Source: Ignavibacteriota bacterium (GTDB lineage: Bacteria > Bacteroidota > Ignavibacteria > UBA10030). From it: a DNA stretch of 64,000 bases. Below the pieces are notes generated by a model. That model was not told the DNA's origin and made no database searches. It saw only the letters and a list, made by a program, of their open reading frames with translations. The stretch's first letter is position 1. Every line of letters begins with the position of its first letter. Both the position numbers and the translations under genes were made by a program. Location: assembly GCA_963778945.1 (NCBI GenBank), contig CAVZWL010000005.1, positions 70,544 to 134,543 on the forward strand, read 5' to 3'. Below, piece by piece: positions 1-64,000 of this stretch.

Positions 1-1
1 C

Positions 2-973
2 GACTCGGATTTAAGACTTTCAGCCGTGATATTCGGCGCATGGGCGGCGGGCGGGTGGATGTGGGGCGGTACGGATATACGTGCATCGATAGAGGCAGTC
101 CGGGCATCGATCGATTTAGGCGCGACGTCGGTCGATACGGCGCCGATTTACGGACAGGGAGCGAGCGAAGAAATTGTAGGCGAGGCAATTCAAGGGATTC
201 CGCGCGACCGCATTCAGATCTTGACCAAATACGGTTTGCGCTGGGACGACACCAGAGGAACATTTTACTTCAAGAGCAGGAATAATGCAGGCAAGGAAAT
301 CGATATCTATAAATATGCCGGGAAAGAAAGCGTCATCGATGAATGCGAGAACAGCCTTCGCCGTTTAAAGACCGATTATATCGACCTCTACCAGATTCAC
401 TGGCATGATTCAACGACGCCCATTGAAGAAACTATGGAAGCCGTACAGCGGCTGATCGATCAAGGGAAAGTCCGCTCTGCGGGAGTCTGTAATTATACCG
501 TTGAATGGATCAAAACAGCAGAGAAAGTCGTGCATTGTGTTTCCAACCAAGTGCCCTACAGTATGCTTACACGGGGTATTGAAAAAGATATTATTCCATA
601 TTGTATCGAAACGCGAAAAGGTGTTCTGGCCTATAGTCCGATGGAACGCGGCCTGCTGACGGGAAAAATAAAACCGGGCTATTTTTTCGCAAAAGGAGAT
701 CACCGGGCATCACATAAATATTTTACGGCTGAAAATATCAAACGCACGAACATAGTTCTGGAAAAAATTCTGCCGGTTGCAAAAAGCAAAAATGCGTCTC
801 TCGGACAAGTGGCTCTGCGGTGGGTTCTCGATCAGCCCGGCATTACTGCAGTTCTGGCCGGCGCGAGGAATAAAGAACAAGCGATTCAGAATGTGCGTGC
901 AGCCGATCTTAAGCTGTCACCGGACGAGCATTCCGCCATCGACGCCTATCTTGCAGAATTAAAGCTCGTATAG
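2..973 (+). CDS. aldo/keto reductase family oxidoreductase (5' end lies upstream of the window; frame is open back to position 2)
   Basis: The translation has AKR hallmarks (GAWAAGGW...IDTAPIYG..., LYQIHWHD, NQVPYS, LAYSPMERGLLTGK). The first in-frame start in the window is GTG at 26, but the frame stays open upstream. Confidence 0.8.
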   Translation, partial: DSDLRLSAVIFGAWAAGGWMWGGTDIRASIEAVRASIDLGATSVDTAPIYGQGASEEIVGEAIQGIPRDRIQILTKYGLRWDDTRGTFYFKSRNNAGKEIDIYKYAGKESVIDECENSLRRLKTDYIDLYQIHWHDSTTPIEETMEAVQRLIDQGKVRSAGVCNYTVEWIKTAEKVVHCVSNQVPYSMLTRGIEKDIIPYCIETRKGVLAYSPMERGLLTGKIKPGYFFAKGDHRASHKYFTAENIKRTNIVLEKILPVAKSKNASLGQVALRWVLDQPGITAVLAGARNKEQAIQNVRAADLKLSPDEHSAIDAYLAELKLV

Positions 974-983
974 AAAAGTACAT

Positions 984-1036
984 AAAAAAGCCGCTTTTTC
1001 GAACCATGGTTCCATGATTTCGAAGGGCGGCATTTT
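984..1036. terminator. bidirectional rho-independent terminator between the convergent AKR and ferritin genes
   Basis: AAAAAAGCCGCTTTTTCGAA...TTCGAAGGGCGGCATTTTT forms a long imperfect hairpin flanked by an A-run and a T-run. The loop contains the palindrome GAACCATGGTTC. Confidence 0.5.
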
Positions 1037-1057
1037 TGTAAATGTTTGCGGCAGTTA

Positions 1058-1555
1058 TCAACCCGCCTTGCGTGCGGACAATTGACGATCGACCATCATA
1101 ACGCTGACTGGAGCATTTCCTGCTAATTCCAATGTCTGAATAATACTCGCTGCATTTTTCTCTTCTTCAACCTGCTCATTGATAAACCATTGCAGAGCGG
1201 ACTGCGTTGGGTAATCTTTTTCTTTCAACGCCAGTTCGTATAACTTGTTGATCGAGTCGGTCACTTCTTTTTCGTGTTCGAGGACTTGTTTAAAAACATC
1301 AAGGGGAGTTTTAAATTTTACAGGCGGCTGAGCGATTGCTTTTAAGATGACAGTGCCGCCGCGGTCATGAAGATAGGCAAAGAATTTCATAGCATGTGCC
1401 GTCTCTTCCTGATATTGTATTTTCATCCAATTCGAAAAACCGCCGAAGTTCTGCCCCTCAAAATAAGCCGCCATTGAAAGATAGAGATAAGCCGAATACA
1501 GTTCCTTGTTGATTTGCTCGTTGATTGCTTCCTGTATAGATTTTGTGAACATAGT
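1058..1555 (-). CDS. ferritin (non-heme, Ftn-like)
   Basis: Ferritin-like diiron motifs are present (EELYSAYLYLSMAAYFE, QYQEETAHAMKFFAYLHDRGG, QALQWFINEQVEEE). The start was moved to the internal ATG at 1555, which is preceded by a GGAGG RBS; the upstream part of the ORF does not look like protein. Confidence 0.85.
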   Translation of the reverse strand, partial: TMFTKSIQEAINEQINKELYSAYLYLSMAAYFEGQNFGGFSNWMKIQYQEETAHAMKFFAYLHDRGGTVILKAIAQPPVKFKTPLDVFKQVLEHEKEVTDSINKLYELALKEKDYPTQSALQWFINEQVEEEKNAASIIQTLELAGNAPVSVMMVDRQLSARKAG

Positions 1556-1845
1556 ACCTCCTTTTTTAGGTTTGATGAATACAACGGAAAGGAAAGAGAA
1601 AGGGTTCCCGGGCCACAATGTCCGGTGTGCTGCAATTGTTCCGTGCTGCCGCGCCGATATCTCGTTCGGGTCAGTTCTTTGGTCCTTTTGTTTATAGTCT
1701 TTGATACGCCATTATTTGAAGTGTCTCAAATTTTAATCATAACTTAAGCGTGTTAATATTGTATGCATCCGGCTCATTTATCGCCTTATATTGAATTCTT
1801 AGCAAAACGGCTGTATATTGGATATGCGAAAGGATTAAAGACAAA

Positions 1846-2154
1846 ATGCCGACATACGAATATCGATGCAGGTCTTGCGGTCATGAGTTCGAGGAACTTC
1901 AATCCATGAAAGATAAGCCCTTATCGGTTTGCCCGAAATGCGCTAAACCTGCATTAAAACGTTTGCTTTCCAGCGGAGCAGGACTGGTTTTTAAGGGAAA
2001 CGGGTTTTATCAGACGGATTACAAAAAATCGAATTCTTCCCCCTCTGCAAGTTCAAAAGGAACGGAAACGAAAAAACAAGAAAAGAAAAGCGAAACAAAA
2101 ACAGAAACAAAACCGGAAACAAAATCTTCTCCGGATACAGCCGCAAATCAATAA
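1846..2154 (+). CDS. FmdB-family zinc-ribbon protein with a K/E/T-rich low-complexity tail
   Basis: The N-terminus MPTYEYRCRSCGHEFE...CPKC has the CxxC...CxxC zinc-ribbon arrangement typical of the FmdB family. Confidence 0.7.
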   Translation: MPTYEYRCRSCGHEFEELQSMKDKPLSVCPKCAKPALKRLLSSGAGLVFKGNGFYQTDYKKSNSSPSASSKGTETKKQEKKSETKTETKPETKSSPDTAANQ

Positions 2155-2175
2155 ATTTGTGAAGAATGACCGGAA

Positions 2176-2200
2176 AGCCTCGATTCTTTAATCGGGGCTT
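2176..2200. terminator. hairpin terminator between convergent FmdB (+) and tyrA (-)
   Basis: AGCCTCGATTCTTTAATCGGGGCT forms a stem (with one G-U pair) followed by TTTGTGTTT. Confidence 0.45.
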
Positions 2201-2206
2201 TTGTGT

Positions 2207-3313
2207 TTAGAGTCCGCCTGTCTCGAATTTTGCCTTGCGTAATATGGCTTGAGCTTTCTTAGCTGCCGATCTGTTTTCGAATGAAAGCAAAAAAGTTCCT
2301 CCGCGCCCTTCGCGTACTTTCAAGAGCTCCAGATCTTTGACGTTCAAGCCGGCCTTTGCAAGAAGTGTGGTAAGCCGTGCAAGCTGTCCAGGCCGGTCAT
2401 CGACAAACACAGGCAGGCCGACCAGCGGAGAAAGGAAACCCTTCATGGAGGGCGGGATGCGAGAGCGCAGCAGACGTGAAGATTTAAAATCGTTTTTCAG
2501 CCTTCGCGGATCCCTCCGTACATCGCGTGCGATGCGGCGAAGCAATGAGATATACAAATCCAATGCTTCGGCAATATCGTGTTTGTTCGCCTGAAGAATA
2601 TCCCGCCACATCTCGAATCGGCTCGATGCAATACGGGTCATATCGCGGAATCCGCCGGCAGCTAATCCGAGGTGCCGCGGATGCCTGCGCCCGGCCATGT
2701 TCATCAAAGCCACAGCTGCGAGCTGCGGTACATGACTGACCGCCGCAACAACTTTATCGTGGACATTCGGATCGAGAACAACGACGCGTGCATCGAGCGC
2801 CGAAAAAAATTGCGCAAGTTTCTTTGTATTCTGTCCGGTTGCTTCCGCAGAGGGCGTGATGAGATAGATGGCATTTTGAAAAAGAAGCGGGTGTGCGGCA
2901 TCGATGCCTGAAAATTCCGCGCCCGTCATCGGGTGTCCGCCGATAAAATTGCCCCCAGGGAAGAACGTCCGGGCTTTTTCCGTAATGGCGCCTTTTACGC
3001 TGCCGGTATCGGTCACGATCGTCCGTGGTGTACAGTATTTTGCAATCATGGGGAGCAATCGCAGTATTTGATCGACGGGAGCTGCCGCAATGACAAGATC
3101 GGCGCCGGAAACGGCGCGCTGGAGAGATTGTTCCGGAATATCGATTGCTTTTCGCTGTACGGCGCGGCGGAGAACCTTGATAGTATCGACCCCCGTGATG
3201 CGGGCGGAAGGAAAACGCTGCTTGACTGCGAGAGCAAGCGATCCGCCGATAAGCCCGACACCGATAACGGTGATATTTCGGAACGGAATCTGTTGTGAGC
3301 GTCGGCGCGGCAT
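2207..3313 (-). CDS. tyrA: prephenate dehydrogenase with C-terminal ACT domain
   Basis: A Rossmann motif (VIGVGLIGGSLA) and the PDH core (GGHPMTG, HDKVVAAVSHVPQ) are followed by an ACT-like tail. The start was set at the ATG at 3313 (MPRRR...); the upstream 126 codons of the ORF are Arg/Cys-rich noise overlapping the neighbouring gene. Confidence 0.85.
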   Translation of the reverse strand: MPRRRSQQIPFRNITVIGVGLIGGSLALAVKQRFPSARITGVDTIKVLRRAVQRKAIDIPEQSLQRAVSGADLVIAAAPVDQILRLLPMIAKYCTPRTIVTDTGSVKGAITEKARTFFPGGNFIGGHPMTGAEFSGIDAAHPLLFQNAIYLITPSAEATGQNTKKLAQFFSALDARVVVLDPNVHDKVVAAVSHVPQLAAVALMNMAGRRHPRHLGLAAGGFRDMTRIASSRFEMWRDILQANKHDIAEALDLYISLLRRIARDVRRDPRRLKNDFKSSRLLRSRIPPSMKGFLSPLVGLPVFVDDRPGQLARLTTLLAKAGLNVKDLELLKVREGRGGTFLLSFENRSAAKKAQAILRKAKFETGGL

Positions 3314-3321
3314 GAGCTTCG

Positions 3322-4338
3322 TTATGCTATGCTTCGTCCGATTGCTGCAGCGATCAAACGAATTTCTTTCATCATCTGTGCGAATTGATCGGGGAACAGC
3401 GATTGTGCGCCGTCCGATAATGCGTGATCCGGATCCTGATGGACCTCCACCATAATGCCGTCCGCTCCGGCAGCGACAGCAGCGCGCGCCATCGGTATAA
3501 CCTTGTCCCGAATTCCAATTCCATGCGATGGATCTGCGAATATGGGCAGGTGGCTTTTTTTCTTGATGACAGGAATTGCGCTGATGTCCATTGTATTTCG
3601 CGTCGCTGTTTCGAACGTGCGTATGCCGCGCTCGCAGAGAATAACCTGTTGATTGCCGCCGGACAAAATATATTCCGCAGCCATCAGCCATTCTTCTATA
3701 GTTGCTGCAAGGCCGCGCTTGAGCATGACAGGTTTCGATGCCTTTCCGAGGTCTTTGAGAAATGTATAGTTCTGCATGTTCCGGGCGCCGATCTGCAAAA
3801 TATCGCAGTATTTTTCCACCTCGTCGATCTGGCTTCGGTCCATGACTTCCGTAACGACTTTCAGTCCGTATTCATCTGCGGCAGCGCGGAGAAGTTTAAG
3901 TCCCTCCACGCCCATTCCTTGAAAGGAATACGGCGACGTGCGCGGTTTGTATGCGCCTCCGCGCAGAATTTTTGCGCCTGCAGCGGATACTTTCTGTGCA
4001 ACTGTAAAAATTTGTTTTTCGCTCTCAACGGAGCACGGTCCCGCCATAACGACGACGGCATCTCCGCCGATCACGACTCCTCCGATTGAGTAAACCGATC
4101 CTTCCCGTTTAAAAGCGCGGCTCGCAAGCTTGAACGGCTCCGTAATGCGGATGACCTCTGCAACTCCCGGAAGGACTTCTATCTGCCGGTGATCGTATTC
4201 CGGATGGACGCCGATAGCGCCGAGCACGGTATGCTCAATGCCTGTGGAGCGGTGAATATCGAATCCATGTTCTTGAAGGACGCGGATGATATCTTCGATT
4301 TGTTTTTCTGTTACGTTATTTTCGAGAACGATGACCAT
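3322..4338 (-). CDS. 3-deoxy-7-phosphoheptulonate (DAHP) synthase, Thermotoga-type I-beta with N-terminal ferredoxin-like regulatory domain
   Basis: The catalytic core matches DAHPS/KDO8PS class I-beta ([69 protein letters not shown]). About 80 N-terminal residues form the regulatory domain. The start was chosen at MVIVLENN (4338); the MKITY start at 4383 is also possible. Confidence 0.85.
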
Positions 4339-4442
4339 AAGATTTATAGGCGATTGTATAATTGATGAGTATGTGATTTTCAATTCAATTGATGCGTTTG
4401 CCGGTCCGTGATATTCCGGAACTTGCCTATGCTTCAGTTTTT

Positions 4443-5248
4443 TTATTCGTACCGGTCGAGTTTAAAATTCTCTCCAAGATATAATTTACGAGCTTCCGGG
4501 TCATTTGCAAGGTATTCGGCTGTTCCGGACTTTAATATTTTTCCTTCGAACAGGAGATAGGACCGGTCGGTAATCGACAAGGTTTCATGAACGTTATGAT
4601 CCGTAATAAGAATGCCGATGTTTTTCTCCTTCAATTTTAGTACAATATGCATAATATCTTCAACGGCGATCGGATCGATGCCTGCAAATGGTTCGTCCAG
4701 GAGCATGAATTTCGGATCCAAAGCCAGCGAACGGGCGATCTCGGTCCTCCGGCGTTCTCCGCCGGAAAGTACGTAGCCGGGGCTCTTTTGAACTTGAAGA
4801 AGCCCGAATTCGTCCAAAAGGCCGCATGCATTTTTCTTCCTGTTCCTTTTTGGAGAGAGAAGTTGTTTGAAGAACGGCAAGAACATTGTCATGAACCGAA
4901 AGCCTGCGGAAGACAGAAGCTTCCTGCGGCAAATAACCGATGCCGAGCCGTGCTCTCTTGTACATCGGCAATGTCGTGATTTCCCTTTCTTCAAGGAACG
5001 CTTTTCCGCCGTTCGGGCGAATCATTCCGACGATCATATAGAACGTCGTCGTTTTGCCGGCTCCGTTCGGTCCCGAGCAGGCCCACGATTTCTCCCTGCC
5101 GTACATCGATGCTGACATCGTTCACGACAACGCGTTTTTTGTACCGCTTCACGAGTGATTCGGAACACAGCACTCTTCGCACTGCCGTGTCTGCGGGAGG
5201 AATATGTTCGGACGATGATTTTTCTTCTTTTCTTGTCATGAATGTCAT
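4443..5248 (-). CDS. lptB: LPS export ABC transporter ATP-binding protein LptB, interrupted by two single-base frameshifts
   Basis: Three ORF fragments in different frames align colinearly to LptB: Walker A (GLLG|PNGAGKTT), the signature motif (LSGGERRR) and Walker B ([10 protein letters not shown]). Junction 1 lies in the CCC run at about 5072-5074, where removing one base restores [11 protein letters not shown]. Junction 2 lies in the T5 run at about 4831-4835. Confidence 0.85.
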
Positions 5249-6541
5249 TGGCTCACAATTGTAATCCCGGTGCGTTTCGGTTTATTATCCAGCAGCCGGA
5301 AACCGTCCAGGTTATATTCCGATTCCCGCTTGTTCAGCATTTTTTCGGGAAAATATTGGCCTTCCACGTCTCTGACGACTTTAATACGGTCGATTTCCCC
5401 TTTGTTAAAATAGATATGAATTTTGTCGCCGCTGGATTTATTGGCGCCGTTCGGATCTTTCTTATCATAGATATAATAAAAACTCGTCGCATTTTGAAAC
5501 ACATCGATCTGCTGCACTTTATTTGCTGAGAAGTGCATCATCAATTGACGGCCGGTCAATTGATTGAACCTCGCAGGACGCAGGGAGTCTGCCGGCGAAA
5601 CTGCCATCGCGTGCCCGTGGACATAAAGACGCTTTAATTTTTTATTCTGCAGACGGATAAAAATTGAGTCGCCGGTAATTTGATTGTCGCTGCTCCAGAT
5701 GACCGGCCGTTGGCGGAGAATAATGCTGTCTTTTTTGACCAGAAACGTCGCTTCCCCGCATCGGGAAGCCATATCGGCCCGAATCATCTGAACATTGTCG
5801 TAGGCAAGGACGCGTTCGAGTGAATCTTTATAAGAGTGAATCAGAACAGCAGTGATAACCGTCGTATCGATAATGCCGCTCTCAGATGTATCGAATTGTA
5901 CGAGGCGCGGATGTTTGGCGGCAGATGTAAACTGCGTCATCTCTGAATGCAAGAGCGAATCCCCGTAAATATTTGTCCCGTTCGTTCGATCGATGACATG
6001 TGCTGAATCGAGAGCAATTGATTGGCGGGATTCTTCGAAGTACTGCAGATCGCGGCAGGTAATGATGGAGTTTGAATCGACGAGGACAACATTTTCTATA
6101 AACTCGGAATGTTTTGCATCCACATAGTATTTGCCGATTTTTGATGTCAAGATTGTGGAGCCGCGTTCAAGTCGTACGCCGCTGAATGTCTCCATGTAGC
6201 GGCGGTTGCCGTAATACACGCCCTCGTCCGAGTAACAGCGTTGAACTGTCGCGGACGACTTTGACGCGGCCGAAAAGCTCTATTTTATTTTGAACAACGT
6301 ACCGGAGCGCCCTGTCGCACCATACATGAACCAATCCGCCGGATTCCATCGGCTGAACAAAATAGACATGGCCGGTCAGTTCGCGAACCTCTTCTCCGTT
6401 GATAACTTTTCCCTCGAGGCGGTCTGCGGAGCGGAGATCGATCATTTTGCCGTTCTGCGCCGGAAGAGCCGCCGGTAAAACACAAAGCAGCAGAATGGAG
6501 AGCAGCCATAAGGAAATATCGTTCTGCTTTACGGGTTCCAT
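5245..6541 (-). CDS. large OstA-like/LptA-family periplasmic protein (about 430 aa) with an apparent frameshift near 6200-6260
   Basis: The N-terminal fragment has a signal peptide plus an OstA_N-like strand pattern (MIDLRSADRLEGKVINGEEVRELTGHVYFVQ). The downstream fragment continues in another frame and begins at a GTG. The gene sits between lptC and lptB, as in canonical clusters. Confidence 0.6.
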
Positions 6542-7083
6542 TGTGATTGCGCCTTGCCTGAAACTTGAAATATACGATAATGTTTCAAGTTTTGGTCCGA
6601 TTCAAAACCGTGTCCTTGAAGTTTTTCTTTGGGAGTTGTAATGGAAACGAAATCCGGCGTAAAAATAAGCTGGCGCCTGTCGCTCCAGAAGAGATGTTCC
6701 GAACGCAGGTGCGACGAATCGCTCGACACAACGAGAACATTTTTCTTAGCTTCCAGATCGTTCGTATTTTCATCGACGGTGCCTTCATCGCTTGTCAAAT
6801 GCGATGTCTCCTGTCCAGTTGCTCCGAAGAACCGGACATAAACGCCGCTGCGAAGTTCCGTTTGCTGTGTTGAATCGTACATGCGGATATTCCCGGCTCG
6901 AATGATGGCGCGGATCCGTCCCGAATCGGAAACTGTGATTGTGCTATTCCAGCTTTCCTGCTGGGGCAGGGAGCGGCTGTCGCCTGCGGCGAGTACGGAC
7001 GGTTTGATTTTTTCTTCGCACGATGGAAAGAGAAGAAGAAAAGAAAAAAAGGCCAAAACTTTGCTGGAGCGCCCGCTGATCAT
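6529..7083 (-). CDS. lptC: LptC-like lipoprotein of the LPS export system
   Basis: The protein is 184 aa with a signal peptide/lipobox region (LLLFPSC) and a size and beta-rich composition typical of LptC. It is positioned between kdsD and the LptA-like gene. Confidence 0.6.
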   Translation of the reverse strand: MISGRSSKVLAFFSFLLLFPSCEEKIKPSVLAAGDSRSLPQQESWNSTITVSDSGRIRAIIRAGNIRMYDSTQQTELRSGVYVRFFGATGQETSHLTSDEGTVDENTNDLEAKKNVLVVSSDSSHLRSEHLFWSDRRQLIFTPDFVSITTPKEKLQGHGFESDQNLKHYRIFQVSGKAQSQWNP

Positions 7084-8072
7084 ACGGTTGAATCTCCATG
7101 GAGTCCGGCTTCTACCAGATCATGAAGATGCAGAATGCCTGCGGGCTTGCGATCAGCGTCGACTACCACGAACTGTGTAATCTTGTACGTCTCCATCATT
7201 GCAAGCGCGCGCGCTGCGAGGAGGGAAGGCTGAATCGTTTTCGGATTCTTTGTCATGACCTGGCCTGCGGTAAGGTTTGCGATGTTCGTTGTATGCTGCA
7301 GCAAGCGCCGCAAATCGCCGTCCGTGATAATGCCTGCGAGTAATCCTTTGTCGTCCACAACGCACGTGGCGCCTAACCGTTTGGATGAAATTTCGACGAT
7401 TGCATCGGAAAGTGAAACCGACTCTCTGACAATCGGAATGTCTTTACCGGATATCATCAGTGATTCGACTTTGAGGAACAGCTGCTTTCCGAGATTGCCT
7501 CCCGGATGGAAAAAAGCAAAATCTTCCTTGGTAAAATCGCGTTTTTGCAGCAGTGCAATTGCCAGTGCATCTCCCATGACGAGCGCTGCGGTTGTGGACG
7601 AGGTCGGTGCAAGGTCGTGCGGGCAGGCTTCTTCTTTAACTCCCGTATCGAGAACGATATCGCACTGACGTGCAAGAATGGAATTTGCATTGCCGAGAAG
7701 AGCGATGATTCGGACGCCGATTTGTTTAAGCATGGGCAGTAATTTATTCACTTCTTCCGTATCCCCGCTTTTGGAAATGCAAATAACGACATCTTCCGGC
7801 GTCACAACGCCGAGGTCGCCGTGAAGGGCATCCGAGGGGTGGAGAAACAACGACGGGGTTCCCGTCGAATTCATCGTTGCAGAAATTTTTCGCGCAATAA
7901 TGCCGGATTTTCCCATGCCGGTGATGACAACCCTGCCTCTTGAATTGAAAATCATTTCAACGGCTTTCGAGAAGTTATCGTCGATGTGATGTTCGAGAGC
8001 GGCAATCGCTTCTGCTTCGATGCGAACAACAAGTTTTCCGTTTTCTATTGAAGAAGCCATTTTAGTTATCAT
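7080..8072 (-). CDS. kdsD: arabinose-5-phosphate isomerase (KpsF/GutQ family; SIS + tandem CBS)
   Basis: The SIS motifs (GMGKSGIIARKISATMNSTGTPS, ISKSGDTEE) are followed by two CBS domains. Confidence 0.85.
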   Translation of the reverse strand: MITKMASSIENGKLVVRIEAEAIAALEHHIDDNFSKAVEMIFNSRGRVVITGMGKSGIIARKISATMNSTGTPSLFLHPSDALHGDLGVVTPEDVVICISKSGDTEEVNKLLPMLKQIGVRIIALLGNANSILARQCDIVLDTGVKEEACPHDLAPTSSTTAALVMGDALAIALLQKRDFTKEDFAFFHPGGNLGKQLFLKVESLMISGKDIPIVRESVSLSDAIVEISSKRLGATCVVDDKGLLAGIITDGDLRRLLQHTTNIANLTAGQVMTKNPKTIQPSLLAARALAMMETYKITQFVVVDADRKPAGILHLHDLVEAGLHGDSTV

Positions 8073-8148
8073 TTATCAGTTATCAGTTGTCAGTTCCATT
8101 TACCATTTACCATTCACCATTTACTCTTCATACCTTACCCTTTACTGC
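8061..8148. repeat. 7-bp-period tandem array (TATCAGT x2, TGTCAGT, TCCATTT, ACCATTT, ACCATTC, ACCATTT ...). It is the reverse orientation of the GTAAATG/GTGAATG family and lies in the kdsD-kdsC spacer.
   Basis: Read directly from the sequence. The units are 7 nt, drift by single substitutions, and are the reverse complement of the array at 23717-23883. Confidence 0.8.
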
Positions 8149-8637
8149 TTTTAAAATCATATCGATGACTTCACGCACGGCTCCGTCGCCACCGCGATGG
8201 CTGCAGACGTAATGAACCTTTTTTTTCACCTGATTCATTCCGTTTGCGGGAGCCGCGGAAAATCCGGCACGCTGAAGAACCGGCAGATCGAACTCATCGT
8301 CTCCAATATAAGCTATTTCCCTATCCTGCAAAGAGTATTTCGTCTTGATTGCTTCATACACGCTCAACTTGTCTTCAAGATTCTGATGTACTTCGGTTAT
8401 GCCGAGATCCTGCGCGCGGCGTTCGACGATTTTTGAAATACGGCCTGTTATAATTCCTGCTTGAAGTCCGGCGCGATGCAGCTTGACGATTCCGTACCCG
8501 TCCTGGATATTGAATTTTTTGCATTCATCGCCGCTGTTCGAATAATAAATTCCGCCGTCGGTCATGACGCCGTCGACATCGAGAAGAAGAAACTTGATCG
8601 GGCGGAGCCGTCTATTCAAAGATGAAATTTTCGGCAC
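8128..8637 (-). CDS. kdsC: 3-deoxy-D-manno-octulosonate 8-phosphate phosphatase (HAD-IIIA)
   Basis: HAD motif I (LLLDVDGVMTDG) and the conserved GDD motif (GDDEFDLP) are present, and the 169-aa length matches KdsC. Confidence 0.8.
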   Translation of the reverse strand: MPKISSLNRRLRPIKFLLLDVDGVMTDGGIYYSNSGDECKKFNIQDGYGIVKLHRAGLQAGIITGRISKIVERRAQDLGITEVHQNLEDKLSVYEAIKTKYSLQDREIAYIGDDEFDLPVLQRAGFSAAPANGMNQVKKKVHYVCSHRGGDGAVREVIDMILKAVKGKV

Positions 8638-8643
8638 AAGAGT

Positions 8644-9492
8644 CTACCATGTTCGTACGAGTTCGTCGATTGCTTTTACCTGCGCCAGGAGTTCCTCTAC
8701 ACGATCCAGCTTGAGCTGACTGGCGGCGTCGCTGAACGCTTTTGACGGGTCGGGATGAGTTTCGATGAAGAGCGCATCGCACCCTGCAGCTACACCGGCG
8801 CGGGCAATCGGAAAAATAAATTCGGGCTGTCCGCCGCTTTGTGTTACAGCTCCTCCGGGCAGCTGCACGGAATGTGTGGCATCAAGGACAACCGGGTACC
8901 CCGATGCGCGCATAATCGGCAGCGAGCGTATATCGACAACCAGATTGTGATAGCCGAAGGTTGTTCCGCGCTCGGTCAGGAGAATGGCGTCATTGCCGGT
9001 TCCGGAAACTTTTTTTGCGGCAAGGTACATATCTTCCGGCGCTACGAATTGTCCTTTTTTAATATTGACGGCTTTTCCCGTTTTTCCGGCTGCCTCCAGC
9101 AATTCGGTTTGCCGGCAGAGGAATGCAGGAATCTGAAGTACATCGACCGTTTGAGCGGCCATGGCAGCCTCTTCCGGGGAATGAATATCGGTCAGGAGGG
9201 GAATCTGAAATTCGCGCTTGACGTCCGCCAGAATGGCGAGCGCTTTTTCTTCACCGAGCGTGGTAAAAGAATCGCCGCTTGTACGGTTCGCTTTCTTATA
9301 CGAAGCCTTAAAAATAAATGGAATTTGCAGCCGGTCCGTAACTGTCTTGAGTGTTTCGGCAGTCTGAAAAACGATATCCCGGTTTTCGACCACGCAAGGG
9401 CCGGCTATAAGGACAAGTGGATTCCCGCCGCCGACGAAAAATGAACCGATTTGAATACTTTTTGTTTGATGGTTTTTCATATACGCTGACAA
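8644..9492 (-). CDS. kdsA: 2-dehydro-3-deoxyphosphooctonate aldolase (KDO8P synthase)
   Basis: The protein is 282 aa and carries the class I DAHPS/KDO8PS motifs (GPCVVEN, KASYKKANRTS, LTDIHS, LQIPAFLCRQT, KKGQF, TERG, VLDATHSVQ). Confidence 0.85.
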   Translation of the reverse strand: MSAYMKNHQTKSIQIGSFFVGGGNPLVLIAGPCVVENRDIVFQTAETLKTVTDRLQIPFIFKASYKKANRTSGDSFTTLGEEKALAILADVKREFQIPLLTDIHSPEEAAMAAQTVDVLQIPAFLCRQTELLEAAGKTGKAVNIKKGQFVAPEDMYLAAKKVSGTGNDAILLTERGTTFGYHNLVVDIRSLPIMRASGYPVVLDATHSVQLPGGAVTQSGGQPEFIFPIARAGVAAGCDALFIETHPDPSKAFSDAASQLKLDRVEELLAQVKAIDELVRTW

Positions 9493-9728
9493 AAAATACG
9501 AAAAAATGGGGGAACAATCAAAGTTGAATCGACAAGCCGTTTACACCAGTAAAATGACCGTAATAACTTCTTCATGAGCGTTTTAGTCACTCAAGAAACG
9601 ACCTTTTGACGCTGAAGCATCTTTATATCGAGCAAAACACTATGATAGGGAAAAATTTCCTGCCGGGTCCTTTGGTCGTTCCCTGAAATGCTCCGCTGGT
9701 TGTTCATGCGGAAGAGTGCTATTCCTTT

Positions 9729-11504
9729 TCATCGGTCTGTCTTATTTTTTATTGCTTCGAGTTTCAGAATTCTATCTTTCAAATATTCAGGCATCCAGTA
9801 CTGCGACTGTATATCAAGCGCTTTTGCTGCGTACCTGGCTGCGGCGTCCTTTTCTCCAAGGGAATAATAGATCAGAGCAAGGTGTTCATCCGTCTCAGCC
9901 AAATAATATTCGCATTGAATCCTGCTGTCAAGAGCGAACATATATTCTGCAGCAGCTTCGCGGAGTTTGTTTTCTGCTTCAAGCGCCCGGCCTTTATTAA
10001 AATAACCGGTAATGACATCCGGGTATTTTTCAATTTCCTTGTCGGCATAGATCATCGATTCGACCGGAAGTTTATAATAATCGCGATATCTCCAAGCTAA
10101 AAAATCGAGACAAAAGTAATTTTCAATCTTAGACTTTACTACCGAATTGACTAAAGACCTGACATTGACACTGTCCCGCCAGTCGCAAGATTCGATCTTT
10201 CCGTATAGTTCATTTAATCTTGCAAGAAAGGGGTCGTTTAATCTCGGATCTGCTTCTCTATACAAACTCACTTTATGAGTAATGTAATTATACTTCAGCC
10301 ATCTATTCCATGCGGCAAAGTGAGCATAAAATGTAAAATAAATAGTCGAATCGGCCAGATCGAAAATGACGGATTGGTCCGTTTCGTAATTATGGAGCGA
10401 TTCGAGGTAGACGGGCAAACTATCGGTGTAATGATAAAAATCGGTATTGCTGAGAATGCTGATGGCTTCATCTACGATATTTGGTTTGGCAGTATCTATC
10501 AACTCGGCAAATTTGATTTCTCTGCATGTATCATGGAATTGACCGGAATAAATTGTTTCGCTTTTTTTGCCTAAATCTTTTGAGATCGTTCGGTTCGCGA
10601 CAAATTGATAATTGTGAACGGGGGTTGACGCCTTCGTTGAGCCGAGGAAATCATACACCACGGCCTGCTCCTCTTTGCTGCTTGATATCGTATAGATTAA
10701 GCCCAATGGAAATTTGAGGGTTTGAGCAATCGAATCGACTTCTTTAAGGTTGTGCGTTTCGGTAATTAATTTACTTTTTTCCGAGTAGAGACTGCAGTTA
10801 TTCTTGTCGAATTCAAGCGGATTATTATTGCCGTTTTCCGATAGCGATATTCCAGATTCATTACATGCAGTAGTAATCATCAGGCATGCAGCAAAACCAA
10901 AATCCGTATATTTTTGTTTTCCTTTTATATCGTAATTTACGACAACCGGATATTTTGATATCAGGCTTACAGGTAATGGCTGATCGAGATTATGACAATG
11001 ATATGTATGATTGCCTTTTTTTATCACAATTGCCTCGCAGCGGTTCGAATACAAATCGGCGACCACCTGAATTTCCCTGAAGAAGGATTCCGGCAGGCCT
11101 GAACCCTCCGATGCTCCGCGTATTTGGTCTTCGATATTTGGAGAAAGTTTGCCGGCATATGTATTTATCTTGTGTTTCCATATCATTCCGCCAAAGAGAT
11201 TGGCGATTATTCTTTTATACCAGGGCAGATAGCGTATCTCGTTTTCCATCATCTGTTCTTTGAATTTCTCAAAATCCTCGTGCATTGCATAAAGCTCGAC
11301 TTTTAAAAGAGTTCCGTATTGCAGTCCGGTTTCGTAATCGGTTCCTTTCAGATACAAGAATGGAATTCCATAATGATACTCTTTGTATCCATTTTTGAAA
11401 TGGATCGCTTTTGTGGAGTCTTCATGCGCGCAGGCGCTGAAGGTGAGAAAAACGCCCAGGAACAGAGTCCAAACATAATATCGCTGTGTCGTGATTTTCG
11501 GCAT
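9729..11504 (-). CDS. 591-aa lipoprotein with C-terminal TPR-like repeats; the middle region is possibly NTN/C45 acyltransferase-like (weak)
   Basis: The gene has a signal peptide with a Cys lipobox-like site (FLTFSAC) and a C-terminal TPR-like helical region (…ALEAENKLREAAAEYMFALD…ALIYYSLGEKDAAARYAAKALDIQ). It is AT-rich relative to its flanks. The C45 suggestion is only a pattern impression. Confidence 0.45.
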   Translation of the reverse strand: MPKITTQRYYVWTLFLGVFLTFSACAHEDSTKAIHFKNGYKEYHYGIPFLYLKGTDYETGLQYGTLLKVELYAMHEDFEKFKEQMMENEIRYLPWYKRIIANLFGGMIWKHKINTYAGKLSPNIEDQIRGASEGSGLPESFFREIQVVADLYSNRCEAIVIKKGNHTYHCHNLDQPLPVSLISKYPVVVNYDIKGKQKYTDFGFAACLMITTACNESGISLSENGNNNPLEFDKNNCSLYSEKSKLITETHNLKEVDSIAQTLKFPLGLIYTISSSKEEQAVVYDFLGSTKASTPVHNYQFVANRTISKDLGKKSETIYSGQFHDTCREIKFAELIDTAKPNIVDEAISILSNTDFYHYTDSLPVYLESLHNYETDQSVIFDLADSTIYFTFYAHFAAWNRWLKYNYITHKVSLYREADPRLNDPFLARLNELYGKIESCDWRDSVNVRSLVNSVVKSKIENYFCLDFLAWRYRDYYKLPVESMIYADKEIEKYPDVITGYFNKGRALEAENKLREAAAEYMFALDSRIQCEYYLAETDEHLALIYYSLGEKDAAARYAAKALDIQSQYWMPEYLKDRILKLEAIKNKTDR

Positions 11505-11780
11505 GTAAACTCCATCGGTGTGGAATCTTGTTTTAGTTTGTTATACGCTCTTTCGTCGAATGAGGTTTCAAAAGTACATAACGATACGTACATGAACCTG
11601 AACTCAGGAGCGGCAAAAAGGACCGACGAATCCACCTAAAATGGAATATGAATTTTCTCAAAAGACGCGTATTCCACCGGGAATGAACGTCTCAATAATA
11701 AATTCAAGCACTGCATTTTAGCGGCACGCTTCTTTGCGAATATCGGATGAACGAACACCGGGGAACTCCGCAACTGTCTA

Positions 11781-12077
11781 TCAGGATTTTTTTTTAGTCC
11801 CGAACGATGGAAAATGGAAGCCGAGCACGGCCATTGCGTATTCAAATTGTTCGGGGTTATCCCAATGCGGACCGCGGCATACCCCCAGACCTTCGATATA
11901 GACGCGTCCGCTGTTCAGCGGGTCTGCAAGATAATATGTGATGAAGTTTCTGATCTCATCCGAGTCTGTGTCGATCGTAACCAGTCCGGTCTGATTATCG
12001 GCGGCTGATTGCCCGAAAGAAACACGGGCGTATATTTGATCCGGATTTTCAGAATCGACGATATGCCATGTGATCAT
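11781..12077 (-). CDS. hypothetical 98-aa protein
   Basis: An ORF with protein-like composition, on the same strand as its neighbours. I recognised no family. Confidence 0.35.
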   Translation of the reverse strand: MITWHIVDSENPDQIYARVSFGQSAADNQTGLVTIDTDSDEIRNFITYYLADPLNSGRVYIEGLGVCRGPHWDNPEQFEYAMAVLGFHFPSFGTKKKS

Positions 12078-12296
12078 GCGCTCATTCCAATTGTGATGAA
12101 GATGCCTGTATCAAAATCCGGATATTGAAAATCCACAACTCTTTTCGCTGCCAACGTCATTCAATAGTCTTTCGTTCTATGCACCAAGTATCTCCGGTTC
12201 AAAAAGCGATGACAGAGTTAAAAAGGGACTACAGTGTATAACGCATATCGGGAACATTCCGGGTTATTATATCGAATACATGTATATTGTTATAGT

Positions 12297-12647
12297 TTAC
12301 TTTATCCTGCCTTCTATGTAACGATACGCCTCGCCGACCGTTGTGATATTATCCGCGTCTTGATCGGGGATTTGAATATCGAATGTTTCCTCGAATTTCA
12401 AAATCAATTCGACAATATCAAGGTCGTCGGCGCCGAGATCTTTTTTGAACGAGGTTTCCGGCGTCACCAGGGTTCTATCGACACTTAATTTATTTACAAC
12501 GATGTCGACTATTTTATTCCATAATACATCATTCGATATTCCCTTTTGATGTAAGCTCGAGCCGGCGTTTTCTTGCGCGCTGGAATGATAGCTGCAAGCA
12601 GCGAATGCTATCATAACAAAAAAAAGGAAATTCAATCTTATTCTCAT
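12297..12647 (-). CDS. exported acyl-carrier-protein paralog (signal peptide + ACP fold) with the phosphopantetheine-site Ser replaced by Asp
   Basis: The N-terminus MRIRLNFLFFVMIAFAAC/SYHSSAQ is a Sec signal peptide or lipobox. The mature part aligns at about 50% identity to the window's own AcpP (LVTPETSFKKDLGADDLDIVELILKFEETFDIQIPDQDADNITTVGEAY versus [48 protein letters not shown]). A strong RBS, GAGGAG, lies upstream. Confidence 0.7.
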   Translation of the reverse strand: MRIRLNFLFFVMIAFAACSYHSSAQENAGSSLHQKGISNDVLWNKIVDIVVNKLSVDRTLVTPETSFKKDLGADDLDIVELILKFEETFDIQIPDQDADNITTVGEAYRYIEGRIK

Positions 12648-12677
12648 ATTTACTCCTCTTCATAATCTAATTCTCTT

Positions 12678-12706
12678 AGTATATCCTGCATCATTTCAGG
12701 AATCAA
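12678..12706 (-). promoter_or_regulatory. sigma70-like promoter (TTGATT-17 bp-TATACT) upstream of the exported ACP paralog
   Basis: The minus-strand sequence reads TTGATTcctgaaatgatgcaggaTATACT. It lies about 40 nt upstream of the AGGAG RBS and the ATG at 12647. Confidence 0.45.
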
Positions 12707-12732
12707 TAAATTAAATTCCAATGTGCAGCATT

Positions 12733-12771
12733 AGGGTAAAAGGACTGTACACTTGCTTCTCTTGTACAGCC
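12733..12771 (-). terminator. rho-independent terminator after the small membrane protein gene
   Basis: The CTGTACA...TGTACAG stem is followed on the minus strand by CCTTTTA, immediately downstream of the stop at 12796. Confidence 0.5.
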
Positions 12772-12795
12772 CTTTTAGCGTTCGTGTCTCTGCAA

Positions 12796-13195
12796 TTACA
12801 CAGATGCTTTCTTTGCCAGAGGATAATTCAGTATGACAGCAACGAGTATAATGAGCTGAACAACTATATCGAGTGCAAATTGGCTGAACTGCATTTCACC
12901 GGCGCCCCATGCAATTGACCAGCAAATAATTGTCAAAATGCTCAGCAATCCCATCAAAGGGAGGAGTATCGGATATTTGTTCGGATTTTTGGCAATCAAA
13001 GCAGAGATAACACCGCCCAAAATTATATTGAATCCCAAGGCTTCTGAAAGCGGCTCGGAGTATCGCAAGATGCTGCTCTTCCGGAGTGCCTTGATAAATT
13101 TCTATGATTATTGCAGGCAAAATCAGTGCCATGAGACCGACAATTATCTGATAGAGTGTATTAAATCCGAAAACAATACGTGTGAAGAGCTTCAT
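12796..13195 (-). CDS. small polytopic membrane protein (about 130 aa), apparently split by a frameshift near 12900-13060
   Basis: Two overlapping hydrophobic ORFs (MKLFTRIVFGFNTLYQIIVGLMALILPAIIIEIY... and ...LGFNIILGGVISALIAKNP...ILTIICWSIAWG...) share a junction (…LAILR|YSEPLSE…). Confidence 0.4.
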
Positions 13196-13424
13196 AGTTA
13201 TTCCTTCATGTGTTTGTAATAGTGCTTGTGAGTGGTTTTGTTTTTTAAGGTGGATTATTCGTTATCTCATCTCATGGAACATAATTTTATGCAGGATGAC
13301 TCCTGACCTGTGAATTGACCTGCCTCTTCTTAATCGGAATCAGAAACAGCCCGCTCGTTATTCTACAGCGTTCATCCAGCATAGATGCCGGTTTTAAAAT
13401 TCAACTATCCTTTAACGGTTTATT

Positions 13425-13988
13425 TTATAAAATGCTGATTTCCCCTTGCAAAAAACCGGAAATTCGTTTTATTCTGCGTTTACGGGTTTCTTCCGTTTTT
13501 GCGTCGAAGTAATAAGCTGCAATAAGCCGTTTCAATCTCTTGCTTTTCTGTTCGAATAGTTTGCACAACTTTGCATCGCTCTTAATAATGCCGAGGAACA
13601 TCTCGGTCATTTTGTCTTTCCGGCCGGGTGATAACTCTTTTTTCTGGTTGTGCCAAGTTCCGTTGATTTTTGCAGATTCAACTTTCTCAATTCCGGATTT
13701 GGTCATTCTTCTTTCCGCCGTTAATTTCGCGACGAGGGCTTTGTTGACCTTCGACCATTTGCTCTTGTTGTTCCGTAGAGAAAATCTTCTGAGATAAATC
13801 CGTTCATCGACTTTTTTGATGAGAGAGTCGATCCAGCCGAAGCAGAGCGCTTCTTCTAAGGATTCAACGTAATTGATTCCTTTGCTCCCGTCTTTATAAT
13901 ATTCTATCCAGATCGGTTCTTCGCTCGAATGATTTTCGGATAACCAACTTCTGAAATCTTCTCGTGATCTAAAAGAGAGTCGTTTCAT
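13425..13988 (-). CDS. YdeI/OmpD-associated family protein
   Basis: The segment WIEYYKDGSKGINYVESLEEALCFGWIDSL is characteristic of the YdeI/OmpD-associated family. Confidence 0.6.
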   Translation of the reverse strand: MKRLSFRSREDFRSWLSENHSSEEPIWIEYYKDGSKGINYVESLEEALCFGWIDSLIKKVDERIYLRRFSLRNNKSKWSKVNKALVAKLTAERRMTKSGIEKVESAKINGTWHNQKKELSPGRKDKMTEMFLGIIKSDAKLCKLFEQKSKRLKRLIAAYYFDAKTEETRKRRIKRISGFLQGEISIL

Positions 13989-14089
13989 AAACTTTCATTT
14001 GAGATTTGACTTCAGGCAGCTTTTGTCCGGCCGTAATGTCCGCTGCGAACATCGCTTGCGGTTTGCTTCGTTGATGATTGCTCCGTTTT

Positions 14090-14608
14090 TTAAGTGGAAA
14101 CATTTCCGAATTGCTCGATGAGACCGAACTGCTGCAGATGGTGGTAAGAATGCTTAAACTGAGCCCGATGCCATTCTTCCGCTCCAAGCGGACCGAATAT
14201 AGGATGGACATGAACCGCATCCGGTTCTTTGAGAAAGTGATCGATAAAGCGAGCGATCTCGATAAACAAAGCGGCCTTTGCTTCGGTCATGGCGGAGAAC
14301 CGGTAAGGAGGCGGGTTCTCGCCAAGCAAGGGATTCTTAAAATCATGAGGCATTGGCCGTTGGTCATAGAGGATCCTCTTTACCCGATCAATCAGGTTCT
14401 CCGGTGTACGGCAGAGAAGCTGTAGTCTGCCGGCTGAGCACTCGAAAGCCCAGACAAGATGCTCGATCATATGCTGCGGAGTCATTTTGCCCCAGAGGGG
14501 ACGAGCATTCTCAGGGAGGCCGGCAATGCAATCGGCAATGAGCCGGTCGAAAAATGTCTTCCTGAGTTTTTCGTCGTTGACGTCAAAGGGTATTGCTGTC
14601 ATGTTCAT
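14090..14608 (-). CDS. DinB/DUF1569-like four-helix-bundle protein
   Basis: The protein is 172 aa. His-containing helices (MTPQHMIEHLVWAFE, EEWHRAQFKHSYHHLQQF) resemble the DinB/YfiT superfamily. Confidence 0.45.
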   Translation of the reverse strand: MNMTAIPFDVNDEKLRKTFFDRLIADCIAGLPENARPLWGKMTPQHMIEHLVWAFECSAGRLQLLCRTPENLIDRVKRILYDQRPMPHDFKNPLLGENPPPYRFSAMTEAKAALFIEIARFIDHFLKEPDAVHVHPIFGPLGAEEWHRAQFKHSYHHLQQFGLIEQFGNVST

Positions 14609-14769
14609 GAATTGTGTTTCCTGCGTGCAGCCTCAATTGTTATATAAAAGCGCCGTTCTCGAGTGCATGTTTTTTCGTTCATATTGAAATCTTTTTCCGA
14701 AGGAGGATCACACTCTGATGTGCGTTCTGCTGAAAGACAGTTTAAAAGAATGCATTAAAAATTTACCGA

Positions 14770-15192
14770 TTATTTGATTATTTCTTTGAGTTCTATCAAT
14801 TCCCTTAAAATTTTCAAATCGGATTTTTTCTTAACAATAATAGTTATAGGCCTGATTTTTAATTTTCCTCCGTAATTTAAAAATTGGGCTTTCAATTTTT
14901 CATCCAGCGCACTCTTCTTTATTGTTTCCCCGGCTTTAGCGCTGAAATAGAAAGTAACTCTAAAGAATTTATCCCATACGGATGTCCAGCAAATCGTTTT
15001 TGTTTTTTGGGTCGTTTTGAACAACCATCTCTTCCCGTCATTATAATATCTCCACTCAGTCGAAAAGAGGGGATAGTCGGTTTTCAGCAAATCCATAAAA
15101 GAATCCCATGCATTTTTCGTTCTGCCGAGATATCGAGTCAATACTTCGTCATCCGGATATATATTTTTATCGTTCAAACATGGAGTGTCCAT
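14770..15192 (-). CDS. DUF3788-family protein
   Basis: The protein is 140 aa. Its opening MDTPCLNDKNIYPDDEVLTRYLG... and size fit DUF3788. Confidence 0.5.
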   Translation of the reverse strand: MDTPCLNDKNIYPDDEVLTRYLGRTKNAWDSFMDLLKTDYPLFSTEWRYYNDGKRWLFKTTQKTKTICWTSVWDKFFRVTFYFSAKAGETIKKSALDEKLKAQFLNYGGKLKIRPITIIVKKKSDLKILRELIELKEIIK

Positions 15193-15374
15193 AACGTCTT
15201 CTTTCGATAAAGCGAGGACAGGCCAAGCGCACCTGCCGCCCTTCGATACGGATAATATGCAATGCTTGTTAAAAAAAAATACGTCCGGATCCAGTGGATT
15301 AGTAAAGTGAATAGATGCACTGGATCCGGAAAATAAAACTATAAGATAAGAAAATATTTTGACATCACTTGATA

Positions 15375-16874
15375 CTATTTCAACAGGAGCAGTCTTTTCG
15401 TTTCAATAAACGTGGTTGCATCCCCTTTTTCCATTTGGATTGCATTTGCCGTAAGCCGGTAAAAATATACGCCGCTCGGCAAATTGACAGCGCTGAAAGT
15501 CACAGTGTAAGTGCCGGCAGGCTTTACTCCATCGACCAGCGCTGCGACTTCTCTTCCCAGCAGATCGAAAACCTTCAAACTGATCCTGCTGTTTTTTGCG
15601 AGCTGATAATGAATGACTGTCGAAGGGTTGAAAGGATTCGGATAATTTTGAGCAAGTCCGAAATGGCGGGGCGTTTCTGTTGTTTGTGCAACGCCGGTTG
15701 CAGTGCTGTTGAAGACCAGCACGCGGTTGCCGTCGAAATCGGCGACAAAGAGTTGATTCAGTGCATTGCTGTAGACAATATCGCGCATATCTCCGGGAAA
15801 ACTGCTTTGTGTTGTTGCCTTATTGATCGTGTTCAAGTCCGGTTGTCCGAGTACTTTATCGGCGGAACTGAAATTTGCAATGGAAACTGCATTCTCAAAA
15901 ATGGAAATGCGCGGCAGATTTTGGCACACCAACAGCTCGCCATTCGTTGTTCCTGCGAGGCCTGCTGGATATCCCGTTGCTTTTTCTGCATTATTGATGA
16001 GCCACGTAACATCGGTTCCGTTCCAGGCCGTTGTAAAATCAGCAGAGCCAAGCACGCCGTCTGCAGCTGCGCCGTTTGCAGCCGATGCTGCATTGCTGAA
16101 TTTAAGGACGCGATGGTTGCTGTAATCTGCCACAAAAAGCGCCGTTCCGATAAATGTGCCGTCGTACGGATTGTTCATTGTCGATGCTGTTGTCCCCGCC
16201 GATGTGGCTGTAAAATCGGGCTGGCCCAATACACCGTCTGCATTCGCGCCGCTTGCTTTCGCCGATGGATTATTGAATCGAAGAATACGATTCGCATTGA
16301 CATCGATTACATAAAGGCTGCCGTTATTGTCCACAAAGAGGCCGCCCGGATAAAAACCGGATTGGCCTGTGCCGATACCGTATCCGGTCAATGCAGAGGC
16401 GCCTCCCAATGCGCCGCTGGCGTTGGCTCCATTCGTAGTGATTGCATGCGCATTATCAAACCGCAGAACACGTTCGCTGCTGTAATCACAGACCCAGAGC
16501 GTATCATGGTACACAGCAATGCCCTTTGGATAGTTCAATGTATTGGCGGCGACACTGCCAGTGCCGCGATTGCCGCTGCCGTGCGTGAAATCTGCCTGTC
16601 CGAGTACGAATTCTGCTGACGGTTGATTTTGTGTGATGGGAAGAGCGTAGCGCAGCACGCGGTGATTTCCCCAATCTACGACATAGAGCTTTTGATTGAC
16701 ATCATCGACAGCAAGACCCCATGGCTTGTTCAAGCCGGCCGCCGTTGTTGCAGCAGTGCTGGCAGTAAAGTTTGCTTGTCCGATAACGTAGGATGCATTC
16801 TGTCCATTCGTCCATTGCGCGTTCAGCTGTATGGACAGTATGCAAAGGAGAACAACAGAGAAGAGTGGTTTCAT
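15375..16874 (-). CDS. secreted NHL-repeat protein with T9SS type-A C-terminal sorting domain
   Basis: A signal peptide (MKPLFSVVLLCILSIQLNAQ) is followed by repeated NHL-like units (YVVDWGNHRVLRY, WVCDYSSERVLRF, YVIDVNANRILRF, FVADYSNHRVLKF, FVADFDGNRVLVF). The C-terminus has the T9SS sorting motif NYPNPFNPSTVIHYQL...KVFDLLGREVA...GTYTVTF...LPSGVYFYRL. The start was set at the ATG at 16874. Confidence 0.8.
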   Translation of the reverse strand: MKPLFSVVLLCILSIQLNAQWTNGQNASYVIGQANFTASTAATTAAGLNKPWGLAVDDVNQKLYVVDWGNHRVLRYALPITQNQPSAEFVLGQADFTHGSGNRGTGSVAANTLNYPKGIAVYHDTLWVCDYSSERVLRFDNAHAITTNGANASGALGGASALTGYGIGTGQSGFYPGGLFVDNNGSLYVIDVNANRILRFNNPSAKASGANADGVLGQPDFTATSAGTTASTMNNPYDGTFIGTALFVADYSNHRVLKFSNAASAANGAAADGVLGSADFTTAWNGTDVTWLINNAEKATGYPAGLAGTTNGELLVCQNLPRISIFENAVSIANFSSADKVLGQPDLNTINKATTQSSFPGDMRDIVYSNALNQLFVADFDGNRVLVFNSTATGVAQTTETPRHFGLAQNYPNPFNPSTVIHYQLAKNSRISLKVFDLLGREVAALVDGVKPAGTYTVTFSAVNLPSGVYFYRLTANAIQMEKGDATTFIETKRLLLLK

Positions 16875-17231
16875 GATAGAACCCTTTGTATAAGTGGTGG
16901 ATAATAAAAGGCGGAATAATCTATGCAATCCGCCTGGTGGTTAGAAGATTACATCTTTTATTTCCTTCGAATTCTATGAGATTTTTTTGTTCATATGCAA
17001 AGATAATTTAAATCAATAGACTCCAAGAAGATAGATTGTTAACTTTTTTGCCTGCCGTGGCCGCCTTGTATATTCAGGTCCGATTTTCACCTCCCCGGAT
17101 GATATGCTCTTTAAAAAAGCATAATCCCATTGGCTATATCTCATACGATGGCGATAAAAAAACCTTCTTTGTATAAAAGTATTGGAATGAGAAAATGAAA
17201 CTCGGAAGGATTCCCGCAACATATCCTGCCG

Positions 17232-17935
17232 AATTAAAGCTGCGCAGCAACTGAATATTATAATACCATTATTCTATAATATTGTCAAATAGGGCGGAGA
17301 AGTCGGTGCAATCTGCCGGGCTATATCTGTGTTCACCTTCAAGGGAATTGCCGTATAGCTTCACAAGCTGGGCATAGTCGATGTCAATTCCGAAAGTTTG
17401 ATCGACCGCCTCTAAATATGCCTTTAAACCGTCTGTAGTCATTTGGACGCGGTTCTTTAAGCGAGATGCAACATCTTCCATGAACACTTTTGCATACGCT
17501 GCATCCCTGTTGCCGACAAGGTAGGAAATCATAAGTTTTGAATCTGCATCGATTGCCGTCCAAGTCCAGACGCTTCCAAGTCCGTATTTGCCTTGCATTT
17601 TTTCGGGAAGGTTTTTGTCTTTGGCATAAACGAAACTCCATATTTCATCGCATTGCACACGCTTTGAAGCTACATTTCGGACATGTTCATCGTGATACTT
17701 TTGGCAGGCCGTTCCTAAGTCAACGAGAAGCTTTGTAATGGTATTAATGGAAACATTCGCAAGACGGGAAATAGAGCGGAGACTATTTCCTTCTACAAGC
17801 ATTCCGATTATCTGAGTCTGTTTTTCTATTGGAAGTCTATTCATTGCTTTATCTCTCTCTTTGTTCACTTACAATATAATACATTATGCTTGACTTGTCA
17901 AGCATAAAATGCAGTTTAATTAATTTTTAATGTTT
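17232..17935. mobile_element. putative IS1-family (single-ORF ISMhu11-like) insertion sequence of about 704 bp; boundaries tentative
   Basis: A 600-bp transposase ORF is flanked by imperfect terminal inverted repeats: AATTAAAGCTGC at 17232-17243 versus the reverse complement of 17921-17931, AATTAAACTGC. A perfect palindrome, ATGCTTGAC-TT-GTCAAGCAT, lies at 17894-17913 next to the transposase start. I saw no clear target-site duplication. Confidence 0.4.
17269..17868 (-). CDS. IS1-family transposase (InsB-like DDE domain with N-terminal HTH)
   Basis: An HTH segment (QIIGMLVEGNSLRSISRLANVSINTITKLL) is followed by an IS1 InsB-like core (CDEIWSFV ... WTAIDADSKLMISYLVGNRD ... MTTDGLKAY). Confidence 0.65.
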   Translation of the reverse strand: MNKERDKAMNRLPIEKQTQIIGMLVEGNSLRSISRLANVSINTITKLLVDLGTACQKYHDEHVRNVASKRVQCDEIWSFVYAKDKNLPEKMQGKYGLGSVWTWTAIDADSKLMISYLVGNRDAAYAKVFMEDVASRLKNRVQMTTDGLKAYLEAVDQTFGIDIDYAQLVKLYGNSLEGEHRYSPADCTDFSALFDNIIE

Positions 17936-17939
17936 GGAT

Positions 17940-18099
17940 TTTATTCAGGAAATACCTAATTTAGAGGCGGAATAGGCCGCTTTGGGGCGGCCAGATTATA
18001 GTAGTTTTCGCACGTTACACATACACCGTTCCATTTCTCGAAGTGCTGATACACTTCGTTTAAGTTTTTGAATGAGCCCCTCTTATTGAGGGGTTTTTT
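17940..18099 (+). ncRNA. candidate small RNA (about 160 nt) ending in a strong intrinsic terminator, transcribed divergently from the IS transposase
   Basis: The interval has no ORF longer than 10 codons. It contains three hairpins: GGCCGC-TTTGGG-GCGGCC at about 17975-17992, CGAAGTG-CTGATA-CACTTCG at about 18039-18058, and the terminator AGCCCCTC-TTATT-GAGGGGTTTTTT. Confidence 0.3.
18075..18099 (+). terminator. rho-independent terminator (8-bp GC-rich stem + T6)
   Basis: The sequence reads AGCCCCTCTTATTGAGGGGTTTTTT. Confidence 0.65.
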
Positions 18100-18192
18100 A
18101 TGTCTAAATCTGGATTAATATAACAGGACGGAATTTTTAAAGAAATGGGCGTCTGATTTAACCGATTATGTAAAATCGGCCTTACTGCAAAG

Positions 18193-18208
18193 GTAAAATC
18201 GATTTTAC
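18193..18208. other. perfect 16-bp palindrome GTAAAATCGATTTTAC with two degenerate copies nearby (18168-18181, 18217-18231)
   Basis: Read directly from the sequence. The palindrome overlaps the stop codon of the small ORF 18205-18444 and is operator-like. Confidence 0.5.
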
Positions 18209-18444
18209 TTTTTAAGTAATTTCGATTTTACGTGTATATTGTATCGGTATTGTTTAAAACTATTACTCCAATTCAAGAATTCTTCGGTATCTTCATACCC
18301 TCCCTTTGCGATTTTTCGACTCTTTAGCTCTGCAAGAAGACAACGGCCATAATGCTTATCGTAACCTTTTGCGCAAATAAAGCGAGCTACAGCCTTGCTG
18401 AAAATATCATTGATCATATTTTTTTCTGGAAAATATTTGACCAT
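18205..18444 (-). CDS. small hypothetical protein (79 aa), possibly the C-terminal part of a larger frameshifted gene spanning about 18205-18730
   Basis: Two further minus-strand ORFs of 48-49 codons (about 18587-18730 and about 18430-18580) lie immediately upstream in other frames. All three have protein-like composition. Confidence 0.3.
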   Translation of the reverse strand: MVKYFPEKNMINDIFSKAVARFICAKGYDKHYGRCLLAELKSRKIAKGGYEDTEEFLNWSNSFKQYRYNIHVKSKLLKK

Positions 18445-18851
18445 GTTTAATAATTGTTAGAAGTTCTTCCAAAACGTTGCGTGTAGGTTGTGTATAATCG
18501 GCCTCATCATTATTCTTCCCCATTGCTAAGAGTAATTTATTTTCCAAATCTTTCATTTCAAAACGTAAATTGGCTACTTCAAGAAGAAGTGAAATTGTTA
18601 TTCTTTTGTAGCAATAAGACGAGTTTTTCTAAGGGAACTTCCTTTAACAGATCGTCTATTACTCGTTCAGCAAGTTTCCGATTCTCTGGAGTCATCTTTA
18701 GTGGTTTGTTTGTTTCATTATTCATAATAAAAAATCCCTCTCGTGCCTTAGAACAGACCGAAGGTCTGCCCTCGCTGATGTGCAGCGAACGAGAAGGATT
18801 TTTAAAATTCTTAGTTCACACGTCTAAGGCGGCGTATGACTTGTTGAATAT

Positions 18852-19097
18852 TTAGACTTTTTTAGACTTGTTTTTCCACCTTGCTTTTGCGGCATTTTGT
18901 GCTATTTTTGATCTCTTGGACTTGGAAAGAGATTTAGCACGGGCAACGCCGCCTTTTAGTCCCCCCAGCCGTCCTAACGCAACGGCGGCGGGGTTTCGTG
19001 TATCTTCAATGACGGGTTCAGTGGTTTGCCCGGTCGCAAGGTCAACGATGGACTTTGCAAGCTGGTTTGCATCTCTTGGTCTTTTTGGCTTTTCCAT
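18852..19097 (-). CDS. small basic KGG-motif protein (general-stress/histone-like small protein family)
   Basis: The segment AVALGRLGGLKGGVARAKSLSKSKRSKIAQNAAKARWK matches the widespread KGG-repeat small basic protein pattern. Confidence 0.5.
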   Translation of the reverse strand: MEKPKRPRDANQLAKSIVDLATGQTTEPVIEDTRNPAAVALGRLGGLKGGVARAKSLSKSKRSKIAQNAAKARWKNKSKKV

Positions 19098-19327
19098 GCC
19101 TCAAATATACAAAGGGTTTCTTATCCGGTCAAGCATAATTGGGAAGGTTAAATTTCAAACTGAGACACTACCGGAGAGTCCGGGAAAATCGGCCAACACA
19201 GGCATGACTTTTAACTGCTTGTCAAGTTCGCTCATTTCTTCCACTCTCTACAGGCCGCTCTCAAGAAAGCGATATTCGTGTCGATTCGTCTTTTGCGTAC
19301 CTCTCCCGATCAGTCTTGACTTCTGTG

Positions 19328-19579
19328 TTAGACATCGCTGCTTTTTCCCTTTGCAGTCTGAATGAACTCTATAGGTGCGCCGTTTTCTTCTATAAAAGCA
19401 ACAAGATTACCTTCTGATGGACTATTGGGCGATATGATTACTTTTTTACCCTTGATTGCTTCATACACATCTTCAACTTCGAAGGCGACATGTGGTATCG
19501 TTTTTACAATTTCAGGTAATGGACAATCTTCTTCATATCTCATCCATTCAATTCCATATTCGCTGTCAGTCATAACCAA
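19328..19579 (-). CDS. small VOC/glyoxalase-like domain protein (hypothetical)
   Basis: The 83-aa product contains IPHVAFEVEDV ... beta-alpha-beta-like segments. The call is weak. Confidence 0.35.
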   Translation of the reverse strand: MVMTDSEYGIEWMRYEEDCPLPEIVKTIPHVAFEVEDVYEAIKGKKVIISPNSPSEGNLVAFIEENGAPIEFIQTAKGKSSDV

Positions 19580-19794
19580 AATGGTAAATCTTATAATCCT
19601 TTAAATATACTTCACCCGGTATCGGTTTATTCGTAGGTATGCCGATATGGTGATATTTTGTTTTTATGTTTTGGTTCACCCGGGTTATCTCCTTTTTGCA
19701 AACGGTAGGTGCGGTTTTATTTTTCAACTTTACAATGTGTAAACAATATCCGCTCTTCGCGGTATTGCTCTCGATTTCTTCTGCGGGCGTATTT

Positions 19795-20364
19795 TTAATA
19801 GATCATCGGAATGAATCTCTTCGTTCGGTTTTTATAATTCAAATAATCTTCTCCCATCTGCTCGAGCATAAATCTTTCTTCGACCTTTATTCTATATCCG
19901 TACCCGACAGCAATCGGAATCATCATGAGTACGATGGATAACCAATTCGACATGGAAGCTGAAATTCCAATAAAAATAATGATTTGTCCCAAATATCCCG
20001 GATGTCTTATGCTTTTATACATTCCTGTTTCAATTAATTTATGATTTTCAACTTTTGTCACCGAATATGTAAAGTATTGCCTGAGAGCGAATATCGATCG
20101 TATTCTGATTATGAGCCCGATGATAACCAGTGCCCCGCCAATTGCAAAAAAGGTATCCCAATAATAAACCCTGCCAATTTTTGTCGCACCAATTGAAAAT
20201 GAGAATAAATATCCAGCCGCGATGAGAATGGATAAGAGTTTTAAACTTCCTTTATCTCCTGAATTGGAGACATTGCCTTTCTTCCGTTGTTTGAAACTCA
20301 TAAACAATTCAAAGAATGCGTAAAAGTACGAAAATCCTATAATGATCATCAATTTTATATTCAT
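19795..20364 (-). CDS. isoprenylcysteine carboxyl methyltransferase (ICMT)/phospholipid methyltransferase family membrane protein
   Basis: The protein is multi-pass membrane with the ICMT C-terminal motif ETGMYKSIRHPGYLG...RIKVEERFL. Confidence 0.7.
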   Translation of the reverse strand: MNIKLMIIIGFSYFYAFFELFMSFKQRKKGNVSNSGDKGSLKLLSILIAAGYLFSFSIGATKIGRVYYWDTFFAIGGALVIIGLIIRIRSIFALRQYFTYSVTKVENHKLIETGMYKSIRHPGYLGQIIIFIGISASMSNWLSIVLMMIPIAVGYGYRIKVEERFMLEQMGEDYLNYKNRTKRFIPMIY

Positions 20365-20597
20365 ACCTGCTCCGTTTTTAGCCGTATGTTAAGCATCATC
20401 AGTGGATTTATCCATGCGGTTGGATGCTCTGGATAAGGATCCGATGATTTCCATTCTCATTTTTTAAATGAACCATAGATATACTTCTTCATACATACGA
20501 ACATCCATAATCTAAATATAATGGAAAAAAGTAAACTGTAGACATTGAAGGGCAAATAAATTCTGAGTTCGTAATGAGCTGCTCTGAAATTGAAAAT

Positions 20598-20646
20598 AAC
20601 TGCGAACTAAGCACTAAGAACCAAGAACTTTAAACGTTGAACGATG
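20598..20646. repeat. 7-bp-period array (AACTGCG, AACTAAG, CACTAAG, AACCAAG, AACTTTA, AACGTTG, AACGATG) upstream of ispE
   Basis: Read directly from the sequence; the common unit is AACnnnG. Confidence 0.7.
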
Positions 20647-20806
20647 CGCCGCCCATGGAAACTTTTTTCGGCTTGGATACAATTCTCATGCGTTTCTGCG
20701 AGTTGATTCTCCAATGTTTATACGCTATTTTGCTTAAAATTAGACTCGATCGAGTTTTTATGCTGTGCTTCCGGGCAGCGATTTCTAAGGAAGACCTCGA
20801 GAACCC

Positions 20807-21658
20807 ATGACATTATACGCCTATGCGAAAATCAATATTGGTCTGAATATACTCGGTAAGCGTCCGGACGAATACCACGATTTGGAAACAGTGTTTCATG
20901 AAATCGACCTTTACGACGAAATAACAGTTACACCTGCGGAAAGCGACGGTTTCGAATGCAGCACAGAAGACATTCCAACGGGCGAGGGTAATCTTTGCAT
21001 GCAGGCATTACGGCTCCTCCGGGCAGAACAAAAAAAAGACGGGTGTGTGCATATCGCGCTTATAAAAAACATTCCCATCGGTGCCGGTCTCGGCGGCGGA
21101 AGCAGCGATGCCGCGGCGATTCTGAAAGCCCTGAATAAGCTCTGGAATTTGAATCTGGACGCAGATGTTCTCTGCCAGTACGCGTTGAAGATCGGTTCCG
21201 ACGTTCCGTTTTTTATCCGCGGCGGAAGCGCCTCTGCACGCGGACGCGGAGAAATACTGGAACCGCTGCGGCTCGAAATTCCATTCTGGATCGTTCTTGT
21301 AACTCCGCCGCTCCATGTATCCACAGCGTGGGCATATAGAAATGTAAAAGTTCATAGGAACGGAATTCCAGCCGGAATCAAAACGGAGCTGCCTGGTGCG
21401 CTCAAAGATCCGGTTCTTCTTTCGCGGGTTGTTCAAAACGATTTTGAAGACATCGTCTTTTCGCAATATCCGGCTATTCGGAATATAAAATCCGAATTGC
21501 TGCGCTCCGGTGCATCCTTCGCTTTGATGAGCGGCAGCGGTTCTTCCGTTTTTGGACTTTATGATAACGAGGCAGCAGCCCGGCATGCCGTATGTTCTTT
21601 TCCCAAAGACCATGCCGTTTCGATCACGGCGCCATTTTTCAATGCACAAAATGATTAA
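20807..21658 (+). CDS. ispE: 4-diphosphocytidyl-2-C-methyl-D-erythritol kinase
   Basis: The GHMP kinase motif (PIGAGLGGGSSDAAAIL) and IspE N-terminal pattern (AKINIGLNILGKRPDEYHDLETVF) are present. Confidence 0.85.
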   Translation: MTLYAYAKINIGLNILGKRPDEYHDLETVFHEIDLYDEITVTPAESDGFECSTEDIPTGEGNLCMQALRLLRAEQKKDGCVHIALIKNIPIGAGLGGGSSDAAAILKALNKLWNLNLDADVLCQYALKIGSDVPFFIRGGSASARGRGEILEPLRLEIPFWIVLVTPPLHVSTAWAYRNVKVHRNGIPAGIKTELPGALKDPVLLSRVVQNDFEDIVFSQYPAIRNIKSELLRSGASFALMSGSGSSVFGLYDNEAAARHAVCSFPKDHAVSITAPFFNAQND

Positions 21659-23715
21659 ATATTCCTTTTTCCTTTTTGCATTTCATTGTGTAATGTGCAG
21701 CCCGGTGCAGGCGCAGCCCGTCCATCATGAGATGCCTGTGAAGAGTGCAGCAGCCGACACGTCGCATATTTTTAAAGTCGATTCGATCCGCTCTGCGACG
21801 CATCCTCTTCTTTTAGATTCCTTGCGGAAGGGGCACACAGCCGGGCCCGATTCCCTCCGAAAAGCGCATCAGGATACCGTGCACTTGAAAGATTCGACGG
21901 TCATCAGATTTATTCCCGGCATCGGCAAACTGACCGCTGCAACGGATACCGGCGACGTTCTCTATCGGGATCAGCTTCTCTGGACGGATGCAAAAACTCT
22001 CGGAGATGTGTTCTGGAAGCTCCCCGGATTTTTCTATCGCGGGCTCGGAGAAGCGGGCAAGGTACGGACAATTGAATGCTTACGGTACGGACGACCGGCG
22101 CATCAGCGTGCTTCTGGACGGCCGTCCGATGAACGATCCTATAACAGGAAGATATAACTACAACGACATGCCGCTCGAATTCTTAGACGAAGTAGAAATA
22201 TTATCCGGTTCCGAGAACGGATCAGCATCAAACGACGTTGCGATCAACTTTGTCTCGCGGTCATACAATTCTGTACGTCCGTTTACAAAAATCCGGTTTG
22301 TTCAGGATCCGGAGGAAGATCTTCTGACCGATTTTCTTTATACGCAAAATATTGCACGGGGATTGAATCTGATGGCGGCATTCGACAGGACCGTGACCAA
22401 CGGGAACTATTTCAATGCCGCACTCGATGCATGGAACGTCCGGACCCGTCTGCGGTATAATATTTCCGACCGCGTAAACATTTCTCTCAGCTATTTCTAT
22501 ACAAAAGCAACGAACGGTTTAAATGATGGAGTCATACTTGATGCCAATGCCTACCTTCCGGGGAATGCATCCGTGATTAACCTAAGCACTTTTGATATAC
22601 GTACGCGGCAGGACATTACATTTGCAGCCGCTGCACGGCTTTTGCCCGATTCCGCATCGATGACGAGAGTGAATGTTTTTTATACGAATACAACCCGGGA
22701 ATTTGACAGTTCGGATGTGCCTCATTTCCTGCAGGAAAATTCTGCAGTTATGCAGGGATATGATTTACGCCAGGACCTGCGCCTTCCGCTCACGCGGTGG
22801 AACTTCGGATATCAATGGCAAAAAACAACCGTTGATCCTTCCGTTCAATTGTTGAATGTCCCGAACCAAGTTCAATCCGCTGTTTATGTTCAGGCCTCGG
22901 CAGATTCACTTCCCCTGCTGCATCCGGAATTCGTTGTTCGCCGGGAATGGGTCGGGAGCGAAGAAGGTTCCTTGCTCGGACTGGGTGTGACTGCCGTTCC
23001 GTCGGATTATTTGACTATGTATGCAAAGAGTTCCTGGTACGATCGTTTCCCGAGCATCCAGGAACAGTATTGGGCAGATTCTCTGCTCTTTCGCCCGGCA
23101 TCGTTGAAAAAAGAACGTCATGTTTTTTTACAGGGCGGATTTCTTTTCCATCCTTCCGATAATATTTCGATCAGTCTGGAGGCTTTTCAACGAACTATAA
23201 CCGATGCTATCCTGTATCAGCCGGCGCAGACGATCTACGGTACTTCGGCGCTCAATGTAGTCAATATCGATAAGATCGATGTGCAGGGGATAACCGGAAG
23301 TTTTCGGTGGAAAATAGGAGGATTCGAAGCGTACGGCGTGATGACGCTGTCCAAGTACAAAGAAGCGGACACGTTAAAAACGCTCATGCCGGATGTGATT
23401 CTTTCAGGCGAATTTTCCTATCGCGACCTGTTCTTTGAAAAAGCACTCGACGCAAAATTCGGCCTCCGGTCTATCTTTTACAACCGGGAAAACGGCGAGC
23501 AGCTGGATCCGGAGATGATGGTATATTCGGAATCTCATTCGTTCGTACTCGGACGATGTACAACGGTCGATCTTTTTGCAATTCTCAAAGTCGGCGATGC
23601 GCATCTTTCCGTGACATGGGCAAATATTTTCGGGATTAATTATATCCTCTCGCCGATCTATCCGATGCCCGGCAGGCATTTCCGGCTCGGCGTTCATTGG
23701 AACTTTCTGGATTGA
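21651..23715 (+). CDS. TonB-dependent-receptor-like outer membrane beta-barrel protein with a single-base frameshift at about 22060
   Basis: A signal peptide (MIKYSFFLFAFHCVMCSPVQA) precedes a plug-domain pattern that is split across two frames (FFYRGLGEAG|(K)YGQLNAYGTDDRRISVLLDGRPMNDP). A long beta-rich C-terminal region ends in GVHWNF. The start overlaps the ispE stop (aaATGAttaa). Confidence 0.55.
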
Positions 23716-23716
23716 G

Positions 23717-23883
23717 TAAAAATGGTAAATGGTGAATGGTAAATGGTGAATGGTAAATGGTGAATGGTAAATGGTAAACTGTAAGCTGTAAACTGTAAAC
23801 TGTAAAACCATATAACCGAAGAATTGCTGATCAATACTAAGAACCACGAACCACGAACTACGAACTAAGAACTAAGAACTATT
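23717..23883. repeat. largest 7-bp-period composite array: (GGTAAAT/GGTGAAT)x8 then (TAAACTG/TAAGCTG)x4, a degenerate bridge, then (CGAACCA/CGAACTA/AGAACTA)x6
   Basis: Read directly from the sequence. It lies immediately after the stop of the outer membrane protein gene and upstream of the LOG-family gene. Confidence 0.85.
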
Positions 23884-23925
23884 AAACCGCATCACGGCAG
23901 CACGTTGAACTGAAGCACATTTTAA

Positions 23926-24468
23926 ATGTCTAAAATCATTACAGTTTTTGGAAGTGCACGGCAGGAAGAAAACACGCCGGATTACATGCTTGCATACGAT
24001 CTTGGCAAAGAACTTGCTTCTGCGGGTTTTATTCTTTGCAACGGCGGATTCAGGGGAGTCATGGAAGCTTCGGCGCGTGGTGCGAAAGAAGCCGGCGGTA
24101 AAACAATCGGCGTGACATTCGATATCAGCGGACGGAAACCGAACCCATGGGTCGATGAAATCGTGCACGTTCCACAACTCATCGACCGGATGCTCAAGCT
24201 TATCGAATTGGGAGATGCCTATGTTGTTCTCAAAGGAGGAACCGGAACACTTCTTGAATTTGTTGCGGTATGGGAATATGTCAATAAAGGACTGATGCGG
24301 GAAAAACCGATCGTCCTTATCGGCAATTTCTGGCGCAGAGTCGTAACGACGATGCGCGAAGAACTGTTATGGGAGGGGATCGGCGATTGTACGAAATTGG
24401 TCCGCCATGTTTCTTCACCAAAAGAATGTGTGGAATTATTGCAATTGACAGTGAACAGAAAACTGTAA
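23926..24468 (+). CDS. LOG-family / TIGR00725-type Rossmann-fold nucleotide-binding protein
   Basis: The motifs VFGSAR, GGFRGVMEA and KGGTGTLLEF are present. Confidence 0.75.
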   Translation: MSKIITVFGSARQEENTPDYMLAYDLGKELASAGFILCNGGFRGVMEASARGAKEAGGKTIGVTFDISGRKPNPWVDEIVHVPQLIDRMLKLIELGDAYVVLKGGTGTLLEFVAVWEYVNKGLMREKPIVLIGNFWRRVVTTMREELLWEGIGDCTKLVRHVSSPKECVELLQLTVNRKL

Positions 24469-24520
24469 ACTGTAAACAGGAACCATTCAACAGTAAAACT
24501 AAAGAACTGAACAACCAATC
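24452..24520. repeat. 7-bp-period array (AACTGTA x2, AACAGGA, ACCATTC, AACAGTA, AAACTAA, AGAACTG, AACAACC)
   Basis: Read directly from the sequence. It overlaps the 3' end of the LOG-family gene and the spacer before the cupin gene. Confidence 0.7.
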
Positions 24521-24544
24521 GATAGTAAATATGAAGAGATCATT

Positions 24545-24961
24545 ATGAAAAAACTTTTTCTGATTGCATGCATATCTCTTTTATATGCGCAAACATATGC
24601 ACAATATAATAAAGATGTCGTCGTGGAGCCTCTCTTGAAAACTGACACTACTTCGATCGGTCAAAAAATCAGCTATCCTCATGTTCAAGACGCTGAAGTA
24701 ACGATATTAAAGGTAACCATTCCTCCCGGCAAATCGACGGGCTGGCATAAGCATGAATTTCCTGTCTTTGCATATGTTTTAAAGGGCACATTGACGGTCG
24801 AACTGGAAAACGGGAAAATCATTCAACTCCCGGGAAATTCTTCATTTTCAGAGGTCATCGATACATTTCATAACGGCATCAATAAGGGAACTGAAAATGT
24901 TGTCTTAATAGCTTTTTATATGGGGGAGAAGGGAAAGCCGTTATCGATTCACAAAGAATAA
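24545..24961 (+). CDS. secreted cupin-domain protein
   Basis: A signal peptide (MKKLFLIACISLLYAQTYAQ) is followed by a cupin core (GWHKHEFPVFAYVLKGTLTVE). Confidence 0.65.
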   Translation: MKKLFLIACISLLYAQTYAQYNKDVVVEPLLKTDTTSIGQKISYPHVQDAEVTILKVTIPPGKSTGWHKHEFPVFAYVLKGTLTVELENGKIIQLPGNSSFSEVIDTFHNGINKGTENVVLIAFYMGEKGKPLSIHKE

Positions 24962-25016
24962 TTACGAAGAATCAAGAATTGAGGAGTAAGAACTAAGAAC
25001 TCCGAACTTCTACTCC
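24962..25016. repeat. 7-bp-period array (…AGAATCA, AGAATTG, AGGAGTA, AGAACTA, AGAACTC, CGAACTT…) between the convergent cupin and GT9 genes
   Basis: Read directly from the sequence. Confidence 0.65.
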
Positions 25017-26093
25017 GCATTCTTTCAGCATTTTTTCTACGGCTGTCTTCACTTCTTCCACTTCAATATGCGTTATACAGCGGAATTGATCTTCCTTCCA
25101 CCGGCAGTTAGCATGACGCGGAGAATAATAGAAACAGGGGCTGCATTCCATTTCATGGCGTACCATGAGATAGCGTGATTTCCACGGATAAACGTATGCC
25201 GGGTTCGTAAATGCGAAGATAGTAACAATCGGCACCTGCAATCCCGCAGCCACATGCATAAGTCCCGTATCGTTGCAAAGAAAGAACCTGCACTGCTCTA
25301 TAAGCGCCGCTGTCGTCATAAAGGATGCCTGAACGATAAATCCGCTGTTCATCATGCCGGCATTTATTTTTTCATTGAGAGCCAGTTCATCGGGCCCGCC
25401 GAAGAGAAGTACTGCGGCGCCGTAATTTTCTTTGAGCCAGCGGCCGAGTGCCGAATATTTTTCCGGAGCCCACCGCCGCCGGAGTTGATTCTTAAATTCA
25501 GCAGATCCTGCATGAAAACCGATCAAAAGCGGGCTTTGCGAGAGACCTTTTTGCTGAAGCCACTCTTGCGCGGACTTTCGATCCTCTGCCGTACATTGGA
25601 TACTCAGCGGAGAAACTTCTTCCGCCGGAAGGGCTGGGAGAAGTTTGACCAGCTCGATGTTCTCGATGACGTTGTGCAAAGAGTCGTTTTCTTTGACACG
25701 TTTATTGTTGAGGAAATACAGCGATGCAAAATTGCAATGATTGTATTCATGCCCCAGGCGCAGTTTCGCGCCGATGAGGAAATTGATGATATTGTATTCC
25801 CACCGGTTGGCCGGGTAAACGCTCATGCTGACATTGTACCGTTTTCGAAGTGAAAGGACAAAACGCAGCGAAGAGAGAAGGGGTGAATGAAGGAAATCCT
25901 TTCTGTAAATGGTCTGAACTTCCTTGTTGCGCTGGTAAATCTCTTCCACGCCTTTGAACATACATAACAAATCGATGCGTGCTTCGGGAAACGAAGTTCT
26001 CAGAAGATGCAAGGCCGGAGAGAACATAACAGCATCGCCAATGCCGGAAAACGAAACGATCAAAATTTTATTTATCTTTTGAATATCGGCCAA
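24993..26093 (-). CDS. glycosyltransferase family 9 (LPS heptosyltransferase-like)
   Basis: The N-terminus ILIVSFSGIGDAVMFSPAL and a C-terminal donor-binding region (GPDELAL, GLMHVAAGLQVP) match GT9. Confidence 0.75.
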   Translation of the reverse strand: MADIQKINKILIVSFSGIGDAVMFSPALHLLRTSFPEARIDLLCMFKGVEEIYQRNKEVQTIYRKDFLHSPLLSSLRFVLSLRKRYNVSMSVYPANRWEYNIINFLIGAKLRLGHEYNHCNFASLYFLNNKRVKENDSLHNVIENIELVKLLPALPAEEVSPLSIQCTAEDRKSAQEWLQQKGLSQSPLLIGFHAGSAEFKNQLRRRWAPEKYSALGRWLKENYGAAVLLFGGPDELALNEKINAGMMNSGFIVQASFMTTAALIEQCRFFLCNDTGLMHVAAGLQVPIVTIFAFTNPAYVYPWKSRYLMVRHEMECSPCFYYSPRHANCRWKEDQFRCITHIEVEEVKTAVEKMLKECGVEVRSS

Positions 26094-26108
26094 CGATCCC
26101 TCCGGGAT

Positions 26109-28858
26109 TTACGGTTGTGTTTGAATTTGCCTTCGCATCTGTGCGATTACCTCTTCGGCCCCCGAATGCGGCCCGTAAACGGATTGAAGAAGCGCTATGA
26201 CAGCTTCGGCATCCTTCGGCTGCTGCAATTCCCTGTAGCATGTAAAAAGAACGATATACGAATTATAACCCGAGAACGCTTCCTGAACGCGCCGGCCTGT
26301 GGTCACTTTCAGCTCGTCCACGAGCTCGTGAAGAAGTTCATTCGTACGTTCACGGTTGTGAAGGGAATGATAAAACGACGCAAGGTCGTATTTGATCTTA
26401 TAGTTCATTCCTACCGACCGGCGCGGCATCACTTCTTCCATACGATCGAGGATGCGAGATGCTTTCTCCGGCTGGTGCTGAACGTTCATGGCTTGCATAG
26501 CATAAAGGAAAAACATGCTTCGATAATTCGCAACGGCCATCTGCACGGTTCCTTCAAACGGCGTATTCGTTGCGGATTGAAATCCGCGCCAGGAAAATCC
26601 ATAACGGGGAATTTTGGAAAATTCATGCGGTGCATCGAAAAGATTCGCCGAAACGATCCGCTCGGCTGTGTCCGGCCACAATTGAACAGCGGAGTACGGT
26701 AACCAGCTTATAGGCCAATCCGGCCATCTGTAAATGATTACGGAGTCCGAGCGTTCCGTTCGGCGAGTACGCTTGATGCGAAATATATCGGCCGGCGGAA
26801 TGCCGCGGTTCTCACCATGTCGAATAACAGAACATCCTGGGGGCGAAGCCCTTTGAGTCTCCCTTGTAAAATTGTGCTCGGCATAAAAAATCTAAAAACA
26901 CTCCGATTCAAAACCGATGAATCGGACGATGTAAAAGAATCACCGATGCGATATCGTTGAACCGTTTCGCTGTCGATCGGAATTTCGATCATTTGCGGCT
27001 GGAATTGCACGGGCTGCAGGTCCTCCAATTCCGCATCTGTCGACGAGAAAGGAACAGGCGCTGCTCCGTACGGTGTATCGTGCTTGAGCTGCAGGGCATA
27101 CCACGATGTGTTGAGTAAAGTCAGATTGACAACCCGGATGTCCCGCCGGATACCGTCGACGTTTTGGAGATACCACAAAGGGAATGTATCATTGTCGCCG
27201 TTCGTTATAAGAACAGCATTGTTTTCGCAGCTCTGCAAAAGGTTATAGGCATAATCGTAAGCAACATAGTTGTCTTTTTGATTCGAGGAAGCATAGTTGG
27301 CTGCGAACATATTAACCGGTACGAAGAAAAAAGCAAGAGAAAGCATTCCGAAGACGGCGCTCTGCTGTTTCTGAGGATCGGCAATCGAATTTTTTAAAAA
27401 ATCCGCTGCCGCGCTTATTCCGATACCTATCCACAGAGAAAAAATTAAAAACGAACCGGCGTATAAATTATCATATTCATGCGGCTGCGGGCCCTGCTGG
27501 TTTTGAGCCCAGGCAAGACAAATTCCCGAAAGCAGAAAAAGGAGCGTCAGAGCAGAGGCCAGCGGAATATGAGTCCGCCATAACCTATAGAGACCGAGCA
27601 GGCCGAAAAGCGCCGGGATAAAGAAGAGCTGCCGCCATCGTATTCCCGCATCGTTAAAGTTTCCTTCGCAGCCGATCTCATTCCATCCCAGATAACGAAG
27701 GTACATATGAATGGTTTGGTACGAAAGGAAGTAATCGAAGTCGCTCGAATATTGTTTATGAAATGTCTGCTTCTCAGATTCGGTGCTCCACCGGCGATTC
27801 AGGAGAGGAGTATCGATCCATTCCTGCCGGCTGGAATACGACGCCCACCGTGCGAGAGAACCCGGATTTGTTTCATTGATCGGAGGATGCGCCTGTGCTC
27901 GAATGAAAATCACAGCTGAGGTCGACGATCCGAGAACGACGAAAAGAAAACAAAGGATAATCAAACGGTATCCCAGGTATTGGCGCCGGCAACACTCGTA
28001 CAATCCATAAAGGGAAGCCATAAGAATGAAAAGAGGCAAAAAAGAAAAGAGCGAACTTTTAATTCCGAAAAACTCTCCGCCAAGAAGCGACGGAAGGAAC
28101 GACACGACTCCCGCTGCGATGAGAAAAAAAAGCGCAAAGGCATAGAGGGCGAACCGCGCGAAGTGTTCTCTCGAAAACTCGTGATATCTATTGTACCACA
28201 GCAGGAACAGCGGCAGGACGGCCAATGCGGAAAGCAAATGCACGCCGACGGACAATCCGGAAATATAGGCGATAAGCAGAATTCGGCGGGGACTTTGTTC
28301 CGATTCTTCGCTCATATACCAATGCAGTCCCAGCCAGAGAATGACAGCAAAGAAAAACAGGCCGGCTGTCGTGATGTTCGCTTGAACGGCATTTTGCCAG
28401 AAAGTTTTTGAAAAAGACAGCGAAAGGGCTCCGATAAATCCGGAACCGTAGAGAATAAAATTACCGGCCAGCGAAGGAGGGATTTCCATCTGGTGCCGAA
28501 GAATTTTTATGATGACAGCGTACAGGATCGTGCAGGTCAGGCCGCTTGCAGCAGCGGAAAGCAGATGCATGCGTGCGGCGGGATCGTGAAAGAAAGGAAT
28601 CATCGCTGCGATGCGCGCCAAAAGAAGAAAAAGAGGCGCTCCGGGTGCGTGCGGTATCTGAAGAGAGAATGCAGCCGTGCATACTTCGCCGACATCCCAG
28701 AAGAGAACGGTCGGGGCAAGCGTTATCATGTAGGTCGCAAATGAAACCGCGAATACAACTGCTGCAACCCATCGATTGATTTTTTTTTCTTCCATATTTT
28801 CCTTCAGAATCTCAAAGCAAAGTACGTATAATGTAGGTTGAAAAGGTTTGAACATCAA
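26109..28858 (-). CDS. large DUF2723/PMT-like polytopic membrane protein with TPR-like C-terminal region; likely one gene with a -1 frameshift near 26690-26740
   Basis: A 706-aa multi-TM ORF (…TYMITLAPTVLFWDVGE…) is followed 57 bp downstream, in another frame, by a 190-aa helical ORF. The second frame is open across the first ORF's stop. Confidence 0.5.
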
Positions 28859-28929
28859 GGATATTCAAACAGCATTATTTCTCAACGCAATAAAACAGTA
28901 TTGGATCGTACGAACCAACGATAAGAATT

Positions 28930-30132
28930 CTACGTATGGATGCAAGGGCAGACGCGCGTATCGTCCGAGAATGTTAGAACCGGAAGAGGCGGCAAATTTC
29001 GTCGCAGAGCGAGTAGCCGCGCGCTGTCAGTGAAAAATATTTTCCCCGAAGGACAGCCAATCCGTCCTGCAGGCATGAATCGGTCAGGTCTCTTGTACGT
29101 TTCGATCAGATCGAATCCGAACTGCTTATGGAATTTTTCCAGGTCGATTCCGCCGCTTCGGAGTCCGAGAAAAATTGTTTCTTCCAGCATCTGGCGGCCG
29201 GCGAGCTCTTCACTTCCGGCCAGCGGAAGTTCCCCGCGTTCGAGCATTTCGTTGTACGATCCGAGGTTGGAAATATTCCACCATCGTTTTTGGTCTCTGT
29301 AGGAATGCGCCGAAGGACCGAATCCGAGATACGGTGTGTGATTCCAGTAATTTTTGTTATGGCGGGATTCGAATCCGGGTTTCGCAAAATTCGATACTTC
29401 ATACTGTCTGTAACCGTGCTCAGAGAGGAATTCGATCGTCATTTGATACAGCCCGGCATCGGTTTCGGTATCTAAGGGAGTTACCTGCTTGCTTTGCACC
29501 ATTGAAAACAGAGGCGTGTTAGGTTCTACAATCAAACTGTAGCATGAAAGATGAGCCGGCCGGAGCGCAACTGCTTGTTCAAGATTGAAGCGCCACCGTT
29601 CGAGTGTTTGACCGGGAAGCGAAAAAATAAGATCGATGCTCACGTCTTCGAAACCCGCGTCGAAAGCATCGCGGATGCAGGATCGTGCTGTTTCGGATGA
29701 ATGGATGCGCGTCAGAAAGCGAAGATCGTCGTCGTGAAAAGACTGAATGCCGACGCTAAGGCGATTAAGGCCTGCATTTCGGAAATTTTTCAGCTTCTCC
29801 ACATCGACAGTCCCTGGATTCGCTTCCAGCGTAATTTCTGCGTCCGAATGGATAGAAAATGTTGAAGAAAGTTTCTGAAGAATTTTGTCGATGGTATCAG
29901 GCGGCAGAAGGGAAGGCGTTCCACCGCCAAAGAAGACGGTTTGAAACGTTTCTGCAAATTTATATTTTTCTCCTTGAAGACCGATTTCATGTCCGAGGTT
30001 TGCCAGGAAACGGTCGATCAGCATATTCTGAGATTGCTCCGGCTCCGATGTCGCCGCCGGCGCCAGCGAATAAAAATCGCAGTATATGCACTTATGTTCG
30101 CAAAAAGGAATATGGATGTAGAGGCCGGGCAC
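28930..30132 (-). CDS. hemW: radical-SAM heme chaperone HemW (HemN-like)
   Basis: The radical-SAM CxxxCxxC motif (HIPFCEHKCIYCDF) and a HemN-like body are present. The annotated ORF N-terminus (MFSFLFTLYSSQFTIYY) is just the translation of the 7-bp repeat array, so the start was moved to about 30132 (GTG, ...ASVPGLYIHIPFC). Confidence 0.7.
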   Translation of the reverse strand: MPGLYIHIPFCEHKCIYCDFYSLAPAATSEPEQSQNMLIDRFLANLGHEIGLQGEKYKFAETFQTVFFGGGTPSLLPPDTIDKILQKLSSTFSIHSDAEITLEANPGTVDVEKLKNFRNAGLNRLSVGIQSFHDDDLRFLTRIHSSETARSCIRDAFDAGFEDVSIDLIFSLPGQTLERWRFNLEQAVALRPAHLSCYSLIVEPNTPLFSMVQSKQVTPLDTETDAGLYQMTIEFLSEHGYRQYEVSNFAKPGFESRHNKNYWNHTPYLGFGPSAHSYRDQKRWWNISNLGSYNEMLERGELPLAGSEELAGRQMLEETIFLGLRSGGIDLEKFHKQFGFDLIETYKRPDRFMPAGRIGCPSGKIFFTDSARLLALRRNLPPLPVLTFSDDTRVCPCIHT

Positions 30133-30138
30133 AGAAGC

Positions 30139-30264
30139 GTAAATGGTTAATAGTAAATAGTAAATGGTAAACTGTGAACTGTAAAGAGTAAACAGAAAAC
30201 TAAACAACTGATTAACTGATTAACATTCTGTCTTCTTCATTCTCAATTCTTAATTCTTAATTCT
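30139..30264. repeat. 7-bp-period composite array (GTAAATG, GTTAATA, GTAAATA, GTAAATG, GTAAACT, GTGAACT, GTAAAGA, GTAAACA ... TGATTAA x2 ... TCATTCT, CAATTCT, TAATTCT x2) in the lepB-hemW spacer
   Basis: Read directly from the sequence. Confidence 0.8.
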
Positions 30265-30267
30265 GCT

Positions 30268-31173
30268 TTACCTTATAATCGTTCCTACCTTGCTCCATCT
30301 GATTGTTGCGAATTTGTCGGACAGCGAACGGACTGGCGTATCCTGATCCCACGACCAATAGATAAGAATCGCTTCGCCGATGATATTGTCTTCCGGCACG
30401 AATCCCCAAAACCGGCTGTCCAGACTGTTGTCCCGGTTGTCGCCGAGGACAAAATAATAATTCCGTTCGACTTTATACGAGCGGGCAGGTTTCCCGTCGA
30501 TGGTAACGACAGAATCGTTCGCCAGCGCAGGAGTGTGTCCTTCGCGGCGTATAAAAATTTTCCATGTATTGATCGTCGATGTATTCAGCGGGATCATATC
30601 GCCGCGCCGTGGAATTCGGATCGGTCCGTAATTGATGTCGGTAAAACCGCTGTTCGATGGGAAAATATCGTCGGATTTTTGCCACGAAGCATTTTTAGTA
30701 TGAACTGTAGGAATCGCTTTGCGGGGAAGCGGAAGGGGCGTGTTATTGACAAAGGCCTCGCCCTTCGAAAGGAGAAAAGTGTCTCCCGGGAGCGCAACGC
30801 ATCGTTTGACATAATTTTCATATTCGCCGGGCGTCACCTCGTCGCGAGCGCCCGGATACTCGAAAATGATGACATCGTTCCTGTGAATATGCCTCCAAAA
30901 AGGGAGAGTAAACGAAGGAAGCGCCTTATTGATGAACTCGAAATGATGCGGACTATGGAGACCGTATGCCATCTTATCGACAAGGAGATAGTCTCCTACT
31001 GTGAGAGTGTTTTCCATCGAACGGGATGGAATACTATATGCGTCGATGACGAACGCCTTGAGCACGAGAGCAGCAAGAAGCGTTATGCCGATGACTTTAC
31101 CGTATTCGATAACGGAGCCTGAAACATTCTCTGCCGGCTTCACGCCGGCTGTCGTCGACGGTCGTTCTGCCAT
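30268..31173 (-). CDS. lepB: signal peptidase I
   Basis: The S26 boxes are present (SMENTL, GDYLLVDK, VKRCVALPGDT, GDNRDNSLDSRFWGFV). Confidence 0.8.
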   Translation of the reverse strand: MAERPSTTAGVKPAENVSGSVIEYGKVIGITLLAALVLKAFVIDAYSIPSRSMENTLTVGDYLLVDKMAYGLHSPHHFEFINKALPSFTLPFWRHIHRNDVIIFEYPGARDEVTPGEYENYVKRCVALPGDTFLLSKGEAFVNNTPLPLPRKAIPTVHTKNASWQKSDDIFPSNSGFTDINYGPIRIPRRGDMIPLNTSTINTWKIFIRREGHTPALANDSVVTIDGKPARSYKVERNYYFVLGDNRDNSLDSRFWGFVPEDNIIGEAILIYWSWDQDTPVRSLSDKFATIRWSKVGTIIR

Positions 31174-32111
31174 TACTGAATGAGTGAACCGATTCTGCCC
31201 CAGCGCACCGACGCAATTCGGCCGAAGATGTCATAAATCGGTATATCGGAATTCCACGACCAGTAGACGATGATCGGCGTGCCGACAAGATTTTCTTTTG
31301 GAATAAATCCCCAATAGCGTCCATCCAGACTATTATCCCGATGATCTCCCATGCCGAAGATATAATCACGCTGGACGGTATACGATGAGACAGGCTTCCC
31401 ATCCACCAAAACGGAACTGCCTGCAACTCCGGTTGTGTGCCCTTCCCGCTGGATAAATATTTCCCATGCCGGATAATTTTGAACGCTCAAATAAATTTCC
31501 ATTCCTTTTTTTGGAATGACAAGGGGACCGAAATTGTCTTCATTCCAAGGCGCACCTTTCGGAAAAATCCGGTCATCGGGATCGTTCGACGGAACTTCCC
31601 AGCCCCGGTCATAACGTACGTTCCGCGGCAGCGGAACAAGCTGTCCGTTGACGGACACGACTCGATTGCGGATCTGGATTGTATCGCCCGATACTGCGAT
31701 GCAGCGTTTAAGATAATACGTGAACTGATCCGACTGCAATTCATCGCGCATGCCGGGGAACACAAAAACGATAACATCGCCCCTATGGACATCGCGAACT
31801 GCCGGCAAACGAAACCACGGGAAAGGAAGATTCGGCAGGTGAACGGCTCCGAGCGTGAGCATCTGCAGGAAATCGAATTGCTGCAGGTTCATCGGACTTG
31901 TTCCGCCGTAGATGAATTTGTTGACAAAAAGAAGTTCGCCGGTAAGCACCTCGTTTTCCATTGATCCCGTGGGGACCATAAAGGATGCAATGACAAAATT
32001 ATTGATGAGGAGAAACAATCCGAATACGATGACGAATTCTTTGAGGAACGCAAGTGTCTTTTGTTTCCAGCCGAGCCTGGGTTGTTCCTGCGGTTTCTTC
32101 TGATTGCTCAC
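31173..32111 (-). CDS. lepB: signal peptidase I (second, tandem paralog)
   Basis: The S26 boxes are present (SMENEV, GELLFVNK, LKRCIAVSGDT, GDHRDNSLDGRYWGFI). The start is uncertain (GTG at about 32111, or further upstream overlapping the lepA end). Confidence 0.75.
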   Translation of the reverse strand: MSNQKKPQEQPRLGWKQKTLAFLKEFVIVFGLFLLINNFVIASFMVPTGSMENEVLTGELLFVNKFIYGGTSPMNLQQFDFLQMLTLGAVHLPNLPFPWFRLPAVRDVHRGDVIVFVFPGMRDELQSDQFTYYLKRCIAVSGDTIQIRNRVVSVNGQLVPLPRNVRYDRGWEVPSNDPDDRIFPKGAPWNEDNFGPLVIPKKGMEIYLSVQNYPAWEIFIQREGHTTGVAGSSVLVDGKPVSSYTVQRDYIFGMGDHRDNSLDGRYWGFIPKENLVGTPIIVYWSWNSDIPIYDIFGRIASVRWGRIGSLIQ

Positions 32112-32142
32112 GTGTTTCCCTTTCTTGAAATTAAATTCTCTT

Positions 32143-33941
32143 CTATTCTTCCATAGAGAGGACGGCGAGAAATGCTTCCTGGGGAATCTCCACACGGCCT
32201 ACCTGTTTCATACGTTTTTTACCCTCTTTTTGTTTCTCCAGAAGTTTGCGTTTGCGCGAAATATCGCCGCCGTAGCATTTAGCCAGAACGTTTTTCCTCA
32301 TCGCGCTGAGCGTTTCCCGTGCGATAACCTTGCTGCCGATAGCCGCCTGTATGGCTACTTCGAACATTTGACGATGGATCAGCTTCCGAAGTTTCTGGCA
32401 CATCTTTCGTCCCCACTCATACGATTCTTCGCGGTGAACAATGGTGGACAGCGCATCGACCGGTTCTCCGTTGAGGAGAATATCCAGCTTGACCAGTTCG
32501 GATTCCCTGTATTCCAGCAGGTCGTAATCGAACGAAGCATATCCGCGCGAAATGGATTTCAGCTTATCGTAAAAATCGAAAATGATTTCGGAAAGGGGAA
32601 GTTCATAATGAATATCGGCGCGTTCGGGGCTCAGGTATGTCGTGTTTTTGTGTATACCGCGCCGGTCCATGCAGAGTTTCATGATATTTCCGATGTATTC
32701 GGTCGGAACGATAATTTGCGCCTTGACGAAAGGTTCTTCTACTTTTTCAATCATACCGGCGTCCGGCATCAATGCCGGATTGTCTACGAAGAGAACATCA
32801 TGGTCTGTCTTTGTCACTCGGTATTCGACGTTGGGAACCGTATTGATGAGCGATTGATTATATTCCCGTTCAAGGCGTTCACGGACGATCTCCATGTGAA
32901 GCAGCCCGAGAAAGCCGGCACGGAATCCGAAACCGAGGGCGACGGATGTTTCCGGCTCAAAGACCAAAGATGCGTCGTTGAGTTTTAATTTTTCGAGCGC
33001 TTCACGCAGTTCGGAAAATTCATCGCTGTTGGTCGGATAAATTCCGCTAAAGACCATCGGCTTCGCTTCCTTATATCCGGGAAGCGGCTCCGGCGCAGGA
33101 TTGCCCGCAAGTGTGATCGTATCCCCGACTTTGGTATCGTGGACATCCCGCAGATTGGCAATAATATAACCGACATCCCCGGCGGAGAGGGACCCGGTCC
33201 GCTTACGCTGCATTTCCAGTATGCCGATGTCTTCCGCCTGGAAATCCCTTCCGTTTGAAAAAAAGCGTATCTGGTCTTTTTCCTTGATCGAGCCGTCTAT
33301 AACGCGAACGTAGGCGATTGCACCGCGGAACTCGTCGAATACGGAATCGAAAATAAGCGCCTTCAGAGGCGCCTGCGGATCTCCCTGCGGCGGCGGAATG
33401 CGCTTGACGATCGCTTCCAGAACCTCCTCAGTCCCGATTCCCGATTTAGCGCTGCCCATGAGAATCTCTTCTTCCGTACAGCCGATGAGGTCGATAATCT
33501 GCTTCTTGACCATTTCGATCATCGTCTTAGCACTGGGCAGATCGATCTTGTTGATAAAAGGTATGATCTCCAGGCCGGCATCGATTGCGAGGTAAAGGTT
33601 GGAAATTGTCTGTGCTTCGACGCCTTGTGTAGCATCGACGACGAGGATCGCTCCCTCACATGCGGCGAGGGAGCGGGATACTTCATACGTAAAATCGACG
33701 TGTCCCGGCGTGTCGATAAGGTTGAGAGTGTATTCTTTTTTATTGCGCGCTTTATACTGGAGCTGAATGGCATGCAGCTTGATGGTAATGCCGCGCTCCT
33801 GTTCCAGTTCCATGTCGTCGAGGACCTGTTTGGTCATGTCCCGCGAGGCAATCGTACCGGTGTATCCAGAAGCCGGTCAGCCAGAGTCGATTTACCGTGA
33901 TCGATATGTGCTACAATGCAAAAATTACGAATATGATCCAT
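32143..33941 (-). CDS. lepA: elongation factor 4 (LepA) with a single-base frameshift at about 33855-33865
   Basis: The G1 motif, start ([25 protein letters not shown]) and the region up to the junction are in one frame; the rest (…[20 protein letters not shown]… to the C-terminus) is in another. The junction lies at ACACCGGTAC. Confidence 0.85.
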
Positions 33942-34049
33942 TTTCAAAACTCAATCCAATAAAACGATAAAGAGTAAAGAGGGGTTAGCCGCTCTTTACT
34001 CCTTTCTTTCTTAAAGATATTCAAAAATGGGGAGAAGAGCAATGAGCGA

Positions 34050-34106
34050 TAAAGAGTAAATGGTGAATGGTAAATGGCGAATGGTAAATGGTGAATGGCG
34101 TCACGT
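34050..34106. repeat. 7-bp-period array (GTAAATG, GTGAATG, GTAAATG, GCGAATG, GTAAATG, GTGAATG) in the divergent lepA/epimerase promoter region
   Basis: Read directly from the sequence. Confidence 0.8.
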
Positions 34107-34195
34107 TTGTTTAATGTTTTGCCTTTTTGTTCTTTTGTTTGCTATATTCTTTTCATTATTCACAGTTTTCCGGTTGCTCATCAACAAGGAAATAC

Positions 34196-35119
34196 ATGAA
34201 AATCGTTATTGCCGGGGGAACTGGATTTATCGGCGGCAGATTGACACAGCGGCTTCTTGATTTGGATCATGAAGTTATTATTCTTTCGCGCCGCGAGATG
34301 GATGCGTCGATATCCCGGTTCCCAAAGAATGTAAAATTGTCATGGCTTGTCTGGGACGGCCGAACTCCGGAAGCGCTCCTTCCGGCAATTGACGGAGCTT
34401 CCGCCGTTCTTAATCTTGCCGGCGAGTCTCTTGCGGGAAAGAGATGGACCGAAACACAAAAGATGATAATATTCGACAGCAGGATCGAGACTACAAGGTC
34501 GCTGGTATCGGCGATCGGACGTGCCGGTCATCCGCCGAAAATACTGTTGAATGCATCCGCCGTCGGTTTTTACGGCAATGTTCCGGAAGGAGATGTGACG
34601 GAATACTTTCCACAAGGTAAAGATTTTTTGGCGGATCTTTGTGCGCAATGGGAACTCGAATCACTGCGTGCAGAAAAATTCGGTGTGCGTGTTGTTCTGC
34701 TGCGGTCCGGCATTGTGCTGGACACATGCGCCGGCACGCTTCCAAAATTACTGCTGCCGTTTAGGTTTTTTCTGGGAGGACATTTTGGAAGCGGGAAGCA
34801 ATGGTTCCCATGGATTCATGTCCTGGACGAAGTCAATGCTATTCTTTTCGCGCTGAACAACGAGAATATCTCCGGCGCTGTGAATCTCTGCGCGCCCGGC
34901 ATACTTCGCCAGAAAGATTTTTGCACGTTGCTTGGAAAAGTTCTGCACCGGCCGTCGGTTCTATCGATTCCTGCCGCCGTTTTAAAAATTTTTCTTGGCG
35001 AAATGGCGGAACTGCTGCTCCTGCATGGACAGAAAGCTGTGTCTCAAAAATTGATCGACAGCGGATTCAAATTTTCTTTTATGGAATGCGAAGAAGCGTT
35101 GAAGAATCTTGCGGGCTAA
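34196..35119 (+). CDS. TIGR01777 (YfcH-like) NAD-dependent epimerase/dehydratase family protein
   Basis: The N-terminal Rossmann motif (MKIVIAGGTGFIGGRL) and a C-terminal DUF1731-like region are present. The start was set at the ATG at 34196. Confidence 0.7.
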   Translation: MKIVIAGGTGFIGGRLTQRLLDLDHEVIILSRREMDASISRFPKNVKLSWLVWDGRTPEALLPAIDGASAVLNLAGESLAGKRWTETQKMIIFDSRIETTRSLVSAIGRAGHPPKILLNASAVGFYGNVPEGDVTEYFPQGKDFLADLCAQWELESLRAEKFGVRVVLLRSGIVLDTCAGTLPKLLLPFRFFLGGHFGSGKQWFPWIHVLDEVNAILFALNNENISGAVNLCAPGILRQKDFCTLLGKVLHRPSVLSIPAAVLKIFLGEMAELLLLHGQKAVSQKLIDSGFKFSFMECEEALKNLAG

Positions 35120-35685
35120 TGAATGGGAATCTTGAGCTGGACGGTGGTTGTTCCTTCCAGACTATCTGAGACGTCGAAACTGTACAGCGTGGCTCCAACA
35201 TAAGCATCTAAAAGATTGACAATATACGTAAGCACAAGATAGATCGTATATTTGTCCCGTATATCATGGTAATAATCCCGGCAGGTTTGGAGTTGAGGGT
35301 TGCCTATGTGGTAGATAGTGTCTGCTGCAACCGATGCCGAGAATAGATTTTGGTATCGGCGATAATAAGTATTGGCTTCGTTCCATTGTGAATAAAACAA
35401 AACACCGAGTCCCCAGTATAATGGAATTGTATAATACCGATGAGCATAAAATTGACCCGCTCCGGGAAGAATTGCTGAAAGAAGCAAAGCGGTGTTTCCG
35501 GATTTTTGGTCAAGAGGTACGGGGGCAATTTTACGCGCTGAAAATGCGAGCGTATCGGCCTGTGCTTTGGCCGAGTCCTGCCGCATAAATGCGGCAGGAA
35601 CAACTCGCTGGGCATGAGCGGCCTGCGGACGGAGAAGAAAACATGAGAGAGTGCCGAACAGCAGTATAAATCCCCTATGCTTCAT
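35116..35685 (-). CDS. DUF5683-domain protein (secreted)
   Basis: A signal peptide and the conserved LPGAGQFYAHRYY segment are present. Confidence 0.55.
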   Translation of the reverse strand: MKHRGFILLFGTLSCFLLRPQAAHAQRVVPAAFMRQDSAKAQADTLAFSARKIAPVPLDQKSGNTALLLSAILPGAGQFYAHRYYTIPLYWGLGVLFYSQWNEANTYYRRYQNLFSASVAADTIYHIGNPQLQTCRDYYHDIRDKYTIYLVLTYIVNLLDAYVGATLYSFDVSDSLEGTTTVQLKIPIH

Positions 35686-35692
35686 AAAAAAT

Positions 35693-36079
35693 TCAGTCGA
35701 TAAGAGCGACAGCTTCAATTTCTACCTTCACATCTTTTGGAAGACGGGCAACTTCGACCGCACTGCGTGCAGGCGCATTGGATGCAAAAAACTCGCCGTA
35801 TACCTCATTCATCGCTGCGAAATCGTTCATGCTTTTTAAAAAGACCGTCGTTTTAACGACTTGCTGGAGCGACGAACCTCCGGCAAGGAGCACCGCTTCC
35901 AGGTTCTTTATGGCCTGCCTGGTTTGGGACTTGATGTCCGTGTCGGTCACCGTTCCTGAGACGGGATCGAGGGGTATCTGTCCGGCCGTGAAAAGAAGTT
36001 TGCCTTCCGCCGCAATCGCCTGACTATAGGGACCAATCGGCGCAGGAGCTTTGTCTGTTAAAATTTTTGTTTTAGGCAT
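35693..36079 (-). CDS. ridA: RidA/YjgF-family reactive-intermediate deaminase
   Basis: The protein is 128 aa and has the RidA patterns ([19 protein letters not shown], and an ERP-type C-terminal motif with the consensus Glu replaced by Ala). Confidence 0.8.
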
Positions 36080-36087
36080 TTTTTTAA

Positions 36088-36226
36088 GCTGTAAACGGTA
36101 AACTGTGAACTGTGAACTGTAAAGAGCAAATCAACTGAATAACAAAGTAACCAAATAACCAAATAACGGATTAACGCATCACATTGAAAAACGAACTACG
36201 AACTTAGAACTATGAACCAATGAACT
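36088..36226. repeat. 7-bp-period composite array (GCTGTAA, ACGGTAA, ACTGTGA x2, ACTGTAA ... CCAAATA/ACCAAAT ... GAACTAC, GAACTTA, GAACTAT, GAACCAA, TGAACTA) in the ridA-parB spacer
   Basis: Read directly from the sequence. Confidence 0.8.
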
Positions 36227-36230
36227 ATTT

Positions 36231-37143
36231 TTATTTTTTCCCTTCCGTAAACAAATCCAAGAGCCGGTCAAAATCGTCCAGCGAATAAAATTCTATTATT
36301 ATTTCACCCCGTCCGCTTCCTTTCGTATGTACTTTTACCCTGGTTCCGAGCGATTGTTGAAGACGTTCTTCAAGGCTGTGCAAGTTTGCTGAGGCGCCGC
36401 TGCCGGCTGATTTCGTCGGTCTTGCGGAATTTTTTCCTGCAGACCGGACAATATCTTCCACTTTGCGGACGGAAAGTCCGCCGTCGACGATTTTATCGTA
36501 TGTCCGGAGCTGAGTTTTTTCGCTCGGCAAATTGATGAGCGCGCGGGCATGTCCCATCGAAATTTTATTTTTTCGAAGCCCGTCCTGAATTTTAGATGGA
36601 AGCTTTAAAAGGCGGATAAAATTCGTCACGGTGCTGCGGTCTTTTCCGACCTTTCTGGGCGATATCGTCCTGGTTCAAATGGCATTCGTCGATAAGCCGC
36701 TGATACGCCGCAGCCACTTCGATCGGATTCAAATATTCCCGCTGAATGTTCTCGATGAGAGCGAGTTCCAGCATTTCTTCGTCGTTCTCGATGGAGATGA
36801 TATACGCGGGAATGTGTTTGAGCCGCGCAAGCTGCGCAGCGCGCAGACGCCGTTCTCCGGAAATGAGCTGGTAGCCGTTTTCCGTCCGGCGAATAGTAAT
36901 CGGCTGAATGATTCCTTTTTCCCTGATCGACCGCGTTAGTTCGTCAAGAGCGCTCTGATCGAAATCGGTTCTCGGCTGAAAAGGATTCGGATGAATTTTT
37001 CCGATCTCGATATTGGCAATGATGCCGACCTCTCCGGTGTCGGTCCCGATCGAGGTATCGCGGACATTGACCTCCATCTGCGGGGTCTTAGGAATAAGTG
37101 CGTTGAGTCCTCGTCCGAGGACGGGTTTTTTATTCGTACTCAT
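36231..37143 (-). CDS. parB: chromosome partitioning protein ParB/Spo0J with a single-base frameshift at about 36650
   Basis: The N-terminal ParB box (GIIQPITIRRTENGYQLISGERRLRAAQLA) is in one frame. The HTH and C-terminal part (...KVGKDRSTVTNFIRLLKLP…) is in another. The junction lies at CAGAAAGGTCGG. Confidence 0.8.
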
Positions 37144-37146
37144 CGG

Positions 37147-37956
37147 TTATTCTGCTCCGGGTGTAGTCTGCTGCATGAGGGGTTCATAAGCAAAAAATTT
37201 ATTGTTCTGCAAAATTTCCTTTGCCAGATCCATATAATGCCGCGTACCGGAACAGATAGCGTCGTAGAGAATAATCGGTTTTCCGAAGCTCGGGGCTTCG
37301 CTTAAACGGATGTTGCGGGAGACGATCGTGGTAAAGACTTTACCGCCGAAATAACGTTTGACTTCGTCTACGATTTGATTGGAAAGACGCAGCCGGGAGT
37401 CGAACATGGTCAGGAGCACGCCTTCGATATCGAGTCCCGGGTTCAAATTCTTTTTGACCATATTGATGGTGCTGAACAATTGGCCGAGACCTTCGAGCGC
37501 GAAATATTCGCACTGGACGGGAATAAGAACGGAATCAGCCGCAGTGAGGGCGTTCAGTGTCAGGAGTCCGAGCGAAGGGGGGCAGTCTATAATGATAAAA
37601 TCGTACCGGTCGCGGACCGGTTTGAGCGCTGTCTGCAGCAATCGTTCCCGGTTTTCCATCTCCACCAGTTCGATTTCCGCACCGACAAGATTGATATGGG
37701 ATGGAATAATGGAAAGAAAAGGCATTTGCGTCGGCTGGATGGTCGAAGCCGCGTCCATTGCTCCGACGAGAACTTCATAAATCGATTTGCCTTCCACGCT
37801 TGCTGATCCGACGCCGCTGGTTGCATTTGCCTGCGGATCGTTATCCACGAGCAGAATGCGTTTTTCCGCTGCTGCAAGCGATGCTGCAAGATTAATGGCG
37901 GTGGTCGTTTTACCGACTCCGCCTTTCTGATTTGCTACGACGATAATTTTTGCCAC
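37147..37956 (-). CDS. parA: ParA/Soj chromosome partitioning ATPase
   Basis: The deviant Walker A motif KGGVGKTT is present, and the gene has the usual size and synteny with parB. Confidence 0.85.
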
Positions 37957-38138
37957 GAAGCTTCATCGACAATGAATGATAAAAAAATATACTTCTTTTT
38001 GTCTGGTTGTGCAATGGATGTTTGACCTCAAAAAGAGGAGAAATTTTAACTTTCCAGCTGTGTACGGATGCTGATCGGACGGAGTGCTGGCATGCAACAA
38101 AAGCGTTTCCTGCCGTAAAGAAGAAAAGGAGGTGCTCT

Positions 38139-38329
38139 ATGTTCACATTTATTCTTTGGCTGATTCTTTTTTTCTCTGCTGGCCATTAGCGCTCGCAGCT
38201 CTGGTGCTTTATCCGCTGGTCTGGATTTTTCTTCTGCCTTTTCGTCTTATCGGATTGACGGTTGAAGGCGTGTTTGCGTTCCTCAAAGCAGTGATTATGC
38301 TGCCGGCGCGCATTGCCGGTATGAAATAA
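38139..38329 (+). CDS. small (about 64 aa) membrane protein with a frameshift in a T7 run at 38167-38173
   Basis: A strong RBS (AAGGAGG) lies 7 nt before the ATG at 38139. The hydrophobic product reads MFTFILWLILFF|LCWPLALAALVLYPLVWIFLLPF…. Confidence 0.4.
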
Positions 38330-38381
38330 AACAGGCATTCCGGAATTGCGGGATGCCTGTTCTCTTTCGATAAACTTTCGA

Positions 38382-39660
38382 TCAGGTGCCTGCCGAGTAG
38401 TCGTCGATATATTTCGCCTGTTCCTTTGTCAGCGTATCGATGCCATAACCCATAGTTTTTAGTTTTACACCTGCAATTTCCTGATCCTGTTCGCTGGAGA
38501 TATCATGAACGGTATTTGCCAGCCGGTTTCCTTTTTTATGTTCTTCCACTAGCCGCAACTGCGACATGAACTGGTTGGCAAACGACATATCCATCACTTC
38601 GGACGGATGTCCCTCGGCTGCAGCCAGGTTGACTAACCGTCCCTGCGCGAGCAGGTAGATGTGCCGGCCGTTTTTTAACGTGTACTCTTCGTTGTCTTTG
38701 CGGACTTCCCGGACTCTTTTGGTAATCTTCTGCAGCTGTGGAATGTTGATCTCGCAGTCGTAATGTCCCGTATTGCAGATGATCGCGCCGTCTTTGATCG
38801 CTTTGAAATGGCGTTCGACAAGTATGTCTTTGACGCCGGTTGCCGTAATAAAAATATCGCCGATTGAGGCGGCTTCGTCCATAGGCATGACGCGGAAACC
38901 TTCCAGCGTTGCTTTGAGTGCAGCAGTCGCTTTCACTTCCGTAATGATAACATTTGCGCCGAGCCCTTTTGCGCGGAGCGCTACGCCGCGTCCACAATGT
39001 CCGAATCCGGCGACGACAATATTTTTACCTGCAAGCAGAACGCTGGTCGCGCGTAAAATCCCGTCGAGCGTCGATTGACCCGTGCCGTACACGTTGTCGA
39101 AGTCCCACTTTGTTTCTGCATCGTTGACGGCGATGACCGGATATTTCAAAGCGCCGGCATGCGCCATCGCGCGGAGACGATGGACGCCGGTCGTGGTTTC
39201 TTCCGTCCCGCCGATGACGGTCGGGATCAATTCCTGATGTTTGTTATGAACGGTAAAAATCAGATCTGCGCCGTCATCGAGCGTAAGGTTCGGTTTGAAG
39301 CGCAGCGTCTCTTCGATGCACCAGTAAAAATCTTCCACGTTCATACCGTGCCATGCAAAAATACTGATGCCTTCCGATGCGAGCGCTGCAGCGACATCGT
39401 CCTGTGTCGAGAGAGGGTTGCATCCGCTCCAGCTGACGTCTGCGCCGGCGTCGGCAAATGTTCTGACGAGCACGGCCGTTTCCTTCGTCACATGGAGACA
39501 TCCCGCGATTCGGTATCCTTTGAACGGTTTTGATCTTTTTATATTTTGCACGCAATGCGGCAAGGACCGGCATGCGAGATTCCGCCCATTCGATGCGGAG
39601 TTTGCCCGCATCGGCTAAAGCCAGGTCTTTTACTTTATATTGTCCCTTTTTTTCGTCCAT
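38382..39660 (-). CDS. ahcY: adenosylhomocysteinase with a single-base frameshift in an A4/T4 run near 39527-39530
   Basis: The N-terminus (YKVKDLALADAGKLRIEWAESRMPVL…KYKKIK) is in one frame and the body (PFKGYRIAGCLHVTKETAVL… to the C-terminus, including the NAD-binding GFGHCGRG) is in another. Confidence 0.85.
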
Positions 39661-39667
39661 GAGAAAA

Positions 39668-40845
39668 TTACCTTTTCCTTGAGAGTGAATGAATTATCTG
39701 ATCTGCTTTTTGCAGGATTTTTACAAGGTCGAGTTTTTCCCATGTAAAATCCTTTTCTGAACGGCCGAAATGTCCGTAGGCAGCCGTCTTTCCGTAAATC
39801 GGGCGGCGAAGATTAAGGCGTTTGATAATGCCGCGCGGCGTCAGGTCGATTTCTTTAGAAATGAATTCCGCAAGAATCGTATCGGGCAGTTTTCCGGTTC
39901 CGAAGGTTTTGACCTGAATGGAAACCGGTTCTGCGACACCAATCGCATAGGCGACTTGAATTTGGCATTCGGAGGCAAGTTTTGCGGCGACGACATTTTT
40001 GGCCACGTGACGGGCGGCGTACGCTGCACTGCGGTCGACTTTCGTCGGGTCTTTTCCGGAAAATGCTCCGCCCCCGTGGGGAGCGCGTCCGCCGTATGTA
40101 TCGACAACGATTTTGCGCCCGGTCAGTCCGCTGTCGCCATGCGGACCGCCGATTTCAAACCGTCCCGTAGGATTGACAAAATAATGTGTTTGCTGATCCA
40201 GGAGCGCTGCGGGAATGATGACCCGGATGACGTGCTCGATAACATCTTCCTTTAATTTGTTTCTGCGAAACATTCGGATCGTGCTGTGTGGAAACGACGA
40301 CCGTATCGACGCGGCTCGGTTTGCCGCTCTGCGTCATATTCGACCGTAACCTGCGATTTCGCATCCGGTCGAAGATACGGCATAAGGGTATTTTCTTTTT
40401 TCCGTATTTCGGAAAGCCGGTGAACCAGTTTATGTGCGTACATAATCGGAGCCGGCATCAATTCCGGTGTTTCGGTACAGGCATAGCCGAACATCATGCC
40501 CTGATCGCCTGCGCCGCCGGTATCGACACCTTGTGCGATATCGGGAGATTGAGAATGCAAAGCGGATATGACGGCGCATGAATCCGCATCAAAACCGATT
40601 CCGGCTTTTGTATAGCCGATTTCGCGTATGACTTTGCGGACGACATCCTGGATGTTTACGAAGTTTGCTTTGGATGTAATTTCACCGCCGACAAGAGCGA
40701 GACCCGTAGTGACGAACGATTCACATGCTACGCGTGATAACGGGTCCTGCGACAGGAACGCATCGAGGACGGCGTCTGAAATTTGATCGCATACTTTATC
40801 CGGATGTCCTTCTGATACGGATTCAGAAGTAAAAAGATTTCGCAT
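39668..40845 (-). CDS. metK: S-adenosylmethionine synthetase, interrupted by at least 2 frameshifts (about 40260 and about 40330)
   Basis: Three colinear fragments match MetK: the N-terminus ([22 protein letters not shown]…), the middle ([17 protein letters not shown]) and the C-terminus ([27 protein letters not shown]…). Confidence 0.85.
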
Positions 40846-40872
40846 TCTTGATCCTTTCTTCAATAATGATGA

Positions 40873-41847
40873 TTACGAGAATTCCAATTCCGATGAATCC
40901 CCGATATTTATTTTTTTATAATTTCCTCGAACGACCGCATTGTTGCCGATAATAGAGTCTTCGATGAGCGCATTCTCGACGGTCGCCCCTTCGCTGACGA
41001 TAGAGTTTCGGACGATGGAGTTGCATACGTTTGCCCCGCTTGCAATGGTAGCGAACGGCCCGATGATGGCGTTTGTAATTTTTGCTTTCGGAGAAATAAA
41101 TGCCGGCGCCTGGACAACGATACCGTCGGCCTGTTCCGGCTGGGGCTGTTTCGATAACAAATAGCGGTTGGTTGAAAGGAGCGTTTCCGGTTTGCCGCAG
41201 TCGTACCATCCGTCGATAGGAAAAGCGCGCATTTTTTCATTTCGCTCGATCATCATTTGCAGCGCGTCGGTTAACTGGAATTCGCCTTTCGTGCGTATAT
41301 CATTTTCAATCATGTATCCTAAACATTCCACGAGCAATTGAGGCTGCTTTATATAATAGAGTCCAACGATCGCCTGGTTGCTCCTGGGCGTTTCCGGCTT
41401 TTCCACCATGCGCGCGATAAATCCGTTGACAGTCTCCGCGACGCCGAATCGCCGCGGGTCTTCGACTGATTTCACTCCGATTTCAGAAAAATTACTTTGA
41501 ATCATGCCTTTCAGGTCGACGTCGAAAACAGTGTCTCCAAGTATGATCAGGATCGGGTCTCTGGAAAACGTATGACGTGAAATATATATAGCATGACCGA
41601 GCCCGAGCCGTTCTTCCTGTTCAATGAAATCGACTTTAATTTTATAGGAATCCAGGATATACTCTTTGATCATTTCTCCGAGATATCCGATAATAATCGT
41701 TGCTTCGTCGAAACCGGCATCTATAATATTATCGAGAATGTGGCTGATAATCGGTTTACCGGCGACATTCAGCAGGACTTTGGGAATCGTATATGTGTGC
41801 GGACGCAGACGGCTTCCCACGCCCGCTACCGGTATAATTGCTCTCAT
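40873..41847 (-). CDS. sugar-phosphate nucleotidyltransferase with C-terminal left-handed beta-helix (hexapeptide) domain
   Basis: The N-terminus has the NTP_transferase motif (AIIPVAGVGSRLRPHTYTIPKVLLNVAGKPII). The C-terminus has hexapeptide repeats (…IGPFATIASGANVCNSIVRNSIVSEGATVENALIEDSIIGNNAVV…). Confidence 0.65.
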   Translation of the reverse strand: MRAIIPVAGVGSRLRPHTYTIPKVLLNVAGKPIISHILDNIIDAGFDEATIIIGYLGEMIKEYILDSYKIKVDFIEQEERLGLGHAIYISRHTFSRDPILIILGDTVFDVDLKGMIQSNFSEIGVKSVEDPRRFGVAETVNGFIARMVEKPETPRSNQAIVGLYYIKQPQLLVECLGYMIENDIRTKGEFQLTDALQMMIERNEKMRAFPIDGWYDCGKPETLLSTNRYLLSKQPQPEQADGIVVQAPAFISPKAKITNAIIGPFATIASGANVCNSIVRNSIVSEGATVENALIEDSIIGNNAVVRGNYKKINIGDSSELEFS

Positions 41848-42004
41848 TTTAACGTTTCTCTTTGTGCTTTTTTACTTTGTAAAGATACATAACAATCGGA
41901 AGACAAACAATCCATAAATCATTCCTCTGAACGATCCGCCGAGAGAGAACGGCTCTATCTTGCTTCTCCAAAGTCATTTGTTTATTATATTTATGATATC
42001 ATTT

Positions 42005-43057
42005 ATGAAAACCACTCGAACATCATCCCGCAAGAAGGAACATGTAGTTCTGGCGATTAAAAAAAACGTTGCTTTCAGGGGCAAGACACCGGGATTCGAG
42101 CAATGGGATTTTCGGCATAATGCTTTGCCGGAATGCAATGAGAGCGATATCGATACTGAAACGATTTTTCTCGGCAAAAAAATCGCTCTTCCATTTATTA
42201 TCGCCAGCATGACCGGAGGCTATCGGGAAGCGCTGACGATTAATCGGCATCTGGCAGAATTTTGCGCGGAGAAGCGATTAGCAATGGGAGTGGGGAGTCA
42301 GCGCCAGGCATTGGAAAACGAGAAATTCGCGCGTTCCTTTTCCATTGTTCGAGAAGTCTCGAAGGATATTCCCGTTTTCGGCAATATCGGCGCGGCTGAA
42401 GTTGCTCGTCTCCAGGATATTGCTCCGTTTCAGCGTCTTGCGGACTTGATAGGCGCCGACGGGTTTGCCGTGCACTTGAATCCCTTGCAGGAATTTCTTC
42501 AGCCGGAAGGGAACACAAATTTTACAGGTGTTTTAAATGGTATCGAACGGCTTGTCAAGGGTTTGCCGATTCCGATTCTTGTCAAAGAAATCGGAGCGGG
42601 AATTTCCGCGAATGTCGCGCGCCGTTTGCTGGGAACCGGCGTCTCTGTGATCGATGTTGCCGGCGCGGGGGGAACGAGCTGGGCGGGCATCGAAATTATG
42701 CGCAAGAGATCTGCATCCAGGGCAGAGTATGAATCGCTGTCGCAGGCTTTTTGGGATTGGGGAATTCCGACCGTCGATGCACTGCGCGATGTTGCACAAG
42801 TACGAAGCGAATATCCTTCGATGAAAATTATTTCTTCCGGCGGAATTTCATCCGGTCTCGATGCTGCAAAATCTATGGCTTTAGGCGCCGACTACGCCGG
42901 CATTGCACGTCCGGTTCTGAAGGCCTGGGCGGCCGGGGGGAAAAAAGGATTGCATCAATTCATAAAACATTGGGAACGGGAATTTCGCGGTGCGATGTTT
43001 TTAACGGGTTCTCAAACGATTTTTCAACTTCAACAACAATTACTGGTCTCTCGATAA
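42005..43057 (+). CDS. fni: type 2 isopentenyl-diphosphate delta-isomerase (FMN-dependent)
   Basis: The IDI-2 motifs are present (FIIASMTGG, GVGSQR, and a TIM-barrel Gly-rich C-terminus). The start was set at the ATG at 42005. Confidence 0.8.
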   Translation: MKTTRTSSRKKEHVVLAIKKNVAFRGKTPGFEQWDFRHNALPECNESDIDTETIFLGKKIALPFIIASMTGGYREALTINRHLAEFCAEKRLAMGVGSQRQALENEKFARSFSIVREVSKDIPVFGNIGAAEVARLQDIAPFQRLADLIGADGFAVHLNPLQEFLQPEGNTNFTGVLNGIERLVKGLPIPILVKEIGAGISANVARRLLGTGVSVIDVAGAGGTSWAGIEIMRKRSASRAEYESLSQAFWDWGIPTVDALRDVAQVRSEYPSMKIISSGGISSGLDAAKSMALGADYAGIARPVLKAWAAGGKKGLHQFIKHWEREFRGAMFLTGSQTIFQLQQQLLVSR

Positions 43058-43059
43058 AA

Positions 43060-44050
43060 ATGGCTATGTCTTTGACTCCGGAATATCGGTACGAATATCA
43101 TAAAAAATCAGTTGAGCGCTATCTCCGCAATCACGTGGCGATCGCTCATCCGCGTTCATTATACCTGCCGTGCAAGTATATTCTTTCTGCCGGCGGAAAG
43201 CGTATTCGTCCCGTTCTGGCCCTGTTGGCCTGCGAGGCAGTCGGCGGTGCGATGGAAGATGCGCTGCCTGCAAGCGCGGCCATAGAAATATTGCATACGT
43301 TTACATTGGTTCATGACGATATTATGGATCATGCTCCTGCGCGGCGCGGGCGTTCGACCGTTCATACGAAGTGGGATGAGAGCGTCGCCCTTCTGACCGG
43401 CGACATACTGCTGGGCATCGCCTACCGGGAATTGCTTGCTACGAAATCGTCCCGGATACAGGAAATTCTCAAGGTGTTCACCGACGGGATGATCACCGTT
43501 TGCGAAGGGCAGGCTGTGGATAAAGAATTTGAAACACGGAACCGCGTTCATGTCAACGATTATCTCGGTATGATAGAAAAGAAAACCGGAAGGCTCGTTT
43601 CCGTCTCCACAGAAATCGGCGCTATGATCGGCGGCGGGTCGGCAGTGCAGGTTCAAGCAATGCGGCGGTACGGTTTCTATGTCGGCCGGGCTTTTCAGGT
43701 TCAGGACGATCTGCTGGACATCATCGCCGATGAAAAGGAATTCGGAAAAGTTATCGGCGGCGATCTGCAGGAAGGGAAGAAAACATATTTGCTTTTGGAA
43801 GCGCTTCGCCGCGCAAAAGGAAAACAGAAAAAAGCGCTCGAAGATGTATTCCATAAGCGGAAAGTTGCCCGGAGCCGGGTGGCGGAATTTCGCCGCATCT
43901 ATGAAGAAACCGGAGCAATTGCCTCCGCCCAGTGCACAAATTGAAAACGATCTTCAAGCGGCCAAGGAAGAGCTTTCCGGTTTGCCGTCCAACCAGGCCC
44001 AGAAAACACTTCTTTGGTTTGCAGATAAAATGTTGAACCGGAAGTATTGA
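43060..44050 (+). CDS. polyprenyl diphosphate synthase (GGPP/FPP synthase family) with a C-terminal frameshift at about 43920
   Basis: The FARM (LVHDDIMD) and SARM (VQDDLLD) motifs are present. The last 40 aa or so continue in another frame to the stop at 44050. Confidence 0.75.
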
Positions 44051-44061
44051 GGAACAGCATA

Positions 44062-44361
44062 ATGGTTCAACAGGAGGTTACAATTCTTAACCGGGCGGGC
44101 ATGCATACCCGCCCCGCAGCGGCCATTGTGAAGCTTGCAGCAAAGTTTAAAGCTGAATTCTATATAGAAAAAGATAACATGGAGATTAACGGAAAAAGTA
44201 TTATCGGCGTCATGACCTTAGCGGCCGAACAAGGCGCGAAGCTTCTTCTCAAATTCGAGGGTCCGGATGAGACCGAATCGTGCCGTGCAATGGTAGAACT
44301 CTTTCAAGAGTGGTTTTGGGGAGCCGGTGGAATAATGCAAGAGATGCAGAACCGGAGGTAG
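44062..44361 (+). CDS. ptsH: phosphocarrier protein HPr
   Basis: The active-site His segment GMHTRPAA and the characteristic HPr fold length are present. The start was set at MVQQEV…. Confidence 0.7.
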   Translation: MVQQEVTILNRAGMHTRPAAAIVKLAAKFKAEFYIEKDNMEINGKSIIGVMTLAAEQGAKLLLKFEGPDETESCRAMVELFQEWFWGAGGIMQEMQNRR

Positions 44362-44364
44362 AAC

Positions 44365-46124
44365 ATGGAACAAGAGCAGGCAAAAAAAGAAATACGATTT
44401 AAAGGAATACCGGCATCGCCGGGAATTGTCATCGGACCCGTGTATCATTTCCGGAAGCATGAGCCGCTGATCTTTGTCCGTACCATCGCAGATGATGAAA
44501 TGGAAAAAGAGATCGAACGTCTTTCGGCTGCCCGTACCCGCTCGCAAAAAGAACTGCAAAAAGTATTCGAGTTTGCAGAGCAGAAACTCGGCGAGGAACA
44601 ATGCAAAATTTTTGAAGCGCAAAAAATGATCCTCGAAGATGCCGTTCTTTTCGATTCCATCTTCGAGCCGAATCCGCACGGAAAAGAAAAATGCGGAACA
44701 TCTCATGAAAGACGAGATCGAAAAATATAACCGGCTGATGGCGGCTTCCAAAGATGAATATGCACGCGAACGCGTCAACGATGTGCAGGATGTATGCAAC
44801 CGCGTTCTGCGCAATCTGGAAGAACAAAAATTAATATCAAAGATCGACGGTTCCAACGTGATCGTTTCTCATAATCTTGCCGCCGCCGATGCTCTTATTT
44901 TCAGCCGGAATGATGTGCTTGGGTATGTGACGGAACTCGGCGGGGCGACATCGCATATGGCTCTTCTTGCCCGCGCTTTGAAAATTCCCGCAGTCGTCGG
45001 TGTACACCAGATTGATGCCATGGTGCAGCCGGAAGATATGATTATTGTCGACGGTTATAACGGTGTCGTTGCGCTGAACCCGACGAAAGAGACGCTCAAA
45101 CATTTCGAAAAAAAACGGCTGGAATACGAGCGGTTCGAAAAAACTCTGGCTCCTCTGCGGGATCAGCCTGCCGAAACGCTCGATGGACATCGGGTCCAGC
45201 TTGCGGCCAATGTCGAACTTGAACAGGAACTTGAATTCATTAAAATGCAGGGAGCTGACGGAATCGGTTTGTACCGAACGGAAAGTCTGCTGCTGGGCAA
45301 GGAGGTTTTTCCTTCCGAACAGGAACAGTACGAGCAGTACCGGCGCATTGCGGAATCGCTGTATCCGAAGCAGGCGGTTATCCGGACCTTCGACATCGGA
45401 GGCGATAAATTTATGGCGCAAAGCGTCCGGGAAAACAATCCGTTTCTGGGCTGGCGCGGCATCCGCATTATGCTCGACAAACCTCAGATTTTCTTAGATC
45501 AGCTTCGTGCAATCCTGCGTGCGAGCAATTTGAAAAATCTTCTTGTTATGTTTCCAATGGTATCGAGCATCAAAGAAGTAAAACTCGCAAAACAGCTCGT
45601 TGACCAGGCAAAAGACGATCTGCGTGCGCAAAAAATTCCCTTCGACGAACATCTGCGCCTCGGAGCGATGATCGAAGTCCCGGCTGCCGCAATTATTGCG
45701 GATCATCTTGCGCGGGAGGTGAGCTTCCTCAGTATCGGCACGAATGATTTAATTCAGTATTTGCTGGCTGTCGATCGCGGCAACGATATTGTTTCCGATC
45801 TCTTCCAGGAATTTCATCCTGCCGTCATCCGTTTTCTCCGCCGCATTATCGAAAGGGGATCGCAGGGACATGTCTGGGTGGGGATGTGCGGCCAGATGGC
45901 GAGCGATCCGCTGGCCACTATTCTTTTGGTCGGGCTCGGGCTCGACGAGTTCAGCGTCGCACCGGCCGTTCTGCCGGAAATCAAGAAAATTATTCGATCC
46001 ATCCATTTCACGGAAGCAAAGCATGTTGCCGGAATGCGTGCTGGAAATGAAGTCCGAAGACGAGATCAAAGGATTTCTCAAACGGCTCATGAAAAATAAA
46101 TTTCCCGATATTCCTATCGGGTAA
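44365..46124 (+). CDS. ptsI: phosphoenolpyruvate-protein phosphotransferase (PTS Enzyme I) with at least 2 frameshifts (about 44660 and about 46020)
   Basis: The N-terminal HPr-binding domain, the phospho-His domain (GGATSHMALLARALKIPAVVG) and the PEP-utilising TIM barrel (…FLSIGTNDLIQYLLAVDR…) are split across frames. Confidence 0.85.
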
Positions 46125-46165
46125 AACGATATCTCATCGTTATTTCTTATAGAAGATATCAAACA

Positions 46166-47220
46166 ATGACAATGGAAGATATTCGCAGTCTTGATCCCAA
46201 AGGCATGTATGACTGGATTGCCGGTTTTCCGCAGCAGGCTGAGGAAGCCGTTCGCATCGGGAAAAAAGCGGCGATTCGCCTCCACGTCAAAGGAATTCAA
46301 AACATCGTCCTGACCGGTCTTGGCGGGTCGGCGATCGGCGGCGATCTGCTGCGTTCATACCTTGCGGAAGAACTTGCAGTTCCGTTTTTTGTCAACCGCC
46401 ATTATATTCTGCCGAAATTTGTCAATTCAAAAACTTTGGTCATTGTTTCCAGTTATTCCGGCAATACGGAGGAATCGATTGCCGCGCATAAGGAGGCAGT
46501 CAAGCGGAAAGCAAAAGTCCTTTGCATCAGCACGGGGGGCGAAACCGCAAAGCTTGCCGTAAAATATAAACAAGCGTGGATAAAAATACCGGGCGGTCTT
46601 TCTCCAAGAGCAGCTCTGGCGTATTCCTTCTTTCCACTCTTGGTCGCTCTTGCCCGGCTGGGCTTGATAAAATCGAAAGACCGGGATATCAAAGAAACGA
46701 TCCTTTTCCTCAAAGGTAAATCGGCTTTGTACGGCGATCCTCTAGCTCCGGGAGAATAGTCCTTTGAAAACAGCGGAACAATGGAAAGGACATCTGCCGT
46801 TTATTTATTCGCCTGCAGAGCATCTGGACGCGGTCAATCTTCGATGGCGCAGCCAGATTGCTGAAAATGCAAAACAGTTATCGCATGGATATGTTCTGCC
46901 GGAAATGAATCATAATGAACTTGTCGGCTGGAAGATTCTTCCGGACATGATGAAGCAGATTTCCGTTGTTTTCCTGAAAGACAGCGGAACCCATCCGCGC
47001 GTCGCCAGATCGCAGTCAGATTACAAAAGAAGATTGTTTCGCGATATGCCGGAACGGTGACAGAGATTGAAAGCGAGGGAAAATCCCTGTTAACACGCAT
47101 GTTTTCGCTCATCTATTTCGGAGATTGGGCTTCCTACTATTTGGCAATTTTAAATGGAGAAAACCCGGAGCCGGTTGCAGTCATCGATTATCTGAAAGGG
47201 GAATTGGCAAAAGTACAATA
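46166..47220 (+). CDS. bifunctional phosphoglucose/phosphomannose isomerase (SIS family) with about 2 frameshifts (about 46755 and about 47050)
   Basis: SIS motifs (VLTGLGGSAIGGDL, VIVSSYSGNTEE) are followed by downstream fragments in other frames (…MNHNELVGW…, …FSLIYFGDWASYYLAILNGENP…). Confidence 0.7.
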
Positions 47221-47323
47221 GCAGTCTGCAACAATCTCCTTGATTCTCAAAATATGAGCCGATATATTTGAGTGATCAGGTCGGTGAAGGAGAATTCAAA
47301 CATAACAAGACGGCGCACATTAT

Positions 47324-48012
47324 TATGGATCAAGAAGAGATGCATGTTTTACGCAATGTTCCGATTTTTGCCGAACTCGAGGAACGAGAGCTTGGAAAAA
47401 ATCGCCAAACTCGGGGTTCGGCAGAAATATAAAAAAGGAAATGTTGTCGTCATCGAACAGGAAAGCGGAGCGGCTCTTTTCGTCATCGTGTCGGGGAAGG
47501 TGAAGATTGTCCGGATGGATGAAGACGGCCGCGAAGTCATTCTTTCGATATTCGGTCCGGGAGAATTCTTCGGTGAGATGTCTCTCTTGGACGGAATGGC
47601 GCGGTCGGCAAGCGTCATTGCTACGGAAAAATCGGAACTTCTCATGATCCACCGAAGAGATTTTTTAGAGCTCCTTCATGAATTCCCTTCGGTTGCTATT
47701 TCGCTTCTGGCTGAATTGGCGATGCGCTTGCGTAAAGCTGATATGCAGATCAAGAGCCTTTCGCTGAAAGATGCCGCGGGACGCGTTGCAAATGTCGTTC
47801 TGATGCTGGCGGACGATATCGGTATTTTCCGCAAAGGAAAGGTGGAGATCGAAGATTTGCCGCTGCAGCAGGATATTGCCAATATGGCAGGGACATCGCG
47901 GGAAACAGTCTCTCGCATGCTGAATATGTTCGTGGAAAAGGGGCAGATTCAACTCGACGGAAGCAAACTTACGATCAATGACTATGATGCGTTTCGCAAG
48001 GAACACGTTTGA
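47324..48012 (+). CDS. Crp/Fnr-family transcriptional regulator, with a frameshift in an A6 run at 47396-47401 near the 5' end
   Basis: A cNMP-binding domain (…FGPGEFFGEMSLLDG…RSASVIA) and a C-terminal HTH (QQDIANMAGTSRETVSRML) are present. The true N-terminus, MDQEEMHVLRNVPIFAELEERELGK, is in an adjacent frame. Confidence 0.75.
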
Positions 48013-48052
48013 TGTTTCCGAAGCGGTTTTATCAAAGTGATATATTGTTGAA

Positions 48053-48954
48053 GTGAAGAATGAAAACGTGTACCATGAAATGCAGAGCATAGAGAATGGG
48101 AGGGAAAACCTCTCACCCATCAATACCGCCGCTACGGCGGATCTTCATATCCATTCTTATTATTCCGACGGTGCACATAGTCCCTCTGTCGTTGTCGATA
48201 AATGCCATGCGAAAGGGATAACCACGATTGCCCTTGCCGACCATGATCATGTCGGCGGCATTGAAGAAGCAGCCGATTATGCTCGTGACATCGGGATGGA
48301 AGTCGTACCCGCTGTAGAATTAAGTTCGATGCTCGATGGCCATGAAATTCACGTTCTTGGCTATTTTATAGATCCTTCCAGCCGGATTCTCAAAGAACGT
48401 CTGGGGTTGTTTCGGGATGCCAGACTTCGTCGGGCAGAGGGTATTGTTAAAAAATTGAATGTACTCCATATACCGCTGACAATGGAATCCGTTTTAAAAC
48501 AAACCGGCAGCGGTGCAGTCGGCCGTCCGCATATTGCCAATGCGATGGTGGATGAAGGATTTGTAGGTTCGTATCAGGCCGCGTTTTCACAATATCTTGG
48601 AAGTCATGCTCCTGCTTACGCTGAAAAATATTATCTTTCCCCCTCCGATGCAATCGAATTAATTTCATCTGCCGGAGGATTATCATTTATCGCTCATCCG
48701 GGTAAATATGCCACGGATGAGGTTGTGAGAGAATTAATGGGGTATGGACTGGACGGAATCGAAGTAGTTCATCCTTCGCATTCGGAAACACAGATGCAGA
48801 TGCTTATCGAAACCTGAGCAGTCAATATTTTCTACTCGAGAGCGGCGGATCGGATTATCACGGCGGTAAGAAGCATGACGACGAGCAGCTTGGACTTTTC
48901 AACGTATCATTACGCATTGTCGAAGAGATGCGCAGAAGACTTTATGGCCGGTAG
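48053..48954 (+). CDS. PHP-domain metal-dependent phosphoesterase with a C-terminal frameshift at about 48815
   Basis: The PHP motifs (DLHIHSYYSDGAHSP, ALADHDHV) are present. The C-terminal GGSDYHGG block continues in another frame to the stop at 48954. Confidence 0.7.
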
Positions 48955-48957
48955 TCT

Positions 48958-49452
48958 ATGAATGTGAAAAACCGAAGAAATGAATTTTACTCGTGCGATG
49001 CCTCAAAATTCCGGTTTGCACTTGTCGTCAGCAGGTTCCATGAAGATCTCACTGCAAAACTGCTCGAAGGAGCGGAAAGTTGTTTCCGTGCTCACCGTGT
49101 TCCGCGAAATCACCTGAAAATTGTCTATTGTCCGGGCGCATTTGAACTGCCGCAGGTTGCGAATCGGCTCGCTTCACAAAAAAAACTGGACGCTATCGTT
49201 TGTCTCGGCGCGGTCGTTCGGGGAGAGACGCCGCATTTTCAATTTGTCTCTTCTGCGGCAGCCCAGGGCATTCAGCAAGTTTCTCTCCGCTGGTCAATGC
49301 CGGTCGTTTTCGGCGTGTTGACGACGGATAGCGTAAAACAGGCAAAGGAACGATTAGGCGGGAAGCACGGCCATAAGGGATGGGACGCAGCTTTAACCGC
49401 TTTAAAAATGGCAGACCTGTTCGGATCTTCTGCATTGAAGAGGCGAAAATGA
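48958..49452 (+). CDS. ribH: 6,7-dimethyl-8-ribityllumazine synthase
   Basis: The lumazine synthase core is present (FALVVSRFHEDLT…GAFELP…AIVCLGAVVRGETPHFQFV…VVFGVLTTD). Confidence 0.85.
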   Translation: MNVKNRRNEFYSCDASKFRFALVVSRFHEDLTAKLLEGAESCFRAHRVPRNHLKIVYCPGAFELPQVANRLASQKKLDAIVCLGAVVRGETPHFQFVSSAAAQGIQQVSLRWSMPVVFGVLTTDSVKQAKERLGGKHGHKGWDAALTALKMADLFGSSALKRRK

Positions 49453-51762
49453 AGAGTACGAAGAAAAATCCGCTCACTCTACTTTGTCTTTTTATCCTGA
49501 TCGGTCTTCTGTCTTTTCACGCACGAACACAAACGTGGAAAAATTATACGTGCATGAAATCGGTCGCGGCAATGACAGTCTCCAATTCGACTCTTTGGGC
49601 AGCGACGGGCGGAGGTGTTTTCAGTTATACGCCTGCAAGCGGAATCATTAAACAATATAATAATTCCGAGGGAGTCCCTTCAAATAATCTTACTGCGATT
49701 GCCGTCGATACTGCACAGCGCATCTGGGTCGGCGGTTTGGACGGTTCAATCGGTGTGTATAACCAGGCCGGCGGCTCATGGACGGCCATCAGCGATATTA
49801 AGAATATCGATGCAACGATAAGGCCGCAAAAAAGGTATACAGGATTTTTTTATAAGCGGCGATACGATGTTCGTTGCTACGCAGTTCGGAGTTTCGGTGT
49901 TCCGGATTTCCGCCTGGAGTTTCGGTGATACGTATGCAAATTTCGGATTTTCTGCTTCACCGTCAGTAACGAAAGTTGCCGTTCAGGGCGGACGAATCTG
50001 GGTCGGGACGACATCAGGCATTGCATCGGCTTTGTTGGCTTCTCCATATCTCTCCGCGTCCGATCCGTGGACGACATACGGCCTTTCTTCCGTGCTTTCC
50101 TCATCGTCGGTTACGGCTTTGACTGTTTACAATAATACGCTCCTTGTCGGTACTTCCGCCGGCGCCGCGGCATTTGTTAATAATTCTTTTCAAACGGTCA
50201 GTGCGCTCAACGGCAAAAATATCGTTAAATTTCGGTTGTCCGACGATAAGCTAAAACTCTATGTGCTCTGCGCTCTTTCACCGGGTTTTGAAATCGATTC
50301 TCTCGCATCGCTCCAGTCTTCGGTGCAAAATATTGCATCGAATTCAATTCTCGCTGCAAACGATTTTGTCATTGCACAGGGAGCTTACACGGCTACATCG
50401 GCTTCAGGTATTGCAAGGCAGAACGGAACGGCATGGGAAACGATACTCCCCAACGGCCCGAATTCTAATGCTATGCCAAGCATTGCCATTGACTCGAGCG
50501 GCGTGCTCTGGGTCGGGACGCTTCCGAACGGAGGCGGAACCGGATTTTACCGCTTCGATCTTTCCCGCAGCGATACGGCAAGGTGGAAAATTTTTACAAG
50601 TTCTGTGTATCCCGTCATGCGTATGATACGCAATAATTCAATTTTCGACGACTATTATTGGGTTTCTCTAGGGACAAACGGAGCCGTATGGGTGAGTTCA
50701 TGGGGAGATGGAGTTTTGGAAGTGCAGGCCGATACAATCAAGCGGAAATACGATTATTATCTTAAGCCGTATCTGCCGGGTGCAACGGCAAAAGATCCGA
50801 ATTATGTCGTGACAGGCGGTGTTGCGGTCGATAACGAGGGAAACACATGGATTGCCAACCGGGACGAATATTCATCGCAGAGCATTCTCAAACTTACCGG
50901 CGATTCAACCGCCATCTATTATCCTAATGCGCTCAATTCCTCGGCGGCATTGTTCCACGGCCTTGTTATCGATCAAAACGATACAAAATGGATGGCAAAT
51001 TCCGTTCCTTCCGCTACTGCTGAAAAAGGATTGTTTTATCTGAATGAAAATAATGCGATTCCCGGAACGGTCAACGGCTGGGGCTACCTCTCTACATCCG
51101 ATGGGCTGCCTGACAATGCGGTACTTTCATTTGCGGTCGACCTGACTGGAAGTCTCTGGGTGGGAACGAGTCTGGGCGCAGCTATCATCTCCGATCCTTC
51201 GAACCCGAGCGGCAGCATTTCGACTGCTTACGCGCTTACGAGCCAGTTCGTGCAGTCGATTGTTGTGGATGCAATGAATAGAAAGTGGGTTGGAACTAAA
51301 GAGGGTGTCTTTTTAGTGAGTGCGGACGGAACACAGCTTCTGCAGCAGTATTCAGTCGAAAATACAGGCGGGATGCTGGCTGATGACGACGTTCGATCGA
51401 TTGCTCTCGACCAGAGAAGGGGTATAGCGTATTTTGGGACTGAGAATGGACTCTCCTCGCTCACTATCGGAGTTGTGCAAACACAGTCGGACTATACAAG
51501 TCTTAAAATTTATCCGAATCCGTTTTTGATCCCTGCCAATACTACTCTCACTATTCGTAACCTTGTTCCCAACAGTACGATTAAAATCCTGACGATAAGC
51601 GGTGTTTTAGTAGCGCAGTTCGATGCTCAAGGCGGAGGCCAGGCTACATGGGATGGAAAAAATTCCCGTGGAGCTCTCGTCCCGAGCGGCATCTACATTA
51701 TCGCTGCATTTACACAGGATAACAAAGCCGTTGCGGGAAAAGTCGCAGTCATACGTCATTAA
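49449..51762 (+). CDS. secreted two-component-regulator-propeller (Y_Y_Y-like) repeat protein with T9SS type-A C-terminal sorting domain; frameshift in an A6 run at 49828-49833
   Basis: A signal peptide precedes repeated W..T..GG / LWVGT beta-propeller units. The C-terminus has the T9SS sorting motif LKIYPNPF…IKILTISGVLVAQFD…GIYIIAAF. Confidence 0.75.
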
Positions 51763-51790
51763 AAAGAGAATGCGGTTTTTTTATTTTTCC

Positions 51791-52030
51791 TCAGTCCCGT
51801 GTTGCGCCATAAATAAAGGTACCCATAAATTCTGGAGTAGGAATATCCTTCTTGAAGCGATACCGAGGTAAAGGGTCGGTCTGTTTGACAATAGCATGGA
51901 TTTTCTTTTTCATCATGTTCTGGAGAATAAAAGGATTGAGTTTTGAGTAAGCGTCCTGCAACTTGGTTTTCAAGGTGGTATACGATTCGATAACGTTCTC
52001 GGATAGATTCAAGATATTCTCGTTTGCCAT
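51791..52030 (-). CDS. hypothetical 79-aa protein
   Basis: The product is protein-like and helical (MANENILNLSENVIESYTTLKTKLQDAYSKLNPFILQNMMKKK…). A competing overlapping frame exists. I recognised no family. Confidence 0.3.
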   Translation of the reverse strand: MANENILNLSENVIESYTTLKTKLQDAYSKLNPFILQNMMKKKIHAIVKQTDPLPRYRFKKDIPTPEFMGTFIYGATRD

Positions 52031-52266
52031 TGATTCCCATATATGTAACACTTTTTTTTCGGTTACCTCTATTATGAGTCAACGACTATTTCACAATACC
52101 TCTAACGTTACATTGTTTTTGAGTCCATACCATCCAACCTGTTTAAATAAATTATCCTTGATTTTCGGGAATATTCTGGATATATTATTACCCTTGTATA
52201 ATGTTTAGACTTAAAAGTTCTTTGAACGTTCTCGGAAAAGCATAGAAATACGAAGCATCGAGTTCA

Positions 52267-52780
52267 ATGGCAGAATTCAGAATCAATATTTCAAATCTTT
52301 CGGAAGGCATTCATGAGTATGTCTTTGAATCGGAGCGCTCAAACGATCGGCTTAGGGCCTGAATATAAGGGGCATCTACGGGTTCAGGCGACTCTTGAAA
52401 AAGGAAGACGGCAGATGCTGCTTCGTGTATCTGCAGCCGCTGGCGCTGAATTCATCTGCGACCGCTGTCTGGACACTTTTACGAGAAAACTTGAGACGAA
52501 GTACATTATAGTATATGCTCCCGGTGATCGGTCGATGGCCGGTGTGCAAAACGAGAGCAATGAAATCCAGATCCTTTCTCCGGATATGAATTTTATCGAC
52601 CTGGATGAGGATGTGCGCCAGTATCTCGTGCTCGATGTACCGCAGAAATTATTATGCAGCGAGGAATGCGAAGGTATTTGCCCTCAATGCGGAGCACGGA
52701 AGAATACGGCACATTGCCATTGTACGGCGGAAGAAATAGATACACGCTGGGAATCGCTCAAAAAACTTTCCGGCAATTAA
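52267..52780 (+). CDS. yceD: DUF177 / YceD-family protein (23S rRNA accumulation protein) with a 5'-proximal frameshift at about 52360
   Basis: The N-terminus MAEFRINISNLSEGIHEYVFE… is in the adjacent frame. The C-terminal Cys cluster (CDRCLD…CSEECEGICPQCG) is present, and the gene is in synteny with rpmF-plsX. Confidence 0.7.
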
Positions 52781-52804
52781 AGTTTATTAAAAAAGGAAAC
52801 ACTC

Positions 52805-52987
52805 ATGCCAAATCCAAAACGACGACATTCGAAAACGCGCGGACGCAAGCGCCGTACACATTATAAGGCAACAGCTCCCTCTTTGCATGAATGCCCGAAT
52901 TGCCATGAACCGAAACTGCAGCATCGCGCTTGCCCGCATTGCGGGTTTTATAACGGCCGATCTGTCGTCACACCCAAAGAAGCATAG
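52805..52987 (+). CDS. rpmF: 50S ribosomal protein L32
   Basis: The N-terminus [21 protein letters not shown]… and the C-terminal CxxC…CxxC are present. Confidence 0.85.
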
Positions 52988-53037
52988 AGTAGAAAGCCGT
53001 TCCGCGCACCGATCAAAAGACGCGCGGAGCGAGTTCC

Positions 53038-54072
53038 ATGGAATCCCCACAGAAATTTCGTATAGCAATCGATGCCATGGGTGGAGACTATGCTCCCGGG
53101 CATGAAGTAGAGGGCGCCGTCCAGGCGCTCCGGACCTATGGATCGACAATCGCTCTGACTCTCGTTGGAGATGAAAAAGCGATTCGGGCGGAACTTGCCC
53201 GCCTGGACGCAGGCGATCTGCCCTTGGAAATTATCCATACTTCTCAAATCATTACGATGGAAGATGCCCCCACTGCGGCTCTCAAACAAAAGAAAGATTC
53301 ATCTTTATCCGTGGGCATGCGCCTTCATCAAGAAAAAAAGGCGGATGCTTTTGTCAGCGCCGGAAACACAGGTGCGGTATTTTCTGCTGCTGTCTTGATT
53401 CTGGGACGAATCAAAGGGATCAGCCGGCCTACAATCGGCGCCTTTATCCCCTCTGAAGGAGGAGTTTGCTTTCTTGTCGATGCCGGAGCAAATATCGATT
53501 GCCGTGCCCAGCACCTCTATGAGTTCGCCTTGATGGGGAGTATTTATTCGAAGTATATTCTCAAAAAAGAAAATCCGCGCATCGGTTTGCTCAATGTCGG
53601 TGAAGAAAAAACGAAAGGGACATCTGTTGCACTGGAAGCATATGCGCTGCTTTCCTCCGGTTCGCTGAATTTTATCGGCAACGTCGAAGGAGGAGATATC
53701 CTGAAAATGAAAGCCGATGTTATCGTCTGCGACGGTTTTGTCGGCAATATTGTGCTGAAATTCGGCGAAAGTGTTCCCGGCTTTTTAAAAAAACGCCTCA
53801 AACGATTTTCCCAAAAGGGACTCTTTGAAAAGATTTCCACTGCCATGTCGCTCTGGCCGCTGAAATCCTCTTTACATGATCTTGACCCGAACGAATCCGG
53901 CGGAGTACCCGTGCTCGGAGTCAACGGTGTTGCCGTCATCGGCCACGGCAGCGCATCGCCAAAGGGCATTAAAAATATGATTTTATGCGCCGCAGAAGTT
54001 GCACGATTAGAAGTAAATCGCCATATTGAATCTTCGTTGTCCGGCGTTCATTTAACATCACCGCAATCCTGA
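53038..54072 (+). CDS. plsX: phosphate acyltransferase PlsX
   Basis: The PlsX motifs are present (IAIDAMGGDYAP, FVSAGNTGA, GNVEG). Confidence 0.85.
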   Translation: MESPQKFRIAIDAMGGDYAPGHEVEGAVQALRTYGSTIALTLVGDEKAIRAELARLDAGDLPLEIIHTSQIITMEDAPTAALKQKKDSSLSVGMRLHQEKKADAFVSAGNTGAVFSAAVLILGRIKGISRPTIGAFIPSEGGVCFLVDAGANIDCRAQHLYEFALMGSIYSKYILKKENPRIGLLNVGEEKTKGTSVALEAYALLSSGSLNFIGNVEGGDILKMKADVIVCDGFVGNIVLKFGESVPGFLKKRLKRFSQKGLFEKISTAMSLWPLKSSLHDLDPNESGGVPVLGVNGVAVIGHGSASPKGIKNMILCAAEVARLEVNRHIESSLSGVHLTSPQS

Positions 54073-54084
54073 AGTATAAACTGA

Positions 54085-55098
54085 ATGAGTAAATTAAAAG
54101 CAGCAATAACAGCAGTCGGTCATTATGTACCGGAAAACGTTTTGACGAATTCCGACCTTGAAAAAATGGTAAAGACAACCGACGAGTGGATCGTAACCCG
54201 AACCGGTATTCACGAGCGCCGGATTCAGAAAGAAGGCGCGACATCCGATCTTGCATACCGTGCGGCTGAGACCGTTCTACAGAATCGTAATATCGGTCCG
54301 GACGAAATCGATTTGATTATCGTAGCGACTGTGACTCCGGATATGATATTTCCGCCGACTGCATGTCTCGTTCAAACGAAATTAGGCGCCGATAAGGCGT
54401 GGGGATTCGACCTCTCGGCGGCATGTTCGGGTTTTTTGTTTGCCCTGAACGTCGGAAGCCGTTTCATTGAATCGGGAGCGCATAAAAAAGTTCTCGTGAT
54501 CGGTGCGGATAAAATGAGCGCCATTACGGATTATACCGATCGAAATACATGTATATTATTCGGAGATGCGGCTGCCGCAGTGCTGCTCGAGCCGTCGCAG
54601 GAAGAAGAGTTCGGTATTCTGGATCAAGTTATGTACTGCGACGGCGCAGGTGCAGGCGCTCTTCACATGAAAGCCGGCGGAAGCCTTTACCCTCCGACGC
54701 ACGAAACCATCGATAAACGCATGCATTATGTTTATCAAGATGGGAAAACCGTTTTTAAAAAAGCAGTCGTGTCCATGGCGGACGTCGCTGCTGAGATCAT
54801 GGAACGGAATCATCTTGCCGGCAGCGATGTATCCTGGCTTGTACCGCATCAGGCGAATCTGCGGATTATCGATGCAACAGCGCAGCGTATGGGAATCGAC
54901 CGCAGCAAGGTGATGATCAACATCGAAAAATACGGCAATACAACTGCAGCTACGGTTCCTCTGTGTCTTTCGGAATGGTGGTTGAACGGGTCTTTGAAGC
55001 GCGGTCAAAACATTATTCTTGCAACATTCGGCGCCGGATACACATGGGGCGCAGCATATATCCGCTGGTCTATGGCGAATCCGGCGGGTCGTGCATGA
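54085..55098 (+). CDS. fabH: 3-oxoacyl-ACP synthase III
   Basis: The active-site Cys (AACSGF), His and Asn regions (…VPHQAN…GNTTAAT…) are present and the N-terminal pattern matches FabH. Confidence 0.85.
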   Translation: MSKLKAAITAVGHYVPENVLTNSDLEKMVKTTDEWIVTRTGIHERRIQKEGATSDLAYRAAETVLQNRNIGPDEIDLIIVATVTPDMIFPPTACLVQTKLGADKAWGFDLSAACSGFLFALNVGSRFIESGAHKKVLVIGADKMSAITDYTDRNTCILFGDAAAAVLLEPSQEEEFGILDQVMYCDGAGAGALHMKAGGSLYPPTHETIDKRMHYVYQDGKTVFKKAVVSMADVAAEIMERNHLAGSDVSWLVPHQANLRIIDATAQRMGIDRSKVMINIEKYGNTTAATVPLCLSEWWLNGSLKRGQNIILATFGAGYTWGAAYIRWSMANPAGRA

Positions 55099-56000
55099 GC
55101 ATTGCCTATGTGTTCCCCGGACAGGGTTCGCAATATGTCGGTATGGGAAAAGATTTGTATGAAAGCAGTGCGCTGGCAAAATCACTGTAGACTCAGGCGG
55201 ACGATCTTCTTCAATTTCCATTGAGCCGGATATGTTTTGAAGGTCCTGAAGAAGAGCTGAAAAAAACACAGAACACGCAGCCGGCGATTTTTATACAGAG
55301 TATTGTGCTTGTCCGTCTGATGCGGGATGCTGCACCGTCCATGGCAGCGGGACATTCACTGGGCGAGTATTCGGCTCTCGTTGCCGCCGGAGCATTGACA
55401 TTCGAAGACGGTTTGAAGCTTGTCCGCCTCCGCGGAGAATTAATGCAGCGGGCAGGATCGGAAAATCCCGGAACGATGGCAGCCGTTATCGGGTTGGACG
55501 GAAAAACAGTCCTGGAAATTTGTGCGGAAGCTTCTGCCGCAGGAATCGTTCAGCCGGCGAATTATAATTCGCCGGGACAGGTCGTTCTCTCCGGGTCGGT
55601 TTCCGGTGTGCGGCGGGCGATGGAGCTTGCGAAAATGCGCGGCGCAAAACTTGTCAAAGAATTGATCGTCAGCGGCGCTTTTCATTCGCCGCTGATGGAA
55701 TCGGCCGCTGCCGGATTGAAAGCCGGATTGGATCAGGCTGATTTTCGCGACGCATCGATTCCTGTCTATGCAAATGTTACAGCCCGGCCGGAACTGAAAG
55801 CGGAGAAGATACGGTCGCTGCTGCTCGAACAATTGACCAGTCCTGTCCGCTGGGAAGAAAGCATCCTGGCAATGGCCGCCGCGGGCGCAGCATCATTTGT
55901 TGAAGTAGGTCCCGGAAAAGTTTTACAGGGTCTTGTAAAACGAATTGCACCTGCAGCCGCGACTGCAGGACGGGATAAATTTTCAGACATCGAAGCATAA
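55095..56000 (+). CDS. fabD: malonyl-CoA:ACP transacylase with a frameshift at about 55190-55220
   Basis: The N-terminus (MSIAYVFPGQGSQYVGMGKDLY) is in one frame and overlaps the fabH stop (ATGA). The body, with the GHSLGEY active site, is in another. Confidence 0.8.
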
Positions 56001-56011
56001 GGAAAAGGAAC

Positions 56012-56758
56012 ATGGCATCCTTAGAAAATAAAAACATATTGATTACCGGAGGATCGCGCGGGATAGGCAAAGCCATCGCTCTTGCATTTGCGGCGGAAAA
56101 AGCGAATGTGGCTTTTACCTACAAAAGCGCTGCATCTGCCGCAGAAGAAGTTAAAAAAGAAATTGAAACTCATGGAGTCAAAGCGCTCTCAATCCAATCC
56201 GATGCGAAAGATTTTGCCGCTGCACAGGCGGCAGTCGATTCCGTGATAAAGGAATTTCAGCGCATCGATGTTCTTGTCAATAACGCCGGTATCACGAAGG
56301 ACGGACTTTTGATGCGCATGTCGGAGCAGGATTGGGACGATGTGATTGATACGAATTTAAAGAGCGCCTTTAATTTTTCAAAAGCGGTCTGCCGCCCGAT
56401 GATGGCTCAGCGCCAGGGTGCAATCGTGAATATTTCCTCAATTTCGGGGGTTATAGGGAATGCCGGGCAGGTAAACTATTCTGCAGCGAAAGCCGGATTA
56501 ATCGGTCTGACAAAAACACTTGCAAAAGAGCTGGCTTCTCGCAATATTCAAGTAAACGCGGTTGCTCCCGGGTTTGTCGATACCGATATGACGGGAAAAT
56601 TATCGGTACAGCAAAAGGAGGCTTTGCTGAATGTCATTCCTATGAAGCGTACTGCAAAACCCGAGGAGATCGCGCAAGTAGTCGTATTCCTTGCATCACC
56701 CGCGGCGTCATACATGACAGGTCAGGTACTGTGTGTCGACGGCGGATTAGTTATGTAA
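56012..56758 (+). CDS. fabG: 3-oxoacyl-ACP reductase (SDR)
   Basis: The SDR motifs TGGSRGIGKA, NNAG and YSAAK are present, as is the C-terminal GQVLCVDGG. Confidence 0.85.
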   Translation: MASLENKNILITGGSRGIGKAIALAFAAEKANVAFTYKSAASAAEEVKKEIETHGVKALSIQSDAKDFAAAQAAVDSVIKEFQRIDVLVNNAGITKDGLLMRMSEQDWDDVIDTNLKSAFNFSKAVCRPMMAQRQGAIVNISSISGVIGNAGQVNYSAAKAGLIGLTKTLAKELASRNIQVNAVAPGFVDTDMTGKLSVQQKEALLNVIPMKRTAKPEEIAQVVVFLASPAASYMTGQVLCVDGGLVM

Positions 56759-56810
56759 ACGAAGTTCCATTTTTTTTAAATCAATACTATACATATAAGG
56801 AGAAAAAACA

Positions 56811-57047
56811 ATGGCAGATACTGCAGAGAAAGTGAAAGAAATTATCGTCTCCAAACTTGGAGTCGATGCAGCGCAGGTTACACCTGAAGCTTCTTTCACA
56901 AACGATCTTGGCGCAGATTCACTCGATACCGTCGAGCTGGTGATGGAATTTGAGAAAGCTTTCAACATCCAGATTCCGGATGAAGATGCCGAGAAGATCG
57001 CATCCGTTGGCGACGTGATCAATTACCTGAAAGCCAAAGGAATATAA
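56811..57047 (+). CDS. acpP: acyl carrier protein
   Basis: The protein is 78 aa and carries the DLGADSLD phosphopantetheine site. Confidence 0.9.
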
Positions 57048-57130
57048 TCGGATATTTCTCAGCAGGAGGCTGTCGGAGACACCGTCAGCCTCTGCAAGGC
57101 TTTTAAAAATACCGCAAAGGAAACAGAGAT

Positions 57131-58392
57131 ATGGGATTCGGTGGAACACAACGGCGAGTCGTAGTGACAGGAATGGGCGTGCTTACACCTATCGGAAATT
57201 CCGTCCAGGAATATTGGCAGGCATTACTGGCAGGCAAAAGCGGGGCGGCGCCGATTACCTCGTTTCGACACCGAAAAATATGAAACAAAGTTTGCCTGTG
57301 AATTGAAGGGGTTCGATCCGCTGAAATTTTTAGACAGGAAGACAGCGCAGCGAGTGGATCCGTTCACGCAATATGGACTTGTAGCGTGTCAGGAAGCTGT
57401 GAAAGATTCCGGGATCGATTTTGAGAAAGAAGACCGCGAGCGTATCGGAGTTATTTATGGTTCGGGCATCGGAGGCATGTGGACGTACCATAAACAATTC
57501 ATGAATCTGGTAGAAGCTAATGGGCCGACCCACCTCAGCCCGTTCTTCATTCCCATGCTTATTCCGGACATCGCTGCAGGAAGAATTTCGATGATTTACG
57601 GTCTCAAAGGACCGAATTTTGCAGTCGTGTCTGCCTGTGCGACTTCGTCTCATTCCATCGGCAACGCCGCCATTTTAATTCAACGCGGTGATGTGGATGT
57701 GATGGTTTCCGGCGGAGGTGAAGCTGCTATTTGCCCCATGGGTATAGGCGGTTTTAATGCTCTCAAAGCGCTTTCAACACGTAATGATGCGCCGCAGAAA
57801 GCGAGCCGTGCCGTTCGATAAGGATCGGGACGGTTTTGTCATGGGAGAAGGAGCGGGCATTCTCATTCTGGAAGAACTGGGTCATGCCGTTCGCCGCGGA
57901 GCAAAAATTTATGCAGAACTTTCGGGAATCGGATTTACTGCCGACGCGCATCATATTACAGAACCGGCTCCCGGCGGTGAAGGCGCTGTGCGGTCGATGC
58001 GGATGGCGCTGCGCGACGCCGGGTTGACGCCGGAAGAAGTCGATCATGTCAATACACACGGGACATCGACGCCGGTCGGCGACAGGTCGGAAACGGCAGC
58101 GCTGAAAACGGTATTCGGCGCTCATGCAAAAGCATTAGCGGTCAATTCAACAAAGTCGATGACTGGCCACCTCCTCGGTGCGGCGGGTGCCGTCGAGGCG
58201 GTTGCCACCATTATGGCGATTCAATCAAACAAGGTGCACCCGACAATCAATCTGGAAACGCCCGATCCGGAATGCGATCTGAATTATATTCCGAACAAGG
58301 CGCAAGACTGGAAGATCGACACGGCCGTCAGCAATACATTCGGATTCGGCGGCCATAACGCGAGCCTTCTTTTCCGCAGATACGAGCACTGA
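57131..58392 (+). CDS. fabF: 3-oxoacyl-ACP synthase II with 2 frameshifts (about 57258 and about 57790)
   Basis: Three colinear fragments match FabF: the N-terminus ([16 protein letters not shown]…), the active-site Cys region ([14 protein letters not shown]) and the C-terminus (…[13 protein letters not shown]…GHLLGAAG…FGFGGHN). Confidence 0.85.
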
Positions 58393-58431
58393 CCCTTTCC
58401 GGCAGAATGTGAAAGGGCGGAGAATGTTCAC

Positions 58432-59239
58432 TTGACGCAAACAGTGAATCAGATTCGCAGCCGATTTCAATTACTTCGATTAACAATTCTTTCCCGCGAT
58501 GCGCAGCTCAAGGAATTGATCCGGCATTTGCGGGATAAGGGTTTTGATTTCGCAAGATTTCAAACGACACTCGGCTATCATCCGCGAGACTGGCGGCATA
58601 TGCTTCAGGCCCTGGTCCATCGTTCCTACCTCCAATTTCTTTCTTTTGAATGGGAATCCAATGAACGCCTCGAGTTTTTGGGGGATTCAATTCTAAATTT
58701 TGTCGTTGCCGAAAAGCTTATATCTTCTCTATCCCAATAAAGAGGAGGGATACCTGACCAAAGTGCGTTCCCGGCTGGTCAACAGGAAAATACTTGCACT
58801 GCATGCACGCGATCTTCAGCTCGCCGATTATCTTCTGTTGAGTCACAGCGCCGCTCAATCGATCGGCAATGGTTCGGAGTCCATCTTGGCCGATGCATTC
58901 GAAGCGGTGATCGGTGCGCTCTATCTCGACGGCGGTCTGGAAGTGGCGGGTCAGTTCGTGCGGGATAAACTTCTGAACGATTTGGACAGCGTTATGCTCG
59001 ACGACAATTATAAAAGCACACTGCTCGAATATGCACAGGCGCACGGTCTCGACATACCGCGTTATAATGTTGTCAAAGAAGAAGGCCCCGAACATGACAG
59101 GCGGTTTACCTGCGAAGTCTGTCTCGGCCATCAGCCGTACGGTTCCGGAACAGGCCGGAGCAAAAAAGAGGCGGAACAATTAGCTGCAGCCGAGGCATTA
59201 AAGACAATTGAAATATCTCACATTTCGGAAGAGAAATAG
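58432..59239 (+). CDS. rnc: ribonuclease III with a frameshift at about 58720
   Basis: The signature box ERLEFLGDS is in the first frame. The catalytic Glu region (DAFEAVIGALYLD) and the dsRBD are in the second. The start is uncertain (TTG at 58432 or GTG at 58444). Confidence 0.75.
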
Positions 59240-59251
59240 AAAAATTAACGT

Positions 59252-62148
59252 ATGGACATAACAATAAAGAATAATGAATTTTTAAAACGTCATATCGGCC
59301 CGCAGGAAAGCGATCTTGCTGAAATGCTTTCGGCTGTCGGAGTCGATTCATTGGATCGCCTCATTGACGAGACCGTGCCGAAGAGTATCTTGACTGCTGC
59401 AAGCCCGGAGAACGAAGAGCCGAAGACGGAATACGAAATTTTAAACGATCTTCGCGTTCTTGCAGGCAGGAATACCGTCCTCAAATCATATCTCGGCCAG
59501 GGTTATTATCGGTGTATCGTGCCGAGTGCAGTCCGGAGAAACGTTTTTGAAAATCCGGGATGGTACACGCAATATACGCCGTATCAGCCGGAGATTTCAC
59601 AGGGGCGGCTGGAAGCGCTGCTGAATTACCAGACCATGGTGGCTGATATGACCGGAATGCCGGTCGCCAATGCGTCGCTTCTCGATGAAGGCACTGCAGC
59701 GGCCGAAGCGATGAGCATGGCGTACGGCCTGGTCAATAAAACTCCGGACTCATCTGCAAACAAATTTTTTGTTTCATCACGCTGCTTCCGTCAGACCATC
59801 GATGTCGTCCTCTCGCGGGCAGTTCCACACGGCATTGAAATCGTCGTCGGTAATCCCGGCACGGTGGAATTTGACGGATCCTTTTTCGGCGCGCTGATAC
59901 AATATCCCGCGGAAGACGGTTCTGTTTCCGATCACCGCAGATTTATAGAAAAAGTTCACCAAGCAGGCGCCATCGCAATTGTTGCAGCCGACTTGCTCGC
60001 TCTTGCACTTCTTGTTCCCCCCGGCGAAATGGGCGCGGACATCGTGGTCGGCAGTACGCAGCGATTCGGTTTGCCGCTCGGCTATGGCGGGCCGCATGCC
60101 GGGTATCTTCGCCGTCAAAAACGAATATATACGCAGCATGCCGGGACGAATTATCGGTGTGTCGATCGATGCGCAGAACAACCGAGCATACAGAATGGCG
60201 CTTCAGACGCGGGAGCAGCACATCCGGCGTGAAAAAGCGACGTCGAATATATGCACGGCTCAGGCGCTTTTGGCGATCATGTCCGGCTTTTATGCGGTCT
60301 ATCATGGTCCTGACGGAATCCGGGAAATCGCTGCCCGTATTCACCGTCTTGCAAAAGTCATGGACGGGGAGTTATTAAAGTGCGGCTACGGGCAGTCGAA
60401 CGAAATGTATTTCGACACGCTTCGCATAGAGACGGAAAATAAAAAACAGGCGATGACAATCGTCGAGCTTGCACGTGAGGCGGGTTACAATCTCCGGTTT
60501 GTAGAAGATAAATATATCGGCATCTCGCTCGATGAGACCACGACGCTCGAAGACGTCGAAGCGGTCGTTAGTATTTTTGGAAAAGTAAAAAATAATCCGG
60601 TCCGAAACGTTTCGTATATCAATCAATTCCGCCTGGCGGTTGTCTCGTTTCCTTCTTCTTTGAAGCGCACTTCGCCTTATTTGCAGCATCCCGTGTTTCA
60701 TGCGTATCATTCGGAAACGGCTCTCATGCGGTATATCAAAAGTCTCGAGAATAAAGATCTGTCGCTCACAGCTTCCATGATTCCGCTCGGATCGTGCACG
60801 ATGAAACTGAATGCGGCTGCAGAGTTGTATCCGCTCAGCTGGAGGGAATTCGCCGATCTGCATCCGTTCGTTCCTCAGGAGCAGGCTGCAGGGTACAGGA
60901 GCATTTTTTCGGAACTTGAAAGAATACTCTGCAAGGCGACAGGTTTTGCAGCGGCCTCCCTTCAGCCGAATTCCGGAGCACAGGGAGAATTTACCGGACT
61001 GATGGTTATACGGGCATTTCATCACGATCACGGTCAGTCACGGCGGAACGTCGTTCTTATTCCTGCCTCCGCACATGGGACGAATCCTGCCAGCGCGGTG
61101 ATGGCGGGAATGCAGGTTGTTGTCGTTGCATGCGATGCGAACGGCAATATCGATGTGGACGATCTTCAAAGGAAGTCCGTACAATATAAGGACACGCTCG
61201 CCGCACTGATGGTAACTTACCCGTCGACGCACGGAGTATTTGAAGAACGCATCAAGGAAATTTGCGGGATCATTCACAGCAGCGGGGGGCTTGTCTATAT
61301 GGACGGAGCAAACCTCAACGCGCAAGTTGGACTCACAAGCCCTGGATCGATCGGTGCGGATGTCTGTCATGTCAATCTCCATAAAACATTCGCCATACCG
61401 CACGGCGGCGGCGGTCCCGGTGTAGGTCCGATTTGCGTTGCGAGGAATCTTGCGGAATATTTGCCGGGGCATTCGGTGGTTCCGCTGGGCGGCAAGAAAT
61501 CGATCCATGCCAGTTTCCTCTGCTCCCTGGGGAAGCGCAAGCATTTTGCTCATCTCGTATGCATACTGTAAAATGCTCGCTCCTGCCGGTCTCAGAGAAG
61601 CTACGCGTTATGCTATTCTCAACGCGAATTATTTAAAATCGAAATTGGAGAAATTGTATCCTGTACTGTATCAAGGCGCTCAAAACCGTGTCGCCCATGA
61701 GTTCATTCTGAATATGAAACCGCTGAAAGACGCATCGGGTGTCGACGTGGAAGACATTGCAAAGCGCTTGATGGATTTCGGATTTCATGCGCCTACGGTT
61801 TCTTTCCCGGTTGCGGGGACTTTAATGATCGAACCGACGGAGAGCGAGCCGAAGGCGGAGCTGGATCGATTTATAGAAGCGATGACGGTTATTCGCAAAG
61901 AGATTCAGAATATCGTCGACGGCATTTCGGATAAAAAAGATAATCCGCTCAAGTCTGCGCCGCACACGGCTGCTGCCGTCGCAAGCGAGACCTGGCCGCA
62001 TGCATATTCGCGCCTTCAGGCGGCTTTTCCCGTGCCGGGATTGGAAAAACAAAAATACTGGCCGCCGGTTGGACGTCTCAATAATACATACGGCGACAGA
62101 AATGTCATCTGCACCTGTCCTCCGATAGAGGAATATGCAAAATCGTAA
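59252..62148 (+). CDS. gcvP: glycine dehydrogenase (decarboxylating), single-chain P protein, with at least 3 frameshifts (about 60100, about 61440-61570)
   Basis: The N-terminal half, the PLP-binding region and the C-terminal half are found in three overlapping ORFs that align colinearly to GcvP (…[22 protein letters not shown]…, …[17 protein letters not shown]…, …[22 protein letters not shown]…). Confidence 0.85.
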
Positions 62149-62216
62149 ACATCTACGCGCCGTCGGACAGCGGCGCAGAGCGGGAATCGAGCACACAATC
62201 GGACGAAAGGCCGGGC

Positions 62217-62633
62217 ATGCCGATTGAAGACGACGCGGTGATTCGCAAAATATTGAACGAAACGAAAACCATCGCTCTTGTCGGTGCATCGAAGAAACCG
62301 TACCGGGACAGTTATCGTATCGGACAATTTCTTCGTCTCAAGAGGGTATACCGTTTTTCCGGTCAATCCGAACTATACGGAAATCGAAGGGGAAAAATGC
62401 TATCCCGATCTTACTCTCCATCGGAGAGCCGATCGATATCGTCGATGTTTTTCGTGCTCCCGATGCAGTCGGGGAAATCGTCGATGATGCCGTTGCCGTT
62501 CAAGCAAAAACCGTCTGGATGCAATTGGGAGTTGTCAATGAAAAGGCCGCTCAAAAAGCGGAGTCCGCCGGCATTGCTGTCATTATGGATCGATGCATCG
62601 CGGTAGAATACGCAAGACTGATGAAAGTTTAAG
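62217..62633 (+). CDS. CoA-binding domain protein (YccU-like) with 2 frameshifts
   Basis: The Rossmann start IALVGASKKPYRDSYRI is in one frame. Later segments (…GYTVFPVNPNYTEIEGEKCYPDL…, …AVAVQAKTVWMQLGVVNEKAAQKAESAGIAVIMDRCI…) are in other frames. Confidence 0.6.
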
Positions 62634-62753
62634 CGTATGTTCTGCAGCACCGCCGCATGTCGAAGAGGAGGAGAGATGGGGACTGTAAACCGGGCATAAA
62701 TTCTCGCTCGAATTCCATAAATTAAAAAGTGATACTAATCTGAGAAATCAAAT

Positions 62754-64000
62754 TTGAAACTCCCCAAATGGATTTTCGTTCTGCTGGCAATGCCTCTTGT
62801 CTTTGTTTGCGCCCAGAGCATCGACGATTCCCTTATTGTTGTGAAGGAAATCCGAATCTCGGGCAACGACGTAACGAAAGAATATGTTATCCGGCGGGAG
62901 ATGAAACTGCATGCACGGGGATACGCTCCGGCAGGAAATCCTAAAGCGGGACCAGGATCGGATTTATAATCTCGGTTTGTTCAATAAGGTCGATATCGAG
63001 TATTCCGTAGAGGACAGGCAGGCAACAGTCTTCGTTGTCGTTTCCGAGCGATGGTATCTATTGCCGTATCCTGTACTTGGAATGAAATACCACGATCTTT
63101 CGAAATTGTACTACGGAATCAGCGCCCTCGATAATAATTTCAGAGGATGCAACGAAAAAATATCGGCTCAAATTGGTTTCGGGTACGATCGATGGGCCGC
63201 TCTTTCATATCAAAACCCAAAGCTGACGGCTGACGACGATATATATTTTTCCTCGTCCATCATCGGACAGAAGGTGCATAATTTGAGTCCCATTTATGGA
63301 GAATATCTCAACAATAATTTTGATGTCAACGCGACGATAGGGAAGCGATTTGGCTATGATCAGACATTCTATGCGACCGCAGAATATCAAGTCTGGCAGG
63401 TGAACGATGCATTGATCGGCAGGACTGTCTCGGCTACGGGGCGCGATGCTTTTCCCGATCTGGTCTTCGTCTATCGATTCGACACCCGCAACGACATAGA
63501 ATATGCAACGAGGGGAACGCTGATTGCACTTTCTTATGTGAAATACGGATTCGGAGATAATGCCGTCAATACGGTTGCTTCGACTTTCGACATCAAGCAT
63601 TTCATCGGAATCGGGGATAAAGGAGGTCTCGGTTTCCGGGCGCTCGGGTCTTTTGAATGGGGAGGATTGATTCCTCCATACCAGCATTTTTTCTTCGGTT
63701 ACGACGATCGCATACGCGGATATTTCAATACTATTTTAGAAGGGGAAGACCGGCTGGGCGGGACAATGGAATTGCGTTTGCCGCTCTTAAGTCCGCATTA
63801 TTATGATGCCGATTATATGCCTCTTCCCGGATTCCATAGATTGCGCTACGGAATATATTTCAGCATCTTTGCAGATGCGGGAACGGTCATGGTACCGCAA
63901 TCAGGTTCTCAATCAACAGCCGGTTTATTCGGGCTATGGTGCAGGGCTGCATTTTCTTCTTCCGTACGGATTCACTATACGGACAGAGGGCGCAGTCAAC
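62754..64000 (+). CDS. Omp85/BamA-family outer membrane protein (POTRA + surface-antigen barrel), 3' end outside the window; frameshift at about 62920
   Basis: A signal peptide and a POTRA-like segment (VKEIRISGNDVTKEYVIRREM…) are followed by a long beta-barrel region with an aromatic-rich repeat pattern. The start codon is uncertain (TTG at 62754). Confidence 0.65.

Follow-up and report, generated by a model that had tools for sequence, protein, structure and literature searches.

Heptanucleotide repeat arrays in intergenic spacers of an Ignavibacteria-like clade, probably simple sequence repeats driven by slippage

Eight intergenic spacers of the window, by which we mean the whole 64-kb (64,000-nucleotide) stretch of DNA that was analysed, carry tandem arrays of 7-nt units. 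The arrays hold their positions within the spacers, gain and lose whole units and have their units homogenised internally, and the family is restricted to a single clade within an Ignavibacteria-like lineage (Bacteroidota sensu lato). We regard them as probably heptanucleotide simple sequence repeats (SSRs) that form a clade-specific family, driven by slippage and confined to non-coding DNA. The family belongs to the already described bacterial heptanucleotide SSRs, of which it is a lineage-specific example: as in other long SSRs, its 7-nt copies follow one another head to tail beyond chance, lie mainly in non-coding DNA and change in number by whole units. The gene content of the window is Bacteroidota/Ignavibacteria-like, and we read the accession names as suggesting a free-living peat or wetland bacterium as the host.

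TRF detected period-7 arrays, or arrays with 14- or 21-bp multiples of that period, at all eight loci listed by the initial annotation, with heptamers running head to tail in every one of these spacers. The strict 7-bp periodicity that had been claimed for them holds for most blocks and gives way to a period of 8 bp at 30206-30224 and 36138-36167. Supporting the presence of heptamer arrays, a lag scan of the window (28-bp windows, self-match of at least 80%) returned five regions at lag 7 versus none in 50 block shuffles; lags 4-6 and 9-11 gave no regions, and lags 8 and 12 gave one each. Unit 7-mers are concentrated in the arrays, with GTAAATG, for example, having 12 of its 17 copies within 1.2% of the window. 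All eight loci are situated in spacers, the sole gene overlap being the final 2-5 codons of one gene, and the gene map of the window confirmed their reported positions after stop codons and in convergent, divergent and operon spacers. No comparable arrays were found in the window's remaining spacers. The loci 20598-20646, 24452-24520 and 24962-25016 are weak in the window, being short or degenerate with 2-4 copies, and are credible only because the orthologous spacers of relatives hold 6-10 copies. An A-rich repeat at 2063-2124 was considered as a family member and rejected, since it encodes the low-complexity tail of a Zn-ribbon protein. The arrays are indeed not CRISPR-like: their units are 7-8 bp long and directly adjacent, whereas CRISPRs combine repeats of 23-50 bp with unique spacers of similar length. 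Rfam 15 covariance models gave no match at gathering score anywhere in the window, and a literature search for the exact repeat strings returned nothing relevant.

The spacer between the TonB-type receptor and LOG-family genes (23717-23883 and flank) alternates arrays with conserved islands, all on the + strand. An alternating GTAAATG/GTGAATG array (23720-23778; TRF, 8.4 copies, with a 14-bp super-unit repeated 3.9 times at 100% match) starts ~5 nt past the receptor stop codon and is followed by a CTGTAAA (GTAAACT)-class array (23774-23806; TRF, 4.7 copies), the non-repeat island CCATATAACCGAAGAATTGCTGATCAATAC (23808-23837), a GAACCAC/GAACTAC/GAACTAA-class array (23836-23881; TRF, 6.6 copies) and the island CCGCATCACGGCAGCACGTTGAACTGAAGCAC (23887-23918), which lies just upstream of the LOG-family gene start (23926). 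The block order GTAAATG, CTGTAAA, GAACTAA, initially attributed to several arrays, is complete in this spacer only and partial at other loci. The islands emerged from a comparison of five lineages, namely the window, D (89% nucleotide identity to the window), B (81-84%), and C and C' (82%), in which the spacer measures 210, 177, 175, 156 or 118 bp and the unit counts are 8+5...6, 4+5...4, 3+5...5 or 2...2. GTAAATG/GTGAATG units orthologous to those at 23720-23778 number 4 in D, 3 in B and 0 in C and are degenerate in C', and the orthologues of the 23836-23881 array have 4, 5, 4 and 2 copies. While the surrounding arrays change, the first island is conserved in four of the five lineages; the second is kept in all five and is presumably the real regulatory or leader element of the spacer. 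A metagenome scan for the conserved core CATATAACCGAAGAATTGCTGA gave no match and so added no further strains of the window's lineage.

In the kdsC-kpsF operon spacer, a GTAAATG/GTGAATG-class array on the - strand (8096-8124; TRF, CCATTTA x4.1 on the + strand) begins directly after the kdsC stop codon, and a TAACTGA-class array, also on the - strand (8064-8095; TRF, AGTTATC x4.6 on the + strand; GATAACT/TAACTGA on the - strand), extends up to the start codon of kpsF (ATG at 8060 or 8072, - strand). The latter array reads GATAACTGATAACTGATAA on the - strand, which is the published TAACTGA repeat in forward orientation. It is the only array with the properties of MacGregor's TAACTGA repeats, that is, at least two tandem copies, intergenic and forward, a few nt from a start codon; the others use other units, and in two spacers they are antisense. 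Copies of the TAACTGA class in the orthologous spacer number ~8 in L142 (as TAACYGA), 4.6 in the window, ~2 in L147 and none in L143, and those of the GTAAATG class 5, ~4 and 1 in L142, the window and L147, respectively, giving unit counts (GTAAATG class plus TAACTGA class) of 0, 1+2, 4+5 and 5+8 across lineages. The series from L147 through the window to L142 makes in situ growth from one-copy seeds visible. In lineage E, the kdsC-kpsF junction is a 13-nt spacer that lacks both GTRAATG and TAACTGA units.

The divergent spacer between the ICMT and GHMP-kinase genes holds an imperfect GAACTAA-class array (20604-20629, + strand; TRF, 3.7 copies) ~180 nt upstream of the GHMP-kinase start, and the same spacer of relatives holds GTAAATG/GTAAACT units. 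Downstream of the LOG gene, a degenerate CTGTAAA-class block in the LOG-cupin spacer (24452-24520, + strand; TRF, 24460-24477, 2.6 copies) overlaps the LOG stop codon. The convergent cupin-GT9 spacer contains a NAAGAAC-class block of ~3-4 degenerate units (24962-25016, + strand; TRF, 24987-25001, 2.1 copies), the last of which form the end of the heptosyltransferase coding sequence (- strand), its closing codons and TAG stop included; units here number 3 in the window, 8 in D, 6 and 10 in two B strains, 6 in C and 8 in C', with a 14-bp indel separating C from C'. In the LepB-HemN-like operon spacer, TRF identified ~9 GTAAATR and then GTRAACT units (30139-30200, + strand), whose A-rich strand is antisense to the flanking genes, 2.4 copies of AACTGATT, an 8-bp variant of the TAACTGA class (30206-30224, + strand), and 4.6 copies of an AGAATTA-class unit (30233-30264, - strand; TTCTTAA/TAATTCT on the + strand) starting ~3 nt past the LepB stop codon. 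Lineages C and C' have the AGAATTA class on both sides of this spacer, forming an inverted pair. The divergent lepA-epimerase spacer carries six GTAAATG/GTGAATG/GCGAATG units (34056-34098, + strand; TRF, 14 bp x3.1) ~28 nt upstream of the epimerase ORF start. Its orthologues have ~10 GTRAATR units in C', six GRATTGY units in B and three GAATTGY units in C, compared with six GTRAATG units in the window; this is a concerted change of unit between lineages. Between the RidA and ParB genes, a CTGTAAA/CTGTGAA-class array (36085-36123, + strand; TRF, 5.6 copies) starts 5 nt upstream of the RidA start codon (- strand), with its A-rich strand antisense to the genes. The same spacer contains an 8-bp-period block of AATAACCA (36138-36167, + strand; TRF, 3.8 copies) and, next to the ParB stop codon, a GAACTAC/GAACTTA/GAACTAT-class array (36191-36217, + strand; TRF, 3.9 copies).

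Syntenic contigs of five related lineages (82-96% nucleotide identity) have arrays at the same spacer positions with different copy numbers and units; the flanking genes and the non-repeat islands that separate the arrays remain conserved. At a given site, related genomes differ in copy number by whole units, as in SSRs generally, and the variation in unit number that was to be looked for in orthologous spacers was found, as multiples of 7. When C and C' (96.2% identity) are compared, all large differences in length fall in array spacers and include a clean 14-bp, two-unit indel. The arrays are identical among 10 C, 6 C' and 2 D assemblies from different samples (99.1-100% identity within lineage), and strains that share at least 99.7% identity have the same arrays. 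Because near-identical strains share their arrays, these are fast-evolving but not hypermutable, at the level of consensus assemblies from lineages mostly with short arrays and with one NN gap in an array. An apparent 20-bp array deletion in L137 was rejected as a polymorphism, as it is an NN scaffold gap. No arrays were found in relatives at 66-75% protein identity or ~68% identity (L143, L148 and L149; 20 kb each). As five related lineages have arrays and relatives at ~68% identity lack them, the earlier suggestion of a lineage-specific repeat is upheld.

Beyond the clade, GTRAATG arrays were found in Pyrinomonadaceae, Chitinophagaceae, Mesorhizobium, Campylobacterales, cyanobacteria and others, and in Pyrinomonadaceae and Mesorhizobium they form long perfect hairpins. 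Identical arrays in unrelated taxa had been proposed as a mark of contamination, an idea that fails here, since the GTRAATG arrays of many phyla each lie in the genomic context of the organism that carries them. In other phyla, 55-82 different heptamer units occur near GTRAATG arrays, with no shared repertoire. Across 120 loci of other genomes, 61% of 435 arrays with a period of 7, 14 or 21 are non-coding, versus ~14% of that DNA, and convergent spacers carry more arrays than divergent ones (60 vs 28).

Within the window, the A-rich strand of the arrays is the + strand at seven of the eight loci, and the turning point of the cumulative GC skew lies near 20 kb. An orientation that follows replication was dropped, as there was no link to local GC skew across the 120 loci of other genomes; the + strand bias is probably due to chance or synteny. 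Nor did transcription give an overall rule at these loci (66 sense vs 63 antisense), with a weak trend among those of Bacteroidota, where the A-rich strand is sense in 28 and antisense in 18. Array RNA is poorly structured, with a minimum free energy per nt of 0 to -0.15 versus -0.21 ± 0.07 for other spacers. The weak folding and the lack of a core common to the loci set the arrays apart from MITE and REP-type elements. Inverted arrangements were seen only in C, C', Pyrinomonadaceae and Mesorhizobium, the window arrays being direct. A terminator scan found no terminators at the arrays, and a promoter scan returned only phased, weak sigma-70-like hexamers that the repeats themselves create on the T-rich strand, a result that says little about a lineage whose promoter consensus is probably different. 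The motifs RTTGAACKR and GYRTCACR were considered as shared neighbours of the arrays and rejected, having only a handful of matches, some of them inside genes.

The arrays closely resemble known repeats, among them the 'long SSRs' of Mrazek et al. 2007 (units of 5-11 nt), as far as these are summarised in later work (PMC4679880, PMC4692102). The heptameric repeats that Rehm et al. 2015 described in Xanthomonas and Nostoc (GGGNATC / GGGGAYT) are 89-93% intergenic, occur on both strands and in convergent more than divergent spacers, are kept between the same genes with extensive length variation, and show no link of orientation to the replication strand (PMC4692102). The present arrays share with them the 7-nt unit, the overwhelmingly intergenic location on either strand and near ORF ends, the occasional inverted pairs, the excess in convergent spacers, the retention between the same genes in related species with variable length and sequence, and polymerase slippage as the proposed origin. 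Unlike the Xanthomonas and Nostoc units, those found here (GTAAATG, CTGTAAA, GAACTAA, TAACTGA) are A/T-rich and C-poor, which makes a G-quadruplex impossible; moreover, the host is Ignavibacteria-like, and several unit classes are chained per spacer.

MacGregor 2015 described TAACTGA and other heptamer assemblages in Bacteroidetes, with relatives whose spacers are shorter and repeat-free and with contigs that end in repeats (PMC4679880). Both traits recur here, close relatives having shorter repeat-free spacers and contigs breaking in repeats, and the likeness extends to the (TAACTGA)n array at 8064-8095, which is forward and ends at the kpsF start, and to its 8-bp variant AACTGATT at 30206-30224. 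The spacers contain further heptamers, which is also the case in Gramella, Aequorivita and Elizabethkingia. However, TAACTGA is a minor class in this lineage, most units being GTRAATG, CTGTRAA or GAACNAN, and whereas related heptamers are rarely repeated in Beggiatoaceae, here a whole network of them is. The cyanobacterial STRR, whose function is unknown and for which roles in transcript stability or translational coupling have been proposed (PMC2670836), likewise consist of 7-bp tandem units, lie in intergenic or intercistronic DNA and use a small genome-specific unit set. They are sometimes arranged for hairpins, unlike the direct and poorly structured window arrays. STRR are defined by a cyanobacterial host and canonical units; the phylum differs here, and so do the units, which we take to be distinct from the canonical STRR sequences.

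We propose that slipped-strand mispairing in replication or repair would have expanded one- or two-copy seeds into arrays, which would persist in non-coding DNA only, because 7 is not a multiple of 3. For the most part, the arrays would be neutral or selfish filler and not a regulatory device that the host requires, given that a relative's kdsC-kpsF junction works with a 13-nt spacer. The sequence itself entails side effects: spacers become longer and poor in secondary structure, most unit types provide stop codons in all three frames of the A-rich strand, and the translation of neighbouring cistrons is probably uncoupled. Against slippage as the whole account, the same few unit classes, all of which can be written as AAYNRNN (AATGGTA, AACTGTA, AACTGAT, AACTAAG and others), turn up again at non-homologous spacers, in part with their order preserved, and the kdsC-kpsF spacer acquired GTRAATG and TAACTGA units that are used elsewhere. 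Slippage that starts independently at random seeds does not predict this recurrence, which suggests instead a mechanism of dispersal, a preference of mutation or selection for the units. In addition, the arrays have been retained at their sites over ~18% nucleotide divergence in spite of the deletion bias usual in bacterial genomes.

The arrays might be cis-acting leader or intercistronic elements that act as RNA or single strand and tune downstream translation or transcript stability, a reading that we consider unlikely. S1, a cold-shock-type or another protein might bind the unstructured A-rich heptads, one per unit, in a host without Shine-Dalgarno-led initiation, although we know of no protein that binds the arrays. 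A leader function may be entertained because five of the seven window arrays facing a gene start have their A-rich strand in the sense direction, which is also the commoner one in Bacteroidota (28 vs 18), and because three window arrays abut start codons. Of these, the TAACTGA-class array abuts that of kpsF in forward orientation, as also seen in Beggiatoaceae and Flexibacter (PMC4679880). The arrays' much weaker structure relative to other spacers and the re-use of a restricted unit set at unrelated spacers agree with such a role. It is at odds with the antisense arrays of the HemN-LepB and RidA-ParB spacers, one of them 5 nt from a start codon, with arrays behind stop codons and in convergent spacers, with the unbiased 66:63 orientation across all taxa, and with kdsC-kpsF copy numbers of 0 to 8 in close relatives, 13 nt sufficing in lineage E. 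Dedicated or semi-dedicated copying, whether by templated repair, gene conversion, a mobile-element footprint or horizontal transfer with a binding factor, would make the arrays a selfish family. Such copying would accommodate the same unit classes and partly shared block order at non-homologous spacers, the kdsC-kpsF units absent in lineage E, the GTRAATG arrays in many phyla and a synteny break that adjoins the lepA-upstream array; we nonetheless hold it to be distinctly unlikely, as the arrays have no terminal inverted repeats, target-site duplications or shared non-repeat core, other phyla surround their GTRAATG arrays with 55-82 different units, and seeds are seen to grow in situ. The sole IS seen had itself inserted in an array and made a 9-bp duplication of its own. 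A heptad repeat system of the clade is a long shot as well: a limited set of AAYNRNN units, linked to one another by mutation, would be seeded into unrelated spacers by specific copying or kept there by a heptad-recognising nucleic-acid-binding protein, and the arrays would serve translation initiation as structure-free leaders or insulators with stops in all frames, in a host without Shine-Dalgarno pairing. If this were true, the recurrence of GTRAATG across phyla would reflect a widespread, undescribed recognition or generation mechanism and not chance.

The slipped-strand contingency locus proposed initially divides into two parts: slippage is backed by lineage copy numbers that differ in multiples of 7, and the contingency role is not supported, given 18 assemblies with identical arrays. 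We judge it very improbable that the arrays are phase-variable loci, whose units would alter promoter or 5'-UTR length to switch or grade expression. The precedent is H. influenzae hmw1A/hmw2A, in which 7-bp repeats in the promoter region vary within populations and grade adhesin expression (PMC8262952, PMC12721329), and with which the arrays share a tandem unit of 7 bp that lies upstream of a gene and changes in copy number by slippage. Some arrays lie upstream of envelope genes (kpsF, LOG beside the TonB receptor, heptosyltransferase), and the NN gap in the L137 array could hide heterogeneity. Unlike hmw1A/hmw2A, near-identical strains have identical arrays, with no length heterogeneity in the near-clonal populations sampled by these 18 consensus assemblies of mostly short arrays. 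The arrays are interrupted and imperfect, lie also after stop codons and between convergent genes, and have housekeeping genes as neighbours (lepA, lepB, parB, ridA, kdsC); the host, its habitat read from accession names, is free-living and not a host-adapted pathogen. A DNA-structural role, as curved DNA or as phased nucleoid-protein sites with three units making two turns, is highly improbable. Three units do span 21 bp, ~2 helical turns, an A3 tract is present in every unit, and independence of orientation suits a role of double-strand DNA. However, AA/TT coherence at the 10.5-bp helical period is 0.04-0.17 in the arrays, below random windows (0.22) and far from the phased A-tract control (0.74), so that the arrays lack the signature of intrinsically curved DNA and the curvature element initially envisaged is not supported. 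Geometrically, each 7-bp unit rotates by ~240 degrees, and bends would therefore cancel every three units; copy number is also not conserved, and two blocks have a period of 8 bp. Protein binding to one helix face at every third unit is conceivable, though no observation speaks for it. Several frameshifted genes in the window suggest an error-prone long-read assembly, yet an assembly or sequencing artefact is refuted virtually with certainty, arrays being at the same sites in independent assemblies of short and of long reads that come from other samples and lineages.

The array finding alone opens no new mechanism. Heptanucleotide repeats are the commonest long simple repeats of bacteria, and individual genomes prefer a small set of units. 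What the present lineages add is a natural series: across six lineages, the same spacers range from array-free to 8-10 units by way of one-copy seeds, and conserved islands lie in between. The series documents in situ growth and a fast turnover, with no switching at the population level. The arrays show no sign of switching or DNA bending, and any function is putative. The occurrence of the published TAACTGA repeat is widened to an Ignavibacteria-like lineage. In practical terms, the arrays create spurious ORFs on the stop-free strand, shift predicted start and stop codons and break short-read assemblies, and we advise annotators to mask them.

Tandem Repeats Finder returned period-7 arrays, or their 14- and 21-bp multiples, at all eight loci of the initial annotation (8061-8148, 20598-20646, 23717-23883, 24452-24520, 24962-25016, 30139-30264, 34050-34106 and 36088-36226). 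A lag scan of the whole window gave five regions at lag 7 and none at lags 4-6 and 9-11, and lag 7 gave none in shuffled sequence, confirming the heptamer arrays. GTAAATG has 12 of its 17 copies inside the arrays, which make up 1.2% of the window. No further strong arrays were detected in the window; those present are confined to 8-36 kb, and the 21 spacers between 38 and 64 kb lack them. The strict 7-bp period claimed initially does not hold for two sub-blocks with an 8-bp unit (30206-30224, AACTGATT; 36138-36167, AATAACCA). Similarly, the proposed block order GTAAATG, CTGTAAA, GAACTAA is complete at one locus and incomplete at the others. The array at 23717-23883 consists of (GTAAATG/GTGAATG) x8, (CTGTAAA) x ~5, a 30-bp non-repeat core and (GAACCAC/GAACTAC/GAACTAA) x ~6. 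The arrays at 20598-20646, 24452-24520 and 24962-25016 are short and degenerate, and that at 8064-8095 is TAACTGA itself. An A-rich 6/12/24-bp repeat at 2063-2124 is intragenic and unrelated to the heptamer family, encoding the low-complexity tail, rich in K/E/T, of the Zn-ribbon protein at 1846-2154.

The window has a Bacteroidota-type gene set according to Pfam (DUF5683, Porin_10, a TonB-type receptor, kdsA-kdsC-kpsF, heptosyltransferase, lepA, lepB and parAB), and the closest named homologues are labeled Ignavibacteriae, Ignavibacteriales or Bacteroidota bacterium. Rfam gave no match, tRNA included, at gathering threshold in the whole 64 kb. The array spacers (>, co-directional; ><, convergent; <>, divergent) are kdsC>kpsF, which is within an operon, ICMT<>GHMP-kinase, TonB>LOG, LOG>cupin, cupin><heptosyltransferase (GT9), LepB>HemN-like, lepA<>epimerase and ParB>RidA. 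Several arrays begin a few bases from a stop codon or terminate at a start codon. At the 3' end of GT9 (24993-25016, minus strand), the final 2-5 codons and the TAG stop are array units, and the C-terminal tail varies among lineages (…VRSS*, …GRSS*, …RGS*). Four regions (21552-23715, 26109-28858, 33838-33940 and 36231-37143) hold genes that are split or out of frame relative to intact orthologues: the TonB-type receptor (693 aa in relatives), a TMEM260-like glycosyltransferase (~900 aa), the LepA N-terminus and ParB. Because lepA and parB are among those hit, this suggests long-read assembly indel errors rather than true pseudogenes.

The comparisons with most to tell used syntenic contigs of other assemblies, reached via the LOG-family and KpsF proteins. 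By nucleotide identity to the window, they represent lineages D (L133, L134; 89%), L142 (L142, 87%; L147, 88.6% to L142), B (L121, L122; 81-84%), C' (L135-L140; 82%), C (L123-L132; 82%) and E (L143; 68%), with C and C' 96.2% identical to each other. In the window, D, B, C' and C the TonB>LOG spacer has a common architecture: GTAAATG-type units lead into GTAAACN-type units, followed by the core CCATATAACCGAAGAATTGCTGAYAAATAC, then NNNGAAC-type units and finally CCGCRTCACGGCAGCRCRTTGAACTRAA before the start codon. Units before and after the core number 8+5 and 6 in the window, 4+5 and 4 in D, 3+5 and 5 in B, ~7 degenerate and 4 in C', and 2 and 2 in C, the spacer shrinking from 210 to 118 bp. 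The cupin><GT9 spacer holds three units in the window, eight in D, six and ten in two B strains sharing 94% identity, six in C and eight in C'. Upstream of lepA, units are alike within an array and unlike between lineages (six GTRAATG in the window, six GRATTGY in B, three GAATTGY in C and ~ten GTRAATR in C'). In E, the kdsC>kpsF spacer is 13 nt long and repeat-free. L147 has one GTGAATG and ~two AACTGAC units there, the window 4+5 units and L142 5+8; all of these spacers terminate at the kpsF ATG.

Between C and C', all large length differences are located in array spacers, and a 6.4-kb aligned block contains just one multi-base indel, an insertion of two units (14 bp) within an array. Arrays are identical within lineages, among ten C (99.7-99.99% identical), six C' (99.7-100%) and two D (99.1%) assemblies; one apparent difference proved to be an NN scaffold gap. 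Three more distant relatives, sampled over 20 kb each, showed no arrays, in line with the earlier suggestion of a lineage-specific repeat. Orthologous spacers thus differ by whole units between lineages, as the initial annotation had proposed to examine. Taken together, these comparisons show that the arrays are clade-specific and fixed in position, and that they change in whole units far faster than their flanks without being hypervariable within populations. Some short-read contigs end or break at arrays (L141 position 1, inside kpsF and adjoining the array; L137 ~14760, an N gap inside the array), and copy numbers in public MAGs are therefore unreliable at such sites.

Two non-repeat islands, 23808-23837 and 23887-23918, are conserved across lineages amid this turnover and are probably the true regulatory elements of the LOG-family gene. 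They gave no convincing match to sigma-70-type or sigma-54-type consensus. In the lepA-upstream spacer, a hairpin at 33969-34009 (AAAGAGTAAAGAGGGGTTAGCCGCTCTTTACTCCTTTCTTT; MFE ~-19 to -20 kcal/mol) lies directly before the variable array. It is conserved in B, C and C', all the lineages checked at this site, and may represent a leader, terminator or small RNA element.

AA/TT steps in the arrays reach a coherence of 0.91 at 7 bp. At the 10.5-bp helical period it is 0.04-0.17, below the random-window mean (0.22) and a phased A-tract control (0.74), which argues against the phased DNA-curvature element proposed initially; geometrically, curvature would not be expected because the ~240-degree unit rotation cancels every three units. 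Folded as RNA, either strand is weakly structured (MFE per nt 0 to -0.15 kcal/mol vs -0.21 ± 0.07 for other window spacers). Consensus promoter and terminator scans found only weak hexamers generated by the repeats themselves, and the host promoter consensus probably differs. On the A-rich strand, most unit types introduce stops in every frame; the reverse strands are stop-free, giving spurious ORFs such as 23404-23847 (minus strand). At the sequence level, the arrays yield longer, unstructured intercistronic regions and variable C-terminal codons of one gene, the heptosyltransferase.

Outside the clade, a (GTRAATG)x3 scan of one genome per species gave at least 120 loci. The matches listed include Pyrinomonadaceae, other Acidobacteriota, many Chitinophagaceae, other Bacteroidota, Mesorhizobium, Campylobacterales, cyanobacteria, Planctomycetota, Verrucomicrobiota and others, each embedded in the host organism's own genomic context, so that contamination, the initial reading of identical arrays in unrelated taxa, does not hold. 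The 435 period-7/14/21 arrays among these matches draw on 55-82 different canonical units in each group. Heptamer arrays thus occur generally, and the units that accompany them are not common between groups. Of the 435, 61% are non-coding, vs ~14% of the DNA, and convergent spacers hold 60 vs 28 in divergent ones. In co-directional spacers among these matches, the A-rich strand is sense in 66 and antisense in 63 (28:18 in Bacteroidota), and orientation shows no association with local GC skew. Pyrinomonadaceae and Mesorhizobium carry GTRAATG arrays in inverted pairs, which would fold into long, (nearly) perfect hairpins (L020 1830-1900, L027 2410-2480, L036 2050-2130, L049 6300-6400, L019 560-700 and L069 7380-7500), an arrangement not seen in the window; a direct array of ~150 bp is present in Mesorhizobium L013. 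The searchable literature yielded no description of these hairpin and L013 arrays.

The same statistics characterize the heptameric intergenic repeats of Xanthomonas and Nostoc (Rehm et al. 2015; PMC4692102), which are 89-93% intergenic, lie on both strands without leading/lagging preference, occur ~2x as often between convergent as between divergent genes, and keep their place at the same gene junctions across related species while varying extensively in length and sequence. As cited there, Mrazek 2007 described heptamers as the over-represented long SSR class, possibly through polymerase slippage. MacGregor 2015 (PMC4679880) reported direct TAACTGA repeats shortly before start codons in Beggiatoaceae, cyanobacteria and five Bacteroidetes, with larger assemblages of other heptamers sharing those spacers, shorter repeat-free spacers in close relatives and contigs ending in repeats; all of these features are also seen here. 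A further parallel is offered by the STRR heptamers of cyanobacteria (PMC2670836).

The arrays are a clade-specific, A/T-rich heptanucleotide SSR family of this Ignavibacteria-like lineage, an assignment based on whole-unit gain and loss, concerted unit change, 1-2-copy seeds in some lineages, confinement to non-coding DNA and an orientation that follows no rule. Tests of the CRISPR, MITE/REP and artefact readings gave them no support. Whole-unit gain and loss and clade specificity are direct observations; we infer slippage and near-neutrality, the latter because a given gene junction functions with anything from 0 to 8 units and 13 nt suffice in lineage E. Bacterial heptanucleotide SSRs would grow through slipped-strand mispairing. 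Of the initially suggested slipped-strand contingency locus, the unit gain and loss between lineages stands; phase variation is not supported, given identical arrays in near-identical consensus assemblies (99.1-100%), unlike the phase-variable 7-bp repeats of H. influenzae hmw.

Slippage does not explain why a small set of related units, covered by AAYNRNN, turns up repeatedly at non-homologous spacers with the order partly preserved, or why kdsC>kpsF gained exactly the units used elsewhere. This restricted repertoire keeps two rivals to the slippage account alive. One is a factor that binds heptads, or a role as leader in Shine-Dalgarno-less translation, following MacGregor's proposal for TAACTGA; the other is a copying or dispersal mechanism that would spread arrays. 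The array spacers form a clear comparative series and reveal no new mechanism; the unit repertoire is the point worth following.

Synteny breaks directly after the lepA-upstream array (34099-34126), with the epimerase gene in the window and other sequence in B, C and C' (L123 20181-20543, L121 17580-17905), a single case that agrees with MacGregor's remark that repeats mark rearrangement points. In L122 (~6913-8240), an IS element with a DDE_Tnp_1 + DUF4372 transposase gene (7058-8227) and a 9-bp target duplication (GTAAATGGT) lies within a GTAAATG array; sister strain L121 is without it. Other small repeats of the clade occur in the HemN<LepB spacer of L135-L138 (e.g., L135 14213-14581) and in L141 (5726-6221, 8606-9852), namely a 245-bp insertion whose ends resemble GTCATTCCC...GGGAATCCAG and a recurring GACATTATCAGGCCTCC...GGCAGGTTTATCCGCCTCGGGCGGAC element of MITE- or REP-like appearance.
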